From: Bdellovibrionota bacterium
GTDB lineage: Bacteria > Bdellovibrionota_C > UBA2361 > JBIKWN01
DNA length: 64,000 nucleotides
NCBI GenBank assembly: GCA_044356295.1
Contig: JBIKWN010000007.1
Coordinates: 10,627-74,626, forward strand
Direction of reading: 5' to 3'
The translations under genes were made by a program, and so were the position numbers. Positions 1-64,000 of this stretch are shown in pieces. How positions within the stretch are numbered: position 1 is the first letter of the stretch; each line of letters begins with the position of its first letter. The notes under the pieces are model-generated. The model was not told the DNA's origin. It did not search any database and was given only the letters and a program-made list of their open reading frames with translations.

Positions 1-339
1 GTGTAAGTCTAATTTCTGTAATAATTTTAGCGTACTCTCCTGCTCACTTAATCCAATAACACGTGTTGGTCGAAGTGCTACAATCGCTTCAATATTTGGA
101 TCTAGAAATCCCCCAATCTGTGTTTTCAACGTAACCTCTTTGGGATAGGTATCATACGAAGTGACTCCAACAATATGCTCCCCAAGCCCAAGGGCATACA
201 CTGTTTCAGTAACACTCGGTGCTATGCTCACAATTCTTTCACAACTTTTTTCTGTATTTCCTTCTAAAGAAAAAATAAGAAACAGAGCTGCTGAAGTAAT
301 CCAGTATAAAAATTTATTGCTTATTAATACTAGATTCAC
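1..339 (-). CDS. btuF: Cobalamin ABC transporter periplasmic binding protein (helical backbone metal receptor), 3' part runs off the window
   Basis: Not in the ORF track. Manual translation from GTG at 339 gives MNLVLISNKFLYWITSAALFLIFSLEGNTEKSCERIVSIAPSVTETVYALGLGEHIVGVTSYDTYP...IGGFLDPNIEAIVALRP, a typical BtuF N-terminus. It lies directly downstream of btuB. Confidence 0.85.
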   Translation of the reverse strand, partial: MNLVLISNKFLYWITSAALFLIFSLEGNTEKSCERIVSIAPSVTETVYALGLGEHIVGVTSYDTYPKEVTLKTQIGGFLDPNIEAIVALRPTRVIGLSEQESTLKLLQKLDLH

Positions 340-357
340 TTCAGCTGCTCTAAAGGT

Positions 358-2283
358 TTAAAGGTCGTATTTAAAACCTGCAAAATAAGCAGCACCTTGC
401 GTACCAAACCCACGAACCTCTTGATATTCCTGGTCGAGAATATTTTCTGCTCTTCCAAAAATCTCAAATTGATCTGAAATTTTATATCTACTCGTAAGGT
501 TTAATAATACATACCCTCCAAGATCAACTGGTGTTGCAGGAAAAGTCGAGAAATCATTATCTAACCTTTTTCCGTTCATTAACATCTCGATGCCGACTTC
601 AGATTTCTCAGTTGCTTGGTATCGAACTGCAACTTTTGCTTTATTTCTTGCACGTCTTAAAAGCCTTTCATTTGTTTCAGAATCTTCTGTATTCGTCATT
701 GTATAGCTCAGATCAAGATTCAGATCTGTGCCAAATTTACTTGTCGAAAATACTTCAATCCCTGAGCTTTGTGCATTCGCAATGTTTTCTGATTTAAAGG
801 TAGTCGGATCAAAAGTTATCAGATCATTAAAGTCATTATTAAAATACGTAACACCGAATGTCATCTGATCTTTATATAACGATTGCTCGATACCAACATC
901 CCATCCTAGGCTATCTTCAGGGCGAAGATCTCGATTTCCATAAGAAGAATAGAGCTGAAAGATACTCGGAGCTTTATATCCGGTTCCAAGTGTACTCGAT
1001 ATCTTTGTATCACCGAGCAACAACGTAGGTCCTACTTTCCAAGTAGACTGTGATCCAAAAACACTGTGCTCATCAATTCTGCCGCTTGCTGATGTAATCA
1101 ACGTATCGTCATAGTTCCAACGACCTTGAAGGTAATAGCCATTCGTTGTGACAGAGGTATCATCGAGGATATCAACAAAGGGACCAAAACGTCCGTCTGA
1201 TGCGAATGAGGAACTTCCCTGATCCGTTTCATTTTCATAACCAAATGTGATGTCAACTTGCTCAGAAGCCTTCACAACGTTTTGCAAGTCTACTTTTCTA
1301 CTTTTACCAGTATAGTTACTGACAATCGAGTCAAGCGGACGTGCCTCATCAACTCTATTATTATCATCATACCAATGATTGGCATAAGCGATTCCAATTT
1401 TCTGTTTTAGAACGCCACCAAAAAAATTGGTTGCCAATTGTCCACGTGTGAATACTTGATTATCAAAAAGTACGCGGTTTGGATCGTCGCCACCTACTCC
1501 ACCAAAATTATCGAGCTCCGTTCTCGCATTCGAGTAACGAGCAACTAGTGAACTCTCTACTGTATCGGATAACTTATTAGTTACTAGTCCTGATACATTT
1601 GTAGTATCGTAACTATCTTTTTCATTATTTCCATCTCGCTTATCTGCAGATGAAAAACCATCTCTATTTCTTTGCGATGCAGTGAAAGAATAGGTTGATT
1701 CTTTATCACCACCACTTAGTCTTGCATGTTCAGAGAAAGAGCCAAACGAGCCTCCCTCCGCAGAAACTGTCGTTTGAAGAGGACCTTCTCCTTTTTTTGT
1801 AGTAATAAGAATGACTCCACCAATTGCATCAGATCCATACAGCACACTTCCAGGACCCCGTATTACTTCGATCTGTTCAATATTATCTAAACTAAAATTT
1901 GCAAAATCGAATGCTCGTGTCGGCGAAATTGGATCATTTGATTCAATACCATCGACAATCACAAGTGTATGCTCTGAATTTGCGCCACGAATAAACACGG
2001 ACACGTTGCCTCCAGGTCCACCACTTTGTACAACATCCACACCTGGAACTCCTCTGAGGATTTCTCCAACTGTTTGTTGTTGTGATGCCTGTATTTGTTC
2101 AGAGGAAATCACTGTTACCGAAGAAGCAACTTGTGATTTTGGATATGGTACTCGGTCTGCCGTGACAATTATTTCAGGCGATTGATTCATTCCAGTATTG
2201 GATAAATCTTGTGAGTACGAGTTGAAGGGGGATACCAAGAATAGGAGAACACCTATTCCAAGCGGAATTGTTTTCTTATTCAT
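358..2283 (-). CDS. btuB: TonB-dependent vitamin B12 receptor
   Basis: Signal peptide, TonB box (EIIVTA), plug motifs (IRGANSEHTLVIVDG; IEVIRGPGSVLYGSDAIGGVI), beta-barrel C-terminus, and a cobalamin riboswitch upstream. Confidence 0.9.
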   Translation of the reverse strand: MNKKTIPLGIGVLLFLVSPFNSYSQDLSNTGMNQSPEIIVTADRVPYPKSQVASSVTVISSEQIQASQQQTVGEILRGVPGVDVVQSGGPGGNVSVFIRGANSEHTLVIVDGIESNDPISPTRAFDFANFSLDNIEQIEVIRGPGSVLYGSDAIGGVILITTKKGEGPLQTTVSAEGGSFGSFSEHARLSGGDKESTYSFTASQRNRDGFSSADKRDGNNEKDSYDTTNVSGLVTNKLSDTVESSLVARYSNARTELDNFGGVGGDDPNRVLFDNQVFTRGQLATNFFGGVLKQKIGIAYANHWYDDNNRVDEARPLDSIVSNYTGKSRKVDLQNVVKASEQVDITFGYENETDQGSSSFASDGRFGPFVDILDDTSVTTNGYYLQGRWNYDDTLITSASGRIDEHSVFGSQSTWKVGPTLLLGDTKISSTLGTGYKAPSIFQLYSSYGNRDLRPEDSLGWDVGIEQSLYKDQMTFGVTYFNNDFNDLITFDPTTFKSENIANAQSSGIEVFSTSKFGTDLNLDLSYTMTNTEDSETNERLLRRARNKAKVAVRYQATEKSEVGIEMLMNGKRLDNDFSTFPATPVDLGGYVLLNLTSRYKISDQFEIFGRAENILDQEYQEVRGFGTQGAAYFAGFKYDL

Positions 2284-2354
2284 TACGAATACTCCAGTCC
2301 ACGAGAGTAGTTATTTAAAAAACCATGCATAAATTAAATTTATACAGAGTTCAG

Positions 2355-2545
2355 CAAGCAGGTCTTCTGACTTACTCAGTGCCTCTATTATTTACAGGGG
2401 CACCTCTTTTACCTTCCCACCTCTTCAAAAAGAGACAGTGGCTAACAAAGAATTAAGAGCATACAGCGGCGGGACCGTTGTGGATTCTCACCACATTCCC
2501 TAAGAGCTACAAAAGGAGAATTCCTTTCTGTAACCCAAACTTACT
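2355..2545 (-). ncRNA. Cobalamin (AdoCbl) riboswitch
   Basis: Minus strand reads AGGGAATGTGGTGAGAATCCACAACGGTCCCGCCGCTGTA...GCCACTG...GGGAAGG...AGTCAGAAGACCTGC (B12 box), in the 5' leader of btuB. Boundaries are approximate. Confidence 0.93.
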
Positions 2546-2653
2546 GAAAGAGTTAATAACAAGTACAACTAAGAGTGTCAATTAATCCTTTAAATCCGAT
2601 TTTCCTTCTTTCTATAACGAAAAGCTGGTTTATACTTTGTTTAAGAAATACCC

Positions 2654-3652
2654 ATGAACCCTTTTAGCCAAAGCCGTCACTCAGATTCAATTGCCCAAGG
2701 GAATCTTATTGAGCTTATTGAAAGCTACATTGAATTTTATGCAACATCATCTGGTCATACTGCTCGTGCTAAAAAACTTGACCTCTATCATTTTGTTCGA
2801 TTTCTAACTGAATTTCGAAAAAAGAAAAATGACAAAAGCCTTCTTGTAAAAGATTGGGACTACTCTGCTGTTCAAGCATTTGTTGAGGAGTGTCTTCGTG
2901 CTGGTGAATCCCCTGCAACTGTCACAAGACGCCTGGCAACTCTAAAACATATGGGAAGAACACTGAGTGAAAAGTTTTCAGGATTTATTAACCCTGCACG
3001 AGAAGTCAAACCTCCTAAAACAGCACCGCTTCGTCCAAAATCTATTTCAAATGATGAGATTGAAAAAATTCGCGCATTTGCAAAACTAAAGATAAAAGAA
3101 AAACCAAACTTTACCCGTCAAAGAAATTTTACACTCTTTAATTTTCTACTCGATACAGGTTTAAGAGCAGAAGAGATTAGGCTATTAAAAGGTGCTCAAA
3201 TTAAGGAAGACTTATCCTGGATTGAAGGGGTTCGAACGAAAGGTAGAAAATTTCGAAACGTATATATTACTACAAAAGTAAGAGATGAATTAAAGATTTA
3301 TCTTGAGCTTCGAGAGAAACAGTTAAAAAAATTCTACCCAACGCTTACAGCAAAAATTTTAAAAGATCATCCACTTTTTATAAGTACTCATAATGCTGTA
3401 CCAACGAAACCTCAATCATTTTACTTAGATCCAAAAACAATCTGGCGAGCTGTACGCGAGTTTTCTCAGGGTACGAAACTCCATCCTCATTTACTTCGTC
3501 ACTCGTTTGCTATTGAGCTATTAGAAGATTCAAAAGATATCCGTTTAGTTTCTCAAGCATTGGGACACAGTGATGTTCGAATTACGATGAGATACACTGA
3601 AAGGAGAGACGAGGAGATTGCCGAAGCGCTCGAGGCAGCGAGGCGGAAATAG
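2654..3652 (+). CDS. Tyrosine recombinase/integrase (XerC/D-like)
   Basis: N-terminal core-binding domain (SPATVTRRLATLK); catalytic motifs TGLRAEE, TKGRK, HPHLLRHSFA, LGH, MRYT. Confidence 0.9.
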   Translation: MNPFSQSRHSDSIAQGNLIELIESYIEFYATSSGHTARAKKLDLYHFVRFLTEFRKKKNDKSLLVKDWDYSAVQAFVEECLRAGESPATVTRRLATLKHMGRTLSEKFSGFINPAREVKPPKTAPLRPKSISNDEIEKIRAFAKLKIKEKPNFTRQRNFTLFNFLLDTGLRAEEIRLLKGAQIKEDLSWIEGVRTKGRKFRNVYITTKVRDELKIYLELREKQLKKFYPTLTAKILKDHPLFISTHNAVPTKPQSFYLDPKTIWRAVREFSQGTKLHPHLLRHSFAIELLEDSKDIRLVSQALGHSDVRITMRYTERRDEEIAEALEAARRK

Positions 3653-3809
3653 GGTCTCGTTTATAAAAAAAAACATTGAGCAACCTAATAGGTATCAATC
3701 TCAATCATGCAACTACTAAGTGAGCACTTCACCGGGTATATCTTCACTTGCATTCATCATAATACACTTATTACACTGCTCATTAAACAATAATAATCCA
3801 ATCTTCTTT

Positions 3810-4445
3810 ATGTCGCGGATAGTAATAAGAACAATGACTCTTCAAGATATCGATGGAGTCGTCGCCCTACAACGGGATTGTTTTCCTCCACCATTTGACG
3901 AAGATTTACTTTGGAAACAAATTCATCTCGAACAACATCTTCAAATTTTTCCTGACGGACAATTAGTAGCAGAACATTCTGAGACTCAACATATAATAGG
4001 AAGTGCAAGCGCCTCGCTTATTAATGAAGAGAATTGGAATAAACACAAAGGTTGGGATGAAACTCTTGGCGGCTTCATGTTTAATACATTTGACCCAAAA
4101 GGAACTACGCTCTACGGTGCAGATATTAGCGTTCATCCTTCTCACCGAAAACAAGGTGTCGGTAAAAAACTTTATGAAGTGAGATTTGCTGTTGTAAAAA
4201 AATTAAACCTTCTGCGTTATGGAACGGCTTGCCGGATACCAGATTATAGCAACTATAATGATAAACATCATGACTCACTAACTTTGAATGATTATTGTCT
4301 TCGCGTTGCATCATTAGAATATAACGACAGAACACTGACGCCACTATTAAAACTGGGTCTTACATTTCTTGATGTAATTGAAGATTATATGGATGATCAA
4401 GAAAGCGGCAACGCAGCTGCACTTCTCGAATGGCGACCAGTATGA
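3810..4445 (+). CDS. GNAT family N-acetyltransferase
   Basis: LYGADISVHPSHRKQGVGKKLY acetyl-CoA motif. The ATG at 3810 (MSRIVIR) is more plausible than the GTG at 3720. Confidence 0.85.
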   Translation: MSRIVIRTMTLQDIDGVVALQRDCFPPPFDEDLLWKQIHLEQHLQIFPDGQLVAEHSETQHIIGSASASLINEENWNKHKGWDETLGGFMFNTFDPKGTTLYGADISVHPSHRKQGVGKKLYEVRFAVVKKLNLLRYGTACRIPDYSNYNDKHHDSLTLNDYCLRVASLEYNDRTLTPLLKLGLTFLDVIEDYMDDQESGNAAALLEWRPV

Positions 4446-5278
4446 AAGTAAGTTCAATTAATTTTAAAATAAATAAAATTTCTCATAAGGATGATTTTTT
4501 TAATCATGTAAATACGGTACTTCTCGAAGCAATCCAGAAAGACGCTGAACTCATTGTCCTTCCTGAATATACTGTAGCAGAGCTATACTCACTATTTCCT
4601 TCTTATTCAGAGGAAGATGCTCCTTCTCTTCTGGTACGATATGCCAAAGAGTACGTGAGTACACTAGAAGAATTCTCAAAAAAACATAGCGTTACGATTG
4701 TTGGTGGAACTTTTTTCAGTGATGCTTTTGGCGGTATTTCAAACGTTTGCCCTATTACTTCAAACACACATGCAACTCGTTTCCAAATTAAAAACCAACT
4801 TGTTTCTTATGAGAATCAAATTCAGAAACTATCTCGTGGAACTAAGATTGAAATTCTAGATGATACAAGAATAGGTGTACTCATTTGTTATGACTCTGAG
4901 TTCCCCGAATACTGTCGAACGCTTTGCCAAGCCGGGATGCAGATTCTTTGTGTGCCCTCATCAACTGAAACGGTGCATGGCTTCAACCGTGTCCGCTTTT
5001 CATGTCTTGCTAGAGCAATTGAAAATCAGATTTATGTTATTCATTCTGCGTTAGTAGGAAGCATAAATAAAGAGCCGCATCCAACAAGTTACGGTTCTTC
5101 TGCTGTGATTAGTCCGTGTTCCGCAGAATTTCCTTCTGGACCAATTTTGAATGAAACTCCATTACATGAAGAAGGATCTGCATTTTACAACCTTCATCTT
5201 AATTTATTATATACCTTTCAAAATCAGGGCGAAGTGCAAAATTTTAACGATTGGAAAAATACTTTTTGTCGTTCATAA
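4442..5278 (+). CDS. Carbon-nitrogen hydrolase (nitrilase/amidase superfamily)
   Basis: Catalytic triad motifs LIVLPEY, QIKNQL, LICYDSEFPE; ARAIENQ; ATGA overlap with the GNAT stop codon. Confidence 0.88.
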   Translation: MKVSSINFKINKISHKDDFFNHVNTVLLEAIQKDAELIVLPEYTVAELYSLFPSYSEEDAPSLLVRYAKEYVSTLEEFSKKHSVTIVGGTFFSDAFGGISNVCPITSNTHATRFQIKNQLVSYENQIQKLSRGTKIEILDDTRIGVLICYDSEFPEYCRTLCQAGMQILCVPSSTETVHGFNRVRFSCLARAIENQIYVIHSALVGSINKEPHPTSYGSSAVISPCSAEFPSGPILNETPLHEEGSAFYNLHLNLLYTFQNQGEVQNFNDWKNTFCRS

Positions 5279-5289
5279 AAGTAGCAACA

Positions 5290-7254
5290 CTATTGATTTG
5301 CTAACGCTACTATCCGGTTTACTGTTCCAGTTATCTCACCTGTAATACTTTGAGGGTAATAATCCTCTTGCATAACATCGACTCTATAAGCAGTCCCATA
5401 AGGAATAGTAAAGGTTACCAGTCCGGATCCATTAGACACGGCTGCCCCGTAAAGTGAACCATCTACAAAAACACTTACATAAGCACCAGACATCGCAGAG
5501 GCATTCATACGATCCACCACTTTAACTTCAAGCGTATATCCTGATTGATAGGCTCGAGCAGTCACTGTGGTGCTTTGATTGACCGTAACTTGATAAGAAT
5601 TAGATTCAAAGGTTAGTCCTGCTTTTGAAAAAGTAACTGTATAAATTCCACCTGAAAGTTGAGCAGTGTTCATTCTGCCCGTTGAATCAGTCATACCACT
5701 TGCTACGATAGCGTTTCCACTTTTAACTGTTACTGCGACTTGAGAGATTCCAGTACCACGTAAGGCATCAAGGACGATTAATGATAAAACACCAGGCTGG
5801 GGTATTGGAGTCATCGTTGGTGTCATTGTTGGGGTGGCTGTTGGTGTGCGAGTTGGAGTAGGAGTCGATGTTGGAGTTGCAGTTGGTACAACAGGAGCTG
5901 GAGGGGTCGGAGGATTCATTACAAGCTGCTGTAGGCCTCTTAACACATTAAGTTCTCCACCAGTAAGAGTTCTACCAACTAACGCACCATTATAGGAAGT
6001 ATTAGACAAAAGTGTCGATTTTAATTGCGATATTGTTAAGGCATTTGAATAAGCCTTAAATAATGCAAGCGCACCACTAACATGAGGCGCTGCCATGGAA
6101 GTTCCACTGATAGAGTTATATTGGTTGTTGATCCATGTACTAGAAATCCCAACACCAGGGGCACCCAAGTCTACAGTAGTAGCTCCATAGTTTGAAAAAC
6201 TAGCCAAAGCACCATTTGAATCAATTGCAGCTACAGAAACAATATTGTCAAGATTGTATGCAGCAGGATACTGAGGCGATGCATCAGAATTCATTCCGCT
6301 ATTACCTGCAGCAGCAACAAAAAGTAACCCAGCATTTCTAGACGCAGAAATCTCGTCATAGAGGACATTATAATATCCACCACCACCCCATGAGTTACTG
6401 GTAAGAACAATTGGTTCTCCGCGTTCTTTCAATCTTCGTACATACTGCAACGCTGTGACCGCATGAGCTAATGATCCAGAACCGGATGAACTTAAAAATT
6501 TCACTGGAATCATTTTTACATTCCAGCTGACTCCGACAACTCCTGTACCGTTATTTCCAACACCACCTATCGTTCCAGCACAGTGTGAACCGTGACCATT
6601 ATCATCCATTGGATTTCCGCTATTATTGATTGCGTTGTATCCGTATATGTCATCAACAACACCATTTGCATCATCATCTATACCATTACCAGCAATCTCT
6701 CTTGAATTTCTCCAAATGTTTGCAGCTAAATCTGGATGATTATAATTAACGCCTGTATCAATGACCGCAACAACAACTTGACTTGAACCAGTTGTATAGT
6801 CCCATGCAGCAGGCATACTCATACGTTGCATTCCCCATAGCAAAGAATAATAAGGGTCATTCGGTGTAGCAGAAGCTTGCAGAATCGCATTTGGATCGCA
6901 GTGACTTGCATAGTTTCTAAAGATTTTTAATTGACCCATCTGTCGAAGTTTTCGCTCATGCTTTCGAAGTTTGTCACAAGCGTTAACCATAGGAGCCCTG
7001 ATTCTTGAAGGCTTATCTTTCTGTTCAGGTGGACTAACGACCATAATCCCAATTCCAGGCAGCTGCTCGGTTATCGCTAATTGTTGATTCGTAGCATCTT
7101 CCATCATAGAAACAGCCTGCTCAGCCCTAAACTCATTTTTCACTGATACAATATATTGTCCAGTGTTGACTAATGATTGAGCCGAGGATTCCATAACAGG
7201 AATCAAACATCCTAAAGCAATAACGATCATTGATTTAACGAAATGTTTCATCAT
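5290..7254 (-). CDS. Secreted S8 subtilisin-like serine peptidase with Thr/Pro linker and C-terminal carboxypeptidase-regulatory-like beta domains
   Basis: Signal peptide; VIDTG, HGSHCAG, AAAGN, GTSMAAPHV; PTATPT linker. Confidence 0.93.
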   Translation of the reverse strand: MMKHFVKSMIVIALGCLIPVMESSAQSLVNTGQYIVSVKNEFRAEQAVSMMEDATNQQLAITEQLPGIGIMVVSPPEQKDKPSRIRAPMVNACDKLRKHERKLRQMGQLKIFRNYASHCDPNAILQASATPNDPYYSLLWGMQRMSMPAAWDYTTGSSQVVVAVIDTGVNYNHPDLAANIWRNSREIAGNGIDDDANGVVDDIYGYNAINNSGNPMDDNGHGSHCAGTIGGVGNNGTGVVGVSWNVKMIPVKFLSSSGSGSLAHAVTALQYVRRLKERGEPIVLTSNSWGGGGYYNVLYDEISASRNAGLLFVAAAGNSGMNSDASPQYPAAYNLDNIVSVAAIDSNGALASFSNYGATTVDLGAPGVGISSTWINNQYNSISGTSMAAPHVSGALALFKAYSNALTISQLKSTLLSNTSYNGALVGRTLTGGELNVLRGLQQLVMNPPTPPAPVVPTATPTSTPTPTRTPTATPTMTPTMTPIPQPGVLSLIVLDALRGTGISQVAVTVKSGNAIVASGMTDSTGRMNTAQLSGGIYTVTFSKAGLTFESNSYQVTVNQSTTVTARAYQSGYTLEVKVVDRMNASAMSGAYVSVFVDGSLYGAAVSNGSGLVTFTIPYGTAYRVDVMQEDYYPQSITGEITGTVNRIVALANQ

Positions 7255-7256
7255 GA

Positions 7257-10200
7257 TTACTTAGCTAACCTCCTGTTTTGAGCACTAACTCCAGTCGATA
7301 CCGCTCTTAATCCAAACGAATACCCTGTTCCTCGAGGTCGTGAATCAGAAAGTAGCCAAACATTTTTATACTCTGTTGGACGAGATCTGACTTCTATACC
7401 AGAGCGTGTAAATGTCATTCGAATTCTATAAGGATCATCACAAGGAACAACGATTCTAAATGAATCATCATTCACAACCCACGAATATGATTTTTTGGTA
7501 TTACGTTGCGATGTAATAACGACTCTGGCACCACTTCTTTGAACGCGACTTTGGAATGGAGATGACATTACTCGTGAGACTTCTCGAATATTTCCAGCCA
7601 CTGAACAAACTACTGGTGTAGCTGTATTAGTTGGGGTTGAAGTAGGAAGTGGCGTTTCGGTAATCGTTGGAGTTGGGGTTGCAGTAGCAGTTGGAACGAT
7701 TATGGTTGGCGTGATTGTTGGAGTATTTGTCCTGGTTGGTGTGGGTGTAGGACAAATCTGTAGACCAGACGCTTTTATAGCAACCTGAACACCATTATGA
7801 AAAAGTCCCAAAGTATTTCCACTTGGAAGTCTTGTTGTAGAAAAGAACGTATGAGCATTTGCAGCAGCTATAATAGATCCTTTTACTGTCGATCCATATA
7901 ACTCCCAAGTTAAAGTCAAATCAGATGAGTACGGATTAATTACTCTCCATGCTAACGAAGTAGAATCGAGTGAACACATTGATGTAAGAGTAAAGGGCAG
8001 AGCCGGTGTATACGTTGCTGTAGGCGTATTTGTTGAAGTCGATGTCGAGGTAACAGTCGCCGTTGCAGTTGGTGATGGTGATGGTGTGATAGTTGATGTT
8101 TGAGTAGAAGTTGCAGTAAACGTAGATGTTGGTTGTTGTGTTGGCGTATTTGTATTAATTGGTGTCACAGAAGGTGTCATAGAAGGACTCGGTATCTGAG
8201 TTGGCGTTAGTGTATTAGTAACAGTTAACGTTGCTGTTGGAGTTGTAGTACTTGTTGGAGTAGCAGTTAGCGTATTTGTTGCTGTTGGTGTTACTGAAAA
8301 AGTCAAAGTAGGTGTTTGAGTTGAAGTTGCTGTATTTGTAGGTGTTGCCGTTGATGTCCCTGTAAAGGTCGGAGTCGGAGTGATTGTAGCTGTATTGGTA
8401 AATGTTGGAGTCACTGTAGCGGTAAATGTACTGGTAGAAGTTTGAGTCCGCGTTGCAGTAGGTGTAACTGTAGCAGTACTGGTAAAAGTCATCGTTGGAG
8501 TTACTGTTGCAGTGTTTGTAAATGTGAATGTAGCGGTAGGTGTTGGAGTTCTTGTTGATGTAGGCGTGAGTGTTGCAGTATTGGTCGCAGTAAATGTAGC
8601 AGTTGGAGTAGCAGTTGGTGCTACTTGATTAAAATTTATATTCAGAAAATCGCGTTCTGCACGCTCTGAGAACTGCGCAGGAAGAAAAACCATATCAGGG
8701 TTTGAAGATGTCAGCACAAACGAAATTCCATTATCGATATCAAATGAATAGGCTCCTTCATCATCAGCAATATCGGTGCGCACAGATCCATCTCCGAGTG
8801 TTGCAGTAACTGTTGCTCCGGAAAGAACCGTTCCTGTATGTCTAAATACTTTACCAGTAACTTTGTAACTTGTTTTGCCTACCTGAACAAAATCAGCATT
8901 CTGTTTATCACAACGAATATTTGGCTCAGAGTATGCAACTGGTAGAAAATCCCAATTTGCATATGAAGCTGAAACCCAGTTATCGGAGCCTTGGTTAACT
9001 ATAAAGCTATAAACTCCATCCAAATCTGTAATAATAGGAGCAGAGAAATTATTCATCACTACTGCCCCTGAAATAGGTTGCCCTAAGTCATTAAGTACCC
9101 GTCCACTAATCGTATTAAAAAACTGAACTGGACATGGGGGACCAACCGGTGGCAAATTTCCTATCGAAGAATCTGGAGCAACAGAGTAAAAATTTAATTT
9201 TTTATCTTCATCAACATTTATAAATTGTTGATAGGATGGGTCGTAAAGAAGTGTTGAATTAGGAAGAAAAGAATTAAGTGCGAGTGAAGAGTTTTGTGCA
9301 GTTGAGATTGTATATTTACCTTCCGTATCAGAAGTAGCAACGACAGACCCATTATTTAATATTCGTACATTTGGCTGTGGCAATCCCAAAAGATCATATA
9401 CAACTCCACTAACCGATGAGAGCAATGGAACGTCTCCTGCAGTAAAAGCAGATAAACTAACGGGACTTGTTGCCTGGTCAGGGCAGAACTGAAAAGGACT
9501 ACCACTACTGTGGGTAAATGTGAATCCTTGCCGACTTGGAAAGACCGTATACAGTGGATTACAGGTTGTTTGTCTTACTGCTCCAAAAAGCGCTTTACCA
9601 GTTGAATCAGTAAACTGACGTGTTGTTTCTAAGCAACTATTAGTAACATCAACTGCTACACTTTCAAGTGGTGTTGTTCCGGCATTTAATACCTGAACAG
9701 GAATCAAAGACATAACAGAATCACGAGTTGCTCCAAACCATGTACATATTCTGTTCGGACATGTTTGAGGTGAAATAGTATACAACGGTAATGTTTCAAA
9801 CTTCGATCCAGTTACGACTGCACTGTAAGATGTAGAACCATCGAGAGTAACACGAGCTGTACCAGTACTATCGGTTGTAATCGTAGGAATCCCATTATTT
9901 ATATTGATTAAGGCGCCCCAAATTCCACTCCCGGTATTTCTCTCTAGAAATTTTAAAGTATAGGAAACTTGTCCTGATACCGGAGAAGGAGTTGTATTTG
10001 TTGCGCAACTTCCTGATACATAGACTGTAGCAGAAGATGATGATGGGCATGCGTTAAATTTATTTTTTAATAATGTTGTAAAAGTACATGACTGACCACT
10101 CGGTGATAGTGGTAACAAAGTATAGTTATCATCAACGTCTGTGTTGTTTTTATCATTACAAACACTACTTCTTCGTGGAGCTGCAAAAAATACAGTGCCA

Positions 10201-10682
10201 TCACTATCTGTATATTTAGGAGCATAACATGAGCCCTTACCACTTAAGAGGACCACGGGCATATTAGGATAAGGTGCACCAGAGATATCAATCAAAGAAA
10301 ATTGAATAATTTGAGCAGGTGTACTGCTAGCACTAGCAATAATAGAACATATATACCCGGGACATGTGCTGGTATTAATTGTCAACGACGGCGGTGAAAA
10401 TTCAAATCCACCACCAGCAAAAACAACGGTAGGATTCGCAACTGATGCAGGAACATCTACTTGCCCCTGTGCATTAGTGACATCTGTTCCAAAACCATTA
10501 TTACCCTGCACTTTCACCGCAGCAGCAGGGATACCATTGTCTTGAGTAATTTTAATTCTAAAGTTTTGAGCTTGCGTATCAAAACTTACAAAGCAAAATA
10601 AAGCGATAAGTAATAAGGTGAACTTCTGAAAGTCCCTAAAGTATTGATTTTTATTACTCAGTGTCATGCCCAGTAAAGGCAT
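7257..10682 (-). CDS. Large exported protein with tandem carboxypeptidase-regulatory-like (TDxxG) beta domains and a mucin-like Thr/Pro region
   Basis: Signal peptide; repeated TDSxG/TDxDG motifs; many Cys; about 200 aa of T/P repeats. The start may be the second Met at 10667. Confidence 0.75.
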   Translation of the reverse strand: MPLLGMTLSNKNQYFRDFQKFTLLLIALFCFVSFDTQAQNFRIKITQDNGIPAAAVKVQGNNGFGTDVTNAQGQVDVPASVANPTVVFAGGGFEFSPPSLTINTSTCPGYICSIIASASSTPAQIIQFSLIDISGAPYPNMPVVLLSGKGSCYAPKYTDSDGTVFFAAPRRSSVCNDKNNTDVDDNYTLLPLSPSGQSCTFTTLLKNKFNACPSSSSATVYVSGSCATNTTPSPVSGQVSYTLKFLERNTGSGIWGALININNGIPTITTDSTGTARVTLDGSTSYSAVVTGSKFETLPLYTISPQTCPNRICTWFGATRDSVMSLIPVQVLNAGTTPLESVAVDVTNSCLETTRQFTDSTGKALFGAVRQTTCNPLYTVFPSRQGFTFTHSSGSPFQFCPDQATSPVSLSAFTAGDVPLLSSVSGVVYDLLGLPQPNVRILNNGSVVATSDTEGKYTISTAQNSSLALNSFLPNSTLLYDPSYQQFINVDEDKKLNFYSVAPDSSIGNLPPVGPPCPVQFFNTISGRVLNDLGQPISGAVVMNNFSAPIITDLDGVYSFIVNQGSDNWVSASYANWDFLPVAYSEPNIRCDKQNADFVQVGKTSYKVTGKVFRHTGTVLSGATVTATLGDGSVRTDIADDEGAYSFDIDNGISFVLTSSNPDMVFLPAQFSERAERDFLNINFNQVAPTATPTATFTATNTATLTPTSTRTPTPTATFTFTNTATVTPTMTFTSTATVTPTATRTQTSTSTFTATVTPTFTNTATITPTPTFTGTSTATPTNTATSTQTPTLTFSVTPTATNTLTATPTSTTTPTATLTVTNTLTPTQIPSPSMTPSVTPINTNTPTQQPTSTFTATSTQTSTITPSPSPTATATVTSTSTSTNTPTATYTPALPFTLTSMCSLDSTSLAWRVINPYSSDLTLTWELYGSTVKGSIIAAANAHTFFSTTRLPSGNTLGLFHNGVQVAIKASGLQICPTPTPTRTNTPTITPTIIVPTATATPTPTITETPLPTSTPTNTATPVVCSVAGNIREVSRVMSSPFQSRVQRSGARVVITSQRNTKKSYSWVVNDDSFRIVVPCDDPYRIRMTFTRSGIEVRSRPTEYKNVWLLSDSRPRGTGYSFGLRAVSTGVSAQNRRLAK
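8004..8622 (-). repeat. Coding low-complexity Thr/Pro repeat (TATxTPT-type units)
   Basis: Degenerate tandem T-x-T-P-T units in the translation; a second shorter tract lies at about 7614-7751. Confidence 0.9.
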
Positions 10683-10706
10683 CGGGCACGGATATGGAAC
10701 GCTTTA
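10679..10706 (-). promoter_or_regulatory. Candidate sigma28-type promoter
   Basis: Minus strand TAAA-N16-CCCGATGC, compared with the consensus TAAA-N15/16-GCCGATAA. Confidence 0.3.
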
Positions 10707-10728
10707 TAATCTAGCGCAAAAAAATAAT

Positions 10729-11682
10729 TTAAATCATCCAATCCCAGCCATGACCTTTGCGAATAAGAATTTTTACTAATTCTTCTAAGTCATCTTTATC
10801 AGATTGAGTACGAAAACCAAGGACACTCCAAAGAGATTCTCGTATGGTTTCTAAGCATTGCGTACGAACGGCTTCGGTAATTGCAAATGCTGCAAGCCAC
10901 TGTTGTTGTTCGAATGACGATTCAATATTGACCGTTTCATTTGCAGACAGATTGGCATATGACATTGTTCCAAAACTAGCATCTTTTCCGCAACCACTCG
11001 CTGAAAGAATTAATGCACTGATTTGAAGAGGATCGATGCCATAAATTTTCTCTCCTACTTCTCGTAAGGTTTTACCATCTGCAAGTAGTCTCATCGCTTG
11101 TTCTGCATCCATTTGAGACCCTGTTGCAAGAAGCACTACTAATCCGATTCTTCCTGCAAAACCAGCAAGCATACCCCTACCCGGACTAAAATCGGAATTC
11201 AGTTGCCCAACAAAAAACCCTATGTGGGCACGAATGATCGCATCATCTAAAATTGGCTGCCAAAGTTTTTCATTATTTTTAGTTTTTAATTTTCGAGAGA
11301 TAGCTTGAATAACACTTGCAGCAGCAATCACATCACTTCGAAGTACTTTATAAGCTTCCCTGGTAGTTGTAATATCCCCAGCTTTTCCAAGCACTCGATC
11401 AGATGCAGCAGCGAGAAGAAGCTTTTTTAGTCCAAGAGTTAACCCTTCACTAGCCTTAGTAGGCTTACCCGACTTTCCGAAAACAAAGTTTGAAAGTCGC
11501 CAAATAAACCATGGTACCGGCTCGAATTCTTGTACTAAGGATTTAGCTCTTTCAAAACTGACTTCCTTTTTCTTAGGTACAATACCAGCAGCCTGCAGAG
11601 TTTCTTGAGTAATTTCAAGGGTTTGACGGAGATTCTCTTTGAATTTTATCTCGTCGTCTTTCTTAATCTCTTCTATGCTCAT
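10729..11682 (-). CDS. Hypothetical protein, degenerate HDOD-like domain
   Basis: LW..ILDDAIIRA..G...GMLAGFAGRIGLVVL...EKIYGIDPLQISALIL parallels HDOD motifs (AGLLHDIG; E...G.DH..IGA). Confidence 0.5.
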   Translation of the reverse strand: MSIEEIKKDDEIKFKENLRQTLEITQETLQAAGIVPKKKEVSFERAKSLVQEFEPVPWFIWRLSNFVFGKSGKPTKASEGLTLGLKKLLLAAASDRVLGKAGDITTTREAYKVLRSDVIAAASVIQAISRKLKTKNNEKLWQPILDDAIIRAHIGFFVGQLNSDFSPGRGMLAGFAGRIGLVVLLATGSQMDAEQAMRLLADGKTLREVGEKIYGIDPLQISALILSASGCGKDASFGTMSYANLSANETVNIESSFEQQQWLAAFAITEAVRTQCLETIRESLWSVLGFRTQSDKDDLEELVKILIRKGHGWDWMI

Positions 11683-11801
11683 ACAGATAATAGATCATCG
11701 GACAAAATTAAATAAATCCCAATAGTTTAGCTCTGAATCTAATTGAAAAGATGATAAATTTTAGCTTGAAAGATCTTTAATAATTTTAGAGACTTAAACA
11801 C

Positions 11802-12134
11802 ATGAGCAACAACAAATATTGCCTTACCAAAGCAGACCTCGCCGATGCAATCTATGCAACGATGCCTGTTGATAAGCAAAAAGCCGCCGATATCGTTGAA
11901 GATTATATCGAGATAATTAAAGAGATGTTAGCAAAAGATGGCAAAGTTATGCTCTCTGGATTCGGTTCGTACGAAGTCAAAGCAAAACCACCACGTAGAG
12001 GACGTAATCCACAAACTGGTGCCACCATTACACTTCGTGCACGAAAGGTTGTGAAATTCAAACCAAGTCAATTACTGCGTAAAGCTATCAACGGACAGAA
12101 GTACGATGAAAGCGATGCTGATAAAGTTGATTAA
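11802..12134 (+). CDS. ihfA: Integration host factor alpha / HU family DNA-binding protein
   Basis: LTKADLA, LSGFGSY, RRGRNPQTG, VVKFKPSQLLR. Confidence 0.8.
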   Translation: MSNNKYCLTKADLADAIYATMPVDKQKAADIVEDYIEIIKEMLAKDGKVMLSGFGSYEVKAKPPRRGRNPQTGATITLRARKVVKFKPSQLLRKAINGQKYDESDADKVD

Positions 12135-12137
12135 TAA

Positions 12138-13181
12138 CTAGTTCGGATATCCGTTGTAGTATTGTCTTCTCTTTACTGCCTGAAAACATACTCCGTATGC
12201 AGCTGATGCATCGTAAGTGTATACAGTCATTTGCCTACCATTTAAACTTTTCTGCGGTAGTGAGTATTCAAATATCATTCCGAAGTAAATAATATTTCTT
12301 CGAACAATTCTATGATTAACAATTCTTTGTAATCTCTTATTACGTCCAGCTGACCAAAAACCATAGTCATGTATATCATTCAAGACCCCAACAGGGCTCG
12401 TAAGTAGGAGTGGTTGTCCTTTGAATTGTCCATCACCTGATGGCTTTAATGAAGCTGCTTTTCTTCCTTCAAACTCGGATTCTGTAGCTGTAATACTAAT
12501 CTTAAATCCTGCTGCAATTGAAGCTTTTGATACTTTTGACAGATCCACTTGAATGATAGCTGCATATTTTCCAGTTTTTTTACATTCATCGCGAAAGATA
12601 TGCATAGTAAACGATCTAACCTGTGGACCGTTTTCGCCGCTACTTCCATCGCCTGGGATAGTCTCCCATTCAGGATTTATGTAATCACAAAGAACATTAA
12701 AAGGACTTGGATTACGACCAAATGCATCTCGATACCTAAAAAGCCAATCAGGTAAATCAGCATCTAAAAGATGACCATTGCAGTATGTTATATCACTACC
12801 ATTTCCTGTTTTCTGTTTTGAAAGAACGATCTGTTTTTTAAATCTTGAATCTTGGTCAGCTAATTTTTGAGGGAATTGGTATCCTGAAACTATCGAAGTT
12901 ATCGAAGCTGAACCATTCGAAAAAACAGCATTCGACCCTTTAATGATTGATTTTGTAGGAGCAGTGATAGAGTAATTTACTGTACTCGTTTCATTCTCTT
13001 TTGAACGAAGGACAAATGTAAGTGATTTTGGTCGCTCGCCTGGTTTACTGGTGTAATCATAGGTCTGACCGTTTTGTAATTCAATTGTCTGGGCAGAGAC
13101 AAAAGAAGAGCTAGAAAGTTGAATAAATACAAATAGATAGAAGCAAGATAGCGCAATTAAATTGGTATTTTTTAATTTCAT
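12138..13181 (-). CDS. Hypothetical exported protein
   Basis: 347 aa ORF with signal peptide (VSA-Q); no recognised domain. Confidence 0.7.
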   Translation of the reverse strand: MKLKNTNLIALSCFYLFVFIQLSSSSFVSAQTIELQNGQTYDYTSKPGERPKSLTFVLRSKENETSTVNYSITAPTKSIIKGSNAVFSNGSASITSIVSGYQFPQKLADQDSRFKKQIVLSKQKTGNGSDITYCNGHLLDADLPDWLFRYRDAFGRNPSPFNVLCDYINPEWETIPGDGSSGENGPQVRSFTMHIFRDECKKTGKYAAIIQVDLSKVSKASIAAGFKISITATESEFEGRKAASLKPSGDGQFKGQPLLLTSPVGVLNDIHDYGFWSAGRNKRLQRIVNHRIVRRNIIYFGMIFEYSLPQKSLNGRQMTVYTYDASAAYGVCFQAVKRRQYYNGYPN

Positions 13182-13285
13182 ATAGACACGTATCTGCTCG
13201 ATCAGTCCATATGATTCAGCGAAAGATACGATTTTTTCACACCGGCAGATCGGTCTTTAGGAGCGAACAAAGAACTCAGAAAAAA

Positions 13286-13606
13286 TTACCGAACTACCGT
13301 ATCCCCTTCAGGGAACAGCACTGGAGGATTTTTAACTTGAAATCCAGAAGCCTTAAGCCTTAACCAGATATCACGTGCTAATTCACGTGTCTCATTATCA
13401 AGAAGCGTATAGATATCAGGCATGTTAAGAACCTGATTCATTGCTGATGCAATATAAATAGCAGGAGCAGCATCTTCCTTAATTTTATCAAGCATGTTCG
13501 AAAGAAAGCTTTTTAATTCTGCTGATGTGCCAATCTTAGCTCCGCCTTCTACTTCAGGAGAAGCGATTTTTGTTCTTGGTGTTTTTGTATCTTTTTTAGC
13601 TGCCAT
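13286..13606 (-). CDS. Hypothetical protein
   Basis: 106 aa ORF, last gene of a tightly spaced minus-strand run. Confidence 0.7.
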   Translation of the reverse strand: MAAKKDTKTPRTKIASPEVEGGAKIGTSAELKSFLSNMLDKIKEDAAPAIYIASAMNQVLNMPDIYTLLDNETRELARDIWLRLKASGFQVKNPPVLFPEGDTVVR

Positions 13607-13615
13607 AATTATATT

Positions 13616-14326
13616 CTATCTATCTACTGCTATAAGCTCAATCGCCTGTGCATATCTTAGAGGTGGTTCCCCTAGTGCCACAACAAGCGGACCTTGAATT
13701 ACCACAGGTCGAGTCTCGATTCTTCGAGGCTCAATCCCATATTTAACAAAAGCATCGCCTAAGGCAACAGCTCTTCTCTTAGTAAGATAAGATGCAAATT
13801 CTGAAGTTTCGTCGTTAGCTTTTACATAACTTCCTATAACTAATCTAGACCAAGGAAGGCGCTCTTTATTAAGGCGAGCAAGCTCATGTGCGAGCTCAAA
13901 GCCCTGTTTGGTCAAATTTGCCGTGTCTGCATCGAAAAAGATATCTGCGGGGAAAATATCCCGACTTGGATGAAGCTCAATCCTACGCTCAAAGAAACGC
14001 TCTAAAATAGCCTGCATTTCAGCTCTATATTCTAAACGAGCAGTTTCATGTTTCATTTTAATCAGAGCCCGCTCTTCCTCATCTGCTTGAGCCCCTTGAA
14101 TTGCTCCTGCAATTGCTCCAAAACCAGCACCGACAAATGCCCCCGGTCCAGTTGGTGAAGAAACTTGAAAAGCTGTAACTGCACCAGCACCAGCTCCTGT
14201 AAGAACTCCTTCAAGTGCACCTGCAGTTTGTCTATCTTGATCAGGATTCAGACCTGATGTTGGAGAACATCCGCAGATACTAAAAAGTAAAAACAGATTT
14301 GAAAAAAGAAAGGATTTATATTTCAT
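13616..14326 (-). CDS. Lipoprotein with glycine zipper and divergent OmpA-like C-terminal domain
   Basis: Lipobox ICGC; GAGAGA/GAGFGAIAG zipper; FFDADTANL...LTKRRAVAL...GIEPRRI. Confidence 0.7.
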   Translation of the reverse strand: MKYKSFLFSNLFLLFSICGCSPTSGLNPDQDRQTAGALEGVLTGAGAGAVTAFQVSSPTGPGAFVGAGFGAIAGAIQGAQADEEERALIKMKHETARLEYRAEMQAILERFFERRIELHPSRDIFPADIFFDADTANLTKQGFELAHELARLNKERLPWSRLVIGSYVKANDETSEFASYLTKRRAVALGDAFVKYGIEPRRIETRPVVIQGPLVVALGEPPLRYAQAIELIAVDR

Positions 14327-14338
14327 CTTATTTATTCA

Positions 14339-15817
14339 TCATTTTATTAAGAGCTCTGAAGAAAAATTCATTTTCTTCAATGGAAGTTTTTGTAAGACCC
14401 TGTGAGTTTCAGATTTTTTACTTAATTCATTTTTGAGAGAGCGATAAGCGTTCTTATCACCAACTATTAAAATGGTAAGTTCATCCTCCTTCCAGTATTT
14501 GTTCGCAGCAGCAACTACTTCACTCTTAGTCACTGCCTCTATTTTCGCTAGAAAAGACTCATCATAGGAAGAGGGATAGTGAAGAATTCTTTTAAGGGCT
14601 TCACGTCTCACTATTTCAGGTACAGCATCGTAGCGGAAGACAAATGAGTTCCGAGCTGCTGTTTTAACGTCCTGGAGCTGTAATTCAGTAAAATCACCTT
14701 TTTTAGCTTCTTGAAGCGTATTCAAAGCTGTAATGAGACCCTCTCCGACTGAGGCGCTTTTTGTTTGAAATCCGATAAAATTTCTACCAATTGGTTCATC
14801 TCGGTAAATGCCTCCCGCAACACTATAGGAAAGCCCTTTTTGAGTTCGTATTGCTTTGGTTAGCATTGAGCTAAAGGCCCCACTACTTCCAAAGACTCCA
14901 TTAAATACTTCAATTGCAGGATAGTCGTCTGGAAAACGATGCGGACCAAGCTGTCCGATGTAAATAGTCGCTTGAGGAAAACTTTTTTCTACAAAGTAAA
15001 TTCCTGGTTTGTTTTTAAAGGTAAACTGAGGAACTTCAATTTGATTAAGAGCAAGTCCAACATCATCTTTTAGAAGCTCTTCAAGTTTTTCTTTAATCTC
15101 ATCTTTTTCTAGATCACCCGATACAGCAACGACTACACCGTCAAGTGAGAAAATTGAATTATAAAGATTTTCAACTGATTCCTCTGTAACTTCTGTTATA
15201 TCTTTTTCACGTAGTGGAGTTCCCAGAATAGAATCTTTATAAAGTAATTGAATAAAGGATTGTGCTGCGATTGACTCAGCTGAATCGCTTCGCTTTTTAA
15301 TCGCATCAATCGAATGCGATTTCCACAATGCCAATCGTTCTTGATCAAACCGTGGAGTAAAAAGCACATCTCGTGCAAGTGGGAGGATCTGGTCGAGCTC
15401 TGAAGTGAGTCCACTGAGTGTTACTGTTGAAAACTCATCCCCTACATTTGCCGAAATTGAAGCAGAAAGCTCCTCGAGACGTTCATCAAGTTGATCTGGT
15501 GAAAAGAGTCCAGCACCACCACTTCTCCAAAGGTACGATAGTGCTCCGTAAGAAGCTGCGTTTTTTGAATTTCGAGCAAGACTTCCTCGAGGGAAATAAA
15601 CGGACACAGAAAAAGTAGGAAGCTCTTTATCTTCTTTAAAAAATACTACTGCTCCATTTGACAATCGAAACTTTGATAACGCGGGGGGTGTAAAATTTTC
15701 TTCATTGACCAACCTATATCGTTCAAATAAATAACTTGCACATCCAGATTGTGTAAAAACAAAAACAACAAACAAGAGCGTTGAAGAAAATAAAGAAAAC
15801 CTACTTAAAAATTTCAC
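14339..15817 (-). CDS. M16 family peptidase, non-catalytic subunit (lipoprotein-like)
   Basis: LSNGAVV, IRTQKGLSYSV, IEAVTKSEV; no HxxEH motif. Confidence 0.85.
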   Translation of the reverse strand: MKFLSRFSLFSSTLLFVVFVFTQSGCASYLFERYRLVNEENFTPPALSKFRLSNGAVVFFKEDKELPTFSVSVYFPRGSLARNSKNAASYGALSYLWRSGGAGLFSPDQLDERLEELSASISANVGDEFSTVTLSGLTSELDQILPLARDVLFTPRFDQERLALWKSHSIDAIKKRSDSAESIAAQSFIQLLYKDSILGTPLREKDITEVTEESVENLYNSIFSLDGVVVAVSGDLEKDEIKEKLEELLKDDVGLALNQIEVPQFTFKNKPGIYFVEKSFPQATIYIGQLGPHRFPDDYPAIEVFNGVFGSSGAFSSMLTKAIRTQKGLSYSVAGGIYRDEPIGRNFIGFQTKSASVGEGLITALNTLQEAKKGDFTELQLQDVKTAARNSFVFRYDAVPEIVRREALKRILHYPSSYDESFLAKIEAVTKSEVVAAANKYWKEDELTILIVGDKNAYRSLKNELSKKSETHRVLQKLPLKKMNFSSELLIK

Positions 15818-15818
15818 G

Positions 15819-17330
15819 TCATGATCCCTTTTTAATAGTTCTCTCTAAAAAACCAATCGTTCGATTTTTGGCTACTAGATACTTCTTTCCAACCCTAACA
15901 ATATCGTCACTTGTTACGGACAATGCTTCTTTATACCAGTCAATCATTGCACTCCAATCTTTATATTGAAGTTGCACTTCACTGAGTGTCGTTGCAAGAG
16001 CAAGATTCGATTTCATCTGCCCAATGTACGAAATAGCAATCGATCTTTTTGATTGTTCAAGTAACGCTTCTGAAATTGGTTCGGATAAAAACCGAACAAG
16101 TAGCTCATCAAACCTAGTAAGTAGCTGTTTATTAGAAGTAGGCATCCTTGGAACAAGGGTGAAAAATAAAAGATTAGGATATCGTGTGCCTGGTCCTTCT
16201 TCTGAGGCTACCTGAATTGCAAGTTTTTCTTTTTTTATAAGTGTTTCATAAAGAGGACTTTTTGATGAGCCACTGAGCATCTCGCTGAGTATCGTTATAG
16301 CGGCATCGTCAGCATCTGGATAATTTGGTTTGTGGTATGCAATAAGCATTTGTGGGCTTGATTCAGCATACTGCACAAGCGTTCTTTCCTCTGTCTGCTC
16401 TACTTCTATGTCATGAGGTTCAGGTGCAGCGACTCCTTCCGGTATATCACCAAAATATTTTTCTAATGTCTCAATATCTTGAAAAGGATCAACCGCGCCG
16501 ACAAGACTTATAACAATATTACTTGGAACATAGTATTTTTTACGAAATGCATCCAAACGACGGGCTGTGAGCGATTCAATATCTTTCTGATATCCAATTA
16601 ATGGCAAACGATAAGGATGAGTAAGATACGCTTTTTGAAGCATTGATTCATAAAGAAGTGCACTCGGTTCATTATCAAAACGCATTCTTCGTTCTTCAAG
16701 GACGACATCCCTTTCTTGATAAAATTGCCGCATGACTGGGTCTTTCAGTCGTGCACTCTCTGTTTGCGCCCAAAATTCAAATGAACTTCGAGGAAGGCTT
16801 ACCATGTAAGAAGTATGATCCTTATCTGTCTGAGCATTAAGGTCTCCACCTCCACGCTTTTCATATTCAAGGGTAAACTCATCGTTCTTTGATAAGGATT
16901 GAAGCTGTAAAGAAATTTCTGAGACACGTTTTCTCTGTTCAACAGATAATCCTTCAAATTTCGGATGTTGCTCTGTGATATTTTCTAATTCATCGAGTAA
17001 TACTTTTTCAGTTTCGAAATCTTTTGTACCAATGACAGAGGTACCCTTAAACGCCATATGCTCAAACATATGTGCAATTCCAGTTTCTCCAATCGTTTCA
17101 TCAACACCGCCAACACCAACCGTCGTTACAGCTGAAAACACAGGGGCAAAGCCTCGTTGATAAAAAATAAAGGTCAAGCCATTTGATAACTTCTTAACAA
17201 CAACAGAATGCTCAAGACGATCTAATGAGTTTTGAGAAGCTTCGAGAATATTTTCGCTCAAGAGCTTTGTAGAGAGACTCAAAAAAAACAAAAGAGAAAT
17301 ACTAAGATTTCGAAGAAAGACAATTTTCAC
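15819..17330 (-). CDS. M16 family zinc peptidase, catalytic subunit
   Basis: GIAHMFEHMAFKGT (HxxEH), LNAQT, ERDVVLEERR, HPYRLP. Confidence 0.92.
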   Translation of the reverse strand: MKIVFLRNLSISLLFFLSLSTKLLSENILEASQNSLDRLEHSVVVKKLSNGLTFIFYQRGFAPVFSAVTTVGVGGVDETIGETGIAHMFEHMAFKGTSVIGTKDFETEKVLLDELENITEQHPKFEGLSVEQRKRVSEISLQLQSLSKNDEFTLEYEKRGGGDLNAQTDKDHTSYMVSLPRSSFEFWAQTESARLKDPVMRQFYQERDVVLEERRMRFDNEPSALLYESMLQKAYLTHPYRLPLIGYQKDIESLTARRLDAFRKKYYVPSNIVISLVGAVDPFQDIETLEKYFGDIPEGVAAPEPHDIEVEQTEERTLVQYAESSPQMLIAYHKPNYPDADDAAITILSEMLSGSSKSPLYETLIKKEKLAIQVASEEGPGTRYPNLLFFTLVPRMPTSNKQLLTRFDELLVRFLSEPISEALLEQSKRSIAISYIGQMKSNLALATTLSEVQLQYKDWSAMIDWYKEALSVTSDDIVRVGKKYLVAKNRTIGFLERTIKKGS

Positions 17331-17349
17331 TTAACAAGTATAAGAACTA

Positions 17350-18489
17350 CTAGAAACTTCCAACAGTAGGAAGAATTAATGTTACCTTTGCACCACCCTC
17401 TGGTCGATTTTGGAAAGTAATTCGCGCACCATTAAACTCTGCATATGAACAAGCAATCGCTAGTCCTGCTCCACTACCTTGCTGTTCAAGTTTATCTCTG
17501 TCAACTTGGTTAAATGCAAGGGTCATATGTTCGAGCTGATTCTCTTTAAATCCAATTCCATTATCGAGCACTTGAATAACAAATTCATCTCCTTGTGTAA
17601 GAAAATGTATCTGGATTTTTTTAGGATGCTTAGAAAACTTACATCCGTTCTGAACAATCCTCGATACACAGTCGAGTATCTGAGCCTCAAATACTTCTAA
17701 TTTTTGTGGAAGCAACGTTTTTTCAACGATCAACTCAGCCCCTTCGTTCAATACAGCATCTTTAATCTGTCCTACGATTCGTTCAGCTATATCCTCAACA
17801 GAAACAATTGTTTTTTTCGTTTCAGCCAATCGTTTTGCTAAACCTGCTTCGATTTGCTGCAAGATCATAAAATCGTTTACGAGTCTTTCTAAACGCAGCC
17901 CACCTCTCTGAATTGCTTCGACAAGAGTCTTTAATTTCTTTTCTTCAAGCTCTGGTTGATCGAGTAAGATCTCTGTCCCAGTGCTTATAGCGACTAAGGG
18001 AGTTCTAAATTCGTGTGATAGAGTATGCAAAACTTTACGTCGATACTGATCGTAGCGCGATTCAATCTGTTGCTTCTTCTCTCTTGCTCTTTCTACTTTA
18101 CCTTTGACCATAGCCAACAGCTCTTTTGGGTCAAAAGGCTTCGTTAGGTAATCATCCGCACCAGAAGCTTTACCTTTGATTTTATCGTCAGGTGAATCAA
18201 GAGCCGTAAGAAAGACAAATGGGATATTTGCAAATTCTACTCGCTCTCTAACCATCTGCTGAAACTGATATCCAGAAAGCTCGGGCATCATTACATCGCA
18301 GATCACTAAATCGACAGGTTGTGAACCTAAGATTTTCATTGCTTCCTGCCCGCTTTCACAGGCATAAACCTCCATTTTTTCAGTCTGAAGCAACGACTTA
18401 ACAACCCCTAAAATCAAGGGGTTATCATCCACCAATAAGATCGATGGTGTTATGGAAACTGTTTTATCTTCCAAGAGCTTCACACACAA
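17350..18489 (-). CDS. Hybrid response regulator-histidine kinase (REC-HisKA-HATPase)
   Basis: LLVDD, CDVMMP, KPF receiver; SHEFRTPL H-box; DNGIG and GAGLAI. The start codon is uncertain. Confidence 0.9.
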   Translation of the reverse strand: MCVKLLEDKTVSITPSILLVDDNPLILGVVKSLLQTEKMEVYACESGQEAMKILGSQPVDLVICDVMMPELSGYQFQQMVRERVEFANIPFVFLTALDSPDDKIKGKASGADDYLTKPFDPKELLAMVKGKVERAREKKQQIESRYDQYRRKVLHTLSHEFRTPLVAISTGTEILLDQPELEEKKLKTLVEAIQRGGLRLERLVNDFMILQQIEAGLAKRLAETKKTIVSVEDIAERIVGQIKDAVLNEGAELIVEKTLLPQKLEVFEAQILDCVSRIVQNGCKFSKHPKKIQIHFLTQGDEFVIQVLDNGIGFKENQLEHMTLAFNQVDRDKLEQQGSGAGLAIACSYAEFNGARITFQNRPEGGAKVTLILPTVGSF

Positions 18490-18601
18490 AAAATTTAGTT
18501 GCCCAAGGATTAAGTCGGCAGAAATCTATATGAACATAAGCTTCTTTTTTACTGTTAAAAAGTTGAGCAGAGCAGTAAAAATAAGGTAATCTCGCAGACT
18601 T

Positions 18602-19507
18602 ATGGATAAAATTTTTGCTGTATTCCCTGGTCAAGGTTCTCAAACCGTTGGTATGGGTAAAGACCTTTCTGAAGCCTCTGAAATTGCTAGAGAATCCTTT
18701 AATGCTGCTGATAAAGTGCTTGGATTTTCTCTTTCAAAAATATGTTTTGAAGGTCCAGCAGAAAGACTAACTTCTACAGAAATCGCTCAACCAGCTATCC
18801 TCGTAACAAGTATTATCTCATATCGACTGAGCCCTAAATCTATTCAAGAAAAAATTGTTGCAGCTGCAGGCCACAGTCTTGGTGAATATTCAGCACTTGT
18901 CGCAATGGATGCAATAACGCTTGAGGATGCTGTGCAGCTTGTACATAAGCGAGGCTGCTATATGCAGGAAGCAGTGCCTGCAGGTGTTGGTAAAATGGTC
19001 GCAATTCTTGGAAAAGAAGTGAGTGAAATTGAAAGTGCACTTTCAAAAGTCACGTCTGGCGTTGCTTCTATTGCTAATGTCAATGCACCAGGACAAGTCG
19101 TTATAGCAGGTGATGTTGCAGGAATTGATGAGGGTTTAACTCATCTTGGATCAGCTAAAACAATTCCTCTTCAAGTGAGCGCACCATTCCATTGTGCACT
19201 GATGAAGCCTGCTGAGATTGCTTTATCAAAAGATCTCGACTCATTAACAATACGCACACCACGACGTCCAGTAATCGCAAATTTTTCTGCTTCTCCTGTT
19301 ACGGCCCCAGAAGAGATACGCTCACTCCTTAAAAGCCAAGTCTGTGGTCGAGTTCGCTGGGTTGAGTCTATAGAAACAGCAACTAAAGTATTCTCACCTT
19401 CAGCTTTAATTGAATTTGGGTCTGGTGCAGTTTTAACTGGTCTTCAAAAGCGTATTGATTCAAAATTGCCACGATTTAATATTTATCGCGGCAATGAGAT
19501 TAATTAG
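18602..19507 (+). CDS. fabD: Malonyl CoA-ACP transacylase
   Basis: FPGQGSQ, AGHSLGEYSA, VSAPFH. Confidence 0.96.
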   Translation: MDKIFAVFPGQGSQTVGMGKDLSEASEIARESFNAADKVLGFSLSKICFEGPAERLTSTEIAQPAILVTSIISYRLSPKSIQEKIVAAAGHSLGEYSALVAMDAITLEDAVQLVHKRGCYMQEAVPAGVGKMVAILGKEVSEIESALSKVTSGVASIANVNAPGQVVIAGDVAGIDEGLTHLGSAKTIPLQVSAPFHCALMKPAEIALSKDLDSLTIRTPRRPVIANFSASPVTAPEEIRSLLKSQVCGRVRWVESIETATKVFSPSALIEFGSGAVLTGLQKRIDSKLPRFNIYRGNEIN

Positions 19508-20933
19508 ACTTTTTTTCCTCCTTCTCCTTTTAGCATTTATTGCATTTGGTGCTTTCGTATATGTACGAGCAGGTAGCATTTCACTTCAGTTCTTCGAGAA
19601 AGTGTCACCTATAATCACAGCTGATGAGAAATTGGGTATAGGGATTGAAACTAAAAACTTCGTTGTCTCAGTAAGTGATGCTGGAGCAGGTCTTGATGAA
19701 ACCGTTGTACGACTTGAACAAGATGGGCACTCGCATGATTTATTAAAAGAAAGATTTCCTTCAAACACCTCTGAACATCAATTATCTCTCTCAATTAATG
19801 CTAAAGAGCTTGGATTAAAAGAAGGGAAAGCTGATTTACTAATCGGATGTTTTGACCGGAGCTTTTGGGTAAACGCTGCTCAGAAAGTTGTTCCTGTTAC
19901 TATAAAATACTCAAAACCTCGAGGTGAAATTCTTACTGGTCAACAAAACATAGCACTTGGAGGTGTTGAGCCCATTTTTTATAAGATAAAAGATAGTGCA
20001 ATTGCACAAACCGGTGTTGAAGTTGGTTCAAATTTTTTTCCTGGTTATAAAGCAAGCTTACTAGACCCTCGCTTCGAACGATTCCCTGATGTTTATTTTT
20101 CATTTTTTTCACTTCCTTTTAACTTTAATAAATCAACTGATAAAGTCCAATTAGTTATTACAGACGTGGTTGGTAATCGTGCACTACTTTCTTTCAACTA
20201 TCTCGTTATTCCAAGAAAATTCAACATCGTTGACATGAAACTGTCTGACACTTTTCTCCAGAAAGTTTTCGATGAATTACTGCCACCATATTTCGAACTG
20301 AGTAAAACGAAACAAACAAAAAACTCTTTCGATGTTACTTCGATGAGTGAAAGTGAAAAAATTGAAAGTTTTAAACTCATCAATGAGTCGTACCGAAAGC
20401 TTTTACTTGAACAGTTAAAGATCATAAATGCTCAATCAGAACCATCAAGATTTTGGCAAGGAGTTTGGCAACGACCTATGAGAGCCGCCCCTACTTCCAC
20501 TTTTGCTGAAACCAGAAACTATAAGTACAACGATTCATTTGCTAGCCAATCGCTCCATGCCGGAGTTGATCTTGCAGATGTAGCAAATGCTATCGTCAAA
20601 CCTGCAGCTAAAGGAAAAGTCTTATTCGCAGATTTTTTTGGTATCTATGGGAATGCCGTCATTGTTGATCATGGATTTGGCCTCACTACATTATACGGTC
20701 ATCTATCATCAATAAGTGTCAATGTAGGCGAAGAGGTATCTGCCGACACAACACTTGGAAGAAGCGGAGCAACAGGTCTAGCAGGTGGCGATCATCTTCA
20801 CTATGAAGTAAGACTAGCAAATATTCCAGTCCATCCTATCGAATGGTGGGACGGCACTTGGATTAGAGAACATATTGAGAAGAAAATTGATTCAGTTTTT
20901 GATCAGTTATCTTCAACTGCGCTCCTGAGCTGA
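19494..20933 (+). CDS. M23 family metallopeptidase, membrane anchored
   Basis: N-terminal TM helix; HAGVD, YGNAVIVDHG, YGHLS, GDHLHYE. Start placed at ATG 19494 (MRLIRL). Confidence 0.9.
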   Translation: MRLIRLFFLLLLLAFIAFGAFVYVRAGSISLQFFEKVSPIITADEKLGIGIETKNFVVSVSDAGAGLDETVVRLEQDGHSHDLLKERFPSNTSEHQLSLSINAKELGLKEGKADLLIGCFDRSFWVNAAQKVVPVTIKYSKPRGEILTGQQNIALGGVEPIFYKIKDSAIAQTGVEVGSNFFPGYKASLLDPRFERFPDVYFSFFSLPFNFNKSTDKVQLVITDVVGNRALLSFNYLVIPRKFNIVDMKLSDTFLQKVFDELLPPYFELSKTKQTKNSFDVTSMSESEKIESFKLINESYRKLLLEQLKIINAQSEPSRFWQGVWQRPMRAAPTSTFAETRNYKYNDSFASQSLHAGVDLADVANAIVKPAAKGKVLFADFFGIYGNAVIVDHGFGLTTLYGHLSSISVNVGEEVSADTTLGRSGATGLAGGDHLHYEVRLANIPVHPIEWWDGTWIREHIEKKIDSVFDQLSSTALLS

Positions 20934-21022
20934 GCTTCGACAGGCTCAGCTCAAGAGCCTTCAACAACCTAACCAGAAATGAGTTTCAATTTTAAATCGC
21001 TCTTGAGTTGAGCGAAGTCGAA
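20927..21022. repeat. REP-like inverted repeat element between convergent genes
   Basis: Left arm TTCGACAGGCTCAGCTCAAGAGC (20936-20958) pairs with right arm GCTCTTGAGTTGAGCGAAGTCGAA (20999-21022); internal perfect hairpin GAGCTGAGC/GCTCAGCTC (20927-20952). Confidence 0.75.
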
Positions 21023-21023
21023 A

Positions 21024-21530
21024 CTATGCTCGCTTTAGGACGTTTCCAGCACGGCTTCCTGCCGGAGTTGTGCTTTCTTGAATGCTACCGCTGCGTGTGT
21101 AGTTTTTTGTAACATGCTGAGTAGCTGAATAGAGTATGGATAAAAGACCATCAACCATCGACATTCCAAATTTTGCGATACTACCAAGTTCACGAGTATC
21201 TTTTTGAGAAGTAGTAACACTTCTTTTTAATTTTTCAGCTATAATTGCAAAACGTTTCTTTTCTTCTCCCTGTAAACAATCAGCGATCAAAATTGTCAGC
21301 TTTGTCTTATTATCACCGAATATTTGCTGAATAAGGCTAAGACGTTCTGCCTGAAGTCGATTCATTTCATCAACAAACTGTTCTCGCCGAGAAGCAGCAT
21401 CTGTTACTTTAACGGCATCAAACGGAGCAATTACTTTTTTCTCTAGTTCCGTTAGAGCATTATACCCTTCATAGATTCGAATCTCTGCGAGTAATACTTT
21501 TTCTAATTGAGGAAGAAGAGCTCTATTCAT
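21024..21530 (-). CDS. flgN: Flagellar export chaperone FlgN
   Basis: Helical 168 aa protein directly downstream of flgM; C-terminal YTRSG motif. Confidence 0.75.
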   Translation of the reverse strand: MNRALLPQLEKVLLAEIRIYEGYNALTELEKKVIAPFDAVKVTDAASRREQFVDEMNRLQAERLSLIQQIFGDNKTKLTILIADCLQGEEKKRFAIIAEKLKRSVTTSQKDTRELGSIAKFGMSMVDGLLSILYSATQHVTKNYTRSGSIQESTTPAGSRAGNVLKRA

Positions 21531-21556
21531 AATTAAATATTATAAAATGAACAGAA

Positions 21557-21904
21557 TTAATTTTCTGCTTGTAATAATCCTCCGGAGGATAGGATTTCAG
21601 TTGAGATTTCATCAGCAAGTGCTTTGGCAATATCTTCCGATGATGGTCGATACGTTCCAGCAGCAAGTTGTTCTTTAATTTTATCAATCTTAGATTGACG
21701 TTCTGATAAAATTTGAAGTGGGCTAAATTCACCATTTAATGCAGTGGCAAGCTTTGAAACCTCGATTTTATCGTTTGAGTCTCCTTCGTTTTTGCCTGCT
21801 TTTTTGTCTTGAACAAGCTTGTTTTTAAGCTGTTCAATCTGTGTTTGACGGTCAAGTTGAACAATTTCCGCCTGTGATTCCAATGACTTAGGGTTTACTT
21901 TCAT
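21557..21904 (-). CDS. flgM: Anti-sigma28 factor FlgM
   Basis: DKIEVS and RQSKIDKIKEQLAAGTYRPSSEDIAKAL. Confidence 0.9.
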   Translation of the reverse strand: MKVNPKSLESQAEIVQLDRQTQIEQLKNKLVQDKKAGKNEGDSNDKIEVSKLATALNGEFSPLQILSERQSKIDKIKEQLAAGTYRPSSEDIAKALADEISTEILSSGGLLQAEN

Positions 21905-22012
21905 GGATTTCCTTTCCTTTTAAATGCTCGGGGGCCTTAACCTTGGCTCCCGAAAGTCACCTATACGCCTTATATAAGATGCACAGATGCTTATTTCCGA
22001 CTGTAATAATTT

Positions 22013-22351
22013 TTACTCGATTTTAAGCTCTTTTTTCTTAGCATTTTTCTCAAAATCCTTCATGAGGACATCTTTGACACCAATGCTCTGTTTCTCTGCA
22101 ATCTCTTTCGCGAGTGCTTCTGTGTACATATCTCTGTATTGCGCTTCCTCATTCGAACCACCAAGGAGCGAATCTTTAGGAACTGTTTTCCACATCTCAT
22201 TTAACATTTGGTGAAGCATAAGCGATTCAAAATCAGTCGCTGCTTTCTCTGCTTTTGCTTTTTCAGGATTTTTTGAAATCTTCTCAGCAGACTTTACTAG
22301 AGAGTCTGCACGAAGCCCTGAAATATCATTTAACGATTTAATGCCATCCAT
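22013..22351 (-). CDS. flgJ: Rod-binding protein FlgJ (no muramidase domain)
   Basis: AATDFESLMLHQMLNEMWKTV, YRDMY; follows flgI. Confidence 0.88.
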   Translation of the reverse strand: MDGIKSLNDISGLRADSLVKSAEKISKNPEKAKAEKAATDFESLMLHQMLNEMWKTVPKDSLLGGSNEEAQYRDMYTEALAKEIAEKQSIGVKDVLMKDFEKNAKKKELKIE

Positions 22352-22375
22352 GGCGTTTATCCTTTTACAATTTGA

Positions 22376-23494
22376 TTACATTATTACTAACTCAGCCTGA
22401 AGCGCTCCAGCTCTTTTGAGTGCAGCAAAGATTGAGATTAAATCCCGCGGTGTTGCACCCAACGAATTAAGTCCTTTTACAAGATCACCAAGTGTTACTT
22501 GACCACCAACAACTTGCAGACTTTTTACTTCTTCACCAATATTAACATCAGAATTTTGTACAACAGCGGTTTCACCTTGAGAAAGAGCACCAGGTTGCGA
22601 CACCTGTGTATCTGAACGGATTGCAATACTTAAATTTCCATGAGCAAGCGCAACTCTACTAACTCGGACGGCTTCTCCCATTATAATTGTTCCCGTTCGT
22701 TCATTAACTATAATTTTAGCGCCGACATCTGTTGGCACCTCTATGTTTTCTAGTCGCGAAACGAGTCCAATTGGATCTTTCATAAGTTCAGTTGAAAGAG
22801 GAACCTCAACAGCAGCACCATCAATAGCAACTGCAAGAGGACGACCCATAAAATTATTTATCTGACCAACCATGTTATTTACTGTAGTAAAATCAGGCTC
22901 TCTAAGAACTACACGTATTCTTTTAGCTTGAAAAAGATCAAAAGGAATAGATTTTTCTACATTTGCTCCACCTGTTATCACACCAACTGTTGGATGATTT
23001 TTTTGTGCGCTATCTCCTCCTCCGCCATCAACGGCAAATCCACCAACGCTTACTGGACCTTGCGCTACTGCGTAGGTTGAACCATCTGCAGCCTTTAAAG
23101 GAGACATTAATAATGTCCCACCTTGAATACTTTTTGCATCACCGAGTGAACTAAGTGTGACATCAATTTTACTTCCTGGACGAGCAAATGCCGGTAGCGT
23201 TGCGGTTAATAATACCGATGCGATATTTTTAACCTTAACATCTTTTGGATCCACTCTAATGCCAAGTCGCTCAAGCATGTTAGAGATTGATTTATTAGTA
23301 AAATCAATTTTTCCATCTCCTGTACCGTTAAGTCCTATAACGATTCCGTATCCAAAAAGTTGGTTACCTCGAACGCCTTCAATATCGGCGATATCTTTAA
23401 GGCGTGCAGCTTCTACATTTGTTGATAAGAAAACTGTTAACAAAAGTAAAAGGGTAAGTGTATTTTTTTTCATAACTGTATACATAGTTAGCAC
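22376..23494 (-). CDS. flgI: Flagellar P-ring protein
   Basis: ARLKDIA, NQLFGYGIVIGLNGTGD, GALQAEL. The start may be one of the downstream Met codons. Confidence 0.97.
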   Translation of the reverse strand: MLTMYTVMKKNTLTLLLLLTVFLSTNVEAARLKDIADIEGVRGNQLFGYGIVIGLNGTGDGKIDFTNKSISNMLERLGIRVDPKDVKVKNIASVLLTATLPAFARPGSKIDVTLSSLGDAKSIQGGTLLMSPLKAADGSTYAVAQGPVSVGGFAVDGGGGDSAQKNHPTVGVITGGANVEKSIPFDLFQAKRIRVVLREPDFTTVNNMVGQINNFMGRPLAVAIDGAAVEVPLSTELMKDPIGLVSRLENIEVPTDVGAKIIVNERTGTIIMGEAVRVSRVALAHGNLSIAIRSDTQVSQPGALSQGETAVVQNSDVNIGEEVKSLQVVGGQVTLGDLVKGLNSLGATPRDLISIFAALKRAGALQAELVIM

Positions 23495-23497
23495 TCC

Positions 23498-24454
23498 TTA
23501 AAATGGCCAAAGGGTTCGAATAAGGCGTGCACCCCACGGTGGTGTTTGTCCTTCATCGAGTGTTCCTTTCCCGAAGTAGTCAATTCTCATATTTGCAACT
23601 TTCGAAGAATCTACTTCGTTGGCGCTGTTTATATCTCGTACTCTTACTAAACCAGAAAGCATCATGACCTGCTCTTCATCATTTACAGCTACAATTTTCT
23701 TACCTTCAATTCTTAGAATTCCAGTAGGAAGAACTTCAGCAACCATTACAGATAAACGACCTCTCAATTGGTTCAATCTGTTTGTTATTCCTTGCCCTTT
23801 AAATTCATTACTACTTTTGGCAGTAATAAGAGCAGGATCTGCGATGTTACCTTCTTCTGGGCTTGTAACTTCAGAATTGAAAATTCCAGCAATTCCAAAA
23901 AGATTTTTCAAGGACGCTGAAAGTGTATTTTCAGATTTTGTATTGGTAAGTGCTTGCCGGATACCTTGGTCATTTTCAGTTACAGCAATCGTTATCAGGT
24001 CCCCTGCTTGCCATGCTCTGTCATCTCGTAATATATCATTCGTACCACGAGTTTCCCTCCAGAGTGATGCCTGTACTCCTGGATCGCCGAGGTCTAGTGG
24101 GCCTTGGTAATCTCGGGTCAAAGTCGTATTACCACGATAGATTGTAACTCCTTTAGCACCATCAATGGTTACATCAGAAGCAGCATTTGGATCGTTGGTT
24201 ACAACATCATTAACAAAATGATATTGTGCTTTTGCATCTGCTCCAACAGCAGAAGCTGCAACAGTTGACACTTTTGGGGGATACCCATAGGAATTGACCT
24301 GAGGAGGCACTCCTTTTGCCTGCTCAGTTTTAAAACTATTGGCATAGTCTTCTGATGGGATCACTGGAACGCGGGCATTATGCGTTGCACAACCAATCAG
24401 TGTACTCACACACAAAGGGGCGGTAATTTTTAAATAGCTTTTTTTATTTTTCAT
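23498..24454 (-). CDS. flgH: Flagellar L-ring lipoprotein
   Basis: Lipobox LIGC; DDRAWQAGDLITI; LSGLVRVRDI; terminal WPF. Confidence 0.93.
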   Translation of the reverse strand: MKNKKSYLKITAPLCVSTLIGCATHNARVPVIPSEDYANSFKTEQAKGVPPQVNSYGYPPKVSTVAASAVGADAKAQYHFVNDVVTNDPNAASDVTIDGAKGVTIYRGNTTLTRDYQGPLDLGDPGVQASLWRETRGTNDILRDDRAWQAGDLITIAVTENDQGIRQALTNTKSENTLSASLKNLFGIAGIFNSEVTSPEEGNIADPALITAKSSNEFKGQGITNRLNQLRGRLSVMVAEVLPTGILRIEGKKIVAVNDEEQVMMLSGLVRVRDINSANEVDSSKVANMRIDYFGKGTLDEGQTPPWGARLIRTLWPF

Positions 24455-25407
24455 TGAACCCTCACTATGCCTACTTCAATTATTTGACCACTGACTATCT
24501 TTTTAGATGCGTCATTACGTACTTTAATTTCTTGCCCTATACCGCCACTTTCAATAGCAACACCTGACGCTGTCGCTTCAAAGAACTGTCCTTGAAACTT
24601 CATTGTTACAGGCGACCCAGCAGCAATTGCCGTCGGAGGAGCGATTTTTTTTGCACGAAATACTTCTCCAGCTTGAATTTCGTTTTTAATTTCTTGACCA
24701 ATTACATCACTGGCTCCCTGTAGGGCATCGATCGGCAACGCTTCAATATTAAATCGAGCCATTTGAAGATCTCCTTCTGTGATCATTGTTCCGCGTGAAA
24801 GTGGTTTTTTTGCTACTGGAATCTCTCGAAACTCTTGAACCATCGTTGGGACTGAAAAGTTTTTATACGGAGTTCCATCTGGCTGCTGAATGGTGATTTG
24901 GAATGCGCGTTGTCCACCAGCCATCGCACTTGAAGAACTCACTAAAAGGGTAAAAGCACCAGTTGGTACAATCAGTGGCTGCTCATAACGAATGCTTTTT
25001 ACTTCAGTGGAAAGTTGATTTTGCTGAATATAGTTTTGTATGGCGTTACTAATCTCACCTTCTTGTAATGCTCTGCCAGCACGTTCAATTTTCATTACTC
25101 GAGGCAGGGTATATATCACTTCTTCAGTGTTTACTCCTTGTTCTTTGAGTTTAGAAATTATTTCTAGAGCTCCGATTGTTGTCGTATCACCTGGAGCTGG
25201 AGCATTCATTAAACGAATTTTTTTTAACCCTATAACAGCTTCATCATCTATACTTGAAGTACTTTGAATATCGCATAAATCAGAGAGCCTGACTTCATTC
25301 TGTGTTACCGTGATTGAAGATCTTCCAATAATTTTAATCCGTGACTCTGCGATTGCAGAATGTATCAGCAAGAAAAAACTACTCAGTAAAATGATACTAC
25401 GTCTCAT
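24451..25407 (-). CDS. flgA: P-ring assembly chaperone FlgA
   Basis: SAF domain (VAKKPLSRG), GVAIESGGIGQEIKVRN; lies between flgG and flgH. Confidence 0.9.
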   Translation of the reverse strand: MRRSIILLSSFFLLIHSAIAESRIKIIGRSSITVTQNEVRLSDLCDIQSTSSIDDEAVIGLKKIRLMNAPAPGDTTTIGALEIISKLKEQGVNTEEVIYTLPRVMKIERAGRALQEGEISNAIQNYIQQNQLSTEVKSIRYEQPLIVPTGAFTLLVSSSSAMAGGQRAFQITIQQPDGTPYKNFSVPTMVQEFREIPVAKKPLSRGTMITEGDLQMARFNIEALPIDALQGASDVIGQEIKNEIQAGEVFRAKKIAPPTAIAAGSPVTMKFQGQFFEATASGVAIESGGIGQEIKVRNDASKKIVSGQIIEVGIVRVQ

Positions 25408-25419
25408 TGACTACCTACC

Positions 25420-26208
25420 TTATCGTTTTAAATTAATAGCCTGGCTTAACATTTCATCAGCACTGTTCACCCCTTTTGAAGAAGCTTCATATGCTCGTTG
25501 TGCAGTAATCATATTGACTACTTGTTCAACGACGCTGACGTTACTACTTTCAAGAAATCCCTGAGAAACTCGACCAAATCCATTTTCGTTGAATATCCCT
25601 TGTAACGGAGTTCCAGAACTCTGTGTTTCTACATAGAGGTTCTGCCCAATTGATTTTAATCCTGCATTGTTAGGAAATCGTACTGCAGTAAACTGTCCTA
25701 GTACCTGAGGTGCTGCCTGCCCTGGGATTTTTACAGATACTTCACCGTTTTTTGCAATTATTATCTGTTGCGTTTCAGGTGGTACTGTAATGGCAGGATC
25801 AATGACAAACCCATCAGGATTCACAATTTGTCCTTGATCATTTAAACGAAAATTTCCAGAACGAGTAAATGCAATAGATCCATCAGGCATCTGTACTTGC
25901 ATAAAGCCATCCCCTTCAATCGCAACATCGAGAGGATTATTTGTTGAATTCATATCTCCTTGAGAGAATACCTTTCCAACCGAAACTGCTTTAACCCCTA
26001 ATCCCACTTGAAGCCCTGTTGGATTTCTAGTAACTGCGCTTGTTGCAGCACCAGGCTCTACAACTGTTTGATAAAAGAGATCTTGGAACGATGGTATCCC
26101 CTTTTTATAAGCAGTAGTGTTTACGTTCGCAAGGTTGTTCGAAATAACATCGATGTTAGTCTCTTGTGCTTGCATTCCTGTTGCTGATGTATAGAGTGCG
26201 CGAATCAT
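25420..26208 (-). CDS. flgG: Flagellar distal rod protein
   Basis: MIRALYTSATGM, SNNLANVNT, LESSNVSVVEQ, AQRAYE. Confidence 0.97.
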   Translation of the reverse strand: MIRALYTSATGMQAQETNIDVISNNLANVNTTAYKKGIPSFQDLFYQTVVEPGAATSAVTRNPTGLQVGLGVKAVSVGKVFSQGDMNSTNNPLDVAIEGDGFMQVQMPDGSIAFTRSGNFRLNDQGQIVNPDGFVIDPAITVPPETQQIIIAKNGEVSVKIPGQAAPQVLGQFTAVRFPNNAGLKSIGQNLYVETQSSGTPLQGIFNENGFGRVSQGFLESSNVSVVEQVVNMITAQRAYEASSKGVNSADEMLSQAINLKR

Positions 26209-26231
26209 AAAGTTACTCCTTTAAAAATCTA

Positions 26232-26993
26232 TTAACGTGAACGTCCTATTTGTGTAATTGCTGATTGATTGAGTTGATCGATGGTCTGAGCGGTTTTTGT
26301 GTACATTTCAAAACCACGGTTAGCAGTAATCATGTCAACCATGCTTGTAATTGCTGACACATTTGCCATTTCTAAAGCTCCAGACTCAAGCTCTGCATCA
26401 ACCTGCACAGGAGCTGCGGCACCAGGTGCTAACTTAAAACGATTCCCACCAGTTTGTTGAAGCGTTTGTAGGTCACTGACTTGAACAACTTGAATTGTAC
26501 CCAATAGAGTTGTACCTGAGGTTACGTCACCATTTCCTTGGATCTTAATTTGAGGACCATCGATTGAGATTGGGCCACCTCCTCCCAGCACTTGCATTCC
26601 ATCATGAGTTGAAAGGCTTCCATCGACACCAATGGTAAAATCACCTGCTCTTGAATACTGGGTCCCATCAGGGGTTTGAATAGCAAAAAAGTGATCTGGT
26701 TTCTTTAGTGCAACATCCATCGGATTACCAGTAGCTTTTACTGAACCTGGAGAAAAATCAGTCACAGCTCGAATATTTGTTGCACCTGGAGTTCGTTGAT
26801 GATCGCCCCGTGCATAGGGATCTACTTTTTCAAATGCTGCAGCAAACGTATCTTCGAATTTTTGTTGATCGGAAACGATAATCTGCTTTTTAAAGCCAGG
26901 TGTATTCACGTTAGCGAGGTTATTGTTTGTTACCTCAAGCTTTCGCATGTTTGTTAAACCACTTGATGCTGCTGCGTATAATCCTCTATCCAT
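26232..26993 (-). CDS. flgF: Flagellar proximal rod protein
   Basis: MDRGLYAAASS, NNLANVNTPGFK, LEMANV; precedes flgG. Confidence 0.92.
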   Translation of the reverse strand: MDRGLYAAASSGLTNMRKLEVTNNNLANVNTPGFKKQIIVSDQQKFEDTFAAAFEKVDPYARGDHQRTPGATNIRAVTDFSPGSVKATGNPMDVALKKPDHFFAIQTPDGTQYSRAGDFTIGVDGSLSTHDGMQVLGGGGPISIDGPQIKIQGNGDVTSGTTLLGTIQVVQVSDLQTLQQTGGNRFKLAPGAAAPVQVDAELESGALEMANVSAITSMVDMITANRGFEMYTKTAQTIDQLNQSAITQIGRSR

Positions 26994-27018
26994 AGAACCT
27001 TCCTTAGTTAATAATTTT

Positions 27019-27672
27019 CTATAACGTTTGAATTTGTCGTTTCATGGCACCCAAAACTCCTAATCGCGTATCGCCTTCCGATGTTGCCGCAGGTTCAGTC
27101 TTCGTTGGTTCATTTTGTACTTCATCAATTGTCTCTATCCGTTGATCATATTTTTCACGTGATATTTCAATCTGTCTGGCGAGCGCTCTCACATCTGTTG
27201 CTGTTTGTTTAACTCCTTTTGCAGCTTGTTGAGCTGCTTGATTCGCAGCAGCGCGCACAGATGTAAATGATGGAGCCTCAGGTGCGACCTCTACTGTTTC
27301 AATTCGTTGATCTCTTTTTTCTTCTCTTGGATGTTGTGTTGTTTTTCGCGCAATTCGAATATCTTGCGTCGATTCTTGAGGAGCAACCATAGACTTGATT
27401 GATTCTTGGGTCAGTGAAAGCCGTCCTTCTGCAGCTGTTAAATCACTTAATAAACGTTCTAAAGAGTGTTGCCTTCTTGAAAGCTCATCATTTAAAGCTC
27501 TCCCTGCACCATCCGCATCACGGATGAGATTTTTCAGTGATGCTTCAAGCATTATCAGCTTCGCTGAACGTGTTGAAATTGAACCACTCAGTAATATGCG
27601 GTAACAAAGAAACATAATCGCTATTACTAACAGCCCATCACTGAATAATTTTAGTATCTCTAGACTCGGCAT
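27019..27672 (-). CDS. Hypothetical membrane-anchored coiled-coil protein, first gene of the flg operon
   Basis: One N-terminal TM helix followed by heptad-rich helices; 25 bp upstream of flgF. Confidence 0.7.
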   Translation of the reverse strand: MPSLEILKLFSDGLLVIAIMFLCYRILLSGSISTRSAKLIMLEASLKNLIRDADGAGRALNDELSRRQHSLERLLSDLTAAEGRLSLTQESIKSMVAPQESTQDIRIARKTTQHPREEKRDQRIETVEVAPEAPSFTSVRAAANQAAQQAAKGVKQTATDVRALARQIEISREKYDQRIETIDEVQNEPTKTEPAATSEGDTRLGVLGAMKRQIQTL

Positions 27673-27834
27673 TGAGGCCTCTCTTTAATAAAAATTGCCA
27701 AAATTCAAACGCACTGATCTGACAAACTTTTGACAGAACGTACGACTCTTCAATAGGTAAGGTGTTGAAGTTTCCAGCTTTATTGAGCTTTTTCCTTGCC
27801 ACACCTCTCAAATTGATTGAGCATATGAGGAAGA

Positions 27835-27852
27835 TTGCAACCATCGCGCCAA
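27835..27852 (-). promoter_or_regulatory. Sigma54 (-24/-12) promoter of the flgF-flgN operon
   Basis: Minus strand TTGGCGCGATGGTTGCAA matches TGGCACG-N4-TTGC with exact GG-N10-GC spacing. Confidence 0.8.
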
Positions 27853-27885
27853 GTGCAATGTGGCTGCTCATCAAGAAACATTGTT

Positions 27886-28410
27886 ATGACTTATCCAGAT
27901 CCTACAATTTTGTTACAACAACAAAATGCAAATCGACTTCTTGAAGTTCGCCGATCACCACGGTCTCTCTTGAGTCTGATTATTCTTTTTTTTATCCTCG
28001 TGGCATTCGCATTTGTCAGTAGCGAGCTATTTATTCGAGTTAAAATTATTGCGGATATTTTTTCGTTTCTCGATCCACGCTATTTTGCACTGCTACCTGG
28101 TTTTTTATTCCTCGAGATTCTTCGTAAATATCATAACGACCTCTATATTTTTGGAGCTCATCGATTAACGCATCTTCGTGGACGTTTTTCACTTTCTTAC
28201 CATGTTCCCGTTGTAAAATATGGTGATATTCGCGCCATTAATGTGATGCAAGATTTTTGGGGTAGGATATTCAATTATGGTGATGTGATCATCGGAACTG
28301 CTGCTCATCAAGGCAATGAGTTAGTCATAAGTGGTGTTAAAGACCCTGAAAAACTTGCGTATCTTATCGATTCTCTTAGAGATTTTAGCATACGTGAAAA
28401 TAGTAGCTGA
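27886..28410 (+). CDS. Membrane protein with bacterial PH domain (bPH_2/YdbS-like)
   Basis: Two TM helices, then IRAINVMQDFWGRIFNYGDVIIGTA. Start placed at ATG 27886. Confidence 0.8.
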   Translation: MTYPDPTILLQQQNANRLLEVRRSPRSLLSLIILFFILVAFAFVSSELFIRVKIIADIFSFLDPRYFALLPGFLFLEILRKYHNDLYIFGAHRLTHLRGRFSLSYHVPVVKYGDIRAINVMQDFWGRIFNYGDVIIGTAAHQGNELVISGVKDPEKLAYLIDSLRDFSIRENSS

Positions 28411-28482
28411 AATGCTTAAGTAATTTCATGACAGTGCCGTTAATTATTCTAACACCGACTGTTCTTCAATAAGGAGAGGGAT

Positions 28483-29121
28483 ATGATTAACTTAATGGTT
28501 GCCGATGACCACACTGTTTTAAGAGAAGCACTTTGCGAACTACTAAAGAATCGTGGAGGCTTTAACGTTATGGCTCAAGCAGGAGACGGACAACAACTTT
28601 TAGATGTTGTAAATAATACCGTAGCAAAGCCTGATGTAATTATTCTTGATGTGGAAATGCCAAATCTGAGCGGCATTGAAACACTGCACAAACTACAAGA
28701 GATGGGGATACAAGTTCCTGTTCTTGTTTTATCAGCTGATGATGGTGCTAAGAATGTACGCTCTGTACTTTCTAATGGTGCAAAAGGTTTTATGCCAAAG
28801 AATGCTCGTATTGAAGAGCTTGAATTTGCAATCGATGCAATTCTTCAAGGCAATACATACCTCAGCCCAACAATCACATCATTCCTTATAAATGGGGACA
28901 AGAACGATCCACACGCTAACATTTCAGTTCTCACCAAACGAGAAGTTGAAATTTTAAAATATCTCGCTGATGGTAAACCAAACAGAGAGATTGGAAAGAT
29001 TCTCCATATCAGTTCTCGTACTGTAGATACTCATAGAAGCAATATCTTGAAGAAGCTTAAACTCAAGACAAATGCTGAGTTGGTGAAAGTTGCAATTACT
29101 GCTGGACTTATAGACGTTTAA
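28483..29121 (+). CDS. NarL/LuxR family response regulator
   Basis: ADDH, LDVEMP, LTKREVEIL, ISSRTVDTHRSNI; strong RBS AAGGAG. Confidence 0.95.
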   Translation: MINLMVADDHTVLREALCELLKNRGGFNVMAQAGDGQQLLDVVNNTVAKPDVIILDVEMPNLSGIETLHKLQEMGIQVPVLVLSADDGAKNVRSVLSNGAKGFMPKNARIEELEFAIDAILQGNTYLSPTITSFLINGDKNDPHANISVLTKREVEILKYLADGKPNREIGKILHISSRTVDTHRSNILKKLKLKTNAELVKVAITAGLIDV

Positions 29122-29141
29122 GAAAATGCAATGAATTGTAC

Positions 29142-29171
29142 AAAAGAGGGCTTTTATAGCCCTCTTTTTTT
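29142..29171 (+). terminator. Rho-independent terminator
   Basis: AAAAGAGGGC-TTTTATA-GCCCTCTTTTTTT after the regulator stop codon. Confidence 0.85.
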
Positions 29172-29264
29172 ATATTCTTTATACGAAGGAAGATCTGGAA
29201 AGCCCCCCCTATAACCTGGTAGTATTACCACCGATGACAATATTCATCCAAAAAAGGGCTTACC

Positions 29265-29879
29265 GTGACCAAATCTGATTCAACAAAAGAAGCAGAGTTT
29301 AGTGCCCATTCATCACGCGATAGAATACTTGCTGCAGCATTAAAACTTTTTGTCGAGCAAGGATACTTCAATACGAATATCCCTGACCTCAGCCGTGAAA
29401 GTAGATGTAGCGTTGGATCGATCTATCACACTTTTAAAAATAAAGAAGAAGTTGCAACTGCTCTTTACCAAGAAGGGATAAAGGCGTTTCGTTCTGTATT
29501 ATATGATGCCCTCAGAACAACAACTGATCCTATTGAAACAGTTCGTGTGACTGTTAAATCTTTTATGAAATTTTCCGAGGTCAACCATCAACTTTCTAAA
29601 TATTTATGGTTGTGTCGTCATAATGAATTTATGACTGGTATGATCCAACATCCAACTAAAATTGGGCTCGATCCACTCGGAAGACTTCTTACCGCCAATA
29701 TTAAGAAAGGCATCAAAACTGGTGTTCTTTCAGATCTTAAGGCAAACGTCATATGGACAGTAATGTTTGGTATTCCGGCTGGATACGTTCGGGATTGGCT
29801 GGATGGATACAACACTGAAGCTCCTAGCAAAGTATCAACAGAACTTGCTGAACTATGTGTAAAATCTTTAAAAAAATAG
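29265..29879 (+). CDS. TetR/AcrR family regulator
   Basis: ILAAALKLFVEQGY...SVGSIYHTFKNKEE helix-turn-helix. Confidence 0.93.
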   Translation: MTKSDSTKEAEFSAHSSRDRILAAALKLFVEQGYFNTNIPDLSRESRCSVGSIYHTFKNKEEVATALYQEGIKAFRSVLYDALRTTTDPIETVRVTVKSFMKFSEVNHQLSKYLWLCRHNEFMTGMIQHPTKIGLDPLGRLLTANIKKGIKTGVLSDLKANVIWTVMFGIPAGYVRDWLDGYNTEAPSKVSTELAELCVKSLKK

Positions 29880-29892
29880 TTAAATAGCACTT

Positions 29893-30708
29893 ATGAATGA
29901 ATTAAAGACGCTTGTGCAACAAGCTTTTGAAGATAGATCAAAATTACAATCAAAAGAGACACTCACTGCAGTCAGAGAAACAATCGAACTCCTTGATAAA
30001 GGTAAGATTAGAGTTGCAGAAAAAATTGGCTCTACATGGACGGTTAATGCATGGATAAAAGAAGCAATTCTTCTTTACTTTGCAACGCAATCAATGGAAA
30101 CAATCGAAGTTGGTCCTTTTGAGTATGAAGATAAAATTCCACTTAAGAAAAATTACAAACAACTTGGGGTGCGTGTTGTACCGCCTGCAACAGCTCGCTA
30201 CGGATCGTTTATTGAGTCAGGCGCAATATTGATGCCTAGTTATGTCAATATTGGGGCCTATATTGGATCCGGTAGTATGATAGATACATGGGCGACTGTT
30301 GGCTCATGCGCTCAAATTGGAAAAGATGTACATCTTTCTGGAGGAGTTGGGATAGGAGGCGTTCTAGAACCTGCAAGTGCACAACCAGTAATCGTTGAGG
30401 ACGGTGCTTTCATAGGGTCTCGCTGTATTCTCGTAGAAGGTGTTATTGTTGAACAAGAAGCAGTCCTCGGAGCAAATGTTACTATTACATCATCAACTTC
30501 AATTATCGATGTAACCAAGAAAGAACCTACAATTTTTAAAGGTCGCATACCTGCTCGTTCAGTGGTCATACCGGGTACGATACCAAAGAGTTTTGAGGCA
30601 GGCTCGTATCAAGTAAACTGTGCACTGATTATTGGTCAGAGAAAAGAATCTACTGATAAAAAGACATCACTCAACGCTACACTTCGAGAGTTTAATGTCA
30701 GTGTATGA
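29893..30708 (+). CDS. dapD: Tetrahydrodipicolinate N-succinyltransferase
   Basis: RVVPPATAR, LMPSYVNIGAY, DTWATVGSCAQIG, GGVLEP. Confidence 0.97.
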   Translation: MNELKTLVQQAFEDRSKLQSKETLTAVRETIELLDKGKIRVAEKIGSTWTVNAWIKEAILLYFATQSMETIEVGPFEYEDKIPLKKNYKQLGVRVVPPATARYGSFIESGAILMPSYVNIGAYIGSGSMIDTWATVGSCAQIGKDVHLSGGVGIGGVLEPASAQPVIVEDGAFIGSRCILVEGVIVEQEAVLGANVTITSSTSIIDVTKKEPTIFKGRIPARSVVIPGTIPKSFEAGSYQVNCALIIGQRKESTDKKTSLNATLREFNVSV

Positions 30709-31703
30709 AAAAAAATCAACTCCTTTCCTTCGTACGATTTTTAGCTCTCTTTTTTTTATTCTTAAGAGTAGATCCGTCGTATTCTGAAGATGTGGTCATA
30801 CCTCCCACCATTACAGCTTCAGCATCAAGCACTTCTACTGAGCCCTCACCACCTTCTTCGAATATAAATTTTGTAGCAGCCAATTGGCCAGATCAATCAA
30901 CTGCACTAAGGTATGATTTGCAGCGCACAAGCTATTCCATCAATCCGTCTGAAGTAAACCGAATGTCTCTGATTGAGTCCGCTGAAAACTTACTCAATAT
31001 GCATTGTCTAGAAATTTCACCTCAAAAGGGATTTGAAAAAAGCGACAGACCACTCTGTCGTGCACTCATTGAGTCTACTCTGGTTCTCGATCCAGTAAAT
31101 CCAGCAGCAATTTGCGCCCGAGACGGCATGTCTTCTTCAAACTGCTTCACTGCTTATGAAGCAGTGTCCGCAAAAGTTGTTTCAAGCGACTCACCAGCTT
31201 TAAAAGATAAGGATGTTACCGGATTTATTGCAGCTAATAATCCTGAAGACTCATCACAGTTAGAAAGTGAGCTCTATACACTGACGTATGAATATCAACA
31301 AAAACCATCAAAGGTATTAAAGACAAAAATCCTCTCAAAGTTTTACGATGCTTTTGCCCGGTATTGTGTACAAATTGCTTATGAAGTTGATGCAACAAAT
31401 ATAGCACCAACTCCAACTGCCACACCTTATGGAACAATTAAACCCTTTGAGTCTATCGTATCGGCACTCAATACGCCGAACTCAGATGAAACGAAGACAA
31501 AAAACTCAACTCACCGAAAACTGTTCCCTCAAAATTGTTTTAATCTTCAAAAAATTCTGTTTTCATTATTTAACGATTCCTATTTTTTCACTTGTATCGA
31601 TAAGGGTAATTATTCACCTCAATGTCGCAAAGCCTATGAAAATCAGATAAAAGGAAAAAACATTCGAGGTAATGAAATGGGTGGTGGTCTCGGTAAGTTT
31701 TGA
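30705..31703 (+). CDS. Hypothetical exported Cys-rich protein with an internal duplication
   Basis: Signal peptide; 8 Cys; two copies of C-x18-C-x3-G-x2-S-x2-C-x2-AYE. Confidence 0.75.
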   Translation: MKKNQLLSFVRFLALFFLFLRVDPSYSEDVVIPPTITASASSTSTEPSPPSSNINFVAANWPDQSTALRYDLQRTSYSINPSEVNRMSLIESAENLLNMHCLEISPQKGFEKSDRPLCRALIESTLVLDPVNPAAICARDGMSSSNCFTAYEAVSAKVVSSDSPALKDKDVTGFIAANNPEDSSQLESELYTLTYEYQQKPSKVLKTKILSKFYDAFARYCVQIAYEVDATNIAPTPTATPYGTIKPFESIVSALNTPNSDETKTKNSTHRKLFPQNCFNLQKILFSLFNDSYFFTCIDKGNYSPQCRKAYENQIKGKNIRGNEMGGGLGKF

Positions 31704-31819
31704 TTATAATTAATACTCAAGTAATCCAGCGAAGCGAAATCAAATAATTGTGCACTTTGTATCGCTTTTTCTAAGTGTTCAGATTAAGTTCTCTTCGATA
31801 GTATATTGTAAATACTCAT

Positions 31820-32311
31820 ATGAATTCTATAAAAGAATCAGCACCTTTAAGCACCATTTACCCAATTACCAAACGCTGGATAATGAAACAGACACTTTTG
31901 CTTTTGAGTGCTGCATGCCTTATTAATTTTGTTCTCTACTCTGTCAAAATTGAATTTTTCTCTTTTCATCCTGAAGCTTGGTTAACTTTTTATTCTTCCT
32001 TACTTATTTGGACTGTCATTCTTATATTTAGAATTATTTTCCTTGTTACCATAAGAAAAAATTTCTCTTATGAGATAGTTGATGACGAACTGAAAATTAC
32101 AAGAGGTTTTCTTTTTAAAGAAGAGATTGAATATCCGTTAAAAAACATAACTGCTATTCAATTAAAAAGATCTTTTGCTGATTTTCTTTTCCATACTGCC
32201 TCACTTGTGATAATAGTCCCTGGGAACATTCCGATAGCACTCTCTCGGATTCCTGGACTATCGGTGAAGTCTGCTGCAGATCTTCGACGTTATTTACTTG
32301 ACCGCAATTGA
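31820..32311 (+). CDS. Membrane protein with bacterial PH domain (bPH_2/YdbS-like)
   Basis: Two TM helices; YEIVDDELKITRGFLFKEE...ITAIQLKRS. Confidence 0.75.
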   Translation: MNSIKESAPLSTIYPITKRWIMKQTLLLLSAACLINFVLYSVKIEFFSFHPEAWLTFYSSLLIWTVILIFRIIFLVTIRKNFSYEIVDDELKITRGFLFKEEIEYPLKNITAIQLKRSFADFLFHTASLVIIVPGNIPIALSRIPGLSVKSAADLRRYLLDRN

Positions 32312-32328
32312 TTCAATTTTTGTATCGA

Positions 32329-33330
32329 CTACCATTCCAACATGTTTCGAGTAACCGGATTAAAACCGATGTCTCGTCGAGCAGCTCCAATGTCAAAATA
32401 ATGATCTGTTGCCATCTCTTCTGCCAGAAATCTAGTAAAAGGTGGTTCTATGAATCCAAATGAAAACTTAGATATAACTTCAAGAAATCGTCCAAGTCTA
32501 ATCGCAATAGAAGCAGGAATTTTCTTTTTTATAGGGGACAGTCCATTTCTCTTCAAAGCTGCTTCAATCCATTCCCAAAGCAATATTGGCTTCCCCTGAG
32601 AAATGAAATAAACATTACCACTAATAGCTGCATTTCTCTCAAGAGCCAGAGCTGCACAAAGATGGGCTTCAACACAGTCATCAATATGACAAAAATCTGC
32701 CAGATTTTTCCCGGATCCAACTTGTACTAATCTTCCAGCCTTAGCCTTTTTAATGATGAGGGCTTCAAGTGAAGTATCACCAGGTCCATAAATAAGGTGC
32801 GGTCTCAACGTAATAGTTTTTATTTCACTATCACGTCCTTCCCTTCTTACGTTTTGCTCTGCTTGTGCTTTAGTTTCAGGGTAAAAGGCATGAAAGATTT
32901 GAGGATACGGTATAGATTCATCAACATTCTGCAGATCTTTTCCAGATGCAATCACACTAGGTGAACTTGTAAATATGAATCGCTTGATTTTATTCTTCTT
33001 TACAGCAGATAAAAGGTTATCCGTTCCTGTCACATTTACTCGAAAAAAATCCTCACGTTTGCCCCACATTTCAACTTTTGCTGCAGTATGAAAAACGTCA
33101 GTAACACCATCAAAAAATGGATGGTTAATTATTTCTGGATTACTAATATCAAAAGCTAATTGTTCAACACCAAGGCTTACGAGTTCAGGATAGAGATTCC
33201 TTTGGATAGTTTTAACGAAGGCGCCTTCATGAATCAGTGCTTTTACTAAAGCTTTTCCTAGAAAGCCCCCTCCTCCGGTAACAAGAACTGTTCTAGCTTC
33301 AAACCGTCTATTAGGCTGCGCGCTGCTCAT
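32329..33330 (-). CDS. oleD: 2-alkyl-3-oxoalkanoate reductase (3-beta-HSD-like SDR)
   Basis: TGGGGFLG, TSSPSV, YPETK, LRPHLIYGPGD; follows oleBC. Confidence 0.88.
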   Translation of the reverse strand: MSSAQPNRRFEARTVLVTGGGGFLGKALVKALIHEGAFVKTIQRNLYPELVSLGVEQLAFDISNPEIINHPFFDGVTDVFHTAAKVEMWGKREDFFRVNVTGTDNLLSAVKKNKIKRFIFTSSPSVIASGKDLQNVDESIPYPQIFHAFYPETKAQAEQNVRREGRDSEIKTITLRPHLIYGPGDTSLEALIIKKAKAGRLVQVGSGKNLADFCHIDDCVEAHLCAALALERNAAISGNVYFISQGKPILLWEWIEAALKRNGLSPIKKKIPASIAIRLGRFLEVISKFSFGFIEPPFTRFLAEEMATDHYFDIGAARRDIGFNPVTRNMLEW

Positions 33331-35890
33331 ACTGATCTTCCTGGATCATTTGGCTAAGAACATCACGAAAGATCTTAGCATTATGACGGGCATCTACGGG
33401 GAAAGCTTCAAAGAGATAGAAAGCTGTAATGTTTTTTGTGGCTACAGAATTTTTACCCATCTCAAGAAGCTCTGCAAAAAGTTTCTCACGAAGTTCTGAT
33501 GTCTTGGGGAAATTACCAGGCTTTGGCTCGATTGCAAGTCCAACTCGCCCTTTTGCAGGGGAAATTAGTGCTGTCCGGCGAACAAGTGGATGTCGATTAA
33601 AGACATTCTCTACTGGATCTGGATAATAAGTCTGCTCATTGGTGACAACAATGTGGGATTTTCTTCCGCAATAAAATAGATTGCCTTTCTCATCAAGATA
33701 TCCAACGTCACCAATACGGTGCCAGAAGGAATCTTTATCCTTAATTTTTCCAAGTAAGTTTGCATCTATCCGATTAAGATAAGTTGGGCTGACCTGAGCG
33801 CCCTTAACAATAACTTCACCTATAACATACGGTGGGCACTGTTGAACTTCACTAAAGTTTTTAATCGCTGTAGGAACAGGTTGTATTATTACAATTTCAG
33901 TTCCTACAACTGCTTGACCTACAGGTGTTCCTTCTTCTTTATTTTTACTCAAAATTCCGCGCAGAGATGAGACATAATCCCCAGCAACAGTAGTAACAGG
34001 TAAACATTCAGTAGCACCGTAAGGGGTAAGCGCTGTTCCCATTGGAAGAATTTTTTTGACCCGTGCTAATACTTCATCAGATACGGGAGCCCCAGCCATT
34101 AGGACTTTTTTAATAGAATTTAGATACTCTGAGTGCCGAACACAGTAATCGCTAATTTTATCCCAAAGAGTTGGTGAACCAAAGGAAGTTTGAATCCCAA
34201 GATCTTGAATGATCCGAGTTACTTTTTCAGGATCTAAATCAAGGGGACGAGATGGATTCATCGGAGGGAACACACTTGTTACTCCCATTGCACATGAAAA
34301 AATTGAAAAGATCGGAAGCAGCGGTAAATCTTTTTCACCAGCAGTAAATTCAAAATCTTTTACAAAAATCTCTAACTGTCTTTCGATATTTTCATTACTA
34401 AAGACAACCCCTTTCGGCGTTCCCGTAGCTCCTGAAGTAAAAGCAATCATGCTTATTCCTTGTGGAGATTCAACAGGAGCTATTTCACCGACACTAAATC
34501 GCTTTAAGAATCCAAGTGAAGTGCCACCAAAAGCATGAAAATCAGTAGCCCAAATACTAAATTTTAGATTCGGGAATAATTTTTTACCACGAAGCCTTAG
34601 TAAGTGTGCTTTAGGCGCTCCAATTAAAACATGAGGATCGCAATCCTTAATGCATTTAAATAATTTTTCACGACCAACTCCTGGATCAACGAACGCAGGA
34701 ACTGCACCAAGCAACATGACCGCGTAACTAAGTGCAAGAAAATCTTCGCCAGGTGGAACAAGCATTAACACCCTATCACCAGCAGTAAGCCCAAGATCTT
34801 TTAATCCTCGTGCATATTGGTTAATGCGCGCTTGCAACTCCCTAAATGATAATTGCTGATACTGAGTTACTGTTCCAACAAACTGAGGAGTAATAACAGC
34901 TGCAGCATTAGTAACCCCTACAGATGTTTTCATAAAGTTTGCATAGAGAGCATTAATACCAGGTCGTGGAACAAACGGTGAAAATGCTTGAGCAAATTCC
35001 CTATTCATATCACCTTCAAGAGATAGAAATTTTTCTATCTCAGTACAAACGATCTCTGGGGAATCTTCTATAACGAGATGTCCAGCATCCGGGATTTCAA
35101 CAACTTCTGCTTTTGGAAAGTGCGCTGCAACTTTTCGCAGCATATAGGGATGAAAACATGGGTCCTTGAGTCCCCAAATAATTTTTATCGGTATGTTTTG
35201 CATCTCCGCAAAACCACGAGCCAGATTTTGCATTTCAACATACGTAGGATGATCTTCAGTAAAAGGAATATCAGAGACAAAATCCCAAATTGCTGTCCTT
35301 CTTGCAATCGTTTGATAGGGATAAAAATATCCTTCCTTAACCCAACGAGGTAGTCGTCTTACAGAGCCAGGTCCTGTTAAATATCTTAAAAACTGAGGGA
35401 AAATCTTGGTAAGGAATACGCCACTGAATGGATGCGCGCACATCTTAATCATTCGCGGAAGGCTTTCTACTTCAGTCAGTGTCGTGTTGAGGTAGATAAT
35501 CTTTTCTACTTTATCAATATGACTTTGCAGAAATCTGGTTCCAATTGCTCCACCCCAATCATGCATAACGATTGAAAACTTATCGATTTTTAAAGATTGG
35601 TACACAAACTCAACTTCAGCAACCCGGTCTGCTGCTCGAAAATGTGAAGTTGTTGGATGATCTGAGAGCCCACAGCCAATGTAATCTATAGAAATAACTC
35701 GGTGAAACTTCTTCAAATGGGAAATAACATTCCGGTAGAAGAAACTCCACGTAGGATTGCCATGAAGAAGCATAACAACCGGACCGCTTCCTTCATCAAT
35801 ATAATGAAGCTTAAAACCTTTATAATCGAGAAACTTAGACTCGAACGGAAAATGTTTTTCAGGAATAAAATAGTTATCAGCCACTACCAC
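33311..35890 (-). CDS. oleBC: Fused OleB (alpha/beta hydrolase, beta-lactone decarboxylase) and OleC (beta-lactone synthetase, AMP-binding)
   Basis: HGNPTWSF, MHDWGG, GHLVIED; then FTSGATGTPKG, PYGATE, WHRIGDVG, FPVDARHNAKIFR. Confidence 0.9.
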   Translation of the reverse strand: MVVADNYFIPEKHFPFESKFLDYKGFKLHYIDEGSGPVVMLLHGNPTWSFFYRNVISHLKKFHRVISIDYIGCGLSDHPTTSHFRAADRVAEVEFVYQSLKIDKFSIVMHDWGGAIGTRFLQSHIDKVEKIIYLNTTLTEVESLPRMIKMCAHPFSGVFLTKIFPQFLRYLTGPGSVRRLPRWVKEGYFYPYQTIARRTAIWDFVSDIPFTEDHPTYVEMQNLARGFAEMQNIPIKIIWGLKDPCFHPYMLRKVAAHFPKAEVVEIPDAGHLVIEDSPEIVCTEIEKFLSLEGDMNREFAQAFSPFVPRPGINALYANFMKTSVGVTNAAAVITPQFVGTVTQYQQLSFRELQARINQYARGLKDLGLTAGDRVLMLVPPGEDFLALSYAVMLLGAVPAFVDPGVGREKLFKCIKDCDPHVLIGAPKAHLLRLRGKKLFPNLKFSIWATDFHAFGGTSLGFLKRFSVGEIAPVESPQGISMIAFTSGATGTPKGVVFSNENIERQLEIFVKDFEFTAGEKDLPLLPIFSIFSCAMGVTSVFPPMNPSRPLDLDPEKVTRIIQDLGIQTSFGSPTLWDKISDYCVRHSEYLNSIKKVLMAGAPVSDEVLARVKKILPMGTALTPYGATECLPVTTVAGDYVSSLRGILSKNKEEGTPVGQAVVGTEIVIIQPVPTAIKNFSEVQQCPPYVIGEVIVKGAQVSPTYLNRIDANLLGKIKDKDSFWHRIGDVGYLDEKGNLFYCGRKSHIVVTNEQTYYPDPVENVFNRHPLVRRTALISPAKGRVGLAIEPKPGNFPKTSELREKLFAELLEMGKNSVATKNITAFYLFEAFPVDARHNAKIFRDVLSQMIQEDQYEQRAA

Positions 35891-36960
35891 TGTACTGCAC
35901 TAAAAATTGAATTTAATCCACCACCAAAACCAGTAAGGAGTGATGTAGTACCAGGCGTAATCTTTCCAGCCTCAACTCCCATTGCAAAAGCAGTAGGAAG
36001 AGCTGCAGAAACTTGATTCCCATGAGTAGCATAAATTGAGAATTCTTTACTGTTATCTACGCCCACAGTATTAAAGAATTTATCGCCAAGCTGACGCCCT
36101 ACTTGATGGCTTATATGTACTTGGAAATTATTGTTATTCCATCCCCATACATCTTGCATCTCCTTCCACACGTAGCTTCCAATAATGGCTCCGTTCGCTA
36201 TGAGTTTTGGAGAATCAGTCTCCATTAATGGATTAAAATTATCGTCCTCCATATAGAAACAGAAATCGGCGTTTCCAACACAAAGATCCGAAAATTCTGT
36301 TCCAGAGTATGAAGCACAGCCCAGAAGTTTATGTGGTTTTGTAGCAATACTTTCATGTGCTAACACGAATGCTACCGCTCCTGAACCTAATGTAAACGAA
36401 GGAAGGTTTTTAAGGATCTGTTCACGTGACGGCATACGTCCTGCTGCAAGTTCACTATTTAATTTTGCAGAGCTCGTCTCGACTATACCTGACATTGTTT
36501 CGCCGGCAACCAGGATTCCAGCCTTAATCATTCCACTTTCAATAAGATTTCCTAATAGAACAAGACCATTCGAGAAACCTAAACATGCATTGGTAATATC
36601 CAACACCATTCCAGATTGATTTAAATTGAGAGCTTTATGAATTTTTGCAGCAGTTGCAGGTTCAAAATGATCTCGACTTACCGAGCAATTAAATAAAGTA
36701 CGAATATGATCTTTATTGAATCCAACACCATCAAGAGCTTGCATTGCAGCAGGAATACTTGCCATGCTTGGGGAAACATCTCGATCATAGAAACGACGAG
36801 CTTTTATTCCGCTCAAACGCTCAAGGGTTCCAAATGGAACTCCCATGGCTTGATACAACGGAGCGAGCTTGTCTTCGATCTCGGAGCTGGTAACTTCGTG
36901 TGGGGGTGTATTAATCCCGAAGGATTCGATATGAACGTGCTTAAATTGAAAACTGGACAT
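35884..36960 (-). CDS. oleA: Acyl-CoA condensing thiolase OleA (FabH-like)
   Basis: SRDHFEPATA (Glu), TNACLGF (Cys), HQVG (His), HGN (Asn), TLGSGA. Start placed at ATG 36960 (MSSFQF). Confidence 0.9.
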   Translation of the reverse strand: MSSFQFKHVHIESFGINTPPHEVTSSEIEDKLAPLYQAMGVPFGTLERLSGIKARRFYDRDVSPSMASIPAAMQALDGVGFNKDHIRTLFNCSVSRDHFEPATAAKIHKALNLNQSGMVLDITNACLGFSNGLVLLGNLIESGMIKAGILVAGETMSGIVETSSAKLNSELAAGRMPSREQILKNLPSFTLGSGAVAFVLAHESIATKPHKLLGCASYSGTEFSDLCVGNADFCFYMEDDNFNPLMETDSPKLIANGAIIGSYVWKEMQDVWGWNNNNFQVHISHQVGRQLGDKFFNTVGVDNSKEFSIYATHGNQVSAALPTAFAMGVEAGKITPGTTSLLTGFGGGLNSIFSAVQW

Positions 36961-36987
36961 TAAGAGATAGATTGTATCGGTGAAACC

Positions 36988-37605
36988 ATGTCTTATCAAG
37001 AATCGCTTCAAATACTTATCATCGATAACTACGACTCATTCACTTACAACCTCGTAGACCTCGCCTGGAGCACCACAAAGCAACTAGGTATTGAAAAAAG
37101 CCCCACAGTGGCTAGAAATGATAAGATTACTCTAAAGGAGATAAAAAAGCTCTCACCTACCCATATTATCCTCTCTCCAGGTCCTGGCAACCATACTGCA
37201 GGCGGCATTTGTCACGAGCTTCTCTCTGGTTATGCTAAGTCTATTCCAACGTTAGGAATTTGCCTTGGTCACCAGTTAATGGCAGCAAATCAAGGAACGC
37301 ATGTTATTCGAGCCCCAAAACCTATTCATGGTCATCAAGAACTCATACATCATAACGGAACAGGTATTTTTAAAAGTATTCCCTCACCTCTCTTTGCTGC
37401 GAGATATCATTCATTAATGGTTGATGAAAAATCTTTGAGTACTACGTTTACAGTAACGGCTCGCACTTCAGACGATATTATCATGGGGATCAGTGCTCTT
37501 GAATTTCCCTGGCATGGAGTTCAGTTTCATCCTGAATCATTTCTTAGTCAGCACGGTTCAATCATCATGAAAAATTTTCTGCATTTAAAGGTCTACTCTC
37601 AATGA
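36988..37605 (+). CDS. pabA: Aminodeoxychorismate/anthranilate synthase component II (glutamine amidotransferase)
   Basis: IDNYDSFTYNL, SPGPG, GICLGHQ, RYHSL, QFHPES. Confidence 0.85.
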   Translation: MSYQESLQILIIDNYDSFTYNLVDLAWSTTKQLGIEKSPTVARNDKITLKEIKKLSPTHIILSPGPGNHTAGGICHELLSGYAKSIPTLGICLGHQLMAANQGTHVIRAPKPIHGHQELIHHNGTGIFKSIPSPLFAARYHSLMVDEKSLSTTFTVTARTSDDIIMGISALEFPWHGVQFHPESFLSQHGSIIMKNFLHLKVYSQ

Positions 37606-38879
37606 AGCTTACTAAGACTTTTTCATTGTTACCAGGATTTGCAATCGCTTTTGATGGAAACACAGAAAATCCTTATATATTCCTAGAGCCTTATTCTTCT
37701 AACTCTTATGACAGTAAGATCTCGAAAGAAGAAAATGACAAAAAATTAGATTCTTGGTTGCAATCTATAAGAGCGGAGATCAAAGTAGACAATGTTCCAA
37801 CTATCTTTGGCTATATCTCGTATGAATATGGATATCACCTTGAGCCCAGTATTAAACGATCTGGGGTTAGTCCTTCTACTTTCCCCGACTTTCTATTCTA
37901 TGCGTACCGAACAGTTATTGATTGTAAAAATAAAACTGTACACAAATTATCAACGTCAATACCTGATTGGAATGTAACTGACGCTCAGAGCACTGAACTA
38001 TTAAAAGAGTGGTCATGCTCACGAAAGAATCTACATTTCCTTACAACATATAATCACGAAACTCCATTCATTGAGCAATCAATAGCTGAAGATTACATAC
38101 GTGGTGTTACAGATATTAAAGAAAAAATTCTTGAAGGATATGTTTACCAAGTGAATCTATCGCTCCAAATAGAAAAATTAATTGATCTACTACCAATTGA
38201 AATTTTTTTAAACGTTACTTCAAAAGAGCAAGGTTGTTATTCTAGCTTTCTACAATTTAATGATACTACCAATAATCCAACTTCATTCATCTCTAATTCG
38301 CCTGAGCTTTTTATTAAGCGCATCGGTAATCAAGTAACAACTGCACCTATAAAAGGAACAATCTCACGAGCACGTGGGTATCTTGAAAATGAAGAGCGCC
38401 TTCACGAACTCTTAACATCGACAAAAAACAAAGCTGAGTTAGCAATGATAGTCGATTTATTTAGGAACGACCTTTCAAAGATCTGTCACCCTGGTTCAGT
38501 ACAAGTTTCAGATTTTCCACAAACGATAACCCTCCAGTATATCCACCATCTTTACTGTAATATTTCAGGTCAAATACGTGATGAAGTTTCAGATAGAGTG
38601 ATTCTTGATTCGCTTTTCCCAAGTGGCTCTATTACTGGGGCTCCGAAATATACTGCGATACAAACCATTGCTGACTTGGAAAAAAGAAATAGAGGTATTT
38701 ATTGTGGAAGCTTTATTAGTTTCAGCAAGGACGGTTTTATTGCAAATGTTGCAATCAGGACTGCTACCTTGAGAAATAAGACACTCATCCTTCAAGCAGG
38801 AGGAGGTATTACTATTGATTCGATTGAACAAGAAGAACTTATTGAGGCACAGAAAAAACTATCTGCGTTTTATTCTTAG
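37602..38879 (+). CDS. pabB: Aminodeoxychorismate synthase component I (chorismate-binding)
   Basis: YQVNL, SPELF, PIKGT (PabB-type Lys), MIVDLFRND, SITGAPK. Confidence 0.85.
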   Translation: MKLTKTFSLLPGFAIAFDGNTENPYIFLEPYSSNSYDSKISKEENDKKLDSWLQSIRAEIKVDNVPTIFGYISYEYGYHLEPSIKRSGVSPSTFPDFLFYAYRTVIDCKNKTVHKLSTSIPDWNVTDAQSTELLKEWSCSRKNLHFLTTYNHETPFIEQSIAEDYIRGVTDIKEKILEGYVYQVNLSLQIEKLIDLLPIEIFLNVTSKEQGCYSSFLQFNDTTNNPTSFISNSPELFIKRIGNQVTTAPIKGTISRARGYLENEERLHELLTSTKNKAELAMIVDLFRNDLSKICHPGSVQVSDFPQTITLQYIHHLYCNISGQIRDEVSDRVILDSLFPSGSITGAPKYTAIQTIADLEKRNRGIYCGSFISFSKDGFIANVAIRTATLRNKTLILQAGGGITIDSIEQEELIEAQKKLSAFYS

Positions 38880-40020
38880 CATCTGAATGAACGACAGGTT
38901 TTAAAAATATCTGTATGTCTGAAATAAGATCCGTAAGATGAGAATGGCTTGTGTAGTCAATAGCCTCGAATGTAAGTAATTTATGAATAGCATCGGTCAT
39001 AGGGTCCCTACGCTGGTCGTACCCCATAAAAAGACTTTTTACCTTAGAATGGATTCTTTCTTTTCCGTTATCTGACTTACAACCTGATTTAGCAGCTCTA
39101 TATTCAGATAAAGCATGCCTAGAGTTTGCTACAGTGTCAGCAATTTTAACGACCAGTGAAAATAGATCAGTTTCTCGATTAGAATTATTTTCATTAGCTG
39201 CTTTTACACAGAGCATTCTAAATTCATCTGTCTTTTTTTGATTTTTCTCTTCAGAGCACATGTCTGTGGTATGTACAGTAAGTTGTTGTACTGAATCTAC
39301 AATTTGTTTTCTTTCTTCCTCAGTGAGCCATGAAATATTTTCAAGGGTTTGATTCAAGAATTTTGCGTCAGCAGCCTCACGAGCATCTTCGCAGACATCA
39401 TGGAGACCTGCTATCAAAAGGAGCTGTGCAAGTTTTTTTTGCTCGAGCTGTAAAGGATTTTTTTCAGCAAGGATAAGAATAACATCCCAAAGATGCGACT
39501 CGTAAGCAGCGCCACCAAATTTTCGAATCGATTTCGCAGGAGATTCTCTATGAACTATATCAGAGGCTTTTTGAACAACCGATGAAATATCATTTACAAG
39601 AGTATCATTATTTTTCAAACCTTGAGAGTCTCTAAAATAACGATTGAAAATGAGCGTTAACTTATTCATGCCATCTTGATGCGTATTTCTACGAAGAGTA
39701 TTAAGCATTGTTTTTTTTAATTCATCTGATGTTTCAGATGAATTAAAAGTTTTAAGCTGCTCTTCTGTAAACTTTACGCCAATCAAAAAAGATTGATACT
39801 TTTTTGATAATTCAGAAGCTGCAAACGAGAATCCAGTTTTTTGAAATTTGTCTATAACCGCGCGTGCTGCACCGCTTGATGGTGTATCTTGCAAAGTAAA
39901 AAAACCAGTTGTAGCTGGAACAGCTTGTTGTAAAATAGTGGGGGGAGTTTTCGAAATTCGAAGGGGTCTGGAATCAGCACCTCCACCTCCGTATCCATCA
40001 AAAATAGAATCAAAAGACAT
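38839..40020 (-). CDS. HD-domain protein, RelA/SpoT hydrolase (Mesh1-like) with a long N-terminal extension
   Basis: H...RKFGGAAYESH..V, AGLHDVCED, LT, VKIADTVANSR match (p)ppGpp hydrolase motifs. Confidence 0.7.
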   Translation of the reverse strand: MSFDSIFDGYGGGGADSRPLRISKTPPTILQQAVPATTGFFTLQDTPSSGAARAVIDKFQKTGFSFAASELSKKYQSFLIGVKFTEEQLKTFNSSETSDELKKTMLNTLRRNTHQDGMNKLTLIFNRYFRDSQGLKNNDTLVNDISSVVQKASDIVHRESPAKSIRKFGGAAYESHLWDVILILAEKNPLQLEQKKLAQLLLIAGLHDVCEDAREAADAKFLNQTLENISWLTEEERKQIVDSVQQLTVHTTDMCSEEKNQKKTDEFRMLCVKAANENNSNRETDLFSLVVKIADTVANSRHALSEYRAAKSGCKSDNGKERIHSKVKSLFMGYDQRRDPMTDAIHKLLTFEAIDYTSHSHLTDLISDIQIFLKPVVHSDAKNKTQIVFSVPQ

Positions 40021-40265
40021 GAGAAGACTTTAAAAAAATATAAAATTCTTACTGAAAAAAAACGGTGCAAGTGTACTACTAACGACCTACTGACTCTTAA
40101 ATAACCTCGGCTATTCAAACAAAAACTTGGAAATCTGCTAGGAAATAATCCTAGAGCAGCCCAAAAAGATACAATTTCTTTACATCCTATACAACGGTTT
40201 TCAACAACTAAACGGACGTAGCGCCAAGTAAGGCGGGTAAAACATCGATTTGATTAAGGAAAATC

Positions 40266-40913
40266 ATGTCCAAAGAGAAGAAAATAACGGATTTACAGCT
40301 TATAAAGGCGTTTAACCAGGGTTCAACTGACGCATTTGAAGAGATTTTATCCAGGTATCAAGAAAAGGCTTTTAATCTTGCTATGCGGTTTGTAAAAAAC
40401 CAAGAAGATGCAGAAGAGGTGCTTCAAGATGTTTTTACAACACTGTACCGTAAACTGCATGCATTTGAAGGTAAATCTGCCTTCTCAAGTTGGCTTTACC
40501 GCATTGTTGTGAATGCTTCTTTTATGAAGCTTCGTAAAAAACGACAGACTCCAACATCACATTTAGAGGATCTTTCTCCAATTGTACAAGCAACAGTGCT
40601 TGAACGTGAAGAGATGATGCCTGAGAAAACAGATACATTCACAGTCGCACGTGAGATACGTGAGTCCCTACAGTTAGCTATTAGCAAATTACCAGATGAA
40701 TATCGTTCAGTGTTTGTTCTAAGAGACGTTGATGGTTTATCAAATCAAGAAGTAGGTGAAATTTTATCTCTAACCATTCCTGCAGTGAAATCAAGATTAC
40801 ACCGTTCACGTTTGATGCTTCGAAAGAAACTGATCCGTTTTTATGAGGAGTTTTATGGAACAAAGTATGTTCCAACGGACGATATGAACCTGGATAGCTT
40901 TGATGAACTATAA
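40266..40913 (+). CDS. ECF sigma-70 factor (RpoE/SigW-like)
   Basis: DAEEVLQDVF, FSSWLYRIVVN, LPDEYRSVFVLRD, VKSRLHRSR. Confidence 0.95.
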   Translation: MSKEKKITDLQLIKAFNQGSTDAFEEILSRYQEKAFNLAMRFVKNQEDAEEVLQDVFTTLYRKLHAFEGKSAFSSWLYRIVVNASFMKLRKKRQTPTSHLEDLSPIVQATVLEREEMMPEKTDTFTVAREIRESLQLAISKLPDEYRSVFVLRDVDGLSNQEVGEILSLTIPAVKSRLHRSRLMLRKKLIRFYEEFYGTKYVPTDDMNLDSFDEL

Positions 40914-41126
40914 GAGAAGAATTTAAATGCTTAAAAAAGAATAACTCTTTACGTGGAGTTCTTTCAAGATACGATTTTTACTTTGCAAACGTGTTCAGGA
41001 ATAGAATTATTGTTTTATTGTTTGTTCTATATTTAAGAAATTTTTTTTAAACCAATAAAAAAGCTGTTGTCATAATTCACTTCTTCATTTAATTTGGTAA
41101 TAGGTTATCAAATCTTGGGGGAGAGT

Positions 41127-41558
41127 ATGAATTTTCTTACCATTGAGGTTTCAGATCCTCAGGTTTCCGGTGGTGCCATTACACTTTGCGGCGGTTCTTT
41201 AGACGGCGAACTCTTTTCATCAGGCTCTGCTGTTTTTGTACGGGGGGATAACGTAACGTTTCAAAAGAAGTATAAAAAAAACCTACCTTCATTACATCCT
41301 GTAGAACCTCTTCCCACAGAAGAGGTAAACCAAAATAGCGCTGTAACACTTAGTAACGATATTTTCGTTCATGGGTTTTGGGTTTTACATCGAACTATTG
41401 TAAGAGGATTCCCTGCTGTAATCTGTAGTTACTTCAATAAACGAACCCAATCTATTGAGCAGCGATATCAAAAGATTTTCTATAAACCTGGAAGATACTG
41501 CTGTGGTCCACGGTTCCACAAAAAGAGTTTTTATCCTTCAACGAAAACTTCTTCTTAA
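41127..41558 (+). CDS. Hypothetical protein
   Basis: ORF with a GGGGAG RBS before ATG 41127; no recognised domain. Confidence 0.55.
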   Translation: MNFLTIEVSDPQVSGGAITLCGGSLDGELFSSGSAVFVRGDNVTFQKKYKKNLPSLHPVEPLPTEEVNQNSAVTLSNDIFVHGFWVLHRTIVRGFPAVICSYFNKRTQSIEQRYQKIFYKPGRYCCGPRFHKKSFYPSTKTSS

Positions 41559-41615
41559 GTTGATTACATTGGTCTGTTTTAAGATGGAGTGTGGATTCTA
41601 ACAACCAATACTCAA

Positions 41616-41942
41616 TTATTCTTTGATTTTTAATACTTTTATAAGTTTATCTCTGATTTCAGCGTTATCAAGAATAATTTGGATAAATTGATTTTTTTCC
41701 TGGGCAGAAATCTGTGATTCCGAAGAGGTTTCTAGCAATACTCGATTAGCAATCTCCTCAACTGCTGCTTCAATGGAGACAAACTCTTGGTTAAGCATTG
41801 AATCAATATGGTCACTCCAAAACTTATCGAGATCCGACATATCTCGACTCGCTGTTGAATCAAAGGGCTTTGTTGTGAATTCAGTTTTACGAATCGGAGT
41901 AGATACTGAAGTGATTTTTTTTGTATTCTCTTTTTTATTCAT
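41616..41942 (-). CDS. Hypothetical protein, last gene of the T3SS-like operon
   Basis: 108 aa; overlaps the upstream TPR gene by 8 bp. Confidence 0.7.
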   Translation of the reverse strand: MNKKENTKKITSVSTPIRKTEFTTKPFDSTASRDMSDLDKFWSDHIDSMLNQEFVSIEAAVEEIANRVLLETSSESQISAQEKNQFIQIILDNAEIRDKLIKVLKIKE

Positions 41943-42489
41943 TTCTATACACGCTTACTTTACTTAAATTATGAAGAATTGATGGCTCAGGCTGCAAGAC
42001 AAGAGCTTCTTCTAAATATTGTTTCGCTCTTATTTTATTAAAGTTTCCACCTTTTTCATAAGAAAGAGCAGCAAGATTATTTCTTGCTGCTACATCGCTT
42101 GGATCAATCGCTGTGGCTTTTTGATATAGATGTTGCGCTACTTTCTTATTTCCTTGCTGGTCATAAAGATATGCATACCGATTTGCAAGTGGCTCATAAC
42201 TTGGAAACCATTCATTCAGCGAATCAAGAATACTTTTAGCCTGTGTATATTTTCCTGCACGCAGATACGTACAAGCAAGCCCATCATAACCTTCTGGTGT
42301 CGCTTGATGTTCTAACGCCATCTGAAAACTTGCTTCTGATAAAGAATATTGTCCAAGCTCAAGAAATGCGACACCTCTATCAATCAGTTGCTGTGTTTGG
42401 AAATCAGGAGTTTCTCGAACATAGGTCCCACAACCTAATAGTGCGCCCATTACTATGACCAGTATGCTATGCGGCAAGGAGCAATTCAT
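41935..42489 (-). CDS. TPR lipoprotein (pilotin PilF/TadD-like)
   Basis: Lipobox LLGC; TPR motifs (YQKATAIDPSDVAARNNLAAL). Confidence 0.75.
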   Translation of the reverse strand: MNCSLPHSILVIVMGALLGCGTYVRETPDFQTQQLIDRGVAFLELGQYSLSEASFQMALEHQATPEGYDGLACTYLRAGKYTQAKSILDSLNEWFPSYEPLANRYAYLYDQQGNKKVAQHLYQKATAIDPSDVAARNNLAALSYEKGGNFNKIRAKQYLEEALVLQPEPSILHNLSKVSVYRNE

Positions 42490-44329
42490 CTTCTACCTCC
42501 ACATCTTTTTTTTCTATTGATATTTTCGATACTACTTCTAAATTCAAATGAGGCATAACTTCCGTATGAGTCATTACTGGAATTATACACCCATAAGCTC
42601 GCAACCATTCTGAGATAGGCCTTCGAATTGATTTTGGTACAAGCAAGCAATCAATCGAAGGTGCAAGATGTTGCAATGAAGCTTTCAATGAAAGTATTAC
42701 TGAAACATCAATTACTCCATCAATCCATGGAAGCGATTCATAGCAATCATTTAAGAGAGCTACACGAAGAACATCATCAGGCATCTGAGTAGAACGCTTG
42801 CCTATAATTCCAGCACACAGATAGCGCTTCATATAACTTCTTAGTTCCTCGGATAATGGTTTATCGACTCCAGATCTGTCATGGAGTTCAGCGATGCCTT
42901 GTAAAACCACATCAAATGGGCGAAGCGATATTTCCTCTTGAGCTAGTGCACGAAGTACTTCAGTAAAGCGGGTAAGACTAACAATATGAGGCACCACCGT
43001 CGTTGCAAGCTCAGTCATTTGTGGCTCATGGAAATCCAATAACTTCCTCGCCGTAGTATCATCAATAAGCTCTGTTCTATTAGTAAGGCAAAAAACTGTG
43101 ATCATTTCTTGCAACAATTCTATTTGATCAACGGTTAAAAGTCTTTTTATTACAACAACACCTCTCACTTCAAGCACAACATAATCTTCTTGATGTACTT
43201 CTATTGGAACACTTGAAAGTAGTATTCCCGAGCTTTCAAAAACATTCTTTCGTGCATTTTCTATTTGTTGTTTTGCAGGCAAACCAATTAAAACTTTAGG
43301 CATTCGTATGAGCAATAGTGGCACTGCCTTAGGTTGAAATGGTAAAATGATAGTATCGTTCATTGCTGGAATTACTTCTTGAGATTTTACAAATTGCAAT
43401 AAGAAAAGTAGCCCTGCAGAGATAATAAGTGCAAGTTTAGGAAAACCAGGAATGCAAGCAATTCCTAACAGAATACATGCTCCTATTCGTAACATGATTT
43501 TCGATCGAACAACTTGATCAATTAATTCAATACTGAGACTTGCATTTTTACCCCCTGCTACTCGAGTTACAACTAATCCCGCTGCTAATGAATTAAGAAG
43601 CGAAGGAATTTGAGAAGCTATTCCATCACCGACAGTCAATACAGAGTAATGATGAATCGTATCAGCAAACGACATACCACTCATTATTCCAGTCAGAACG
43701 CCGCCTATGCCGTTAATGACAACGATACACATAGCAGCAATCGCATCACCTTTAACAAATTTCATAGCGCCATCGAGGGCACCGTAAAATCTGGATTCAA
43801 GTTGTAAATCTTGTCTTTTTTGACGAGCTGTTTGCATATCATACAAACCTGCTCGTACATCAGCATCAATCGCCATTTGCTTTCCAGGGAGCGCATCCAA
43901 AGTAAAACGTGCAGCAACTTCTGCAACTCGTTCACTCCCCTTTGCTACAACTATAAACTGTATCAATGAGAGCATAATAAAAATTATTATCCCTACTCCG
44001 ACGCTTCCTCCAAGAACAAAAGAACCAAACGACTCAATAACATTTCCTCCCACACCATAGGTGAGGATCATTCTTGTCGAAGTTACATTCAGACAAAGGC
44101 GAAATAAGGTACTGAGAAGTAAAATAGTAGGAAGCGATGAGAGCTGCAATGAATCCGTTAATTGCAGGGTTACTACAACTAATCCAATAGCTATAATAAA
44201 GTTCAGAACCAATAAAATATCTAATAAAAATACTGGTAGCGGCACCAAAAGTGAAGCCACTACCAGCATAATGATTGCGGGAAATATATATTCTCTAATC
44301 GATACAAACGACGAAGTCATTTTATCCAA
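42467..44329 (-). CDS. sctV: Type III export gate protein, FHIPEP family (SctV/FlhA)
   Basis: PTILLLSTLFRLCLNVTSTR, QFIVVAKGSERVAEVAARFTLDALPGKQMAIDAD, FYGALDGAMKFVKGDAIA, GDGIASQIP; cytoplasmic domain is divergent. Confidence 0.92.
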   Translation of the reverse strand: MDKMTSSFVSIREYIFPAIIMLVVASLLVPLPVFLLDILLVLNFIIAIGLVVVTLQLTDSLQLSSLPTILLLSTLFRLCLNVTSTRMILTYGVGGNVIESFGSFVLGGSVGVGIIIFIMLSLIQFIVVAKGSERVAEVAARFTLDALPGKQMAIDADVRAGLYDMQTARQKRQDLQLESRFYGALDGAMKFVKGDAIAAMCIVVINGIGGVLTGIMSGMSFADTIHHYSVLTVGDGIASQIPSLLNSLAAGLVVTRVAGGKNASLSIELIDQVVRSKIMLRIGACILLGIACIPGFPKLALIISAGLLFLLQFVKSQEVIPAMNDTIILPFQPKAVPLLLIRMPKVLIGLPAKQQIENARKNVFESSGILLSSVPIEVHQEDYVVLEVRGVVVIKRLLTVDQIELLQEMITVFCLTNRTELIDDTTARKLLDFHEPQMTELATTVVPHIVSLTRFTEVLRALAQEEISLRPFDVVLQGIAELHDRSGVDKPLSEELRSYMKRYLCAGIIGKRSTQMPDDVLRVALLNDCYESLPWIDGVIDVSVILSLKASLQHLAPSIDCLLVPKSIRRPISEWLRAYGCIIPVMTHTEVMPHLNLEVVSKISIEKKDVEVEDELLLAA

Positions 44330-44621
44330 CTCTAATATTTCTTACTGGTGCCATTTGAGCTTCATGTTTTGACTTCAAAACGTTCGATACCATCGACACT
44401 TCCATCATCTCCTTCTGCATTTGCATCTGCAGTCCAATCAAATTCGAATAATCCCCGGTTACACCAGTTGCTGCGGAGGAAGCAGCACCGGCAACTCCTC
44501 CTAAAAGTGATTTTGCAAACTCCATTGCTTGAGAGTAAGCAGTACTTACAGCTGGCTTAGGAGGAATTCTTTCCATCGGGTCAAACACTTGGGAAGGCTT
44601 TTCGAGCGAAACAGTAGTCAT
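44322..44621 (-). CDS. Small SctF/needle-like protein
   Basis: C-terminal LIGLQMQMQKEMMEVSMVSNVLKSKHEAQMAPVRNIR resembles the C-terminal helix of needle proteins; operon context. Confidence 0.5.
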   Translation of the reverse strand: MTTVSLEKPSQVFDPMERIPPKPAVSTAYSQAMEFAKSLLGGVAGAASSAATGVTGDYSNLIGLQMQMQKEMMEVSMVSNVLKSKHEAQMAPVRNIRVG

Positions 44622-45163
44622 ACATGATCCTTTAAAAAAATATTATCGAATATGGTTCGACAAGAATATTTTGAAAGTTTCTCAATTCGACCAACTATTT
44701 TTCCATTAATACAGGTAAACAACGCTCTGCCCAAAGGTAATCCATCTGCAAAAACATACGTTGTCATATTGTAAAAATTAGGAATTTTTAGATCTGTACC
44801 GCTTCCAATCCTTGAAAGATCTTCACAAGAAATCGTTTGTTGAAAAAGTGGCGCATGACAACGAATAGTTGGTACACGTGGTTCAATCACAAGAAGCGGA
44901 TCCAACTCAACGGTTGATAAAAGTAACGAATCGTTATCGACTAATCCCCGCAGAGAAAAAATACTACTCGATGTTTGTTCATACAATGTATGGACAAAAA
45001 ACTGCTCAAAAAGAAGACTTTGCTGAAGGGTTATGACTGCCGATAACTTTAGATGATTTTTAAACATCGAGTTCTCTGGAACAATATCTTGCTCATCTTG
45101 CTGCTCGCCATAAGTCAAAATATCAATCCAAGCAGAAGGAATTTCTTCAATTGAGTTACACAC
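44618..45163 (-). CDS. Degenerate SctQ/FliN-like (SpoA domain) protein
   Basis: C-terminal LSRIGSGTDLKI...VFADGLPLGRALFTCINGKIVGRIEKL fits the SpoA pattern. Confidence 0.55.
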   Translation of the reverse strand: MCNSIEEIPSAWIDILTYGEQQDEQDIVPENSMFKNHLKLSAVITLQQSLLFEQFFVHTLYEQTSSSIFSLRGLVDNDSLLLSTVELDPLLVIEPRVPTIRCHAPLFQQTISCEDLSRIGSGTDLKIPNFYNMTTYVFADGLPLGRALFTCINGKIVGRIEKLSKYSCRTIFDNIFLKDHV

Positions 45164-45893
45164 GAAGCCCCCTACTTCGACGAGAAACTACCATCATAAA
45201 AACGCCTATTATTGCGACAATTGCAGCTAAAAACGCATCCATCCCTCTAAAAATTCCCTTATCGCCAAATAATGTCTGATTAATTTTTTCAATGACTTTT
45301 TGATCAGTATGTATAGATTTTTGAACTGCTATATCTTCATTTTTAATAATTACTTCGATGGTATTTATTGTAATGCCGCTTGCTCCCGAGACGAGCTTCT
45401 TAATTTCATCTTGGGTTACTGCACATGTTCGTGCGCACTGCAGAACGACACTGGCAGAACTTTTAGTTGCGCCTTGTGAACCAGTAAATTCACTCATAAC
45501 AGTATGAGGATCCGACGAATTCAGAAAAAGACGAACATCGAGGACTCCTCCAAAACTTTTTAATGTATCCTCTATGTTTCTAATTAATGATCGCTCTTGA
45601 ATCCGGCGTTCTGATTCAGCCGAAGGGAATAAACTATCCCTTGAATCGTCACTACTACTTTTATCTGGAAGCAACCGATACTGAGATACTATTTTTCTTG
45701 CACTCATTTGATAGTCAGCTTCGACTAATAATCGAATTTGAGATGCTCCTTGTTGCTCTTGAGAAACAGGAATACCTGCATCTGATAATAGCAAAACGAT
45801 ACGATTGGCATCCTTGACGGTTACATCTCTGGCAAGTTCTTGACGACATCCAAGCAACGTCATCAATGAGATACATACTATGATTATTTTCAT
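45156..45893 (-). CDS. sctJ: Type III secretion inner-membrane ring lipoprotein (SctJ/YscJ/PrgK family)
   Basis: Lipobox LLGC; DANRIVLLLSDAGI; LFPSAESE; GVLDVRLFL; SASVVL; IKKLVSGASG; C-terminal TM helix plus basic tail. Confidence 0.85.
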   Translation of the reverse strand: MKIIIVCISLMTLLGCRQELARDVTVKDANRIVLLLSDAGIPVSQEQQGASQIRLLVEADYQMSARKIVSQYRLLPDKSSSDDSRDSLFPSAESERRIQERSLIRNIEDTLKSFGGVLDVRLFLNSSDPHTVMSEFTGSQGATKSSASVVLQCARTCAVTQDEIKKLVSGASGITINTIEVIIKNEDIAVQKSIHTDQKVIEKINQTLFGDKGIFRGMDAFLAAIVAIIGVFMMVVSRRSRGLRV

Positions 45894-46597
45894 ATATCTC
45901 CTGATTTCATTTTTTTTCTTAGCAGATCAGCAAGCTGATCGAGCGCACGACTATGAAGCCTACTTACCCACGATTTAGAAAGTTCGGGGCGAAGTTTGAT
46001 AATTTCTTGAAAACTAAGACCATCAAAGTAATGTTTCTCTACAATAAATCTTTCTTTTTCAGGTAAGCTCCTGACAACTTTCCTCATCTCTTCCGTTTTT
46101 TCAAGTTTAAGTATTGCTGCTTCTGCAGAAGGATACTGCTCGGCTTTTTGTTCGAGCAGATCTTCAGGGTTTGAACCGTGCATTCGAATTGCTAAAAATC
46201 CACGAGCTGTGAATGAAAATATTTTACTTAAAATTTCCCGATCACTGTTACTAGCTTCAGCAATCGAAGTAACTAAATCTTCCTCGACTACTTGAAGCGA
46301 ACGGACAGCTTTAAGAACATGATATGAGGTGCCTCGGACTTCTGAACTGCGGCGTATCAGATCCAGCACTGCCCCCCTGACTCTGCGATGGGCAAAACCC
46401 TCAAAAGACACCCCATGGGACTCATCAAACCGCTCAGAAGCCTCAATAAGCCCCATATAACCAGCTGAGAGATACTCATCTAGGTCTTCACGCTTTAAAC
46501 CAAACCTTTGGATCACTGCCAAAACCACCCTTTTAACGAATGGGTCATATTTTTCGATGAGCGTTTCTCTTGGATCAGACATTTGCACTGCAAGCAT
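45890..46597 (-). CDS. FliA/WhiG-family sigma factor heading the T3SS-like operon
   Basis: GYMGLIEASERFDESHGVSFEGFAHRRVRGAVLD (region 2); LPEKERFIV...LSKSWVSRLHSRAL (region 4). Confidence 0.88.
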   Translation of the reverse strand: MLAVQMSDPRETLIEKYDPFVKRVVLAVIQRFGLKREDLDEYLSAGYMGLIEASERFDESHGVSFEGFAHRRVRGAVLDLIRRSSEVRGTSYHVLKAVRSLQVVEEDLVTSIAEASNSDREILSKIFSFTARGFLAIRMHGSNPEDLLEQKAEQYPSAEAAILKLEKTEEMRKVVRSLPEKERFIVEKHYFDGLSFQEIIKLRPELSKSWVSRLHSRALDQLADLLRKKMKSGDI

Positions 46598-46789
46598 ACA
46601 AATAATTCGTAGTTAAGTTCTAAAAAGTTTCCTAAAAAATACCTAATATTTTCAAAAAGATATCTGGCTTTAGAAATTGAGCCTAAAAATAATTTGCATT
46701 ATGCCAACTTAATTTTGCTCCCAAATATACAGACACTGGCTTTTTCGAGCGAAACCTACTCTTACACCGCAGAAGTAAAAGGAAGTTTC

Positions 46790-48136
46790 ATGAAGTACAT
46801 ATCAAGGAAGGTTGTATTGGGAATTGGGTTAGCGCTCTTCTCTGCAACTGGACTCCTCCAAGCTGAAGAATGCAAAAAAGATAGCGTTGTCTTGCAACAT
46901 CTTCACCGCACAGCTAATCAACAAGAAGTCAAAGATCTGAATAAAATTGTTCATTTTTCACATCGCTCTGGTCGCGCATTGGTTGGTGAATTAGCAAGAC
47001 GTTCCAGTAACCACGGACAAGATGTTTCTTGTAATGAAGTTGAAAACGCTTGTCGTAAACTTGTTCGTGAATCTCGTAAAGGTGGATTTTCAAACTTTCG
47101 AAGAGCAAAAAGTTTTGCCTGCAGTGCTAACTATAAAGTGTATACAACGGGGAATAAAAAACGTTGGAAAAGTCCAATCAATGATCCTCTTGGCAAACAA
47201 CTACGATATGCCATTGATTCATTAAATCTTTCACGTGCATGGCAGATAACAAATGGTTCTGAAGACGTAGTAGTTGCAGTCATTGATACAGGAGTCGATT
47301 ATACTCACCCTGATTTAGCTCAAAATATTCTTCCTGGAAAAAACTTTGCGATTGGACTTTCAAGTGAAGATCCTCGGTCAAATGATCCAATGGATGATAA
47401 TGGTCATGGAACTCATGTTAGTGGAACGATTGCTGCAGTGGGGAATAATAGAATCGGTGTAGCCGGAGTTGCATGGAATACTAAAATACTTCCATTAAAA
47501 TTCTTAAATGAAAGTGGCTCAGGATATTTATCCGATGCAGTGCGTGCTATTAACTATATGGTTTATGCCAAACAAAATCTTGGTATGAATATAAAGGTTT
47601 CAAATAATTCATGGGGTGGCGGTAGTTTTAGCGATAGCCTCTATGCAGCAATTTCGATGGCAAATGATGCAGGTATTCTTTTTATTGCTGCAGCAGGAAA
47701 TGATGCAAATGACAATGATGAGTATCCATCCTATCCAGCAAGCTATAAATTACCGAATGTAACTAGTGTAGCAGCTTATGACGACACACTTTCATTGGCC
47801 TATTTCTCAAACTATGGAAAGAGAACAGTTGATATTGCAGCACCAGGATTAAGAATCGCGAGTGCTTATCCAGGTGGATATGCATTTCTTTCAGGAACTT
47901 CCATGGCAACTCCACATGTAAGTGGTGCCCTTGCATTACTCACATCTGCATATCCATCGTTAAGCGCACAGGAACTGAAAGCAAGATTAATTGAAACTGC
48001 ACGGTACAATTCTGAACTGAGAGGATATGTACGAGACGGCGCGCAACTCAACGTTCTCAATATGCTTCGTAACAGAACGTCTCAAAATTATGAGTCAGTT
48101 CGGCAATTAAAGTTAAAAGGAAAGCGCGGTGCTTAA
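46790..48136 (+). CDS. Secreted S8 subtilisin-like serine peptidase
   Basis: Signal peptide from ATG 46790; VIDTG, HGTHVSG, AAAGN, GTSMATPHV. Confidence 0.93.
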   Translation: MKYISRKVVLGIGLALFSATGLLQAEECKKDSVVLQHLHRTANQQEVKDLNKIVHFSHRSGRALVGELARRSSNHGQDVSCNEVENACRKLVRESRKGGFSNFRRAKSFACSANYKVYTTGNKKRWKSPINDPLGKQLRYAIDSLNLSRAWQITNGSEDVVVAVIDTGVDYTHPDLAQNILPGKNFAIGLSSEDPRSNDPMDDNGHGTHVSGTIAAVGNNRIGVAGVAWNTKILPLKFLNESGSGYLSDAVRAINYMVYAKQNLGMNIKVSNNSWGGGSFSDSLYAAISMANDAGILFIAAAGNDANDNDEYPSYPASYKLPNVTSVAAYDDTLSLAYFSNYGKRTVDIAAPGLRIASAYPGGYAFLSGTSMATPHVSGALALLTSAYPSLSAQELKARLIETARYNSELRGYVRDGAQLNVLNMLRNRTSQNYESVRQLKLKGKRGA

Positions 48137-49195
48137 GCACATCATATAAGCATCTAATGTGCGTGAGATGAAAGAATGATCTTGGTGAGGATTAAAGTCT
48201 ATTTGGGCTCGGTTTCGAACAATAATTTCTGCTTTCATGGGCAGTGCCCCGTTCGGTCCAATTTTAAATAGACCAAGCACATCAAATTGATTAGATTGGT
48301 TTTCCTGAAAAAGAATTTCTTGTAATGTTCTTAAATCAGTTTTTGAATTTACTTCCATATGTTGGGCAAATTTAAAACCTCCCCGATCGTCTTGACCCAT
48401 CATCATAGAAATCGCACCAATCGTAGTTGGCTTAAGTAAAGGATTTTTCGGAAGCAGTTTTTTGGATAAGTAATCAGTAAGTCGTTCAGGAGAGATATCG
48501 CTCTTACCACTACACACCTCATTTAAAAATGCCTCTCCAAGTACCTCCGGAGAACACTCCTCCTTAAAGAACGAAGGTGTTGCTAAAATTATACCTTTGG
48601 AAGTTCGCCGAATAGGTGCTACTAAAAATAAACTACCCTCTTCATGAAGAAAACAAAATTGAGAAATATTGATTAATCGAGGTGATGTATGTTCAAGATT
48701 TCTTTGTATTCGTATTTCAGATTCACCGCTCATCCTACTTTCATCGAGTATTCTTCTATACAGATCAGAGATAACTCTAAAATCAATTCCAATTTGTAGC
48801 TCGGTAGGCTTGTCAGGATTATGAGGCATAGCTGCTAATTGAAAAATTTCCCCTTCAGGGTAACCATCTTCCTGAAATTTCTGTTGTTGCGCTTTGAAAG
48901 AGTTTGCCATCTGACTACCCCTCGCTATTGGACAGAGCGGTGATTTGCCCCATCCAAATTGTTCTGGATTTTCGAGGTATTGTTGAATCATTCGATGAAA
49001 AACAATTTTTATTGGCGCAGAGTCAGCAGGTATTCTTGATTCATCAGAAGTCAAAGCAATTGGCTTAACACCTGTCCTATATATATCATAAACAGTATTC
49101 TTAAGGTCAGGATCATTGCCATGAGTTAATTCAAGGAAGTCCCCAAATCCTAGCGCTCGAGTATCTTTTACGACTGGAACAACTGCAAAACTCAC
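48113..49195 (-). CDS. Hypothetical cytoplasmic protein
   Basis: 360 aa ORF (GTG start); no signal peptide or recognised domain. Confidence 0.7.
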   Translation of the reverse strand: MSFAVVPVVKDTRALGFGDFLELTHGNDPDLKNTVYDIYRTGVKPIALTSDESRIPADSAPIKIVFHRMIQQYLENPEQFGWGKSPLCPIARGSQMANSFKAQQQKFQEDGYPEGEIFQLAAMPHNPDKPTELQIGIDFRVISDLYRRILDESRMSGESEIRIQRNLEHTSPRLINISQFCFLHEEGSLFLVAPIRRTSKGIILATPSFFKEECSPEVLGEAFLNEVCSGKSDISPERLTDYLSKKLLPKNPLLKPTTIGAISMMMGQDDRGGFKFAQHMEVNSKTDLRTLQEILFQENQSNQFDVLGLFKIGPNGALPMKAEIIVRNRAQIDFNPHQDHSFISRTLDAYMMCLSTALSF

Positions 49196-49214
49196 GCTAG
49201 GCTACCTTTAAGAA

Positions 49215-51182
49215 ATGGAATCAATAATTAAATTTTGGAAATATATCTTTGAAAATCAAGCGTATATCTATGGATATTGTAGCTTGCTCTGTTCACTTTT
49301 ATTACTTGTCGGCACGTTCTTATTTTGCTCTAAGCGTATTTCCTGCCTAATTCTATCACTGTCATTTTTTTACGCTAGCACTGTCCCAAGTTATTTTATG
49401 CCTCTGGCACTATGTACGTGCTGCTTCCTTACACTTGTCTTGTTTATTCCACTTCCAAACCAGCGAGATTTTTATCGAAACTCAGATGCTGAAAGAGTCA
49501 CTTCGGTAGATATTTTTATTCTACTCTTAGCTATAACAATTGGTTCATTTTTAAGGTTATATAACCTATCAATTATCACTAACGGATTTGAAGGAGAACT
49601 TTCTCCTTACTATGCAGCGTCTACTTCATTACATGGAATTTTTCGAGCTAATAAAGGAATCGATGGCCCCTGGGCACCGTTAGGGATACTTTTTTACCTT
49701 CCTGTCTATTTCTCTACACTTCTTTGGGGTTCAACAGTTTTTGCTATACGATTCTCATCGGCAATAGTTGGGATAGCGACCATTATCATTTTATTCTTCA
49801 GCCTAAAAAAACTAACAAACTCACGAATCGCCTCAATTGCATCTCTGCTCTTTGCTCTGAATTCAATGCATATTGGTTGGAGTCGATCAGATATCCATCC
49901 ACACGGTGTCACTGCTTGGCCTGGTCTTATCCTCATCCTTTGTACTTTTAATTTTTTTCTTAACCGTTCATTAACGAATGCTTTTTTCTTAGTTTTATCG
50001 ATGGGTCTTACGTGGCATCAGTATCCGTCAGGACAAGCACAGGTCATTATTCCATGGCTGATGCTTCTATTTATTTTGCTTCTCAGTGAGTCTAGAAAAG
50101 AAATTTTCAAGGTAAAAAAAATCTTTGGGATTGTTACAGTTATTTCGATAGGAAGTTTACTCTGGTACATGGGGCTTCCAATGAGTTACTACCTTGCAGA
50201 TGGAAAATGGGAATTCTTAAATCCTTTTACGTTAACAACGCAACGTGCAAGCTGGGGTAATCTAGATACAAAAGTGACACTTATTTCGCAAATTACTTTC
50301 ATTGCAAAGCAAAGTTTTTTTTACTTTTTTGATTTTCTTAATAGCCTTGTATTTAAAGCACAACATATATTCCATCAAGATTTTGTCATCAATATCCCGA
50401 ATCTTTATCCTCGTACCTACCCAATATTTTTTGTTCCGTTCTTATGTTTTGGTTTAGTAATTTCTATTAAAAACTTCAAGGCTCCGTGGGCGAAGTTATT
50501 AATCGCATTTTTCATAGCTTCTATCATTCCAGGAATTCTTTCCGAACGTCCATATCCGAAAAGAATGTCTGTTGTTTTTTTAGTCCTCGATTGCTTCTCA
50601 GCAATTGGTATCTATACCGTCTTTCATTATTTCATCACTCAAAAACCTAAAATACGATATGTAATTGGAATTTTTAGTTTCGTCGCTACAGTATTTTTTA
50701 CTTGCTGGCTTTCGTTTGCGTGGTTTTCAGGTCGGCAGTACCAAATTGGTCTCCAACCAGAAAGTGCAGTTGCGAATCAAATAGCTACTGAAATACGTCC
50801 CTCAACACTTTTGATAACTGACATCGCCAAGGATTATGATGAAGGAAAACTATTCTTTCTATTAATGGATACGATTACTAATCCAGCGTTACGGCCAATC
50901 TCTGTTCAAGCGCTCAACGAGAACAATCAGATTATAAAATTCCATTGGATTCACCACTGGACTAAATTTGCTCTATACGAAGAAAATATTCCTAGCGAAA
51001 AATTCAATACAGTGATTTTTCTATTTCTACACAGAAATCTTTCAACTCAAGCGATTGAAGATAGGATCACGGAACGAATGAACAGATGTTCCCAAACCGG
51101 AAGCACAAGTAAAGCATTGCATTTTCCAATTACAGGAACATTTTCTAATGAAATGTCAGCAGTCATATGCAGGAAAGAATGA
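49215..51182 (+). CDS. GT-C fold membrane glycosyltransferase (ArnT/PMT family)
   Basis: Many TM helices; FLRLYNL...FEGE, FAIRFSSAIVG, IGWSR. Confidence 0.78.
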   Translation: MESIIKFWKYIFENQAYIYGYCSLLCSLLLLVGTFLFCSKRISCLILSLSFFYASTVPSYFMPLALCTCCFLTLVLFIPLPNQRDFYRNSDAERVTSVDIFILLLAITIGSFLRLYNLSIITNGFEGELSPYYAASTSLHGIFRANKGIDGPWAPLGILFYLPVYFSTLLWGSTVFAIRFSSAIVGIATIIILFFSLKKLTNSRIASIASLLFALNSMHIGWSRSDIHPHGVTAWPGLILILCTFNFFLNRSLTNAFFLVLSMGLTWHQYPSGQAQVIIPWLMLLFILLLSESRKEIFKVKKIFGIVTVISIGSLLWYMGLPMSYYLADGKWEFLNPFTLTTQRASWGNLDTKVTLISQITFIAKQSFFYFFDFLNSLVFKAQHIFHQDFVINIPNLYPRTYPIFFVPFLCFGLVISIKNFKAPWAKLLIAFFIASIIPGILSERPYPKRMSVVFLVLDCFSAIGIYTVFHYFITQKPKIRYVIGIFSFVATVFFTCWLSFAWFSGRQYQIGLQPESAVANQIATEIRPSTLLITDIAKDYDEGKLFFLLMDTITNPALRPISVQALNENNQIIKFHWIHHWTKFALYEENIPSEKFNTVIFLFLHRNLSTQAIEDRITERMNRCSQTGSTSKALHFPITGTFSNEMSAVICRKE

Positions 51183-52300
51183 ATAAAATAAAGATAATCA
51201 TCCTACTCTGTTTTCTTTATGTGACAGGGTGTAGCTTTCTTTTACCTCACCATAAAGACCCAAATAGTACTCAAAACACATGGTCCTCAATCAAATTTCT
51301 TGAATCAATTGAAAATACCATCGCCTATCTTAAAAAGACTAATAAAAATACAATAACTGGAAAAGATTTTTCTATTGATAAAGATCAGTATTTAATAGCT
51401 CTTCATGATCTTGCATCTTTTGTGAAAGATAACCCTCAACAAGACCAGATCTTAAATTATCTCGATTCCCACTTCCGTGTTGCATCAAAAGAATCAGATG
51501 CTTTCTTTACAGGATATTACACTCCGACAATTCACGGCTCACTTATAAAAACTGTTGAATTCATTTATCCAATTTACAGCAAACCTACTGATTTAGTTTC
51601 AATTCAACTCGACCCTTCAATAAGCTCAACCTTATCGAAAGAGACTCCTGTCATTAATCGCGGTCAACTAATTAAAAGAACGGTCAAAATCCCCTACTGT
51701 TCTCGTAAAGAGATTGAAACTACAGATTGCTTAAAGGGGAAAGCTCAAATTATTGCTTATGCAAAGGATCCATTAGAATTATTTTTTCTTCATATTCAAG
51801 GTTCTGGATCTATCAAACTTCCTTCCGGAGATTTGATGCATCTTTCATTCGCTGATAAGAACGGACATCCATATCGTGCTATAGGAGCTACCATGATCGC
51901 ACAAGGCAAGCTCAAAAAAGGAACTGTCACAATGCAGTCAATGAAAAAATATCTTTATCAACATTCTGATGAAGTTACTGAAATTCTGCATTCAAATCCT
52001 AGCTATGTTTTTTTAAATCTTTCGAGAGATGTGCCTCGAGGCAACCTTGGTATTCCTGTAACGGCACTTCACTCCTTTGCATCAGATCAAGCTATCGTTC
52101 CACCTGGGGTTTTGGCACTTATCGATATTGAATCATCAACTTTTTCCCTAACTTCTCATCCAATGTTTAATCATGATATCGGTGGAGCTATCAGAGGTCG
52201 GGATAGATTCGACTTATATATTGGCTCTGATGAAAGGGCCTCTGAACTAGCAGGAAGTTTACAATCTTCAGGTCGCATCCAGTTCTTACTGCCACGTTAA
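51179..52300 (+). CDS. mltA: Membrane-bound lytic murein transglycosylase A
   Basis: Lipobox VTGC; FTGYYTP, LHIQGSG, NPSYVF, DIGGAIRGRDRFDLY. Confidence 0.92.
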   Translation: MNKIKIIILLCFLYVTGCSFLLPHHKDPNSTQNTWSSIKFLESIENTIAYLKKTNKNTITGKDFSIDKDQYLIALHDLASFVKDNPQQDQILNYLDSHFRVASKESDAFFTGYYTPTIHGSLIKTVEFIYPIYSKPTDLVSIQLDPSISSTLSKETPVINRGQLIKRTVKIPYCSRKEIETTDCLKGKAQIIAYAKDPLELFFLHIQGSGSIKLPSGDLMHLSFADKNGHPYRAIGATMIAQGKLKKGTVTMQSMKKYLYQHSDEVTEILHSNPSYVFLNLSRDVPRGNLGIPVTALHSFASDQAIVPPGVLALIDIESSTFSLTSHPMFNHDIGGAIRGRDRFDLYIGSDERASELAGSLQSSGRIQFLLPR

Positions 52301-52452
52301 AGATTACTAGTATAAAAATAGGTAGTACTAACAATAATATAGTAAAAATCTATACAATTTCCACTTTCGTACATTCAATAAAAATTAGAAGATCAACGTC
52401 TTATCAGTTGTATCCTTGATTTTTTATAAAATCATTCTTATGAGTACTCATT

Positions 52453-53343
52453 ATGTTTAAAAGACTATTTCTATTTCTAGCTACCAACATTCTCATTGTC
52501 GTTACTCTTTCAATCGTTTTAAACCTGTTGGGAGTACAACCATACCTACGACAGGGTGGAATCGATTTTTCTTCTCTTGCTGTTTTCTGTCTTGTTTGGG
52601 GTATGGGAGGAGCATTCATCTCTCTCCAGCTTTCTCGCTGGATGGCAAAAATGGCGATGGGAGTCAAAGTTATCGACCCTCAAAATCCTGGTTCAAATGC
52701 TGCAATCCTTCAGCTTGTACATAATACTGCTCGTGTTGCTCAATTGCCTGTTATGCCTGAGGTGGGAATCTATGAAAGTCCAGAGCTTAATGCCTTTGCT
52801 ACTGGTCCGTCACAGAATCGCTCTTTAGTTGCTCTTTCAAGTGGTCTTCTTCAACGAATGAACAAAGAAGAGATTGAAGGTGTCATAGCACATGAACTTG
52901 CACACATTAAAAATGGCGATATGGTTACCATGACTCTCCTTCAGGGAATTGTTAACGCATTTGTGATGTTTCTTGCTCGAATCATTGCTTTTGTAGCTTC
53001 TCAATCTGTTAAAGAAGAATCTCGAGGAATTGTAAACTTCTTTGTTGTTATTATACTTGAGATTGGTCTTAGTATGCTTGGAATGCTTGTCGTGATGAGT
53101 TTTTCACGTCACCGAGAATTTAAAGCAGATGCTGGAGCTGCCAAATTTGTTGGTTCACATAAAATGATAGCTGGGCTTGAAGCTTTAAAACGGTACTACA
53201 ATAAAATACCAACCGATGACACTGCACACTCACTTGCAACCTTAAAAATCAGTGGTAGTAAGAGTTGGTTTAAGCTCTTTTCCTCACATCCAGAACTTGA
53301 TGACCGTATCAAAGCTCTTCAAACTGGTCAGTATGCAGTTTAA
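52453..53343 (+). CDS. htpX: Membrane zinc protease HtpX
   Basis: MFKRLFLFLATN, NAFATG, AHELAHIKNGDMVT, FSRHREFKAD, SHP. Confidence 0.96.
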   Translation: MFKRLFLFLATNILIVVTLSIVLNLLGVQPYLRQGGIDFSSLAVFCLVWGMGGAFISLQLSRWMAKMAMGVKVIDPQNPGSNAAILQLVHNTARVAQLPVMPEVGIYESPELNAFATGPSQNRSLVALSSGLLQRMNKEEIEGVIAHELAHIKNGDMVTMTLLQGIVNAFVMFLARIIAFVASQSVKEESRGIVNFFVVIILEIGLSMLGMLVVMSFSRHREFKADAGAAKFVGSHKMIAGLEALKRYYNKIPTDDTAHSLATLKISGSKSWFKLFSSHPELDDRIKALQTGQYAV

Positions 53344-53431
53344 TTAGAACCTAAACGACATAAATTGGTATACTTTTAAACTGATACCTTGCTTATACTT
53401 ATTGGGTTTAATGCATCGTATCTTTTAAATT

Positions 53432-54565
53432 GTGAATCAACTTAGCTCAGACAAATGTCATTCTAGTACTGAATTCTTACGTCGCCAGTTCTGGGTGCTG
53501 AGTCATCTGTTCTTTATAATCATTTCAACCGAGTTATTGTATATCTTTGACTCACTTTCGGTACAGTCAATACTTCCTTGGATAATGTTTCTGCTCATAA
53601 CGTGTTCTTTGTTGAAACCTCAATCTAAAGCTTTTGTTTTACTTTTGATTACACAGATCATTTATGGAATATCAAGCTTACCGAATCTTCAAAATCATCG
53701 ATATTTAGCTCTATTTATTAATATCGGTCTCTTGGCTCTGTATCAGAAAGACTCGTTTTTTAATCAACGATCAATATGGCTAATCTCTAGATCGCTAATC
53801 GTTGTGTATTTTTTTGCAGTATTTCATAAACTGAACTCTGCTTTCTTTGATCCAACCGTCAGTTGTGCTGCGCAATTTTCAAATCACATCAGGATACTAT
53901 TTCCAGAAATTCCCCAACTTCCACAACTAGAGATTTATGGTGCTCTCATTGTAGAGGCTCTTATTTGCCTTTTATTATTTTCTCAAAAAACATGGAGAAT
54001 CGCTGCTATTCTCGCCATCCTCTTTCACTTAACGTTATCGTTTGATTATATAAAGCTCTTTATCAATTTTAGCGGGGTTATGATTGGTCTCGTATCAATC
54101 ATTACTATGGATCCAGATAAAACTAATTTTTTAGTAAATAAAAAGTTTTTACGATTAGTTCCAATTTGTTTAGCAATATCACTTCTTTCGATGAAATTAT
54201 TTCACTATACTCAGCTTTTTCATATTATAGCTGTACATTTTGCTTTTATTGCTTTTTCCCTAGGAGTATTACTATCTACTCTTCAAACGAATAAAATGTA
54301 CCCAATAAAATCATCCTTTATTGCAGTAAGTATCATTTTTCTTCTTTTTATCGATGGTGCGAGCCCGTATATTGGGATTAAAAATCGTGGCTCATTTAAC
54401 ATGTATAGTAACTTACTAATTTCTACAGAGTACTCAAATCATTTTCTCATTTCAAAGGGGCTTAACATTTTTGGAATTGACCAGAAATCAGAGTCAGCTC
54501 TTTTAAAAAATTTTCTTCCTATGAATCCAGTCGATCCTGAGCGTAGAGACCTCTGCCTTTGGTAA
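53432..54565 (+). CDS. Polytopic membrane protein, HTTM-like
   Basis: NHRYL, VYFFAVFHKLNSAFF, PYIGIKNRGSFNMYSNL. Confidence 0.55.
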   Translation: MNQLSSDKCHSSTEFLRRQFWVLSHLFFIIISTELLYIFDSLSVQSILPWIMFLLITCSLLKPQSKAFVLLLITQIIYGISSLPNLQNHRYLALFINIGLLALYQKDSFFNQRSIWLISRSLIVVYFFAVFHKLNSAFFDPTVSCAAQFSNHIRILFPEIPQLPQLEIYGALIVEALICLLLFSQKTWRIAAILAILFHLTLSFDYIKLFINFSGVMIGLVSIITMDPDKTNFLVNKKFLRLVPICLAISLLSMKLFHYTQLFHIIAVHFAFIAFSLGVLLSTLQTNKMYPIKSSFIAVSIIFLLFIDGASPYIGIKNRGSFNMYSNLLISTEYSNHFLISKGLNIFGIDQKSESALLKNFLPMNPVDPERRDLCLW

Positions 54566-54569
54566 ATAC

Positions 54570-56231
54570 TTACAGTGTATGATCTCGCAGACCTCTTTCC
54601 CCTCTTCTCATACAAAATCTTTGCGCAAGGAAGTTCAAACTTATTAATGCGAATAAGATAAGCATCCTCTCAAAAACAAATATATCGCCGGGAAGTGAAA
54701 TAATAAGCCATACTGGATAGAAATGAATCAGCACCCAGAAAGCTCCAGTAAGCATGAAAATAATATTTCCGTACCCTACTGCTAATTGAGAAAGATGCTC
54801 CCAATCAAATCTTGAGTAAAGTGCTCCGAGCCCAATCGCAATTCCCACAATACCGTATGAAAACGCGATACTACATATAACATATAAACCGATCATTGAA
54901 CTTGTTCCTCCGCTGGCAAATGTACCGAGTAACATCGCAATAGATTGAAACGTCGCAACCACAAGAAACCAAGTATAAAATTTAGTATTTAAAAAATGAC
55001 TAAAAGAAATCGGTGCTTTTACAAGATAGGTATAAAATGCACGACCTTCAATTGAAATAGATGGAAATACAAATCGAGTGCACAGTGCAAGCGCAATAAA
55101 AGACGCCATACAAAAATTAGATATAAATAGAAAATGGCTCCACCATTTTGAATCTGGACCAACCACCGAAAGTCCGGTAAATACCCTTAAGTTATAAATA
55201 TAGATAGTAAAAACACCAAAAAGTAATACGCCTTGAAAAAGCTGAGCTACATCTCGTATAAGAAGAAGACCGTCCCTCATTACATACGATAACGATACTC
55301 GCTGAGATGCATTTGCGTAGTGTATCCATCTACGACCATAACTCGATGAGAATTGTTTTGTACGTGATTGGCTGCGGCTCTCTGCGTAAGCCTTGCCATG
55401 AAATCGCTCAAATACGATACCAGCTAGTCCCAAACCAATAAGTGCTGAACCAAATAATAACAACGCTCTTGTCAGGATAGGCGAATCACCTATCTTAAGA
55501 AAAGTATCCATACATTCAATAAGCCACGTCGAAGGAGACCATGAGATCGAGGCGACAGAGAAGATCTTTAGTAATTTACTGAGATCTTGGGTGTTACTTT
55601 TTGCACTAATCAGGATTTGAACGAGCTCAACTCCGTACCAGACTGCACCGAGAAATAATAAAATAAAAAATAAAAAGAATATCTTTGAACGTCTAAGGGG
55701 AGCAGCATATGCAAGCAGTGTTGCTGCAAGAAAACCTATCGTTGCTGGAATACAAAAATAAGGCACCAGTAAAAAAATCATTCCAAGAAAAAATTCAAGT
55801 CCTGCATGAAATCGAAATGCATAGGCAAGTATAATAGGCATCACAAAAATAAAAGAAACTAAACTTGTAGCAAGTGCAGTGACAAAAAATCTCTGAAAAA
55901 ATATTTTTAACGAAGATAATGGGGAAGCAAGGAGCAATTCCAAATCTTCACTTTGATAAAATGCTCCGCTAAAGCTAACAATATTAGATATAACCAGAAG
56001 CCCAAAAAGTATCAGAAACATCAGATAGAGCGGCATTGTTGGAGACATATATGCAACAGAAAAAGCACTTTCGAGCTGTTTCAAGATCCAACCTGTTCCA
56101 GCATAACCACCAATCATTATCATACATGCAAGAAGCAGAACGACACCGTCTCTAAAAATTACTTGGGAAATTTTTTTAGATTTTAAAAATCTATTTTTAC
56201 CACCTCTGAGGATCGGATAAAGAAGTATCAT
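54570..56231 (-). CDS. Putative ABC-2-type transporter permease
   Basis: About 12 TM helices; FYQSEDLELLLASP; RFVFPSISIEGRAF. Confidence 0.78.
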   Translation of the reverse strand: MILLYPILRGGKNRFLKSKKISQVIFRDGVVLLLACMIMIGGYAGTGWILKQLESAFSVAYMSPTMPLYLMFLILFGLLVISNIVSFSGAFYQSEDLELLLASPLSSLKIFFQRFFVTALATSLVSFIFVMPIILAYAFRFHAGLEFFLGMIFLLVPYFCIPATIGFLAATLLAYAAPLRRSKIFFLFFILLFLGAVWYGVELVQILISAKSNTQDLSKLLKIFSVASISWSPSTWLIECMDTFLKIGDSPILTRALLLFGSALIGLGLAGIVFERFHGKAYAESRSQSRTKQFSSSYGRRWIHYANASQRVSLSYVMRDGLLLIRDVAQLFQGVLLFGVFTIYIYNLRVFTGLSVVGPDSKWWSHFLFISNFCMASFIALALCTRFVFPSISIEGRAFYTYLVKAPISFSHFLNTKFYTWFLVVATFQSIAMLLGTFASGGTSSMIGLYVICSIAFSYGIVGIAIGLGALYSRFDWEHLSQLAVGYGNIIFMLTGAFWVLIHFYPVWLIISLPGDIFVFERMLILFALISLNFLAQRFCMRRGERGLRDHTL

Positions 56232-56857
56232 TGTGCTACCTCATCATTGGTAAGCGATTCTAAAAGCTTTGTCGCAAATGGGGGTATTGAAGGTAGTACT
56301 GGGATAGTTCCATCGCACATTTGATTAGGATTTCGTCTTTCAATTATTAAAGATTCTAGAGGTAACGATGACCCTTCAACTCTTTTTTTGAAGGGAATTC
56401 TTAATATGAAACGATTACGTTCCTCGAGAAGTACAATTGGTCCATCAACGTTATGCTCGACAGAGAAAGGATTCTGAAATAAATTACCTGAAATTTTAAC
56501 ATGAATTTGTTGAACACCTGAAAGTTCAATGTGAATAGATTTACCTCCCGTCGTTACCATTATATAAGCACGGTACAATTGCCCTATATCATTAAAAAAG
56601 AAACGATCTTTTATGATTTCTTTATTCCCTACCAAACTTGCTTCAAGTTCAATGCCTTGAGGTGCTAGGTTCTTTAATACGAACGGAAAAATACACTTAC
56701 CTTCGTATGATAATTGATACTCAGCATTGAGGGAGTCTAATTCAAAAGCAATAAACGGCTGCTCGTGTTGATAGCGATACATTCCAGTCAGGACAAAGGC
56801 GATTCCTAAGAGAAATAAAAATATCGAAAAAATTGAGAGAGAGGCTGCTCGTTTCAT
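56228..56857 (-). CDS. Hypothetical membrane-anchored protein
   Basis: N-terminal TM helix; ATGA overlap with the permease. Start placed at ATG 56857. Confidence 0.65.
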   Translation of the reverse strand: MKRAASLSIFSIFLFLLGIAFVLTGMYRYQHEQPFIAFELDSLNAEYQLSYEGKCIFPFVLKNLAPQGIELEASLVGNKEIIKDRFFFNDIGQLYRAYIMVTTGGKSIHIELSGVQQIHVKISGNLFQNPFSVEHNVDGPIVLLEERNRFILRIPFKKRVEGSSLPLESLIIERRNPNQMCDGTIPVLPSIPPFATKLLESLTNDEVAQ

Positions 56858-56887
56858 TAGAATAATGCTACTATAGAGTTCACTATC

Positions 56888-58291
56888 GTGCATTTCCTAA
56901 TCGACAGAATCTGTTACCACCGTGAGTATTCTAAGAATGTCTCACTTCGTGCTGCTATGCTTGATGCAGCTTATTTTTGCATGATGATAGGGTTCGGAGA
57001 TACTTTTCTCAACAGCTTTGCTATTGCCCTGGGCGGCTCATCATTTCAAGTAGGTATGATGAGTGCAATTCCTCCCTTGGTAGCTGCCCTTTCACAAGTT
57101 TTAGGTTTGAGTCTCTACCGGAAAGGGATCGCTCGTAAAAAAATCATAACAACTGGTGTTTTTATTCAAGGAATGAGCTGGTTTCTGCTTGCTGCTTTAG
57201 CTCTTCTTTCTTCATCGTTCCCAAGTATCTCTTTATTCGCCTTATTGATTCTTTGGTCTCTCTATTTAGGTTCTGGAAATACCACAGCTCCAGTCTGGAA
57301 TAGCCTCATTGGTGATCTAGTTCCAGTATCTATTAGAGGAAGTTACTTTGGATTTCGCACGCAAAGAAGTGGATGGATTACTGTCGCATGCATGATGTTA
57401 GGGGGCGGCTTGCTTTCTTACGCAAGAAGCTCTGGGTACGAACTTTACGGCTTTTGCTTAATATTTCTGATTGCAGGTATTGCCCGAATAATCTCTGGAT
57501 ATTGGCTTGAGCAATATGAAGAACCTGGCTATACCATCTCTAAGCAGGATCAGTTCTCATTTTTTCGTTTTATTAAAAGTGCCAGAAGATCAAATTTTAC
57601 AAAGTTTTCTTTCTTTTTTGCTTTAATGAATGGTGCCGCTGCAATGTCTGGCTCCTACTTTGGTTTGTATCTTTTAAGAGATTTAAAACTTTCATACATA
57701 GAGTTCTCTGGACTTATGACTTTACAACTACTGATTCAATTTGGATTCATGAATCAGTGGGGAAAGTTATCAGATGAATTTGGAAATAAAAAAATCCTTG
57801 AATTTTGTTCTCTTGGAGTTTGTTTTTCAGGAGTTGTTTGGCTGGTATCGGACAACTATCTTTACATGTGTCTGGGTCAAATCTATGGTGGGCTTTTTTG
57901 GGCTGGTTTTAATTTAGCGGGGAGTAATTTTCTATTTGATGCTGTTTCTCCTCCCAAGAGGGCGCAGTGTGCAACCTATTTAACGCTGATTAACTCTTCA
58001 TTTATTGCTTTAGGTACCTACATTGGTGGAGTTCTTGTTACCTATCTTCCTAATGATTTTTTTATCTATCAAGGATTATTCACGTCGACGAGTGTCTATT
58101 ATAAAATATTTGTTTTTTCAGGTATCCTTCGTTTTATAGTGTTTCTGGTAATGCTTTCTCGATTCTCTGAGGTACGAGAAGTGTCTCCTACCCGACACCT
58201 CGATATTTTTTACCGCATAACTGGTATGCATGGGGTTGCTGAAGCAACATTTGAATGGATTACATCAAATCGCTCAAGAAAAACAAAATGA
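56888..58291 (+). CDS. MFS transporter
   Basis: 12 TM pattern; WNSLIGDLVPVSIRGSYFG; WGKLSDEFGNK. Confidence 0.9.
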   Translation: MHFLIDRICYHREYSKNVSLRAAMLDAAYFCMMIGFGDTFLNSFAIALGGSSFQVGMMSAIPPLVAALSQVLGLSLYRKGIARKKIITTGVFIQGMSWFLLAALALLSSSFPSISLFALLILWSLYLGSGNTTAPVWNSLIGDLVPVSIRGSYFGFRTQRSGWITVACMMLGGGLLSYARSSGYELYGFCLIFLIAGIARIISGYWLEQYEEPGYTISKQDQFSFFRFIKSARRSNFTKFSFFFALMNGAAAMSGSYFGLYLLRDLKLSYIEFSGLMTLQLLIQFGFMNQWGKLSDEFGNKKILEFCSLGVCFSGVVWLVSDNYLYMCLGQIYGGLFWAGFNLAGSNFLFDAVSPPKRAQCATYLTLINSSFIALGTYIGGVLVTYLPNDFFIYQGLFTSTSVYYKIFVFSGILRFIVFLVMLSRFSEVREVSPTRHLDIFYRITGMHGVAEATFEWITSNRSRKTK

Positions 58292-59580
58292 AGATTCTTT
58301 TTCTTGCATTTATTTGGCCTGAACCTACTTCATCTGCTGCTGGTCATCGATTCTTGCAACTTATTACAAGTTGTTTTGATTCAGGTCATGAAATAATTAT
58401 CAGTTCAGCATGTCAACCAAACCAATTTCAAAGTAACTTGCATGAGCTTGGTATCAAAACCGTTCGCTTTGAAGCTAATGATTCCTCATTCGATGAATTC
58501 ATTAAAAAATTTAATCCAGATATTGTTATCTTTGATCGATTTATGATCGAAGAACAATTTAGTTGGCGGGTAAAAGCACACTGCCCTGATGCTGTAAGAA
58601 TTCTTGATTCGTGTGATCTACATTCTTTACGACGTCTCAGAGAATCTAAAATTAAAAATAATGATTCTGTAAAAAGTATTGCCCCGTCAGATTTGGTCGA
58701 AACCGATGCGCTGCGTGAGATCGCCTCTATCTTGAGATCAGACCTCACCTTAATTATTTCTAGTTTTGAAATTGAATTTCTTATTGAGAATTACGCAATT
58801 CCCAACTCATTAATAGCACTTCAACGTTTTTGGTATGATTCAATTCCTACAACAAAATTACTTGAAGAAAGAGAGCACTTTGTCTGTATAGGAAACTTCA
58901 ATCACGCACCAAACAGGGATAGTATTAAAATACTTCAAACTGCTCTTTGGCCAAAAATCAGGCAAATCTCACGAGAGCGAGGTGTTAATAACCCACAACT
59001 ACATGTGTACGGAGCGTATCCTACTCCTGAATATATATCATTGAACGATCCAAAAACTGGATTCTATGTTAAAGGATGGACACCAGATTCTATTGAAATG
59101 CTAAAAAATTACCGAGTTAACCTTGCTCCTCTGCGGTTTGGAGCTGGAATAAAAGGGAAAATATCAGATGGTTGGGTTGCTGGAACACCCTGTATTACCA
59201 CTGAGATTGGTTCTGAAGGAATGCATGAAAATCTACCATTTGGTGGTTTTATAGAAAATGATTGGGATTTATTTGCACAAGCGGCTGTGGATGTCTATCT
59301 CGATCAGTCTCTCTGGCTTACAAATCAAAAGAACGGATATGAAATTATAAATGCCCTATATAATCCAAAAATAAATAATCATCAGTTTTTGCAATCATTA
59401 CATGATTCGATGAAAAATAAATCTGAATTTAGAACTAGAAATATTATTGGCACATTACTTTGGTATGAACAATTTAGATCAACAGAGTTTTTCTCTCGAT
59501 GGATTGAAGCGAAGAATAAACATTCGACTTCGCTCATGTCGACTTCGCTCATGTCGCCTACGCTCAAGGTCACGGGGTAG
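58288..59580 (+). CDS. Glycosyltransferase (GT-B, family 4-like)
   Basis: WPEPTSSAAG, FDRFMIEEQF, IGNFNHAPN, APLRFGAGIKGK. Start at ATG 58288 (ATGA overlap). Confidence 0.85.
   Translation: MKILFLAFIWPEPTSSAAGHRFLQLITSCFDSGHEIIISSACQPNQFQSNLHELGIKTVRFEANDSSFDEFIKKFNPDIVIFDRFMIEEQFSWRVKAHCPDAVRILDSCDLHSLRRLRESKIKNNDSVKSIAPSDLVETDALREIASILRSDLTLIISSFEIEFLIENYAIPNSLIALQRFWYDSIPTTKLLEEREHFVCIGNFNHAPNRDSIKILQTALWPKIRQISRERGVNNPQLHVYGAYPTPEYISLNDPKTGFYVKGWTPDSIEMLKNYRVNLAPLRFGAGIKGKISDGWVAGTPCITTEIGSEGMHENLPFGGFIENDWDLFAQAAVDVYLDQSLWLTNQKNGYEIINALYNPKINNHQFLQSLHDSMKNKSEFRTRNIIGTLLWYEQFRSTEFFSRWIEAKNKHSTSLMSTSLMSPTLKVTG
59523..59568 (+). repeat. Three tandem 15-bp units (TCGACTTCGCTCATG twice plus one degenerate), REP-derived
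   Basis: TTCGACTTCGCTCA (59523-59536) is the exact reverse complement of 21009-21022. Confidence 0.7.
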
Positions 59581-59603
59581 GAAATGTTTTGCCTTAATGG
59601 CAG

Positions 59604-61088
59604 CTATGCAACAGTGCGATACTCGGCAAGTTTATTTCTAAGCGTTCTAATACTGATACCTAAAAGCTTAGCAGCTTGGGTTCTATTCTGTTTGCAACTT
59701 TTAAGTGTTTCGAAAATTAATGCTTTCTCGACTTGATGTACTGTGAGTCCACTTCTAATAATTAATGGGTCTTCCGAAGCAGCTTTTGCTACATGAACAT
59801 CTTCAACCAAATGATGTTGTCCATGAATAGATCCTTTTTCAAATGAATCATCTTCGGCATCTGTTTCACGAACATCAATTTCACGTATCGGTTCACGTAT
59901 AATTTCAATTTGCTGGGACAACGTGGATTGACCTTGCGTACCAAGAAAGAAATCTGCTTGAGTAGGCGTATTACCATTACAAAGAATTGCTCCACGCTCA
60001 ATTGCATTTTGTAGCTCTCTGATATTTCCAGGCCATGGATATTCTTGAAGAGCATTCATTACCTCACTTGGTATTTCAATATCTTTACCAAGGAATTGCT
60101 TAATAAAATGGTGAGCCAATAACTTAATATCATCTTTTCTATGACGAAGAGCTGGAAGTGTTAATGGGATAACATTTAAGCGGTAATACAAATCTGCTCT
60201 GAATCGACCTGCTTTTACTTCATCTTCAAGGTTTCTGTTTGTTGTTGCAACAACACGTACATCAATAGATATCGGTGAAGAACCACCCACTCTATCAACT
60301 TCACGTTCTTGTAAAACACGAAGTAGCTTGGCTTGAAGTGCAAGATCCATCTCTGAAATTTCATCTAACAGAATCGTTCCACCATGAGCTAACTCAAACT
60401 TACCAATTTTCTTATTTTGAGCACCTGTAAACGAACCTTTTTCGTGACCAAACAATTCACTTTCAAGAAGTGAATCAGGTAGTGCCGCACAGTTTACCGC
60501 TACAAATTGTTGATTAGCACGAGGACTGGAAGTGTGAATTAAGCGAGCAATCAACTCTTTCCCTGTTCCAGACTCACCTGCTATCAATATTGTTGCATCA
60601 CTTTTTGCAACTGCTTCAGATACTTCAAGGATCCGGATCATTGTTGGATCATTGGTAATTATAGCTCTGCCTTTTGTTTTCTTTGATTTTGCTTTTATCT
60701 CTTTTTGGTCAAGTGACAGAACACGCTCTACAACTCTTTCTAAATCTTGGTGAGAAAACGGTTTTGTAATAAAGTCCGCTGCCCCAGCTTGCATAGCTTC
60801 TACTGCTTGGTTAACCGTACCATGCGCTGTGATCATTATGAGCGGAATGGTTGATTCTTTTTTTTGTAACTCTGCCATGAGTTCGTTACCGGTCATCTCT
60901 GGCATTCTTTGGTCAGTTATAATGAGATCAAAAGGCTGTTGCTCGATTGCTTCCAAAGCAGCACGTCCGTTTCCTACTACGGTTATGGCGTATCCAGATC
61001 TAGTTAACGTAGCCTTAATTGCAAGTTGCATCTGTGGATCATCATCAGCAACAAGAATTTTTAGACCGTTTGATTGATTATTACTCAT
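59604..61088 (-). CDS. Sigma54-dependent response regulator (FleR/FlrC-like)
   Basis: Receiver domain, GESGTGKE, GSFTGA, WPGNIREL, LGISIRTLRNKL. Confidence 0.9.
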   Translation of the reverse strand: MSNNQSNGLKILVADDDPQMQLAIKATLTRSGYAITVVGNGRAALEAIEQQPFDLIITDQRMPEMTGNELMAELQKKESTIPLIMITAHGTVNQAVEAMQAGAADFITKPFSHQDLERVVERVLSLDQKEIKAKSKKTKGRAIITNDPTMIRILEVSEAVAKSDATILIAGESGTGKELIARLIHTSSPRANQQFVAVNCAALPDSLLESELFGHEKGSFTGAQNKKIGKFELAHGGTILLDEISEMDLALQAKLLRVLQEREVDRVGGSSPISIDVRVVATTNRNLEDEVKAGRFRADLYYRLNVIPLTLPALRHRKDDIKLLAHHFIKQFLGKDIEIPSEVMNALQEYPWPGNIRELQNAIERGAILCNGNTPTQADFFLGTQGQSTLSQQIEIIREPIREIDVRETDAEDDSFEKGSIHGQHHLVEDVHVAKAASEDPLIIRSGLTVHQVEKALIFETLKSCKQNRTQAAKLLGISIRTLRNKLAEYRTVA

Positions 61089-61939
61089 TGTTGTACGTCT
61101 CCTTTACGTGGAAGGTCGATGGTAAACACTGCACCGTTATCGTTAGATGCAGCAATTTTCCCAAAATGCTGTTCGATTATCTGTTTTACGATAGATAATC
61201 CAAGCCCAGTTCCCTCATTTTTGGAGGTGATAAAAGGCTCAAAAATCGTTGGAAGTATCTTCTCGTCAATTCCCTTACCGTTATCTCTAATAACGATTTG
61301 AAGACCATTCTGGGTATCGCGTGTCGTGATAAGAATAGCTCCTTGGTACTGGGTCGCTTGAAGACAATTCAAAATGAGATTGTAAAATACCTGTCTGAGA
61401 GATGCCTCACAGCCATTAATATATGCGTTGCCTCTTAAAACAAGTTCAAAGACAGCACGATTTGATTCTGTGCGAGGAAAGCAATGAAGCTGCTCTTGTA
61501 TTACGGAATGTATATTGACTGGAGCAAAACGAAGTTTTTTATCTTTCGAAAACTGCAAAATATTCGAAACGACATGATCAAGTGCATTAATACTTTGGTC
61601 AATTTGATCAATTAACTGTAAAGAATCTGCACGCTCTGAACAATCTGAACGAAGCAATGAAACAAAGATTTTTATTGCTCCAAGTGGATTTCTTACTTCA
61701 TGTGCAATGGCTGCTGCAGTTTCACCCAACATTGATAAACGCTCTCGTCGTTTAATCTCTTCATCTTTACTTTTTAATGTCTCTCGAAGCACTTGAGTTT
61801 CATTAACTAATTCTTGATATTTATCTTGTAGACGTAAACTTGTTTCACTGAACTTTGAAAATGCCTCATTGAGTGCTTGAATATCTTCAGCAGGAAGAGG
61901 ATTCTTCATAATTGGTTCTAATTGATTATGCTTTGACAT
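61085..61939 (-). CDS. Cytoplasmic histidine kinase (FleS/FlrB-like) with no sensor domain
   Basis: N-terminal coiled coil (AFSKFSETSLRLQDKYQEL), AHEVRNPLG, DNGKG, GTGLGL. Confidence 0.88.
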   Translation of the reverse strand: MSKHNQLEPIMKNPLPAEDIQALNEAFSKFSETSLRLQDKYQELVNETQVLRETLKSKDEEIKRRERLSMLGETAAAIAHEVRNPLGAIKIFVSLLRSDCSERADSLQLIDQIDQSINALDHVVSNILQFSKDKKLRFAPVNIHSVIQEQLHCFPRTESNRAVFELVLRGNAYINGCEASLRQVFYNLILNCLQATQYQGAILITTRDTQNGLQIVIRDNGKGIDEKILPTIFEPFITSKNEGTGLGLSIVKQIIEQHFGKIAASNDNGAVFTIDLPRKGDVQQ

Positions 61940-61942
61940 ACC

Positions 61943-62851
61943 TTATACTGCTCCTCGAAGTTGCCACTCTTTGTGTTCAGTCGCTGCGTTGATAAGCCCT
62001 AACCAAAAATCTGATGCACTGTACTTTTGATTTGCTTGCATGCGTATTGATCGCATTGTCTCAATATCATTCAACTGAATAGAAGACTCAATTAATGCGT
62101 ACTGAGTCCAGCTATCAATAAATTGTTCTGGAAAATCTTTCTGTCCTTTTTCTATCCAAAATTTTACTTTATCCGGTTTATTTTGTTGTAAATTGAGTTC
62201 AGCAAGTTTCCTGAAAGTTTCGGCAGTTCTTTCATGCCCATACGGTACTGCTTTGAAATGATCCTCTGCTTCACTGATTCGGTTTAATGAATATGCACTT
62301 TCACCGAGTAAAAACTGAACTTCTCCTTCATCATCTCCGTCAGATTGATTAGATGCATCCGAAAGTACTGCATAGGTCTCACCATAATTTTTAAGATGAT
62401 ATTGTGCTTGTCCAATAAGCAGGAGCATTTTTGCTCTGAGTGGTCCAACTTCAGTTACATGCTCAAGGGCTTTCTTACCCAGCAATGATGCCATTTGATA
62501 ATGCTCTTGCTGTAACTCAATGATACCTCTTGATAAATAGATTCGACCTTTATCAGTAGCTGTCAATGATGGCGATTCAAGGGCTTGTTCAAATAATCCT
62601 GCTGCTCGTTCATGTAAATTGAGTGCCCACGCAGATCGTGCGGCTGCAATTTTACTTTCAACAGTAATTTTTCTTTTTGGAAGCTTATCAAAGGTTACAA
62701 GTGCAGGATAATATTCTCCCCTACTTGCTAGAACCTGTACCGTGATCGCTTCCTCTGCATGTAATGAATAAGCACTACAGCAACGTATCAGTACACTGGT
62801 CAGTAATAGTAATCTTGAAATAATATTCATCACTGTGAAATCCTTCTTCAC
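61943..62851 (-). CDS. Exported TPR protein
   Basis: Signal peptide; tandem helical TPR-like repeats. Confidence 0.75.
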   Translation of the reverse strand: MKKDFTVMNIISRLLLLTSVLIRCCSAYSLHAEEAITVQVLASRGEYYPALVTFDKLPKRKITVESKIAAARSAWALNLHERAAGLFEQALESPSLTATDKGRIYLSRGIIELQQEHYQMASLLGKKALEHVTEVGPLRAKMLLLIGQAQYHLKNYGETYAVLSDASNQSDGDDEGEVQFLLGESAYSLNRISEAEDHFKAVPYGHERTAETFRKLAELNLQQNKPDKVKFWIEKGQKDFPEQFIDSWTQYALIESSIQLNDIETMRSIRMQANQKYSASDFWLGLINAATEHKEWQLRGAV

Positions 62852-64000
62852 GCTGAAGCTACTTCTAAATTATTTTCAAATGTTTCATCATCAGACGATT
62901 GAAGATCATCAATGTCATTTACATTATTATCATAGGCGATGACTTCTATCTTCGATTCGAGACCTTTCTTTTTTATTTTCTCAACTAAAGTAGTTCGATT
63001 TAATTTCAGCAATTTTGCTGCTGCTTTCTTATTACCAGCAGTTCTTTCCAATGCTTTCATAATCAAAGAATTTTCAAATCCATCAACAAGAGCATTAAAA
63101 TCAAGTCCGCTCTCAGGGATCTCTTCAATAGAAGTACTGGTAACTCCTAACGAGAGTATTTTTGGTTGAATGAGTTGATCAGTATATTCTTGTGCCCTCT
63201 GTAACGTTTCACCGCTGAGCATGTATTCTGGTAAATCAGTAGTTTGTAACGTTGGACCATCGGATAAAATCGCAAGTCGTTCCATGACATTTTCAAGTTC
63301 GCGAACATTGCCAGGCCATGAATATGCGCACAGTGCAGACATCGCTTCGTTGGTAATACTGAGCGGTGTCATTCCATTTTGCTCAGCAACTCTTTCAAGG
63401 AAATAATTACAAAGAAGCCCAACATCATCACCACGATCTCTTAATGCTGGTAATTCTACAGGTACTACTTGAAGTCTATAGTAGAGATCCTCTCTAAATC
63501 TGCCTTGTCGTACTTCTTCACGCAGATCTTTATTCGTCGCAGCAATAACACGAACATTTACTTCAACAGAACGTGTTGCTCCAACAGGCTCAACAACTCT
63601 TTCTTGAAGTACTCGAAGGAGTTTAACTTGAAGTTTTGGACTCATCTCTCCAATTTCATCAAGGAATATTGTTCCGTTATCTGCAAGTTGAAAACGTCCA
63701 ACCTTACTAGCTATTGCTCCAGTAAAAGCACCTTTTTCATGTCCAAAGAGTTCGCTTTCTAAAATCTCTTCCGGAATTGCTCCACAGTTTACTGGAACTA
63801 GTTTTCCTGTTCGTCCAGAGGTTTTATGAATTGCTCTGGCAACTAATTCTTTTCCTGTTCCACTTTCTCCAAGGATAAGAACTGTTGAATTAGTTTTAGA
63901 TACTTTATTGATGAGAGAGAAAACGCGCTGCATTACTTGAGATTCACTAATAATCCCTAAGTACGCTGCTTGTCGTAGTTTTACACTTTTCGATATGAAT
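62848..64000 (-). CDS. Sigma54 enhancer-binding protein, FleQ/FlrA-like (5' end outside the window)
   Basis: GESGTGKE, GAFTGA, WPGNVREL, LNRTTLVEKIK. The frame stays open upstream of 63933 (FISKSVKLRQAAYLGIISESQV) to the window edge. Confidence 0.88.
   Translation of the reverse strand, partial: FISKSVKLRQAAYLGIISESQVMQRVFSLINKVSKTNSTVLILGESGTGKELVARAIHKTSGRTGKLVPVNCGAIPEEILESELFGHEKGAFTGAIASKVGRFQLADNGTIFLDEIGEMSPKLQVKLLRVLQERVVEPVGATRSVEVNVRVIAATNKDLREEVRQGRFREDLYYRLQVVPVELPALRDRGDDVGLLCNYFLERVAEQNGMTPLSITNEAMSALCAYSWPGNVRELENVMERLAILSDGPTLQTTDLPEYMLSGETLQRAQEYTDQLIQPKILSLGVTSTSIEEIPESGLDFNALVDGFENSLIMKALERTAGNKKAAAKLLKLNRTTLVEKIKKKGLESKIEVIAYDNNVNDIDDLQSSDDETFENNLEVASA

Follow-up and report, generated by a model that had tools for sequence, protein, structure and literature searches.

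A seven-gene operon of uncultured Bdellovibrio-like lake bacteria is probably one of three dispersed loci for a secretin-less type-III-secretion-like apparatus

The window, the whole 64,000-nucleotide stretch of Bdellovibrionota DNA analyzed here, carries seven minus-strand open reading frames (ORFs) from 46597 down to 41616 (Table 1). With the longest starts, successive genes overlap by 4, 8, 4, 8, 23, and 8 bp, lengths that vary with the choice of start; one gene caller places the SctV start 20 codons later (600 aa). There is no space between the ORFs for extra genes. All seven lie where an earlier note on this DNA had placed them, with overlaps of 4 to 23 bp, and the identities it proposed (FliA-like sigma factor, SctJ, degenerate SctQ/FliN, SctF-like protein, SctV, TPR lipoprotein, and 108-aa orphan) are essentially right. 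The order is the same in all nine relatives inspected, and two more lake-water runs contain identical sequence. Within the window, ~15 kb from the operon, there is a flagellar flg cluster.

Table 1. Genes and promoter-like sites of the operon, in window coordinates
Feature	Position	Strand	Basis
Sigma-28-type promoter-like site	46606..46631	-	GAAACTTT-N14-CGAA, 8 bp upstream of sigma gene
FliA-like sigma factor, 235 aa, divergent	45890..46597	-	Sigma70_r2 and r4
SctJ-like inner-membrane ring lipoprotein, 245 aa, C-terminal TM helix	45156..45893	-	PF01514, TIGR02544
Shrunken SctQ/FliN-like (SpoA) protein, 181 aa	44618..45163	-	FliMN_C in relatives' ORFs at same position
Sigma-28-type promoter-like site, internal	44656..44681	-	Upstream of 99-aa gene
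p99, candidate needle/inner-rod (SctF/SctI-like) subunit, 99 aa	44322..44621	-	Model and weak profile leads
Short SctV (FHIPEP export-gate protein), 600-620 aa	42467..44329	-	FHIPEP
TPR lipoprotein, 184 aa (resembles PilW/PilF/TadD-type)	41935..42489	-	TPR families, lipobox
Sigma-28-type promoter-like site, internal	42023..42047	-	Upstream of 108-aa gene
p108, candidate sigma-binding (anti-sigma-like) protein, 108 aa	41616..41942	-	Complex model with sigma

The sigma factor scores 97 to 99 bits against the FliA/WhiG model TIGR02479, not reaching its cut-off of 189.6, and its orthologues come first in the operon in nine relatives; the true FliA of the genome is found on C128 (248 bits). SctJ matches PF01514 with 35.4 bits (cut-off, 24.4) and TIGR02544 with 54.6 bits (cut-off, 162). 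A lipobox Cys is present in all 10 SctJ sequences (window plus nine orthologues) and likewise in 10/10 sequences of the TPR protein, none of which has Asp at +2; the latter protein matches TPR families and reaches 45 bits with TIGR02521 (PilW), below the cut-off. The 181-aa protein has no Pfam or NCBIfam match of its own. At its position, FliMN_C is found in 7/7 relatives' ORFs tested (215 to 344 aa), and profile comparison gives a weak match (E, 0.15) that yet aligns the SpoA motif. The short form also occurs in a second genome of the genus, G002.

SctV matches FHIPEP with 444 bits and scores 438 bits with the hrcV model versus 391 bits with the FlhA model, both below the cut-offs; its closest solved relatives are YscV (7alw, 304 bits), SsaV (303), and FlhA (265). 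The clade of such proteins, SctV-short, has a strongly conserved membrane domain and lacks a ~45-residue block of the cytoplasmic domain and ~13 linker residues. The two smallest proteins, p99 and p108, have no family match. p99 is strongly conserved in its C-terminal half and is modelled as a disordered N terminus followed by a helix-loop-long-helix (a helical hairpin; mean pLDDT, 63.5). In the Atlas it leads (score, 0.87) to a cluster with T3SS_needle_F in 48% of members; the best hit of a PDB profile search is a weak one (7y6c_F; E, 0.38), and Foldseek returned nothing. These leads make p99 a candidate needle/rod-like subunit. The p108 family is weakly conserved at the same operon position in eight relatives, and its model has a basic, disordered N terminus and four helices.

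The earlier note had reported no export core or ATPase. This holds for the locus, which supplies J, Q, V, and an F/I-like protein and lacks sctR/S/T/U, sctN/L, sctD, and sctC, but not for the genome. A second operon, C71, encodes an SctI-like protein, a coiled-coil protein (X), SctR, SctS, SctT, SctU in two genes flanking a histidine kinase, and an FHA/TM SctD-like protein, and lacks J, Q, and V. A third locus, C38, holds an sctL-like gene paired with an sctN ATPase gene (389 bits, over the cut-off). The view of the operon as a minimal stand-alone machine therefore falls, and a system split across the genome, another option raised in the note, is favored, as C71 and C38 complement the window genes. 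The second, full non-flagellar locus that the note had envisaged is found in part: sctR/S/T/U and an SctD-like gene exist at C71 and sctN at C38, in two loci, and no T3SS secretin was found in the genome, in line with the note. Genome-wide there are three FHIPEP genes, three FliP-family genes, and three YscJ/FliF-family genes, indicating one flagellar set and two others; with the true FliA, this shows that the window genes are not the only flhA and fliA. The flagellar export set is complete, and only one non-flagellar ATPase gene is present for two non-flagellar systems. The other of these has an operon of the C94 type, sctD-D-J-Q-R-S-T-U_N-TPR, and its SctV lies inside a Tad-pilus operon.

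Of the gene sets examined, the window, C71, and C38 loci alone have in common a sigma-28-type motif, GGAAACTTT-N13/14-CGA(T/A), which is seen here as well as among relatives. The motif is post hoc, because it was first seen by eye in sigma upstream regions. In the window it has three matches, all in the operon and on its strand, where 0.12 are expected by chance and 0/100 shuffles reach three. Among relatives (≤1 mismatch, within 150 bp upstream) it precedes I98 in 9/12 cases, the L-like gene in 5/7, p99 in 6/10, sigma in 4/11, the p108-position ORF in 3/10, and J in 1/9. As controls, it was found at 0/37 C94-type genes, 1/168 internal genes of the three loci, and 7/477 unrelated ORFs, 3 of these 7 being I98-position ORFs missed by BLAST. 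Two further features, which played no part in the search, are conserved as well: G stands at -1 in 20/21 sites, and the spacer is 13 in 16/21 and 14 in 5/21. Of the 20 exact sites in this genome, 5 stand at the heads of the five units; taken alone the motif is weak here (20 sites versus 10 in the reversed-sequence control), and it also occurs before unrelated genes.

Conservation of these loci is broad. SctV-short (E ≤ 1e-90) is present in 82/91 genomes of the order and 103/124 of the phylum, and 76 of the order's genomes carry a C71-type SctR that scores at least 236 bits. The order of the C71-type operon is preserved in 20/22 relatives' loci inspected, and the L-like/N pair in 7/7. In a phylogenetic tree, SctV-short forms a single clade, whose sister is the Tad-linked SctV (support, 1.0). 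Phyletic co-occurrence tells nothing within the order, as all parts are nearly universal there, and outside it co-occurrence is not resolvable because R scores form a continuum. Four of the order's genomes, G020, G022, G033, and G042 (completeness, 92, 97, 94, and 91%), keep SctV-short, surrounded in G020 and G022 by a recognizable sigma-SctJ operon, and none of the four yielded a flagellar-type FlhA, FliP, or FliI. Genus g21 (G022 and G033) yielded neither SctN nor any other T3SS ATPase, and its only window-type operon to be inspected, that of G022, has no SctQ-like gene, while the SctQ of the C94-type system is kept in both genomes.

From the complementary gene content, conservation, shared motif, and persistence of SctV-short where no flagellar export genes were found, we consider it probable that the window operon is one of three dispersed, apparently co-regulated loci that encode a non-flagellar apparatus, secretin-less, conserved, and type-III-secretion-like, here called system B, in uncultured Bdellovibrio-like lake bacteria. 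We found no published description of it in the literature. The window would contribute the sigma-28-like regulator, the SctJ ring, a reduced SctQ, the needle/rod-like subunit, and the short SctV gate, together with a TPR lipoprotein that faces outward and a small protein that binds sigma; C71 would add the SctI-like and coiled-coil proteins, SctR, SctS, SctT, the two-gene SctU around its sensor kinase, and the FHA/TM SctD-like protein; and C38 would add the SctL-like protein and the SctN ATPase. Such a machine might carry its rod-like subunits and cargo over the inner membrane, either to the periplasm or to a borrowed outer-membrane route. The g21 pattern, a correlated loss of SctN and window-type SctQ, counts in favor of system B, as does the modelled complex of sigma and p108 described below. 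Counting against it, the three loci are adjacent in none of ~30 relatives' loci inspected, and g21, in which no ATPase was found, retains SctV-short and C71-type genes (and, in G022, the complete window-type operon), so that either the ATPase is dispensable or function there differs.

The sigma-28-type promoters would drive all unit-leading genes, most simply via the operon's own sigma factor; a true FliA over the cut-off in 5/5 genomes tested, among them the ones that lack flagellar export genes, counts against this. Modelling supports binding of p108 to the operon's sigma: the complex reaches ipSAE values of 0.85, 0.86, and 0.85 (best of three controls, 0.00), the runs agree for ≥70% of the contacts, with partner pLDDT at ≥69 (70). 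The mark used is reached by 116/157 solved complexes and 2/215 mismatched pairs, a calibration that is rough for our own alignments. The model suggests a FlgM-like checkpoint, in which p108 would hold the sigma factor as FlgM holds FliA and may itself be exported when the gate is complete, making it possibly an exported regulator. The likeness lies in a FliA-family sigma encoded with a T3SS gate and in a small, partly disordered protein modelled on it. The differences are that p108 lacks FlgM homology (hhalign probability, 0.1%; no PF04316 match), that the sigma stays below the FliA cut-off, and that flagellar structural genes are not involved. The structure of a sigma-28/FlgM complex has been solved, so the score may reflect likeness to it, and four FlgM-domain ORFs in the genome, which could be the real anti-sigmas, count against the role of p108. 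In layout the promoter is of the sigma-28 kind; the Escherichia coli sigma-28 consensus, TAAAGTTT-N11-GCCGATAA, gives the same 13-nt spacing.

Alternatively, the window operon may partner the C94-type system, or the two non-flagellar sets may swap parts freely, C71 not being a specific partner. In G039 a C94-type R-S-T-U_N-TPR block adjoins the window-type operon, divergently transcribed, both SctV types are paralogues in sister position, and there is a single non-flagellar ATPase gene for two systems. We nevertheless regard this as unlikely, as the C94-type operon has its own contiguous J and Q in the five other genomes inspected, the V of its system sits in the Tad operon, none of 37 C94-type genes has the motif, and the C71 set would be left without J, Q, and V. 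Rather improbable, too, is a decaying or repurposed remnant whose genes are kept for a non-export role, such as a sigma/anti-sigma module alone. The shrunken SctQ of the window's genus, the block lost from SctV, the missing secretin, the g21 losses, and family scores that are all under equivalog cut-offs would fit it, but the frames show no breaks and the genes keep their order across 21 families of the order, the SctV membrane domain and p99 C terminus are strongly conserved, and the sequence recurs identically in lake water; presence of SctV-short in most genomes of the order likewise speaks against the relic considered in the earlier note. Highly improbable is a stand-alone machine whose SctJ, SctQ, and SctV borrow FliPQR, FlhB, and FliI from the flagellum, for although the locus lacks R/S/T/U/N genes, the flagellar export set is complete, the flg cluster is near, and sigma factor and promoter are sigma-28-like, the four genomes that keep SctV-short without detected flagellar FlhA, FliP, or FliI make borrowing unlikely, and the same promoter motif heads both the L/N pair and a non-flagellar RSTU operon that complements the locus.

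System B may be set beside known systems. The chlamydial T3SS is scattered, and an orphan short flhA lies beside a sigma-28 gene (CT060/CT061); system B is similar in having its genes over several loci and a short FHIPEP paralogue adjoining a sigma-28-type gene. The likeness is weak in models, with the window genes scoring far below cut-offs (PRK05910, 258 bits against 670; PRK05911, 54 bits against 378), and the single Chlamydiales SctV in the tree is not close to SctV-short. Chlamydiae also have a secretin, needle, and translocon. A further comparison is with the "needleless" T3SS* of Myxococcus xanthus (mxan_2434-2464; the "Myxo" group of Abby and Rocha 2012). Like the predicted system B, T3SS* is a basal body of non-flagellar, T3SS-like type for which no secretin, tip, or translocon genes were found, and it too occurs in bacteria related to predators (PMC12075869, PMC3459982). 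As described there, T3SS* forms one large cluster, whereas system B occupies three loci and, unlike T3SS*, comprises a split SctU, a sigma-28-like factor of its own, and a candidate needle/rod-like subunit. A review passage states that Kil and T3SS* seem to occur together in Cystobacterineae only. In the tree, SctV-short stands apart from 18 divergent (low-scoring) Myxococcota FHIPEP proteins, among which T3SS* members are not told apart. The C94-type sister system shares paralogous parts with system B, namely J, a small ORF, Q, R, S, T, U_N, TPR, and FHA proteins. Its SctV is Tad-linked, whereas system B has no Tad linkage, and its TPR protein has no signal peptide, whereas that of system B is a lipoprotein. 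Unlike the C94-type system, system B has sigma-28-type promoters, U_C, the kinase, and I-like and F-like subunits.

The seven overlapping minus-strand genes of the earlier note were confirmed by ORF coordinates and family searches, with neighboring frames overlapping by 4, 8, 4, 8, 23, and 8 bp when the longest starts are used. The leading sigma factor has regions 2 and 4, and its best model is FliA/WhiG (TIGR02479) at 97 to 99 bits, short of the family cut-off of 189.6 bits; the true FliA of the same genome, on contig C128, scores 248 bits. The SctJ/YscJ-family protein matches PF01514 (35 bits) and TIGR02544 (54.6 bits). For SctV (FHIPEP, 444 bits), the hrcV model scores higher (438 bits) than the flagellar FlhA model TIGR01398 (391 bits, cut-off 772), both under their equivalog cut-offs, and among solved chains the best scores go to YscV (304 bits) and SsaV (303 bits), followed by FlhA (265 bits), which places the protein with the non-flagellar T3SS export-gate proteins. 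No match was found in family searches for the 181-aa, 99-aa (p99), and 108-aa (p108) proteins. The 181-aa protein occupies the SctQ position, where the ORFs of relatives match FliMN_C in 7 of 7 cases tested; in the protein itself a SpoA motif was seen by eye, with a weak hhalign profile alignment (E = 0.15), and this short SctQ-like form is common to the window and the same-genus genome G002. Both SctJ and the TPR protein start with a lipobox, the Cys of which is present in 10/10 sequences for each (the window's and nine orthologs). The TPR lipoprotein has no Asp at +2 in 10/10 and reaches 45 bits with TIGR02521, below the cut-off; its sequence resembles that of an outer-facing lipoprotein of the PilW/PilF/TadD type. 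Nearby in the window, an ECF sigma gene is also found within a few kilobases of the operon in 5 of the 7 relatives first inspected (52 to 92% identity), and a serine protease gene has an ortholog in the same-genus genome only.

The absence of an export core and ATPase claimed in the earlier note holds for the window locus and fails for the genome. In the assembly (2.96 Mb, 128 contigs, 93.6% complete, with the window in contig C18), a whole-genome family search found three FHIPEP genes (C128, 865 bits; C100, 533 bits; and the window SctV), three FliP-family genes (C128, C71, and C94), FlhB-family matches on C128 and C71, three YscJ/FliF-family genes (C67, C94, and the window SctJ), and two T3SS ATPases that pass their cut-offs, one on C67 (590 bits) and one on C38 (389 bits against 379.5). 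The export core SctR/S/T/U lies outside the window, on C71. Because the window operon, the C71 operon, and the C38 pair are complementary in content, they were grouped as system B. Of the three options that had been proposed, a split across the genome is the right one. That the C71 export core would belong with the window operon rests on this complementary content and on a shared promoter motif.

On C71, SctU is encoded as two genes, for an N-terminal membrane part (U_N) and a C-terminal piece (U_C), the split falling at about the FlhB/SctU autocleavage point. The same layout is found in loci L055, L056, and L155-L173, and in most relatives a GAF/PAS histidine kinase gene encoding 871-1249 aa stands between the halves. 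In this genome, the stretch from the kinase gene to U_C also contains mscL and a glutamate dehydrogenase gene. The lack of a secretin extends to the whole genome: SctC was not found in this 93.6%-complete assembly, in which the only two secretin genes lie in a pilM-N-O(Q) cluster and next to T2SS E/F and pseudopilin genes.

A second T3SS-like system, system A, comprises the C94-type operon and a SctV (Tad-SctV) on C100, whose neighbors are tadB/tadC-like (T2SSF), tadA-like (T2SSE), and ParA/TadZ-like genes. In relatives G022, G015, and G033, a 261- to 264-aa ORF weakly similar to the window sigma adjoins the TPR end of the system-A operon (L174:11880, L183:5097, and L185:8590, respectively), and by sequence system A may also have a sigma-like neighbor.

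Location of the window features and of the T3SS-like genes elsewhere in the genome
Feature	Contig or locus	Position	Strand	Remark
Seven-gene operon	window	46597-41616	-	
ECF sigma gene	window	40266-40913	+	
Subtilisin/mycosin-like serine protease	window	46694-48136	+	divergent from the operon's promoter region
Flagellar cluster	window	21024-27000	-	flgF, flgG, flgA, flgH, flgI, short FlgJ-like rod-binding protein, FlgM
FlgM	window	21557-21904		
ORF at usual flgN position	window	21024-21530		no family match
SctI-like gene, 98 aa	C71			first gene of operon; reading of contig
Coiled-coil gene, 239 aa	C71			after SctI-like gene
sctR	C71			165 bits
sctS, 82 aa	C71			read from overlapped frame
sctT	C71			32 bits
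U_N, SctU N-terminal membrane part, 252 aa	C71, L015	6469-7227	-	Bac_export_2 up to ~256
GAF/PAS histidine kinase, 1074 aa	C71, L015	3309-6533	-	between U_N and U_C
U_C, FlhB/SctU C-terminal piece, 82 aa	C71, L015	1059-1307	-	Bac_export_2 264-334
FHA protein with C-terminal TM helix	C71			reading of contig
System-A operon	C94			two FHA proteins, second sctJ, small ORFs, sctQ (342 aa), FliP- and FliQ-family genes, membrane ORFs, TPR
Third FHIPEP/SctV, 721 aa	C100, L017	10714-12879	-	directly beside Tad genes
SctN ATPase	C38			389 bits; upstream 207-aa L-like ORF overlaps gene; motif present

To place the window SctV and its orthologs (SctV-short), two FastTree trees were built, one of 112 sequences by 675 columns and one of 90 by 618 that included 28 from Myxococcota. 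Three duplicate loci and one truncated ORF were dropped from the trees, and for the second the FlhA references and the high-scoring Myxococcota loci were each thinned to one-third. Named reference sequences came from a contig search with SctV-short in which generic FlhA dominated the matches through the peptide KQMAIDAD; that search yielded no synteny information. In both trees, SctV-short is monophyletic (support 0.96 to 0.97), as is Tad-SctV (1.0), and the two pair as sister clades (1.0) that lie apart from flagellar FlhA, itself a clade with support of 1.0. In the second tree, the pair also separates (0.905) from 10 divergent Myxococcota proteins and two canonical SctV references; the deep placement of the pair differs between the two trees. 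In the tree with Myxococcota, SctV-short stayed apart from the 18 low-scoring, divergent FHIPEP proteins of that phylum, the deep branching being unstable, and the neighbors of those genes have no BLAST similarity to system A or B proteins.

The SctV-short clade lacks about 45 residues, equivalent to 455-500 of a Chlamydiales SctV, together with about 13 linker residues. We take the missing block to correspond roughly to subdomain 2 of FlhA/SctV, the chaperone-docking part. A class of Myxococcota FHIPEP proteins shares the Pfam gap of SctV-short (~405-450) in G061, G065, G066, G073, G116, G138, G163, G168, G188, and G203 (loci L216-L225; ORFs of ~655-710 aa, and more in over-extended calls); BLAST picked out no T3SS genes beside them, and in the tree these fall with canonical SctV or apart, not with the Bdellovibrio-like clades.

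System B is conserved in the lineage. A full-length SctV-short ortholog (~600-650 aa) occurs in 52 of 60 sampled relatives, plus one more on inspection, with 36 to 45% identity (69% within the genus). Proteins of the nearest genome share 35 to 70% identity, a distance at which saturation of synonymous sites is to be expected for dN/dS. The GTDB phylum of the source holds 124 species-level genomes, labeled Bdellovibrionota or Oligoflexia by their depositors, and at E <= 1e-90 SctV-short is found in 103 of these, namely 82/91 in the order and 21/33 in other orders; among high-quality genomes the count is 66/73. Public homologs fall into >120 protein clusters at 38 to 68% identity, the named ones all from uncultured bacteria and labeled FlhA or EscV. 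Synteny in relatives likewise bears out the operon, its order being kept in the 9 inspected: sigma, sctJ, a 59- to 75-aa ORF, a 215- to 344-aa ORF, p99, sctV, TPR, and an 89- to 111-aa ORF. The C71-type order (I-like, X of 211-373 aa, R, S, T, U_N, kinase, U_C, FHA/TM) is kept in 20 of the 22 relatives' loci inspected; two f3-family loci lack the kinase, one f7-family locus is rearranged, and a few loci end at a contig edge. A C38-type ATPase of at least 255 bits is present in 45/60 relatives. It is preceded by a 157- to 251-aa ORF in 7/7 loci inspected, before which a murJ-sized ORF lies in 5/7, just as murJ does in this genome. Identical pieces of the window operon also occur in two independent lake-water metagenome runs, which shows no more than that the same DNA is present elsewhere.

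Co-occurrence of SctV-short with the C71-type SctR was dropped as evidence, since inside the order both are near universal; outside it, SctR profile scores of 188 to 239 bits merge with those of FliP paralogs at 172 to 182 bits. A putative joint loss of both genes in G040 was dropped as well, that genome being 82% complete, with FliI absent and FlhA and FliP kept.

A machine that borrows its missing parts from the flagellum, another option of the earlier note, is made unlikely by genomes G020, G022, G033, and G042 (92, 97, 94, and 91% complete), in which flagellar FlhA, FliP, and FliI were not found and the SctV-short gene is present in 4/4. Each has two FHIPEP and two FliP-family genes, the second FHIPEP of G020, G022, and G033 falling in the Tad-SctV clade. 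A C71-type SctR match was obtained and a C71-type operon read in all four, and the sigma-SctJ operon around SctV-short is recognizable in G020 and G022; in G042 no sigma or sctJ was recognized upstream of p99. From gene content, then, system B does not appear to depend on the flagellum. These four genomes still have a FliA over the family cut-off (245 to 251 bits), and sigma-28 may serve something besides flagella in them. One Pseudobdellovibrionaceae genome has a single FHIPEP gene.

Comparing the regions upstream of sigma genes by eye, we spotted the motif AAACTTT-N-CGA(T/A), the layout of which is that of the sigma-28 consensus (AAAGTTT, 13 nt, CGAT); its 13-nt-spacer form with the CGAT ending is GGAAACTTT-N13-CGAT. 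The motif was found post hoc and carries little weight by itself. Three sites of GAAACTTT-N13/14-CGAW lie in the window, all within the operon, on its strand and before the sigma, p99, and p108 genes, where 0.12 are expected by chance and 0 of 100 shuffles reach three. Within 150 bp upstream of ORFs in the relatives' loci, the exact motif was found 17 times, before sigma, sctJ, p99, the p108-position ORF, the I-like gene, and the L-like gene preceding sctN, and before no other ORF scanned. With up to one mismatch over the same distance, it precedes 9/12 I-like, 5/7 L-like, 6/10 p99, 4/11 sigma, 3/10 p108-position, and 1/9 sctJ genes, compared with 0/37 system-A genes, 1/168 internal system-B genes, and 7/477 unrelated ORFs, 3 of these 7 being I-like ORFs that BLAST left unlabeled. 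Among 21 aligned exact sites, two features outside the search definition recur: a G precedes the motif in 20/21, and the spacer is 13 nt in 16/21 and 14 nt in 5/21.

Genome-wide, there are 20 exact sites versus 10 in the reversed control, and 5 of the 20 head the five system-B units, including C38:7796 and C71:9803. Not enriched across the genome are the loose form AAACTTT-N11-15-CGA[TA] (84 sites versus 68 in the reversed control), the classical AAAGTTT-N13/14-CGAW (28 versus 27), and TAAA-N15-17-CCGATA (20 versus 21). True FliA is present in 5/5 genomes tested, and either it or the operon's sigma may read the motif. Further exact GAAACTTT-N13/14-CGAW or looser sites lie at C51:17616, C119:11750, C12:41674, C76:19351, C93:77155, and C22:19467, and the genes behind them are pilin-like (N_methyl), ParA/TadZ-like, ComF-like, ComM-like, and two unknowns; three ORF6N genes also have upstream sites (C38:58769, C128:93818, and C117:13385). 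These genes may be regulon members or chance matches.

As a FliA-like sigma heads the operon, p108 was modeled with it. The p108 model has a basic, disordered N terminus and four helices, and the protein is weakly conserved in 8 relatives; Foldseek against the PDB (E <= 0.001) and the Atlas gave no match, and a PDB profile search no significant one. The sigma-p108 complex scores 0.85 (runs of 0.85, 0.86, and 0.85), the best of three controls 0.00; in the calibration of the tool, 116/157 solved complexes and 2/215 mismatched pairs came up to the mark, counts that apply only roughly here, as the input alignments were our own. At least 70% of contacts recur between runs, with a partner pLDDT of at least 69, and the modeled interface comprises sigma residues 90-138, 163-171, and 220-230 and p108 residues 37-104. 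The modeling supports, but does not demonstrate, binding of p108 to the operon's sigma. The sigma-28/FlgM complex is already solved, and the pass may therefore reflect likeness to that complex. By sequence, p108 was rejected as a FlgM: PF04316 finds four other ORFs (on C18, C4, C70, and C68), and hhalign of the p108 family with the window FlgM gives a probability of 0.1%.

The C-terminal half of p99 is strongly conserved, with 11 invariant columns in 9 sequences. Its model starts with a disordered N terminus and continues as two helices joined by a loop, the second one long (mean pLDDT 63.5; last helix 82-86). No significant match was found in Pfam, a PDB profile search, or Foldseek against the PDB (E <= 0.001). 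In the Atlas, its sole family-bearing neighbor is a cluster with T3SS_needle_F in 48% of members (0.87), a lead only. A needle- or rod-like subunit is a plausible but unproven reading of the p99 model.

Secretin-less machines are central to ideas on the origin of the injectisome from flagella, and to our knowledge the Myxococcus T3SS* is the one experimental case. In Abby and Rocha (2012), the core non-flagellar T3SS genes are sctC, J, N, Q, R, S, T, U, and V, and there is no mention of 'Bdellovibrio' (PMC3459982). The closest described system is the needleless Myxococcus T3SS*, which lacks secretin, needle, and translocon (PMC12075869, PMC3459982); a 2025 review has the co-occurrence of Kil and T3SS* as apparently restricted to Cystobacterineae (PMC12428579). 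Whereas system B is likewise secretin-less, it differs from T3SS* in being dispersed, in having a private sigma with a partner protein, a split SctU with a kinase, and a short SctV, and possibly in having rod- or needle-like subunits. Our literature search, with subscription journals and supplementary files outside its scope, found no T3SS-centered paper for Bdellovibrionota/Oligoflexia.

With the parts list, the dispersal over three loci, the conservation, the motif, the lack of a secretin gene, and the paralogy with the Tad-linked system established, system B is a variant of the secretin-less T3SS that our search did not meet in the literature, conserved in its lineage and with a regulatory circuit open to testing. 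Two secretin-less T3SS-like systems are carried by an entire lineage of uncultured lake bacteria (124 species-level genomes), one of them with its own sigma, a candidate non-FlgM anti-sigma, a recognizable promoter, and an SctU split round a sensor kinase. The regulon is defined and its parts are testable, with E. coli as a host in which to assay the sigma, p108, and the promoter; the case also illustrates that single-locus detection of secretion systems under-calls scattered ones.

In the working that we propose, a sigma-28-like factor, probably the operon's own, would drive all five units, its own operon included. This sigma would be bound by p108, which, by analogy with FlgM, may exit through the finished gate and free it. 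SctJ, the FHA/TM protein, SctR/S/T/U, and SctV would form an inner-membrane export apparatus fed by SctQ/L/N, with the I-like protein and p99 as a short periplasmic axial structure; the TPR lipoprotein may couple that structure to a borrowed channel or to the outer membrane itself. That the system serves prey contact is a guess based on predatory kinship and the Myxococcus precedent. A more far-reaching reading, which as a whole we consider rather unlikely, is that system B is a pore-less derivative of the T3SS under its own regulation, in which the flagellar assembly checkpoint was re-invented with unrelated parts. Here the non-FlgM p108 would sequester the private sigma until exported by the gate, SctU would be made from genes already split at the autocleavage point, a cytoplasmic sensor kinase being encoded between the halves, and the choice of what is exported would depend on an external or metabolic cue in place of hook or needle length. 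SctV would have lost its chaperone-docking subdomain, and system B and its Tad-linked sister could represent an early or separate T3SS branch, which predatory-type bacteria would turn on prey instead of eukaryotic hosts.

Genus g21 bears on how system B might be powered. Its genomes G022 (97% complete) and G033 (94% complete) yielded no T3SS-type ATPase at all but keep genes of both non-flagellar T3SS-like systems, a gene content that suggests ATPase-independent operation in g21. The window-type operon of G022, the sole one inspected in this genus, has no SctQ-like gene, and the system-A operons of G022 and G033 keep SctQ. The joint loss pattern, seen in one lineage, fits a SctN that would work with the SctQ of system B.
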